Source: Trypethelium eluteriae
Lineage: Eukaryota
NCBI GenBank assembly: GCA_051942245.1
Contig: JAVECL010000031.1
Location: forward strand, 62,001-87,276
Direction of reading: 5' to 3'
DNA length: 25,276 nt
Below the pieces are notes generated by a model. That model saw only the letters and a program-made list of their open reading frames with translations, was not told the DNA's origin and did not search any database. A program made the translations under genes and the position numbers. Below, in pieces: positions 1 through 25,276 of the stretch. The stretch's first letter is position 1. Each line of letters opens with the position of its first letter.

Positions 1-3000
1 CCGCATCGGAACAAGTCTGCAGGAGGTCCTGATCCTTTTCGGCAAGCCGTTATTGATACGATCGTTGGAGAGGTCCAGAATTCTCCCGGAGAAGACCTTT
101 GTGTAATCATGTGCGGCTATAAAGAGCCAATGGAGCGTATGCTTGAAAAAGCCAATCCGGGCCTAGCTCGCCGCTTTCCCCTGGCTGACGCTTTCATGTT
201 CCAAGAGTACAGTCTCGAGCAGCTGGCACAGGTGCTTGACCTCAAATTACAAGCGGAGGGCTTGAAGATGACGGACGACGCAAAATCCGTCGCTCTGGAC
301 ACGCTCAAGCTTGCCAAACAGCAAGCGAATTTTGGCAATGGTGGAGAAGTCATGAACCTTCTCGGTCGCGCGATGGCACGCTACCGGACTCGTTTCGGCG
401 AGATGACCCCTGAGGAGAGGACAGGAATAGTCTGTTTCCAGCCAGTAGACATCGATCCAAAACAGCAGCACAATCCCGACATAGAGAAAGCCATCGAGGA
501 ATGGTTCAAGGAGCTGAATGAGGTCACGGATTCCAAGACCCGCTTCCAATCGCTTGCGCGCCGTGCCGCTGCTATTCGAAAGACTGGCCGAGATCCGGCA
601 TCATCAATGCCATTTCATTTCATGATTAAAGAGACCCAGGGCGCTGATCCAGTGAAGATAGCCAAGAAGATCGCTTGGCTCTACCTTTCGCTCAATTTGC
701 TTTTTACCAACGATGTTGTGGAAGTATCGGCGCAGGATATGATTGCCAGTCATCTCAGCAGATCTGTAGGAGTCGGAAGCAGTGACTTCTTCGGTGTAGA
801 GAGAGAGATGGCATCGTTGAGTCCGTCCGAGATCATCGCAGCGTCTCTCGGAAAGGTTCTGCTCATTCACAACGCCCACTATCTCGCCCAGTCCGGGGAT
901 GATCAGGCCAGCATCTTCGCCAGGAATTTCAGAGCCGAACTTATCGATTCAGCAACCAAGCCTCAATTCGCTTGTAAGGTAGTCATTGTACTTGCAGGGG
1001 ATGAAAGAACGATGGATCGCATGCTCCAAGCAAGTCCTGGGCTTGCGAGCCGGTTTCGAACTCACCTGCGAGTTCAAGGCCTCTCAAGTGAAGCTCATAT
1101 TTCGATGCTCAAGAGCCGCTTAGAAAAGGAAGGCATATCTGTCGCATTGGCAGAAGATGACGAATCGAATATCAAGATCGCGTTCCAAGTGTTGTCCAGG
1201 TCCAAGGAATGGAAAAGCAGCGAGGAAGTACGACTCATTGCTGAGGAACTTGTTGGTGATGCCATAGAAACTAGTGCAGAAACCGATGCACCCTCCCTTG
1301 ACGGATCCGAGATACTCAAATGCCTAAAAAGAAGATTCCCCGGTCAACTACGAAATCCTCCTCCGCGCAAACAGCCACCGGAAGCAACGGCGCCTCTTCC
1401 TAGCCGTATCGAAGACAGTGAACGGCTATTCCGAACACAGACTGTCACTCCAGCGCAAACTTGCGGCAGCATGAAACTAAAGAAATCCATACCTGACAAA
1501 TTTCAGTACCCTAAGTTGCCGGAAGGCCGCTACATACGCATCCTCAGTCTACTGCCGCCTGAGACCCAGGGTCACAGTGAGGATCCTGATAATCCCAAAA
1601 ACCCTAATGTTACCAAAAGCGTTACCAGCTATGAGAAACGCGACGATGTGATCAAGTGTGGCCTTGAGGAACTCCGACTGGGAAACCTGCCTGATCAGCG
1701 ACGGCCCTTCGATGCGATCTCCTACACTTGGGGAACAGAAGACAAGACAGAAATGATCGAATGCAACGGCAAGGCAATCTGGGTTACACCGAACTGCGCG
1801 GGCGCATTGCGCGCCTTGCGTCAACCAGGACGGCCGCGTAAGCTGTGGATTGACGCGATTTGTATTAACCAGGACTCGGACACGGAGCGAGACTCCCAGG
1901 TCTCCCAAATGGGAGACATATATAGGGCCGCGATGCAGGTTTACATCTACCTTGGTGCAGCCTCTCCTGAAACTAATGCAGCGCTGGTTTCCCTGCAAAA
2001 GCTTTCCTGCCTTCGAGGCAGTTGGGGTGACGAACGTGACGTTCGTCAGATCATTCGGTGGAAGCTATTAAAAAAATACCGGGGTAAGTCCCTTCCAGTA
2101 AGAACGTATCCTTGTGTCAAGACTAAGTTTTGGTAGGCGATCTCGAAGCAGTATTCGCCCTAGAGAAAGTCATGAAGCACGAATGGTGGGGAAGAATCTG
2201 GACGTTCCAAGAATTCATACTGGCAGCCCGGCCGGTAATCGTGATTAGCGAGGTGCAATTTCTATGGGATGATTTTTACAGCTTGATGACGGAACGGTTC
2301 CCTGAAACACATCAATCGAAAGGACTACAGGTTCAAAAACGACTGGTATCACACAAGAATGCAGCGGGCCATATGATCATCAAAGATCTCCTCAAAGATC
2401 GGCTCAATGAAGCGGATCAAGTGTACACCTCTGTGCATATGTTTCCCTCATGGTTGGAGATTCTAGACGCGGTCCTGTGTCGTCGGGCTTTCCAAGAAAG
2501 ACTCCGGAACTTGCCTCGCCTCATCTTCATGAGCCATTTCCTACTCAAAGCTCGCAATCGCAACGCAAAGGACCCGAAAGACAAGCTATATGGATTGCAT
2601 GGTCTTTTCAAGGCTTGCGGGTATGATCTACCAGAACCCGATTACTCGAAATCACCACCAGAAATCTATAAGGATATTACATACTTCGTGGTACGGCAGT
2701 CAAAATCATGGTGGATTTTATCGCATCTCTTCAACAAACGCGAAACGTCGACTCTTGACTTGTCATCCTGGGTACCCGATTTCAACACACCCGCTATATG
2801 GCACCAGCGTGCTACCATGCGGTTTTACAACCTCAACGCCCTAGAAGAACGCCTAAAAGGTCAAGAAAAAAAGGCAGTCCGGAAAATTGACGAGTACTTC
2901 CAGCTCGATAGACTTCCGGACGATAGTGTACTCACAATGGCGGTTTTCCTATGGACAGTGACAGAGTCTACCTCCGAAATGCCTTCGAATTCAGTCTTAG

Positions 3001-3785
3001 ACGCTTCCTTTGACCAACGGTTCGAGCAGACAGAATTTGAAGTTCTTGATGAACCTATCGGTGACTTCTTGTTCACACTAGCCAGATGGCTAAAATCGAT
3101 GGAAGACTTCGAGAACAGTCAGGTCGCTAGAGGCATAGCAGATGATTCCATGGAAATAGAAGATACTGGTACAAGAAATCCCCAATCGCGAATAGTCAAA
3201 GCGATTGCTGGCGCCTTTTTCCGGTCATTGCTTAAGCTTGATCCTGGAGCCGAAGCCGAAAAGATGAATAAGGAGATTCAAAGTACTCTTCTGCGGATAC
3301 TCAGCAGTGTCAGAGCTTGCATATCCCCGGATGAGAAGCACAGATGTCGCGCATGTCAGACACCCATTCCTCACAATGGCGACGAAGCGGTAGATCACCT
3401 CAGGCAAAGTGTCCACAGGCAGGACGCGCCTGCTCTCGATTACATGATCCACCTTCTATACGTTTGCGCCGTCGATCATGCTCTATTTCGTACTAGTGCT
3501 ACAGGTCGCTGTCCTGGGCATTTTGGATTCTGCAGGAATCTACCTCGAGCCGGGGATAACATTATACTTTTACCCGGCCTAGCCGATCCCGTGATTGTTC
3601 GACGACATGTGGATCCCGAGGAAAACGTCCCATATTATCGGGTCGTCGGCGTGACTACAGGCATGATAGGACCACCGGTTTTCTACGATCCTAATATGAA
3701 GGACGAAGAGGGATTATGTTTCGGCACATGTCCTGAGCTGGGAAGTGAAGAATCACATGAGGTGCAGAGTTTGTGCTTGAGGTAA
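1..3785 (+). CDS. 5'-partial CbbX/SpoVK-like multi-AAA+ ATPase fused to a C-terminal HET domain; exons <1..2083 and 2137..3785 (1243 aa visible)
   Basis: Frame 1 is open from base 1 (PHRNKSAGGPDPFRQAVIDTIVGEVQNSPGEDLCVIMCGY..NPGLARRFP, later NFGNGGEVMNLL), typical of the AAA modules of fungal CbbX/SpoVK-like tandem-AAA proteins. A degenerate AAA module follows (~560-1330). HET motifs start ~1500: IRILSLLP, FDAISYTWG, LWIDAICINQ, ERDSQVSQMGDIY and, after the intron, WWGRIWTFQE, then the HET-6-like tail AKDPKDKLYGL, PDYSKS, LSSWVPDF. The intron joins ORFs 109..2136 and 2130..3785 in frame. Confidence 0.88.
2084..2136 (+). other. Spliceosomal intron (53 nt, phase 1) inside the HET domain
   Basis: Donor GTAAGT at 2084, branch-like GACTAAG at 2121-2127, acceptor TAG at 2134-2136; splicing gives ..KKYR-G-DLEAVF.. 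and reunites the two halves of the HET domain. Confidence 0.88.
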
Positions 3786-4439
3786 TTAGAGGCGCGGATG
3801 CGATGAAGCTTCTGATGTACTGGACAACACGCAATCACAATGCTTTGAGACATTCAGGCACGAGGTGGCTCATCTTGTGATGTCATGCCTGAGAAAGATC
3901 AACCACCATTACTAGTTGTTCTAACTTAGATGCGAATATGCTCTTGTAGGATAAATACTGATTTGCCCTTGTCTCCGTGCGACAGGACTTGGCGATATCA
4001 AGAAAAAACAAGAAATGTCACCAGTCCTTCTGGGTTAGTAGATCAATATTGGGCAGCTCTCTCTACTTCATTCAAGCGCAGTACCTTAGTTTGCGAGCTG
4101 CTAGGCTTTCGTTTTATAATCACAATGCTCACGAGTGGAAGTCATTTGAGATTTTGTGTTGAAGCTAGGCTTCTCCCTACGGTGTTCATGGCTTGGAGTA
4201 TACAAAAGTGCGTGGGTTGGCCATGAAACATCGCGCTTGGGTTTAGCTGGGAGACTGCGGAAAATAGAGTATAGCCACCGCCCTGAAACGCATCCGGCAC
4301 TTGCACATTCCCCCCACGCGGAGAGCAGCAACCCGCCCAGACTTAACAGCTGCACAGACTGCAGCCCGCTCTTTCCCGCCAGACGCTGCTATTGCTCAAG
4401 CAGCGCGCCAGCCCTCGCGTTCAGAGTCGTGGCATCGGG

Positions 4440-4790
4440 TGCCCCGGGGCGAAGTTACCGCAGTCAGACTCGCCCCATTGGATTCAGCCGCTGGGCTTCA
4501 GGAGCTCGGGAAGCTTGGCGGCGAGTGGGATGGGCTCGCCGCTCTTAACAACGACGCAGATGGTGTGAACGTGGACGAAGTCGAAGCGGATGAGGAGGGT
4601 CTCGGAGAGTTGGGCGCAGACGTCACATTGTTGGAGGGCGACGTTCGGGGGGAGGTGGGCCAGGTGGGTAAAGTTGGCGAAGACTTCTCAGAGCTGTGAA
4701 AGGACTAGACTGCTGGGTGATGGTGGGTTAGATTCAGGAGCTAGCATCTATGGATTGAGAGGCGAGCGTGGGGTGCAGTGAGCGGTTGCG
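4440..4790 (-). pseudogene. Degraded class I SAM-dependent methyltransferase fragment
   Basis: Minus-strand frame reads ANFTHLAHLPPNVALQQCDVCAQLSETLLIRFDFVHVHTICVVVKSGEPIPLAAKLPELLKPSG*IQWGESD, resembling the fungal methyltransferase pattern LPxNV..FDxVH..LLKPGGxxQW.E.D, with an in-frame TGA at 4484-4486. No intact SAM-binding GxGxG motif is recoverable upstream. Boundaries approximate. Confidence 0.6.
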
Positions 4791-5032
4791 GATTGGTGTC
4801 ATGAGTCTTGCGTATTTCCCTGTAACAGTGACGAGGTTGTACTAAATGGGGTGCCCTACAATAAGCAGGAAAGAGGGGAGAAAGAACACTAAGAAAAACG
4901 AGCAAACACATAATTTCCAATGCCAGCTAGAAAATGTACGCATTGCCAGCACTAGCAGCGGCGATGACACCGAGAAAGATGAGAAAAGTACGAGTGCTTT
5001 GGGGAGGAAAAGGAAGATTAGATGGTCGCTAC

Positions 5033-6166
5033 TCAATCACTCGTTGAATGAGATGGTATATACAAGACAGATTCGACTTTTTGGGCGTCGAATCGCTTCT
5101 CTAGCAGCCACCCAAACCCTTCAGCAAGATCTTGCATGAAAAGCTCAGAAGTTTTGTAGCCTGGAAACGCGGTCCAAAACCCGTGAGGCATACCGGGATA
5201 CACGTCAATCCGTGTTTGCACACCTGCATCTCTCAGCGCCTGATAGAGGACGAGTCCGTCGTCCCTCAGGGGGTCTCCACCGCAGACCTGCAGGTATGTA
5301 CGAGACAAGCCAACGAATGCTTCCTTGCCATTGAAGGGAGAGTACCACAGCGATGACTTATCAGCAGCATAGTACCCATCTAGCAAATCTTGCTCTGCCG
5401 TGCTGAGACACGGAGCATTCGCATTCTGCTTCCTCGAGAACCACCTGTCTGCATACTTTTTCGGCGGCTCTAGTAAAGGCACAACACTCCAACATCCCGT
5501 GAGGGGAGGATTAAGTGCATTGTCTTTGGCTTGCTGGTTTAGTACAGCAGCTAGATTGCCGCCTGCTGACACCCCTCCAACGACAAATCCGGCACCGGGG
5601 TCGGCTCCTAGCGACTGTGCATTTGCTGCTGCCCATTGCAGCGCGTCCCAGGCATCTTTAGGTCCATACGGATGAAGGTGCTCCGGTGCAAGTCGGTATG
5701 TTGCGCTTAGAACTACGGCATTGAAAAGATGGGCTAGACCCCGCGCGTAAGGGATCATGTGGTCTGCTGTACCTAATGTGAAGCCGCCTCCATGGAATAA
5801 AACCACTAAAGGTCGCGGAGAACCGTCACTATTCTCTCTGTTTCGCTGGACAACCCATGCGGAGGTCTCGTGTTCATCTCTGAGGGGTATCGTCTGTCTA
5901 TTCTGTTCGAGATCTGGCTCTGCCGGGCCAAGTGCTCTTAGCTTAGCATCGTCGTAGCTTTTCATGGCGTTGCGAATCATCCCAACGTCTCGAAAGTCCC
6001 ATCGTGGTGCTTGAGAAGCTTGAACCAACTACGGTCAACATTAGAAGGAGTATTTAGATTTCGGAGTATGACCTGGCACTACCTCTTCGAACTCGGGCAC
6101 TGTATTGCTCAAGCTCTCGATGTTCCGCTTGGTTTGCAACAGCGGGTCGCGGAGTCTGTGCTCCAT
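5033..6166 (-). CDS. Alpha/beta hydrolase fold-3 (HSL-family lipase/esterase); exons 6166..6083 and 6028..5033, 359 aa
   Basis: HGGGF oxyanion motif, YRLAPEH, nucleophile GVSAGG, DPLRDDG (Asp) and GMPHGF (His). Intron 6029-6082 (GTAGTG..CTAAT..TAG) adds the N-terminal exon MEHRLRDPLLQTKRNIESLSNTVPEFEE in frame. Confidence 0.9.
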
Positions 6167-6749
6167 TGTTACGGAGATCAGTCCGGCTTGTCAGACCGGA
6201 CCAAGCGGAAAGACAAGGCAGTAATGTGGCATCTATCCAACGAAGACACCTGCCCGAGAGGGTGGCATGACGGCCTTCGATGACTGCTTCCTTGTGGATC
6301 AATAATGACCTGGGACCGCGGAGAGGTAATGAATATGGTACTCCGTACCTACGTTGAGTTTCGCTTAAGCTTCGAGGACAGCATAGATGCATAATGACTT
6401 GTAACGTGGGGGAATAGAGGGGGCGGCACAGAGGCACAGGGGGTAGTGCGGCATCGAGTCTTTATTCTTACGCCATCCCCTTGCCGCTCCGCTTCCGTGT
6501 CGGGTACCACTGACAACCGAATAGGATATAGACTGGGGGTGAGAGTTACCAGAGGCTGGTCCTGATACCCGGAATTTTTCTTTGCGTACGAAAATTGATG
6601 TTCAATCATTGTTTAGCCCGTCGGTAAGCTGATCAAGATTGAGGGAGCTCGCTTTTGAAATGCATCTGTCAGCGAACATCAGGGCGCCGGTTATCCCCTA
6701 AAGACAGAATGAGCGTCAAATGCAGGTCCATTGTCCTTGCTATAGATCT

Positions 6750-7330
6750 CAACGATATCGAGTCCGGGACTGCACCACAGTGCTCACCAACGTAGATAGA
6801 GACTTATCGCATGCCATCCGCTAACCTAAGCAGTCTCGAGGTCCGATGCTGACGGTGCAGAATGCAGAACGCGATATCCTGTGCATCGCGTCGTTTGGTC
6901 ATCAGGATCATCAGGATCATCCGCATTCATCCACTACCCGAGGGTGAACTTGTAAGGTCGCTAGTATACTCCTTCTGCATGCTGAAGGGCACAGTGTAAC
7001 ATCCATACTTTAGGACATACAGGGAAGGAGTGCTCACCAATCTTTCACTCCCCACGCAGCACCTCCCGTAGCATGGGGCCACCAACCAGAGGACTTGCAC
7101 GCAAGCTCTCCTCCATGCAGGAGTGTAAGAAGGTGCATCTAGTAAGCTCTTTGCTGGCAGCGGTCTCATCCAGACGCTGGAATGCCTCATCGATGTAAGC
7201 CGCAAGGGCTAATGAAGCAGGTAGATGATCAAGCGGATGGAAGACGGCACTCGCTGAGACGCTAGCTATCGCGTGCAATCCTAGAGAAAGTATCAGCAAT
7301 CCGTTCGCGCCCGTTTGTCTCCACTGCAAC
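6750..7330 (-). pseudogene. Possible heavily degraded secreted histidine acid phosphatase remnant
   Basis: Signal-peptide-like LLILSLGLHAIASVSASA followed by FHPLDHL, YIDEAFQRL..FLHS and, further down, DAQDIAFCILHRQ loosely follow the order of motifs I recall for fungal histidine acid phosphatases. The catalytic RHxxR-type motif is absent and the frames are broken. Confidence 0.25.
6900..6921. repeat. Short tandem repeat, 9-bp unit CATCAGGAT x2.4
   Basis: catcaggatcatcaggatcatc read directly. Confidence 0.7.
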
Positions 7331-7533
7331 ACTTGCACTCACCAGCAATGAATCCCAACTAGCCTCACCAATAAGCTTGTCGGTCGGAGACTTTCATCAA
7401 CGACTGTCTGATTTCTCACCGTTTCGTCTTGCAAGAACGAAAAGCATTGGGTGATTCGGCCTAGAGCCCACAATATATTGCGCCTTATGACCCACATTCT
7501 CGACGCCGCTGATTCCGGTTTGATAGCTTTCCT

Positions 7534-8148
7534 TTACAGCTTGCTCTGCACATTCACATACAGACTCTCCGCACTCGCTAGTACCGCCCCCTTCCCGTCC
7601 CGTATCTCTGCCATCACCCAGTGCTTGCGACCTTGAATCTTGGACTTCCATGCGCAAACCTGTACCGCGCTGGGCAGAGAGACCGGTCGCAGATAGTGCA
7701 CATTGCAATAGACCGTGTACGGCCGTGGCGTAGCTGAGTCCGCAATCATAAGCGAACCAGTCTGCTGGTCTAGCAGCGTAGCAACCAGCCCACCATGCGA
7801 GATGCCAGCATGCCCGCTCGCGCCATTCCCAAGAATATATAACGTCTGAAGCTCCCCAGGCGGTAATGGATCGAGGACGTAAGGAGCGGAAGCCGCCGAG
7901 CCGGACGTTTGAGCTGGGGGTTGCCGTAACTTGTAGAAAGATTGAACACCCAGTAAAGCATCGTGGTCGCGCAGCGTAGAAGACATAAATTTCGAGTCCA
8001 CGTCCGTGGAAGTATGCTGATGCACAGTTTGCACTGGTATAAGACTAGTGTCGTTGAGTAGGCGAGTGCACCAGTCGTAGCTGGAGAACTGTGCCCGCGT
8101 TGAAGCTGATATCTCCTCCCGGACGAGACTTGTGGAAAAGGTGGACAT
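7534..8148 (-). CDS. HotDog-fold (PaaI/THEM4-like) acyl-CoA thioesterase with peroxisomal PTS1, 204 aa
   Basis: GHAGISHGGLVATLLDQ signature, YTVYCNVHYLRPV and GRKHWV strands; C-terminus QSKL; single exon. Confidence 0.88.
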   Translation of the reverse strand: MSTFSTSLVREEISASTRAQFSSYDWCTRLLNDTSLIPVQTVHQHTSTDVDSKFMSSTLRDHDALLGVQSFYKLRQPPAQTSGSAASAPYVLDPLPPGELQTLYILGNGASGHAGISHGGLVATLLDQQTGSLMIADSATPRPYTVYCNVHYLRPVSLPSAVQVCAWKSKIQGRKHWVMAEIRDGKGAVLASAESLYVNVQSKL

Positions 8149-8276
8149 CGTTCAATAGGGTAGGAACCTACTAGTCACACATGAATGGTCCATCAATGCT
8201 GTGGAAAATATTGACAATGAGCACGTTCCACTACATACTACCATGTAAACGTCCAGTTGAAAGGGTGGATGCTAAT

Positions 8277-8328
8277 CTTATAAGTTCCATCTGTTCCTGA
8301 GAGCAATCCCGAGGAAACATGACGTCAT
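8277..8328 (-). promoter_or_regulatory. Putative thioesterase promoter: TATA-like CTTATAAG (8277-8284), CCTCGG FarA-type core (8309-8314), palindromic CRE/ATF site ATGACGTCAT (8319-8328)
   Basis: Three recognisable motifs clustered 130-180 bp upstream of the ATG at 8148; motifs seen directly, function inferred. Confidence 0.45.
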
Positions 8329-8757
8329 CTGCCCAGCCACAGTTACGTATTATTTGTCTACCAAGCTGTGGATTTTACCAACGTCCTTATTTATCGAACC
8401 GAGTGGAGGTTAAAACACTTCCTCACAACTTGTGTTCTGAAAGGCCTAGGTAATGTTGTATGGGTTCTGTACTTCTTACCTTGTATCAGCCTTTGAACCC
8501 TCCTTCCAACGATGCAGCGTTATTCGACAATTTCCTTGCACCATTACTCCCGGCGTACTAGGGTGCAACTGGTGTCTTTACTTGAAAAGTAGGATTGTGT
8601 CACTGACCGGGCAACATTACCATACGATGATCAACGTGGTCAATGTCACGATCCGAGGGTGCTCTAAGGCAAGAACTTTGAAGGCAAATAATAAAGGGCC
8701 GAGTAGGAGCAGTGAAATAGATTGTGATAATTTATAAGAAGCTACACAGACTATACA

Positions 8758-10113
8758 TCATGGATATGATGCAGGGTCGATCCACCCAATATTTCCAAAT
8801 TTCCCCGAGAATGGGTACTCAAATACTTTTTCTGGCGTAGAGTATGGCTCATATTGCTGGGAGGTGAGCAATCTTGTAATGTTTGCTTGTACTCGCCCAG
8901 TGAGATTGAATCCTGGCCCGTAGTCCTGATACTCGGCCATAGAGGTCTAAGACGCAGGATTATTAGCATCAACAGGTGCGACGTATTCAATTTCCGATAC
9001 TTACGTTGTAATTGAGACGCGGGTCCGTGGATTGCCATTCGATATATCCAGATGGCTCAATGCTGTCATCAAGATAGCAATTGGCGAAGATCGACCGCAT
9101 CTGTGCGTTCTGATTCCTCATTAGCCCTATCGATCTCATCAAACTCCCCATGCAATTCCTATTCCACTTACCCAAGGTCTTCCCAACGCACACTGTTGCG
9201 CAATGCTCAAACTCGAATTTGCTTTTCTCACCACGCTATCATGCAGATAAACCCCATACTTGTTCACAAAGGTCGTATTCGTGCCCTTCCACGCAGTGAT
9301 TCCACCTCCACATCCCCTCAGTAGCACACTGATACCCTGCGCCCACAATGTACCGAATCCATAGAAGAAGTCTGTCTGCCCAGCCACTGTCCCTCCCTTC
9401 ATGTACACGCTTGCCAGCTTTCCAACATATACCGTGTCCTGATACGAGAAGAACCCAACGCCATAGAAGCCCGCATTAGCGTATGAGATGCTCAAGGCAA
9501 GGGAGGGACCTGCGCTGTAGGGAAGGTATGCGTTCACAAAATCGATATTGTAGGCGCGGAAGTCGGTATTACCGAAGGGCGTGCCCGCAGGTACAGTATT
9601 TCCATCAGGGCCGGCACCCGTGAGAGAAGAGTTGAGGGTTGGGGCGATGGTGAGGGTAGAGGTAAAGGCGTTGTCGAGTGTTCCGGTAGTTGCGGTGCCA
9701 GTGGCTTGGTGCCAGATTACAACCACTCTGTTCTTCGTGCCGGGATTGTCGCCCGCTTGATTGTTGCTGCCATTAGAGCTGTACGGAGAGGGGGTCTGTC
9801 CCAGAAGATACACGGGCCCAGGGCGCGTAATGTTGAGTTGTTCGGTGTAGTTGCCGGGGAGGACGAGGATGGTGTACGGAGTGGTATTATTGGGGATGGA
9901 AAGAATGGCAGACTGTATAGTAGAGAAATGCGCATTCGATGTGGGACCGACGAGGACAGTATTCTCGGGACAACCGGCGAGTGGGTCGGTACTGGGAAGC
10001 TGGCAGGCTGTACGATTAAAGGTTGAGCCGTATGAGGGAAGCTCAGAGGTAGGGAGTGAAGATGTGAGTGCCAAGAATGGAAGAAGACCAAGAATCGTAC
10101 TCCCGGGATACAT
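8758..10113 (-). CDS. Secreted pectin methylesterase (carbohydrate esterase family 8); exons 10113..9172, 9109..9005, 8946..8758, 411 aa
   Basis: Signal peptide MYPGSTILGLLPFLALTSS; CE8 motifs FSTIQSAI, PGNYTEQL, SYQDTVY, QTDFFYG, LGRPW. Introns 9110-9171 and 8947-9004 (both GTAAGT..GCTAAT..AG, phase 0) give GRPW|NAQMRSIFANCYLD..NYN|TSMAEYQDYGPG..WID. Confidence 0.92.
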
Positions 10114-10175
10114 CTTGGCGGACAAGGTAAAAAGTGGATAGGGATGGGAATTCCATACTGGGCAAACTCAATTGC

Positions 10176-10446
10176 TATATACGAAAATCTAAGAATCGGG
10201 ATTTTGACGGAAAATTGCAGATTTGCGAAGAGACTACTCGCGTGGCAACCTCTCTAGTGCAAAGAGTTCCTGGTAGGAGCTGCATGTCCCTGAGGAACTA
10301 CTCTTTAGCGAAAAGATCTTCGGAGAGGGTTTGGGTGGTTTGGACTGCCGTCAGTCTAAGTCTGGGGAAGTTGTGGAGAGAATGAGGATGAATGAGCAGG
10401 GACCGAGGCCGATACCCGGCCAGGATATGTGAAAAGATCCACCAAT
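10176..10446 (-). promoter_or_regulatory. Putative pectinase promoter: TATATA (10176-10181), two CreA-type SYGGRG sites (10362-10367, 10373-10378), galacturonic-acid-responsive element TCCACCAAT (10438-10446)
   Basis: Motifs read directly upstream of the CE8 ATG at 10113; they match the known GaaR element (T)CCNCCAA(T) and the CreA consensus. Confidence 0.5.
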
Positions 10447-11833
10447 CACCAATGCGCTACCCAAACATGCGACAATGTATTTCAAACAGAGGGTCAATTC
10501 TAGAAAATGTGGATTTCTTCCGAGTCAATGCTCTGCTGACAGATTAAGTACAGACCCAAGGAATTCATAAAACAGCTCGACATTTACGTCAGAGAATGCG
10601 AGGCTAGTATATCAGCGAGACGAGATCAAGACACATCATACTAGAAGTCCTAGAAATACGGGTTGACCGATGAAGGGAAAACGACCCTTGACCGTCCTTC
10701 CAAATCATCCGTATCTCTGAGATTACGAAGTATGTGCGCCAATTGGCTTAGGAGAGAGATGTGATATTGGTATGTTGAAGCTGCTCTTATTGAAGAACAA
10801 GCACAAGAATCTCTGTCAGAAAAGATAAAGCTGAGGAAATATGTACCATAGTCTAAGTTGTGGCCTTGTCTAAAAGAGTTTTCTCCGTAAGAGTACAATC
10901 TGAGCGAAACAGTTAAGATATATTAGCATACATTCTCCTTCAAAGACTCTAGCCCTTCCTGCTATATCCTAATTTTAGTTGCAGAGGGTGGTTCTTCCCA
11001 GGTAAGGAAGGAATATTGCAGCATTGAACAGTAGTACTCGAGCTACAGAAGCTCTGAGACATGGCTATATGACATGAGATATGATTTCTAGACATTCATC
11101 GATCCTCGAGATGAGCATCGGGGTATTGTTCTGAATTGTTAAAGATTTCACGAAGTGAGCATGGCAGGCTGACATCGAATGTGAACGAGATTTTCTCCAT
11201 AAGGCGTACCCAGGTAGCCTACCCCATGTCGGACCACTTTCAAGCTTGGATGATTGTTGGGACGGAGGGTGTTTTACAGCCGAATTAGTCGTTCAAATTT
11301 CGATTCAATGAGAATTAGGGTGTAGGTAAAGGACAATATTACCGAAGTGCGCAATTGCGAAAGATGGAGTGTTGTGTTTTGCACCGGTCGCGGAGTTATG
11401 GACAAGGTAAGTCCGACCCTAACACTCACTTAGTGCCAAAGATGTTCAGGTCCGGGAAAAGATAACCCGATCATACGTCATTACGGCGGGTGTGGAGCAC
11501 CATTTGCCATGCAAGCCAATTTTCAACTCCATACAAATCTCCACCAATGCGCCCATCTCCACAACGCTTAAATCAAAAAAGTAATACTATCGGCCAATAG
11601 AAAAGACTTCAACGAGTACCACCTTCAAATTATCCTTACCAATTCCTTGTGGTGGTGGAGCCCCCCTGAAATAAAAACTTCATCTCGTCCTCGGCTACGG
11701 CGCCGCATAGGGATAAAGTCCACAGCTTTTGTCCAATAACCTTTCGTAACTTGCAGCGCCGACAGGTTACCTCAGATAGGCACTACAGATCTAGCACGGA
11801 CATCTCTGCGCTCTAAAGAAGCTCCAGTCAATT

Positions 11834-12922
11834 ATGTCTACAAAAGATTCTTCCCTTTACGGCGTTCCCCGGCCTAAGAAGTCAACTGGCAAAGAAATCT
11901 CGTCTTCAACCTCTCTCGCCTTCTCCTCCCACCTCTCCTCTCTAATCGCCTCCAACACGCCAAAAGCGTCCTCGACTGCTACCGCTAACTCCGGTCGCTC
12001 ACGTCCGAAGAAAGACTCAATATTCAATACACACAACAAAGGCACTCTAAAGCGTGCACACGCCGACATCTCTACCTCATCTCCAGCCTTCGAACAAAAA
12101 CACAGCACAAGCGGTGAAGCTCTCGACAGCACAGAATGGCGCCGCGCACAACGACGCATGGAAGACAAGGCCCGCCTATACGCCGCCATGAAACGCGGCG
12201 ACGTCGAAGACTCCGAGGAACGCCACCTCATCGACTTCGACCGAAAATGGGCGGAGCGGGAAGCAAAAGGGCTGGGGTCCGACTCCGAGGTCTCCTCTGA
12301 CGACGACGATAACGCGAGCGACGCCGACGAGGAGGTCGTAGAATACGTCGACGAGTTCGGGCGCACACGACAGGGCACGAAAGCCGAGGTGGCGCGGCAA
12401 GAACGCAACAAGAAGCGCAAGCTCGCAGCCCAGAGCGACGACCCCGATCGCTTCACTGCACGCCCTGCAGCACCGACGAACATCATCTACGGCGACGCGA
12501 TCCAATCCGCGGCCTTTGATCCCGACGACCCGGTTGCGGAGCAGATGGCGGAGCTGGCAGCGAAACGTGATAAGGAGCCGACACCGCCACCCGACGAGCA
12601 CTTTGATGCAAGGAAGGAGGTGCGGACGAAGGGGACGGGTTTCTTCCAGTTTAGTCGGGATGAGGAAGAGAGAAAGGCACAGATGGAGGGGTTGGAAGAG
12701 GAGAGGAGGGAGACGGAAAGGAGGCGGAGGGAAAGGGAGGAGCGGAAGGAGGAAAGAAAGAGGGAAATTGAGGAGAGGCGGAAGAAGATTGGGGAGAAGA
12801 GGGTACGCAAGCAGGCGGATGCATTTCTGGAGGGGTTGGGTGAGGAAATGTTTGGCAACAAGGTGGCGAAGGATGAGGGAAAAGACGGCAGCGATAAAGT
12901 CACTCAGGAGGGAGCTGGTTGA
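11834..12922 (+). CDS. CCDC174: CCDC174/DUF4078-family coiled-coil protein, 362 aa
   Basis: MEDKARLYAAMKRG, LIDFDRKW, VEYVDEFGRTR, HFDARKEVRTKGTGFFQFSRDEEER and an E/R-rich coiled-coil tail; single long ORF. The symbol refers to the metazoan homologue. Confidence 0.82.
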   Translation: MSTKDSSLYGVPRPKKSTGKEISSSTSLAFSSHLSSLIASNTPKASSTATANSGRSRPKKDSIFNTHNKGTLKRAHADISTSSPAFEQKHSTSGEALDSTEWRRAQRRMEDKARLYAAMKRGDVEDSEERHLIDFDRKWAEREAKGLGSDSEVSSDDDDNASDADEEVVEYVDEFGRTRQGTKAEVARQERNKKRKLAAQSDDPDRFTARPAAPTNIIYGDAIQSAAFDPDDPVAEQMAELAAKRDKEPTPPPDEHFDARKEVRTKGTGFFQFSRDEEERKAQMEGLEEERRETERRRREREERKEERKREIEERRKKIGEKRVRKQADAFLEGLGEEMFGNKVAKDEGKDGSDKVTQEGAG

Positions 12923-12951
12923 CATGAACAGAGCTATGTATGCTTGTGGTT

Positions 12952-13661
12952 CTATGCTGCTTCTTGCTCTCGGATCCGCTTGCGTACTGCCATGATTGCT
13001 TTACCCAATAGATTCTGACCCCAATCCTTGCGATTGGCCTCAGCAGTCTGGGCGTTGAAACCTACGCCCCATATTCTGTCAGTTGGAGACGCCTCTACAA
13101 GCTCCCTGTCTCCTGTCTCTAGCAAGAGCCGTCTCAGTTGTGGTTGGTCTAGGCAATTCGTAAACTTCCACCAGTTACCTTCTTCAACTATGCGGCTCTT
13201 GTCTGTTGGCTAGTGAGCGTCTAGTCGGTTGATAATTTTCGAGCGAAGAAGGGCAAGATCGGGACAGACTAATAGAAGCTTACTTTGATCCCATATCTTC
13301 CCATCGTATCCCTTCACCTTTCGCCCAAGTGCTTGATGTTTCCTCGGAACCGTGGTCTGCATCATCTGCTCTGTAGCTTCCTAAAAACCATTCAGTATAA
13401 TGCTTTGATATCTCAACTGAAGCTCGAAGGGCAGACGACAGATGAAACAGTACACCAGAAAAGTTTCATGTATACCTTATCCCCAAATAACTTCGCCTTC
13501 TGCGTCATCATCCACATCTCCGCATGATGATATTTGACGTCGTTGTGTTCGAACACGCACTCGTACCATTGTGAAAGGAATCCATACGGTTCCTCAAATT
13601 CCCTCCAAAAGAAGATGGGTCCGCTGTCGCTGCTGCTGAGGATGGTGGGCTGCTGTGCCAT
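12952..13661 (-). CDS. NADAR/YbiA-family (DUF1768) N-glycosidase; exons 13661..13476, 13380..13284, 13202..12952, 177 aa (218 aa if started at 13784)
   Basis: Spliced product contains IFFW..YGFLSQWY, AEMWMMTQKAKLFGD, HQALGRKVKGYDGKIWD, IVEEGNWWKF, LLLETGDRELVEASPTDRIWGVG and WGQNLLGKAIMAVR. Introns 13381-13475 (phase 0) and 13203-13283 (phase 1) have GT..AG ends and keep frame. Exons 2-3 are missing from the ORF track. Confidence 0.92.
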
Positions 13662-14179
13662 GACTATGGTTGACGTAATTGATCTAGATGGACCTGGAAT
13701 TTTTTCTGCAGCAGGCAGTAAGGGTGCGGGAGACCGTAATATGTTCGTGGTGGAGATTAGTCGCTGGATCACTTTCTTATTCATGCAGAGAGTGTGATAT
13801 TTTTTCCGGAAGGTGCAGCTGGTGCAAGGGTGACTGACAAAGTTACCTCTGCACGTCTGTCATGCAGAATTTAGACGCAAGGTATACCACGCAAGAGTAT
13901 GTGTACCTCTTTGAGCGCCCACCTATTTTCGAACTTCGCATCGTCACGAGAGGGAAATAGAAATCGAATACCTATGGTACGCTGTCTATCTTAGTTTCTA
14001 TGAGTCATCTGAATCTACCGAATCCTGAGCAAAATAGCAAAGGCGCGCTCCATTCACCAAGCAAAAGCGCTCGAATTCTGCCTCATCGATAAATGCAAAG
14101 AGCTAAGCGGGCTTACAAAACCAGGCTAGTATGATCAGCGAGATGTGCTAAGCCATTGCGACCTTCAGAGATGATGAAC

Positions 14180-15920
14180 CTATTCATCGTTGAATTTCGG
14201 ATCGCCAAGCTTCTCCACTAGCTCTAGCTGATCCTCAAACTCCTCTTCGTCGTCTGTCTCCGTTTCCATGCAGTCCTCAAAACTTGTCTCGGCATCGTCA
14301 GGATCACCGTTAGAATGTTCACGTTCAGGATTGGTCCCTGTCTCTGGGCAATACTCATTCTTCTCGTCGTCTGCATCGCCATCAGAAGCTGTCTCTTCAT
14401 CGTCAGAGAAATCTAGCTCCCGTAGTCTTTCTCTCTTTTCCGCGACTGCCACAGAAAGACTGATGTCTTTCATCATTATATCCTGTAGCCAACTTGCCGT
14501 AAAACCGCTCTCGATGGCGCTGTGGTCATGTGCAATGTTGTCAGCCAAAAGCTCCCTCATCTCCATGTCAACTCTATCCACGTTATTTCCATCCCTGGGA
14601 TATGTCTCGAGAGCCGCCCGGGCAAGAATTACGATACCGAGGTCAGAATACGGCGTTAGAAGCTTGAGCTTTTCGAGAACGAGGCGCCGTAAGCAGCCAA
14701 GATCTAGTTTAGCTGCCGTCACCCAGACGAATGCACAGTCTTCGATCCATTCCTGACGAATCTTCATGGAATATGGCTGTGGCTCTAGTCGAGGGAATGA
14801 GCCCTGAGGATCGATCAAGCGTGGCGACCAATCACCATTAATTAGGTAGAGTTCCACTTTCTTGAACCGTTTCGGATCTGTGTCATCTAGCCGTAAATGA
14901 ATGCCGTCGGGGGCATCCCAATCTATGCGTTCGCAAAGCTCCGTACTCAGACGATGAGGAGGAAGAGAAAAGACTTTCTCCTCTTTCTCACAACTGACGA
15001 GGACATTAATCATAAGCTCCTCTTGCCCGCGATGTTCTGTTAATGAGGTAGCGGCGCACTGGCTGTTTTCATAGTCATGTTGACCGCTTGAAGAGGAATC
15101 CTGCGCTTTCGACATGGAGCGCGAGCGAATTCTCTCGTTTTCAAGTGCTAAATCATAGAGGTCCTTGTTCTTACTGGATGTTGTTGATGCAAGTGACGGT
15201 AACATCGGAATGTCCTCCTTGCTTGTGGCGTGTACGAAGATCAGCTCATCATCATCCTCTTTCGTAATGTCCATTTCTCCATGGCCCCTGGTGCGATTTG
15301 TTCTCGGTGCACTTGGTCCTGGTTGACAAGCCGCCAGGTCAGGCGCGGACTTTGGCGGCGTCGAGAGTTGTCTTGAACTTGTTGAAGAGGCATCTTCGGG
15401 CAGGGTAAGCTCTGCGCTTCCCCTTGACCCATCGTTCGATTCCCCAGACAATGGACTGGCTAGCCTCTCCCGATTAGGTTGAACTGATCTGTGCTGCGGC
15501 TTCTGAGCGGACCGTCTATCTGGTTGTTCAGAGAGGACTTCTTTCCAGTACTCGATTGGCTGAAATTGCCATGCTAACTCGAAAGCGCGAATTCGTTGCG
15601 GGTCATGCTCAGTATCGCGCCGGATCTCCTCAAGTCCTCCGGGAGGTGGATCAGGGAATTCAACAAGTTTATCATTTTCTGCCCAATGCCTAATTTGGCA
15701 GCTCTCAGTAATAGCTCGCTACAGAATAGAGGGGCATGAGAACTCACAACTGATTAATCCCTATTGCTAGAACTGGGGTCGAGTCGGCGGTGGGCTGCTT
15801 GCCATGCATGAGCTCCGCGGTCATGATGTCATCAATCACAATTACAGGCCAGATGTCGTCAGGTTGGAGGAGCAAAAAAAAGTTCCCTGGTAAGATCGAC
15901 AGACCGCCGGAATCAGACAT
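14180..15920 (-). CDS. Protein with N-terminal PWWP-like domain, disordered linker, BTB/POZ-like domain and acidic tail; exons 15920..15748 and 15689..14180, 560 aa
   Basis: The frame of ORF 14180..15451 stays open up to an acceptor at 15690; intron 15690-15747 (GTGAGT..CTGAG..TAG, phase 2) joins ORF 15744..15926, whose ATG at 15920 is in ACCATG context. PWWP-like: IWPVIVIDD..PVLAIGINQLHWAENDKL..RAFELA..IEYWKEVL. BTB-like: INVLVSCEKEEKVFSL..LDDTDPKRFKKVELYLINGDWSP..FVWVTAAKLDLGCLRRLVLEKLK. Confidence 0.75.
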
Positions 15921-17550
15921 GGTCAATAATGATTAAACTCATTGATTGTAAATGAGTCTGCGTCTGAATGCTGAATTGCTGATCAAGGGCATGTCAATAA
16001 AACGAGTCCGACTTTCCGCGAAGGGTGGAGTTTGAAGTGAGAGGATTTCCTACAAACCTCGTCACTTGAGATGCGTATGTCTTTCACAAGCGAGATCTTA
16101 TTTTCGACCCGTAGGATGGCACTGGTCGTCTTTTCGGAGAGGTTGAGTAGAGAACAGACGAACAGCTCTTTTGCTAATCTCCTCTCAATTCTTTCGAGGG
16201 GCGTGCGTATAGCTTCGGATGTGCTTTTGTGTGGACCTCAAAGGCCTAGGGAAATGTGAGATAAGCGCTAAGACGGCAAAGGCTCCAAAAGTCTTGAGTA
16301 GAATGCAAGATAGAAAAGGTGAAAGTGAGTAAGAAAGCCCGAGTATCTGAGTGGAGTCTGAAAAGTGCACGAGCGAGCATTCACTTGAGCGAAAGACTAG
16401 CAAAAGTATCGCTGAACCTCTCTGAGAGATCAGCCTTGGTGAGGGCCTAGGGCAGAATGTAGGGCAGTCCTCTGAAACTTTCCCCATATCGTAGTTGCTG
16501 CGGCATATGCGATCTTGTGTTTAAAGGGAAGTTGAGCTTAGAATTAAGGGTACGAAGTTCGACAGAATCGACCATGGGACAGCTTATTGTGATGGTTAAG
16601 AAAGCATTTGACTCGTTTTTCTCTTCACTTATGATACTCGCTCATTAATCAGCAAATCAGCTTCCAATTCATTAGACCGAGTGTATTAATGAGACCGTGA
16701 GGTAATTTGTAGGATGGTGTTAAGAAAACAAATCCTTCGTGAAGATCTAGGGTACTCGTAAGGCCGATTCTGATTTGGGTCTGATACACGTCTTCGTCTA
16801 CTTCAAGAAATATATCAATATTCATCCCGCTCTTTACGGCTCACAGCGGGCGTCTTCTTTCCTCAAGGTCTGCAGATATTTGAGTTCTGGCGATAAGCCT
16901 TGTTGGCCAGACGCTCAAAAGCGGAACTCTGGGACCTACAAAGAGCTTATCTGGGGACCAGTGTGAATTGGTCTTCTGTCCTCGACTTGGTCTCATGGAA
17001 ATTCATGTAGCTAAATTCTCTAGCGGCGAATCTCTAAAGAAACGACCGAGTAATTGCGGTCGATAGCTTATACCCCTGCCGACGTAGTGCAGATTCATCA
17101 TGTTCAAGGGTACGTCGAGATCTCTGTCACAAGAGGAGTAGAAAGCCTGGTAGAATTTTGCGAATATAGTTGATCTCTAACAGCGACAGCTCGCATCCCG
17201 CAAAACCAAACCGACAAAGTCGAGCAATTCTGAGGGGAGTACTCAAGTGCTAGAAGTGAAATGAGAGAAAATTTGGATGCAGTTGCAGTGAAGGCAAAAC
17301 GCACAGACCAACCCTGTTACCCTTGCGGGTCTGGCCGCTAGCATTAGTAAGGTAACTTCGTATCTCATAGGTATCTTCTTGTTTGGTCATAAGGCTTGAT
17401 TTTAAAAGCCATCGCAAGCTTTCGTATTGATGCATTCCTCACGAAGATGTGAAATTTACAGGCCTCTTTCTTGGCTTGATTAAGAACCTCATCGAACGAG
17501 CATTTACACTCACTTCTCTTCCCTCTACTTTGATAATGTCCAATCCGTGA

Positions 17551-19490
17551 ATGCTGAAAATGACGACTCTCGCCAAAGCTTGCTTACCATGTCGATGCAA
17601 ACATCTCAAGTGCAGCGGAGGCGAACCGTGTATGCGGTGCCAATCAGAAGGGGATTCATGCTCCTATGTCGCGTCGCGTCGTGGCTACAAAGGTCCGCGG
17701 AAACGTAGACCGGATACGAAAGACACTCCCAACGACAGAAGATCACACCAAGAATCGCTTGACATGCTTCGAGTGCATTCTCAACCCTCTGCTTCGGATT
17801 CTCCCAGTATACCACCAATGGAAAATGAGTACGACAGAGATCAGTGCACAAAAGTATCAGCCTTTACTGATCAGGAGAATACTTCCAACTACTTTAATGG
17901 TGTGGACAATCTGGGTAATTTGGAGCCATTCACAGCTTTTTACAGCATCTTCTATCCTAACCATCCATTCCTTCTACCCAGAGTTCCTCTAATGCAAATG
18001 CTGGAGAGGAGGCACCTGCCCCATCTGGAACTCGCTATCCAATATATTGGAAGTCATTACATCTCCGCAGCATCCAGTAACGAGTACAGCGATACTTTGA
18101 GTAGCTGTCTAGCCCAGCAAGGTCTTCCTCGAGATGGCTTCATGGTTCAATCATTGCTTTTATTTGCCATGGGCCTACATCTCAGTGCTGAAGTGGAGCG
18201 CAGCGCACGTTATCTGGAATCTGCCATTACCTTGGCTCTGGAACTTGGTATGCATCAACTGAGCTTCGCTCAGCACAACGCTGGAAATAGTCCTATGGCG
18301 GTGGAAAGCTGGAGACGGACCTGGTGGGAACTCTACATAATAGACGGGTTAGCTGCTAGTATGAACCCATCCAGATTATTCCGCACCTGGGGCGTATCGA
18401 GCGATGTTTATTTGCCATGTGAAGACGTCTCATACTTTTCGGAGGTGAGTAGTCTTACTCGAGCAGCAAAAGCGACATAGAATTGTTTCGATCTGACAAA
18501 GTAATCAGGATATCCCTACGCCGCGCGCCATTACTGAGTACGATGATTCTGCTTTTTTGGGTACCGACATGGCATTCTCCTCTTATACATATCTTATCGA
18601 TTCTATTCGGTGTCTGGGAAGAGTCTTAGCGGTGAACCAAACAAGCCGAACTAAGGCCGATGGCTATTCCAATCATGCTGCGTTCGATATGGCCGATAAC
18701 TCCCTGATGAATTGGAGGCTTCACCTGCCTACGAGTAAAAAAGAAATCCTTGACCGCCATCGCCATATCGACAGGCTTTTATTCAGAGCTTATATGACTA
18801 TCAACACGTAAGCTTTTTCCATTGATTTACGGACATGCGATGCCGTAAGTCGAGAATACTAACTTTGATACCAGAGCAACAATCTTACTGCACAGACCTT
18901 GGTCTGAATTATGTTTTGAGGCTGTTCAGAACATCAAGACTTGCGTTCCTGACTTGAAGCCTGTACGAACAACCCGGATTCCGGAATATCACACCGCAAA
19001 AGCACAACAAGCGGCGAATCATTGTACACATCTGGCGAGACTTCCATCTTCCACTCAAAGCCATTCGCCCTTTCTTGCGTGCTGTATGGTGATGGCCTCG
19101 ATGGTTCACCTTTCACTTTGGTCATTTATGGTTCCCGATGGTGAAGATACCTCGATAAAAGAAGAGATTCGTCTCGAAATTGGCGTACTCAAATCATTAG
19201 GGGAACTCTGGCCTATAGCAAAGATGGCGTTGGGCCAGGTCCAAAGCGTGGCCCAGGAAATGCTAACTTCAAAGAGAGCACTGAGTATCCATTATTGGAA
19301 TTCAATGACTGGCAATCAGATCCTTCAAAATTTGATCGAAGAGGTTGATACCTTGGGGCCTGACTCGTCGGAGTATGTACCGTTCTCCAATATTCCCAGC
19401 CTTTCGAACGCAGTAGATGTGAACTCGCATCATTCGTCTGGGCCGTTTACTACAACAATAGAGCCAGGCCAATACCTCCATCAAACTTAG
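17551..19490 (+). CDS. Zn(II)2Cys6 transcription factor with fungal TF middle-homology domain; exons 17551..18444, 18509..18807, 18875..19490, 602 aa
   Basis: ACLPCRCKHLKCSGGEPCMRCQSEGDSC binuclear cluster followed by SRRG; FYPNHPFLLP, ESWRRTWWELY, LPCED, FSSYTYLI, ILLHRPWS, HSPFLAC. Introns 18445-18508 (GTGAGT..CTGAC..CAG) and 18808-18874 (GTAAGC..TACTAAC..CAG) keep frame. Start could be 17551 or 17560. Confidence 0.92.
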
Positions 19491-20123
19491 AGATGATAGG
19501 CACAACACTGGGAACGGTAGACAAGGACACTTAGATTATCCCTGCTCTAATGGACAGCCACCTACGCGTCGAGCTCCCGAGATCAAGATGCATTCGCCGA
19601 GATCGGTGCAAGAAGTGGTTGTGGCTAGACCACATGTCAGCCCGCTGTCACGATACCGACCACGAGAATCAACGGGCTAAGAAAGTCAGCTTTTTCACCT
19701 ATGAATCCACTTCCATCCTGACCACCCACAGTCTTGCAGAAGAGATCACGTATCTCTCCACGCGCAGTAGGTATCCCGATTACCGTCGCTCTTGCAAAGC
19801 AAGGATCCAGCTGACTCACTCCGATAAAAAGAGCTCCTGCTGTCCGGCCCGAACATTGTTACAAATCTCGCAGTCGTAACACACAACGTTTGGTACGCGA
19901 GCGACATCACCTCGTCACCAAGCGCACATGTCCTCTGGATCTTCAAGTCATCCAACCTGAGCCAGGACTGCGTGCAACCATCTTGGATAAATCGTATGTT
20001 CTGCACTCAGATGAAGCCTTCAAGGATGCAGCTAGTAAAGGTGGCCTATCTTGACGAGATACCGGGGCCGATTTAGAAGAGGACAATTCCGGAGCACGCG
20101 CCTGCGGAAGTCAGATCAATCCT

Positions 20124-20155
20124 GACGAGAAGGCCGACGAGAAGGCCGACGAGAA
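20124..20155. repeat. Tandem repeat, 12-bp unit GACGAGAAGGCC x2.7
   Basis: gacgagaaggcc gacgagaaggcc gacgagaa read directly; would encode DEKA-DEKA-DE on the + strand. Confidence 0.8.
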
Positions 20156-23100
20156 CGTTACCATTGTAGAAACCGGGAATGTCAAATGAGGAGGAAGAGT
20201 TTGGCTTGACTGGGATGCAGTTTGGCGAGTGAGTAATGCGAGCATCAAGCTGCCTACCTAGTAGGTTTGTTACGATACGAGGGAAAAAAAAACAGACAAG
20301 ATCTGATGTTATATTTTGGGGGTCCGATTACAGAAAACTCCGTTGGATGATAAATAGCTGGGGAATCTGGATGCGTATCTCCAGCACGACGTTGATGATT
20401 GCTCAAATCATCTTCTTATTGTTCCTACCTTTGTTTATTGGTCTTCTCGTCGGCATATATCTCTTCAAACGACTTTGAATGCTATTAAACCCCTTTGTCG
20501 GTGAGCATCCAGCACGTCGGCGATCACTTCCCTGAGTTCGGCGACCATACTCTATGCGTGCCTTGCGGCGACGGAGATATCCGCAGACCTGCAAACTGAA
20601 ATCTCGGTCACTTTGAGTCGCATATGTGGCGGCGGAGGTTGAGAATGAGAGCGAAGACATTGGATACGTGATGGAATTATAGGGAGAGAAGCTGGAGTAC
20701 CTGAGCTATATATCCCCGTCCAGGATCCTGTGAAATTACGCAATGTGAGACTAACTTAGGCACCTAACTATACTCTTTACGCCATTGGTACTATCGATCA
20801 AAAGATCATAATCCACTTCAACGCTAAAACTCGTGTCAACACTTCCCAGAATGATCCACCCGGTAACTCAACCCGTTCTATCAGCAACCAACCCACCATC
20901 CGACGATCCGCCTGTGCACATGCCACAGGATTTCGGGCTTCTCCATAGGAATTTCCGAATTTCTCACCGCAGCCGCCACTTCGCGCCGATTCTGCACCCG
21001 CTCCGTCGAAGCAACTCGCTACTACTCCCACATCGGAACAGGTACATGTGTATCCATTACTAACCAATGCACCCCATGCACCTCTTGCGCTCTTTCCCGT
21101 TCTCCCCATTCCCCAGAAATTTCTACTTCATCTTACCAGCCGTAAAAGCATCCTCAGCTCAAGGGTTCGCCTTCTCTGCATGGTATGAGGGCCCCCTTGA
21201 ACTTGAGTGCCGATGCCGATGTCCGACTTACGATCCGTACAAGAAGAATGCGCCATTGGTCGAAGTGGGATACATGGTGCAGAAGGGTGTGTACGAGACG
21301 TTTCCGGAGTAGCGGAAGCTTTGAATCTGATGTCTCCAATATCTGATCTTTTGGTAATCTCTTGATGCTTTGAGGCTGTATTGAATACTCTCTACGGTTG
21401 TTGCAGACACTCTTTGGTTTCGCTCATAGATGTCGATCCAGAAGTCATCCGTTGCAAGCTTTCGGTGAATTGTCGTCTTCAGCGTAGACAACAAATCTTT
21501 TTATTAACGTGTTCAAAGTCTCTGCGTCTTCCCACTAGATTCTGCACTCTATTTAGGGTCTTCCGGAAGGGTTTAGATACTCTGCTGAGTTTCGATTGGA
21601 AAAGGGCAGGCTATAGATCAATTCAGCAAGAAGTCTGATATTCAGACCAAGCGTCGGAATTCGCAAACTAAGAGAATCCCGCTATTAGCGGAGCTATCAG
21701 GAATCATCCGCGGTGATCCTAATGCTCTGCAAGCGAGAGTAGTGGGGGTACCGCGTTCAAGCCCAAACCTATATCCATCCAAGCCAAAGTCTTTGCCATA
21801 CACTACACAAATAGTGTCTGAGAGCTTAAAGTAGTCTCTAGCTCGTCGAGTGAGACTGTGCAGATGGCCAAGATTGACAAGATTTCATTACCACTTCGAT
21901 TGGGCATACCAAGGAAAAGCGCTCTCCTATTTTGTGACGCGTCTAGCTTATGGTAAGTTGGGCCAAGACGGAACAGCTAGATCCGTAAAGCTAGATAGAG
22001 TGCAAAAGCGAATGCAGAGGTAGTTGGAAGAAGAATGTCCTGACAGAGATTGTCGCGGATACGGAACCAAAGGAGGCAGGGGTACCTGCGGCGCCTGCCA
22101 AAAAGTGCATGAACGCCAAGCTTTCGGTCATGGCTCGTCCCGCAACAAGTCGCTCCAATCAGGCAAAATTCCAGAAGGCGAATCGCCTTTCCTGCATCAT
22201 GACGATGGCTAAGGTACCTACATCTTTGTTGCGAGTCGTTCTGTTACTGTAAAGGCAACGCATCAGAGATGGAGATCTTTTCTACTGTAGCCAATTTAAA
22301 GGCAATCTGACGTTCTACATGCTCACATACTGAGCGTCTCTTAGCACAACCAGTTACAAAGTAAGGAGTACAAGTACAACCATCATCTATTAGGTTCGCA
22401 CGATGCATACCTTATGCGTCTCGGCCCCATCTGGATGTCTTGATGTAATACTATCTCGCCACGGGCTCGTACCGTTTTGACCGCCAGTAGTCAATGAACG
22501 TAATGGACTGAAGAAGTCCGATGGAATTCATCTAGCTTTATCAAACGCTTACAGTTGATCTTGAGGGCCAAGAGCGGCAATATTCGGCGTTGGAAGAACC
22601 CTGCTTCCTCCACGAGAACTGTCAAGCCCTTGCGCGTCGTGATAGGGCGCAACGGTTATGTGTGGGGAGATTCCCGAGCGGCATGCTACAGTGGTATGCA
22701 TACTCCGTACGTTCTTTCACGCCATTGATGTATTCATGGTGTGATGGAGTGACTTTCATGTGCCTCCCGACGCCTCCGATAAAGAGGATCGACTGTCACG
22801 CTCACATTGCTCGTACATGCTGACAGCGAGTCAGACCAACAATTGGTGGCACGGTCAGCTCTCGCGCGAAACTCCTCATTCGTATGTAATGCGGCTATTT
22901 GGGGTGGAGTGAAGATAGCACTCAAGGCGAAACCGGTGAAGATGATCCCATAAATTACTTGGCCGCTGGGGTTAAAGGACTGGTGCGGGGGGCGAGAAGG
23001 TTGCGTATCTGTGCGTGCTGTGGTAGTTGTGCGATTGGTTGTGCTCCGGTGCGTGGGGCGAAGGGCGACTGGCACACTGGTGGACCGGATTGCACACAGC

Positions 23101-23636
23101 ACATGTAAGCTCGCAGCCGGGTGCTATTGGTCCTCAAACTCTCTTTTCCCGGTCGAGAGGTCGACTCGAAACCAGCATCGAGCTGCCAGTGATCGCTTGG
23201 TTGAATGTGGTGTGGCCCCAATTAGATGAAAGGCGCTGTCGATCCTTCGTCTCCGCCGTCCGACATCAGCCAGCAACCTGAACCCTGGCCTCACTCGCTC
23301 TGGGCCCCTGAGGATAAGAAATAGATCCCAAACACTGTGCCATCGGCCCCCGCTCGTTCGCTTTCTCTCTTTGTTATCGTCATCTACCAAGTCACGTCTT
23401 CTACTGGAGGTCCGTCTCTCCTTTATGTTAATCTACACGACCAACTCGCCATTAGGGGGCTCCCGGAACCCGTTCAACAGTCGCTAGAGTACGCGAATCC
23501 TCCGAAGGCACGGACAGCAAAACAACAACTATATGATTTTCATCCAGCCGTGCCAGCACCGAAATCTTTTCACCTACTGAACACTCAAATCCGACCTGGA
23601 ACCGTCAAGCAACCTCTACAACTCTGCGGTTTGAAA

Positions 23637-24164
23637 ATGCTTCCCGCATCGCTTCTCCTACTCTCCGCCCTCATCCTTAACCCTATCATCGTCCTCTCTA
23701 AGCCGCTTAAGTTTGGCGACGCAATCGCCGCGACTCACTACCCCAAACAACGACCAATGCACTCCTCTCTCGATCATCGATCACTCTCCTGCGGTTACCA
23801 CGGCAAAATCTCTGCTGCACATCTTGATGATGTACGAAGCGCGCTAGTGGAGATGGAAAACTTTGGCGGGAAGGTTTGCACTCCGGGCCGGGGGGAGACA
23901 CGAATGTGCGACCGATGGACTCAGACGACCTGTGTCATGCTGTTGAATGGCGAGGATCACGACAGATGCAGCTTTGTAACCGAGGTCAACCAATTCGTTG
24001 GTGACTTGATCGAACGGCAAAAAGAATGTGGGAAAGGAGAACAGCCAACACTACAAGACAGCGTCTTTGATATGAAGTATACCATCGGACACCGGAATTG
24101 GAGGCCAAAGCTAGAAGATGAGTGGGGTTGGGTTGCAACTTCGGGAACAGGATCATCGTCATAA
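23637..24164 (+). CDS. Small secreted cysteine-rich (effector-like) protein, 175 aa
   Basis: ATG at 23637 (AAAATG) inside ORF 23337..24164; hydrophobic signal MLPASLLLLSALILNPIIVLS, pro-region ending LDHR, then a domain with six Cys. Confidence 0.75.
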   Translation: MLPASLLLLSALILNPIIVLSKPLKFGDAIAATHYPKQRPMHSSLDHRSLSCGYHGKISAAHLDDVRSALVEMENFGGKVCTPGRGETRMCDRWTQTTCVMLLNGEDHDRCSFVTEVNQFVGDLIERQKECGKGEQPTLQDSVFDMKYTIGHRNWRPKLEDEWGWVATSGTGSSS

Positions 24165-24510
24165 AGGTATAGAAAAATGGGACTGAGCTGAGGTTCAACG
24201 GCGTTCATGGCGGCTCATACAATAACCCTGGGAGGTGGCATTTAGCTTTTGGCGAAGAAGTCCGGCGCAGGCTCAAACTACAACGATTCATATTACATTG
24301 CATTGCTCGAGCGACTTTGCATTGCTTTCCATCTGTACATAGGTATGCATGTTCACACTGCGCTGATGGCCATGCTGAAACATCTTTCTTTTGTTTTTCC
24401 TGACCCGCTTCTTGAACCTCTGAGGCAGCAAAAAATACAACTTTTCAAGACTTGCGTCGCTTCATGTATAGCTTCTATGAAACAGAGAACAACAGACACC
24501 AGCCATGATC

Positions 24511-25276
24511 TCACAGCTTACTACCTTTCTTCATTTCTGCATCAAGTATCATCCCTTGGGGACCTCCTCGACTCGCATCATCTGTCCACAGGAAATCTTC
24601 TGGTTGCGAGTCTGACCAGCACCACTTGTGCTTGAATTCCTCTGGTGGCTGTCTCAGTACACAGTCGACTATCTTGTCGCCCAGCACTGGTAACATTTTG
24701 AATCCATGTCCAGAGCCGCCGGTAGCCAAGAACAACCCTTCAAAATCTGGATGGTATGTGATCAGGTAGTCGCCTTTCGGTGTGTCACAATACCAGCACA
24801 ACCTCGTTTTCGAAAATGGTCTTTCCGCCAATTCGGGTACCATGCGTCTCAACGTCTCTCTACATGCTTGCTCAGCTTCTCTTGGCGCCCAGAAACCCGG
24901 ATCCTCTATCGTCGTTCTCGGCAAGCTTACGGTAATCCCATCAGCCTGCCTTCTCTTCCTCGGATCTGGATGTGGTATTCGTACCGGGTTCGCATAGCCG
25001 AACCCATGTCTTGCGATCTTCAGATGGCCTTGACTCGACGGTACGACAAACATCCCTCGTGTCAGATTCAACGGGACCGGCACGTTCGCAAATTTCCGCT
25101 GTTGTTCTTCGTTCAAGTCCACATACGCCAGTATCTGCCCCGTCGCGCTTGCTCTTCCCCTCAAATCTACGACTCTTCCACTCCACGCCCCCATCGCCAC
25201 CACCGTCAGTTCAGCCCGCACCTCCTCCCCCGACGCCAGCTTCGCACCCAACATCCTTGCTCCATCCCCCGTATAC
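24511..25276 (-). CDS. 5'-partial FAD-dependent oxidase of the sarcosine/L-pipecolate/fructosyl-amine oxidase family, with PTS1
   Basis: VVAMGAWS, ATGQILAY, LKIARHGFGY, RLCWYCDTP (Cys at the position of covalent FAD attachment in this family), ATGGSGHGFKMLPVLG; ends GSKL. Frame is open to the window edge. Confidence 0.9.
   Translation of the reverse strand, partial: YTGDGARMLGAKLASGEEVRAELTVVAMGAWSGRVVDLRGRASATGQILAYVDLNEEQQRKFANVPVPLNLTRGMFVVPSSQGHLKIARHGFGYANPVRIPHPDPRKRRQADGITVSLPRTTIEDPGFWAPREAEQACRETLRRMVPELAERPFSKTRLCWYCDTPKGDYLITYHPDFEGLFLATGGSGHGFKMLPVLGDKIVDCVLRQPPEEFKHKWCWSDSQPEDFLWTDDASRGGPQGMILDAEMKKGSKL

What the first reader, a model, noticed from the sequence alone, without database searches (positions are those of the whole stretch)
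1..3785. CbbX/SpoVK-type tandem AAA+ ATPase with a C-terminal HET cell-death domain: candidate non-NLR fungal immune switch
Seen: one spliced gene joins tandem CbbX/SpoVK-like AAA modules, a Pro-rich linker (~1350-1420) and a full HET domain with a HET-6-like tail; the ORF track splits it in two. Established: HET (PF06985) is a TIR-related cell-death effector usually found alone, with ankyrin or kinase domains, or N-terminal to NACHT/NB-ARC STAND ATPases in fungal NLRs; CbbX/SpoVK-type AAAs are a different, ring-forming AAA+ lineage. Inference: here an AAA+ ring rather than a STAND domain may cluster a C-terminal HET effector, an inverted architecture I do not recognise as characterised. The N-terminal (possibly sensor) part lies left of the window.
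Basis: partly seen in the sequence, partly recalled or inferred. Interest (0 to 1): 0.82.

Follow-up and report, generated by a model that had tools for sequence, protein, structure and literature searches.

The report
AAA ATPase fused to HET domain
A fungus close to the lichen genus Trypethelium has one gene that joins ATP-driven AAA modules to a complete HET cell-death protein; about two dozen other fungal proteins share this build, I found no description of it in print, and it may be an unrecognised kind of fungal death or immune switch.

Summary
Window 1..3785 (+) is the 3' 1243 codons of one gene: exon 1..2083, a 53-nt intron at 2084..2136, and exon 2137..3785. Splicing restores a HET domain that the intron cuts. 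The product aligns without gaps, at 85.8% identity, to residues 458-1700 of a 1700-aa Trypethelium protein.

The ATPase part scores best against SpoVK, EccA and CbbX. The engine module (AAA1) lies mostly left of the window, and a 100%-identical fragment shows its Walker A and B motifs intact. The second module (AAA2) has lost both motifs in this gene. HET plus the roughly 520-aa tail is collinear with ordinary stand-alone HET-6-type proteins.

I found 26 predicted proteins that carry both parts, in Dothideomycetes, Sordariomycetes and lichen fungi. On a tree of the ATPase cassette they fall in one clade (support 0.999). Its sister clade holds cassette-only proteins and cassette-TPR-CHAT fusions. 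Helicase-fused relatives lie further out.

Seven literature searches found no description of this architecture. The function, an ATP-controlled oligomeric death switch, is inferred only. No RNA data were available, HET biochemistry is unknown, and the similarity to TIR is weak. The missing N-terminus shows no recognisable sensor domain. I rate it a new variant of a known kind, of moderate interest.

The parts
1..2083 (+). Exon A (5' end lies outside the window): end of AAA1, lid, AAA2, linker, and the first two thirds of HET
   Evidence: Frame open over 1..2136. GTAAGT donor at 2084. Collinear with P0001.
2084..2136 (+). 53-nt intron inside the HET domain (GTAAGT ... CTAAG ... TAG)
   Evidence: Pfam HET continues on both sides. 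In other genomes, exon-A-like and exon-B-like ORFs were called separately on contigs of identical length in 8 cases.
2137..3785 (+). Exon B: last HET block and the roughly 520-aa HET-6-like tail; stop codon at 3783-3785
1..270 (+). C-terminal part of AAA1 (after Walker B). Motif VIMCGY at nt 97-126 and NPGLARRF at nt 151-180. I take these, from recalled knowledge of AAA+ motifs, to be the sensor-1 and arginine-finger regions.
   Evidence: Walker A GPPGTGKT and Walker B IDEAY lie upstream, in the 100%-identical fragment P0091.
274..402 (+). AAA_lid_6 lid domain of AAA1
   Evidence: PF17866, E 5e-7, 30.1 bits, cut-off 24.3.
541..1350 (+). AAA2, a degenerate SpoVK/EccA-type module. Walker A remnant at nt 619-663, Walker B remnant at 850-885, SPGLASRF at 1030-1062.
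   Evidence: Best solved-structure matches are EccA1 (E 1e-6) and CbbX (E 4e-3). Second stretch in NCBIfam. Motif table. No Pfam AAA match.
1351..1500 (+). Linker, Pro-rich at 1351-1404; the least conserved part
   Evidence: 29 of 50 residues identical to P0001, no gaps and no stop codon. Length varies among homologs.
1531..2216 (+). HET domain, interrupted by the intron. First strand at 1531-1554, lineage-specific 30-aa insertion at 1555-1644, block 1 at 1708-1734, block 2 at 1843-1878, block 3 (WTFQEF) at 2184-2216.
2217..3782 (+). HET-6-like tail. Motifs DPKDKLYGL at 2571-2597, SWVPDF at 2766-2783, CxxC-x6-H-x7-H at 3345-3398, and a beta-rich end with GDxIxLLPG...PVIVRR...YRVVGV at 3552-3653.
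   Evidence: Collinear with the stand-alone HET protein P0254. Distant hits carry PF26639. Atlas clusters named Het-6_barrel score 0.98. Models.

Best explanation
What it is. This is the 3' three quarters of a single intact gene. It belongs to a small conserved family of filamentous-ascomycete proteins of about 1700 aa. The family build is:
- an N-terminal leader;
- a region that corresponds to a first AAA module but has no P-loop;
- AAA1, with catalytic motifs intact;
- AAA2, intact in many members but with Walker A and B lost here and in Trypethelium;
- a variable linker;
- a complete HET-6-type protein, meaning a HET domain plus a roughly 520-aa tail.
The family most likely arose once, when a SpoVK/CbbX/EccA-type AAA+ cassette gene fused with a stand-alone HET gene.

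How it probably works (inferred). ATP binding and hydrolysis in AAA1 controls the assembly or conformation of an oligomer. The oligomer brings together, or releases, the TIR-like HET death domains. The protein would then be a nucleotide-gated cell-death or non-self-response switch that uses a classical chaperone-type AAA+ where fungal NLRs use a STAND ATPase. The dead AAA modules would serve as scaffold. The tail is the most likely ligand-facing or regulatory part.

Shown: the gene structure, the domain identities, the state of the motifs, the recurrence in other fungi and the single clade.
Inferred: oligomerisation, the death function, and the roles of the tail and of AAA2.
For: Gene model. 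The spliced product is 85.8% identical to P0001 over 1243 residues with 0 gaps.

ATPase type:
- P0091, which covers AAA1, scores SpoVK 2e-43, EccA 1e-41 and CbbX 3e-38 in NCBIfam.
- Its best solved structures are EccA1 at 3e-32 and CbbX at 2e-28.

Motifs: AAA1 Walker B is present in all 17 rows that cover it. Walker A is present in 11 of the 13 rows that cover it; the other two are fragmentary gene calls. AAA2 is degenerate in the window and in P0001. The HET blocks are intact.

Recurrence of the fusion:
- 6 of 87 long homologs carry HET with AAA, confirmed by Pfam in 6 of 6.
- 13 of the best 150 representatives carry HET. Of these, 11 of 11 newly scanned were confirmed by Pfam.
- 10 of 44 near-length homologs carry precomputed PF06985 with an AAA family.
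- In all, 26 of the 296 fetched proteins have both parts.
- Named taxa are Trypethelium, Bathelium, Viridothelium, Neocucurbitaria, Cercophora, Meristemomyces and Microdochium.

Single origin: on a tree of 187 cassette sequences, all 16 HET-labelled tips fall in one 26-tip clade with support 0.999. Of its other 10 tips, 2 have HET and 8 end within 55 aa after the cassette.

Effector swapping: the sister clade (support 0.877) has 33 tips. Three are cassette-TPR-CHAT fusions, one of them from Fusarium.

Constraint against P0001: HET core 91%, tail 91%, AAA1 86%, AAA2 78%, linker 58% identity.

TIR likeness: in the HET+tail model of family member P0247 (pLDDT 78, pTM 0.80), 25 of the 50 listed fold matches are TIR, ThsB, SEFIR or nucleoside deoxyribosyltransferase chains, all on the HET region. 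The best TIR match has Z 5.8, rmsd 2.5 A, 86 residues aligned.

Literature (passages read):
- HET is sufficient to kill and is remotely related to TIR (PMC9815663, PMC10197012).
- Chaperone-type AAA+ ATPases, including two-module ones with an inactive first module, are proposed to set thresholds for effectors in bacterial conflict systems (PMC7159879).
Against: - There are no expression data for this gene, and no experiment on any family member was found.
- A 2025 review lists the activity and structure of HET proteins as not determined (PMC12881547, passages).
- The fold matches to TIR are individually weak. All have Z below 8, which the tool calls a common range, and Foldseek gave nothing at E <= 0.001.
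- Characterised members of the SpoVK/CbbX/EccA clade are client-specific chaperones, not signalling hubs. Their eukaryotic relatives are predicted to act in RNA processing (PMC10659427, passages).
- AAA2 is dead in this gene, so part of the presumed machine is missing.
- The source record's own model P0091 stops at window residue 229, so the depositor's annotation does not show the fusion.
- The neighbouring genes are ordinary: hydrolase, pectinesterase-like, DUF4078, NADAR, a Zn-cluster factor and an oxidoreductase.
- No region is hypervariable between the two Trypethelium-like orthologs, unlike many immune sensors.
Confidence: 0.55

Rival explanations
1. Housekeeping remodeller. The AAA cassette is the working part, a SpoVK/CbbX-like chaperone perhaps acting on RNA-protein complexes like its helicase-fused relatives. 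The HET+tail part only targets or regulates it and has no death or immune role.
For: - Characterised clade members are client-specific chaperones, and their eukaryotic relatives are predicted to act in RNA processing (PMC10659427, passages).
- 75 of the 187 cassette sequences in the tree are fused to an SF1 helicase that some sources name NFX1-type/ZNFX1-like.
- Some HET-fused paralogs start with a CCCH zinc-finger motif (P0006; P0112 is named C3H1-type by its source).
- HET+tail is the most conserved part.
Against: - HET is reported as sufficient to kill fungal cells (PMC10197012, PMC12881547, passages).
- The three HET blocks are intact.
- The sister clade carries CHAT, another death or protease-type domain, in the same C-terminal position.
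- The taxonomic spread is patchy, unlike a housekeeping gene.
Confidence: 0.2
2. Heterokaryon-incompatibility (allorecognition) gene. The locus is a polymorphic het gene whose alleles trigger death after hyphal fusion.
For: HET-domain proteins that are not NLRs (TOL, PIN-C, HET-6 and others) determine incompatibility in Neurospora and Cryphonectria (PMC10197012, passages). The tail is of the HET-6 type.
Against: - Only a small fraction of HET genes are het loci: 5 of 125 in Podospora (PMC10197012, passage).
- HET and tail are 91% identical between two species, with no indels and no hypervariable block.
- No population data were available.
Confidence: 0.1
3. Two genes or an artefact. The AAA part and the HET part are separate transcription units, an assembly join, or a decaying pseudogene.
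For: ORF callers split the locus at the intron. The source record's own model P0091 ends at window residue 229. AAA2 has lost its catalytic motifs.
Against: - A single 711-codon frame runs from AAA1 through the linker into HET.
- There are no stops, no frameshifts and no gaps against the 1700-aa ortholog.
- 26 predicted proteins in several fungal classes carry both parts.
- Base composition is even across 1..4000.
- There is no splice donor at the point where P0091 ends.
Confidence: 0.05

Closest known systems
Fungal HET-NACHT-WD40 NLRs (Podospora HET-E, HET-D, HET-R)
   Same: A HET death domain on the same polypeptide as a P-loop ATPase of the AAA+ superclass. The presumed logic is the same: nucleotide-controlled assembly activates HET.
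   Different: The ATPase here is a classical SpoVK/CbbX/EccA-type tandem cassette, not a STAND (NACHT or NB-ARC) domain. None was found by Pfam. HET lies C-terminal to the ATPase, not N-terminal. There is no WD40, TPR or ANK repeat sensor. HET keeps its own HET-6-like tail.
Stand-alone HET-domain proteins (HET-6, TOL, PIN-C type; Pfam HET plus Het-6_barrel)
   Same: HET plus the tail of this gene is collinear with such proteins over their whole length, as in P0254 (698 aa). Distant hits carry PF06985 and/or PF26639 in 9 of 9 cases. The Atlas points the same way.
   Different: About 970 aa of AAA cassette and linker are fused in front, judged from the ortholog P0001. The tail of this family is a distinct subgroup: the top 17 hits are specific to it. 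Subfamily A tails hold a CxxC...H...H motif.
CbbX, SpoVK and EccA (bacterial classical AAA+ chaperones)
   Same: They are the best sequence matches for both modules. The AAA_lid_6 lid is shared. AAA1 has intact Walker A and B.
   Different: All scores fall far below the equivalog cut-offs (148 against 423 bits for SpoVK), so this is not an ortholog of any of them. The modules are in tandem, two of the three module positions are degenerate in this gene, and the protein is eukaryotic and fused to HET.
Fungal SF1-helicase (named NFX1-type/ZNFX1-like by sources) plus triple-AAA proteins of about 2300 aa, such as Aspergillus nidulans AN7246 (P0043)
   Same: The cassette is homologous over about 700-800 aa at 34-36% identity. 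Eukaryotic representatives of this clade with an SF1 RNA helicase domain, which I take to be this group, are mentioned in print (PMC10659427, passage).
   Different: Those proteins keep three Walker A motifs, carry an N-terminal helicase and have no HET. On the tree they lie outside the HET clade and its sister.
Cassette-TPR-CHAT fusions (P0034; P0056 and P0262 from Fusarium sp.)
   Same: Closest cassette relatives that carry a different C-terminal domain: 40-41% identity to HET-family cassettes, and they sit in the sister clade. The layout is the same, ATPase first and a death or protease-type domain last.
   Different: They have TPR_10 repeats and a CHAT caspase-like protease in place of HET plus tail.
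Bacterial chaperone-AAA+ conflict systems (MoxR-vWA ternary systems, FtsH-type double-AAA components, TRIP13-HORMA)
   Same: The concept is the same: a non-STAND AAA+ sets the threshold for an effector. The FtsH-type component pairs an inactive first module with an active second one (PMC7159879, passages), like the P-loop-less first region followed by active AAA1 here.
   Different: They belong to different AAA+ clades, are multi-gene systems, are bacterial, and have no HET. The likeness is functional analogy only, not homology shown here.

Membership tests
HET domain (Pfam PF06985) | Score above the Pfam gathering cut-off | tested here: met
   86.9 bits against a cut-off of 22.5 for exon A alone. 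The remaining profile positions 128-146 are found in exon B.
HET domain (Pfam PF06985) | Three conserved sequence blocks (xxALSYxWG, WIDAxCINQ, WxxRxWTxQE) | tested here: met
   FDAISYTWG, LWIDAICINQDS and WWGRIWTFQEF are present. The block definitions themselves are recalled, not taken from a call.
HET domain (Pfam PF06985) | TIR-like fold | tested here: inconclusive
   Model of family member P0247, not of the window protein itself. 25 of 50 listed matches are TIR, ThsB, SEFIR or deoxyribosyltransferase chains, but the best TIR match has Z 5.8, and Foldseek gave none at E <= 0.001.
HET domain (Pfam PF06985) | Induces cell death when expressed | not testable with these tools
   Needs expression in a fungal host.
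Het-6_barrel tail (Pfam PF26639) | Match to the family model | tested here: inconclusive
   The local Pfam scan gave no match for the tail, nor for P0252 and P0254, which carry PF26639 in the precomputed list. The scan may therefore lack this model. Indirect support: BLASTP collinearity, including the GDxxxLLPG...P...R motif, and Atlas clusters scoring 0.98.
SpoVK/CbbX/EccA clade of classical AAA+ | Best similarity to these families, plus the AAA_lid_6 lid | tested here: met
SpoVK/CbbX/EccA clade of classical AAA+ | Ortholog (equivalog) of SpoVK, CbbX or EccA | tested here: not met
   148, 132 and 143 bits against cut-offs of 423, 459 and 467.
SpoVK/CbbX/EccA clade of classical AAA+ | Walker A (GxxGxGKT) and Walker B (hhhhDE) in each module | tested here: not met
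   AAA1 meets it through the 100%-identical fragment P0091 (GPPGTGKT, IDEAY). AAA2 does not: it reads GADPVK and IHNAH. The N-terminal region of the orthologs has no Walker A.
SpoVK/CbbX/EccA clade of classical AAA+ | Nucleotide-dependent ring assembly | not testable with these tools
   Needs purified protein. No oligomer of the AAA part could be modelled within the size limits.
Fungal NLR (STAND: NACHT or NB-ARC plus repeats) | NACHT or NB-ARC domain and C-terminal WD40, TPR or ANK repeats | tested here: not met
   No such Pfam family in the window protein or in P0001-P0005. P0006 has one sub-threshold nSTAND3 match (21.5 bits against a cut-off of 27.2) lying on its AAA module.
het (allorecognition) locus | Allelic polymorphism that causes incompatibility | not tested
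   No population data could be reached.

The most novel reading that the evidence does not exclude
Filamentous fungi have a second, non-STAND class of nucleotide-gated death or immune proteins. In it, a SpoVK/CbbX-type tandem AAA+ cassette (one live module flanked by dead ones) is an interchangeable assembly or threshold unit for C-terminal killing modules: HET-6-type proteins here, TPR-CHAT in the sister clade. The same cassette on ZNFX1-like helicases would link this class to nucleic-acid sensing.
Probability: 0.3. Interest if true: 0.8.

Novelty: new variant of a known kind. Interest (0 to 1): 0.55.

Why it matters
HET is among the most abundant and least understood death domains of fungi. 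A 2025 review still lists its activity and structure as not determined (PMC12881547). So far it has been discussed either alone or as the N-terminal effector of STAND NLRs.

This family is conserved and has a single origin. In it, a whole HET-6-type protein hangs on a chaperone-type AAA+ cassette. That offers a natural, ATP-switchable context in which to study how HET is activated.

It also suggests that fungi, like bacteria, use classical AAA+ chaperones as well as STAND ATPases to gate effectors. The family includes natural variants with a live or a dead AAA2, which is a ready-made comparison.

If the protein turns out to be a plain chaperone, the finding is only an unusual domain combination.

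Tried and rejected
- Upstream DNA: no whole genome is held for this window. I read the missing 5' part from the ortholog P0001 and the 100%-identical fragment P0091 instead.
- RNA evidence: no RNA holder was listed. This says nothing about expression.
- Tail alone: the AlphaFold2 model is mediocre (pLDDT 63, pTM 0.62). Foldseek against the PDB gave 0 matches at E <= 0.001. VIA-align wide gave a best Z of 5.2, on short helical stretches. No fold can be assigned to the tail.
- HET+tail model of P0247: Foldseek gave 0 matches at E <= 0.001. Only the VIA-align list showed the weak TIR-type enrichment.
- Complex prediction with three copies of the HET region of P0247: no verdict.
- Pfam on AAA2 alone: no AAA family matched. 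Its nature came from NCBIfam and PDB sequence searches.
- Earlier findings of this scan: none matched by sequence or bore on this gene.
- Literature: 7 searches, plus passages read in PMC9815663, PMC10197012, PMC12881547, PMC13449251, PMC8195603, PMC7159879, PMC10659427 and PMC2275199. None describes an AAA-HET architecture. Supplementary tables were not read and could list it without comment.
- Rejected ideas: an assembly join at 1400-1500, because the frame is continuous and the ortholog aligns without gaps. A pseudogene, because there are no stops or frameshifts. A recognisable N-terminal sensor domain, because none is seen in the orthologs.
Full report
**Observation**

On the + strand one frame is open from base 1 to 2136 (711 codons), and another is open over 2127..3785. 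Between them the sequence reads GTAAGT at 2084, CTAAG near 2123 and TAG at 2134-2136. This is a typical 53-nt fungal intron.

Removing 2084..2136 joins the frames through a split glycine codon and gives a 1243-residue product with one terminal stop. Pfam HET (PF06985) matches exon-A residues 570-668 to profile positions 1-104 (86.9 bits, cut-off 22.5). It matches exon-B residues 7-25 to profile positions 128-146. The intron therefore cuts a single HET domain.

The spliced product aligns over all 1243 residues to residues 458-1700 of P0001, a 1700-aa protein that its source names as from Trypethelium subeluteriae. Identity is 85.8%, with no gaps. Base composition is even across the region. An assembly join or a pseudogene is very unlikely.

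**The ATPase part**

No whole genome is held for the window, so I could not fetch the upstream DNA. However, the representative search returned P0091, a 444-aa protein whose residues 216-444 are 100% identical to window residues 1-229. In one search it is listed without source names, which is how the tool marks the window's own protein.

P0091 supplies 215 upstream residues. They hold AAA1 with Walker A GPPGTGKT and Walker B IDEAY. Its best matches are:

| Search | Matches |
|---|---|
| NCBIfam | SpoVK 2e-43, EccA 1e-41, CbbX 3e-38 |
| Solved structures | EccA1 3e-32, CbbX 2e-28 |

All NCBIfam scores are far below the equivalog cut-offs. The protein is a member of that clade but not an ortholog of any of the three.

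Inside the window lie the end of AAA1, its AAA_lid_6 lid (residues 92-134) and a second module, AAA2. AAA2 is still recognisable: EccA1 at 1e-6 and CbbX at 4e-3, a second stretch in NCBIfam, and internal similarity at E 5e-6. But its Walker A position reads KETQGADPVK and its Walker B position reads IHNAH. The Trypethelium ortholog shows the same loss.

Many other family members keep GxxGxGKT and DE in AAA2 (P0002, P0003, P0005, P0006, P0097, P0174, P0232). Several others are partly eroded. AAA1 is the constant engine.

**The missing N-terminus**

The orthologs P0001-P0004 have about 320-340 residues before AAA1, with no Pfam family and no Walker A. In BLASTP, P0006 residues 178-974 align in one piece to P0043 residues 1283-2083, and P0003 residues 230-906 align to P0043 residues 1467-2153. 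P0043 and other relatives have three modules with three Walker A motifs. The first of these modules in P0043 spans 1283-1525.

So the N-terminal region of the HET family corresponds in position to a first AAA module that has lost its P-loop. I saw no recognisable sensor domain there.

**HET and its tail**

The three HET blocks are intact. This lineage has a 30-residue insertion after the first strand.

The 548 residues of exon B find 26 proteins:
- The top 17 are 32-47% identical. They are exon-B-like ORFs of about 500-560 aa, or slightly longer models, and they are specific to this family.
- The other 9 are ordinary HET proteins, all with precomputed PF06985 and/or PF26639.

BLASTP against one of them (P0254, 698 aa) shows collinear matches through the end of HET, a DxxDKxYGL motif, SWVPDF, and the C-terminal GDxxxLLPG...P...R motif. 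The Atlas places the tail with clusters named Het-6_barrel at score 0.98, in 13 of 30 hits. HET plus tail is therefore a whole HET-6-type protein.

A model of the tail alone was mediocre and matched nothing. A model of HET+tail from family member P0247 was better (pLDDT 78, pTM 0.80). Foldseek found nothing at E <= 0.001. In the VIA-align list, 25 of the 50 rows, all on the HET region, break down as follows:
- 12 chains titled TIR;
- 4 ThsB chains, which are TIR proteins by my recollection;
- 2 SEFIR chains;
- 7 nucleoside deoxyribosyltransferases.

The best TIR match has Z 5.8, rmsd 2.5 A and 86 residues aligned. These scores are individually weak. They agree with the published remote HET-TIR relation (PMC9815663, PMC10197012, passages) but do not prove it.

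**Recurrence and origin**

| Search | Proteins with both HET and AAA |
|---|---|
| Long homologs | 6 of 87, all 6 confirmed by Pfam |
| Best 150 representatives | 13; 11 of 11 newly scanned confirmed by Pfam |
| Near-length homologs | 10 of 44, precomputed families |
| All 296 proteins fetched | 26, by my local profiles |

Named carriers are Trypethelium, Bathelium, Viridothelium, Neocucurbitaria, Cercophora, Meristemomyces and Microdochium.

In 8 cases an exon-A-like ORF and an exon-B-like ORF were reported from contigs of the same length. This suggests the same intron split in other genomes, but I did not see their DNA.

I built a FastTree of the cassette region. Of 232 sequences with phmmer E <= 1e-20, I kept the 187 whose best match covers at least 330 query residues. 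The tree is midpoint-rooted and was run once. Results:
- All 16 HET-labelled tips fall in one clade of 26 tips, support 0.999.
- Of its other 10 tips, 2 have HET by the later scan and 8 end within 55 residues after the cassette.
- The next sister clade (support 0.877) has 33 tips: 30 cassette-only proteins and 3 cassette-TPR_10-CHAT fusions, one of them from a Fusarium species.
- Helicase-fused proteins lie further out.

This fits a single fusion of a cassette gene with a stand-alone HET gene. It also shows that the cassette carries different C-terminal death or protease-type modules.

**Constraint**

| Region | Identity to P0001 |
|---|---|
| HET core | 168/185 (91%) |
| Tail | 462/508 (91%) |
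| AAA1 end plus lid | 155/180 (86%) |
| AAA2 | 211/270 (78%) |
| Linker | 29/50 (58%) |

There are no gaps anywhere. The HET-6-like half is the most constrained part. AAA2 and the linker are relaxed but maintained. No block is hypervariable.

**Mechanism**

Shown: the gene, its domains, the state of its motifs, and its family.

Inferred: by analogy with ring-forming relatives (CbbX, EccA; recalled) and with NLRs, ATP-dependent assembly or remodelling by AAA1 brings together or unmasks the HET domains. The dead modules act as scaffold, as inactive modules do in other tandem AAA proteins (recalled). The tail is the likeliest regulatory or ligand-facing part.

Bacterial conflict systems in which chaperone-type AAA+ proteins set thresholds for effectors, including a two-module ATPase with an inactive first module, give a published conceptual parallel (PMC7159879, passages).

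Against this reading:
- there are no expression or functional data;
- HET activity is still unknown (PMC12881547, passages);
- the clade's known members are client chaperones, and its eukaryotic members are predicted to act in RNA processing (PMC10659427, passages);
- the neighbouring genes are ordinary.

The main rival is a housekeeping remodeller with HET+tail as an adaptor. Minor rivals are an allorecognition locus and a split or artefactual gene.

**Novelty**

Seven full-text searches and the passages read in eight papers found no description of an AAA-HET architecture. One review states that no recent evolutionary analysis of HET proteins exists (PMC10197012, passage). Database entries for such proteins do exist, under generic names. 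Supplements were not read.

I rate this a new variant of a known kind. The interest is moderate, because everything beyond the anatomy is inference.

Noticed in passing
window 1-687, with P0091: The source record's own protein model (P0091, 444 aa) ends at window residue 229, although the frame stays open for another 482 codons and no GT donor follows that point. The deposited annotation probably mis-splits this gene.
   Followed up: partly
P0006 N-terminus; P0112: A second subfamily of AAA-HET proteins (P0005, P0006, P0112, P0232, P0097) exists. P0006 starts with a C-x7-C-x5-C-x3-H motif, and its source names P0112 a C3H1-type domain-containing protein. This could be an RNA-binding head. Both subfamilies are represented in the genus Trypethelium, but in two different species (P0001 in T. 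subeluteriae, P0232 in T. eluteriae).
   Followed up: partly
window 3345-3398: A CxxC-x6-H-x7-H motif in the tail is conserved in the window protein and P0001-P0004 and appears in the consensus of the exon-B-like homologs. It is absent from the second subfamily. It may be a zinc site.
   Followed up: no
P0034, P0056, P0262 (Fusarium sp.): Proteins of about 1800 aa join the same AAA cassette to TPR_10 repeats and a C-terminal CHAT caspase-like domain. My searches found no description of this architecture either.
   Followed up: partly
P0110: A 3438-aa relative carries a sub-threshold match to a URGCP-like GTPase domain (39.7 bits against a cut-off of 55) far upstream of the same cassette.
   Followed up: no
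window 14180-15718 (-): A 512-codon open frame with no Pfam family at E <= 0.001. The frames at 7397-8044 (-), 18849-19490 (+) and 23325-24164 (+) also have none.
   Followed up: no
window 5033-25275: The neighbours are ordinary fungal genes: Abhydrolase_3 (5033-6028, -), pectinesterase-like (9139-10167, -), DUF4078 (11795-12922, +), a NADAR fragment (13413-13859, -), a Zn2Cys6 transcription factor (17551-18480, +) and a FAD oxidoreductase (24511-25275, -). There is no NLR or HET cluster, and no tRNA.
   Followed up: partly
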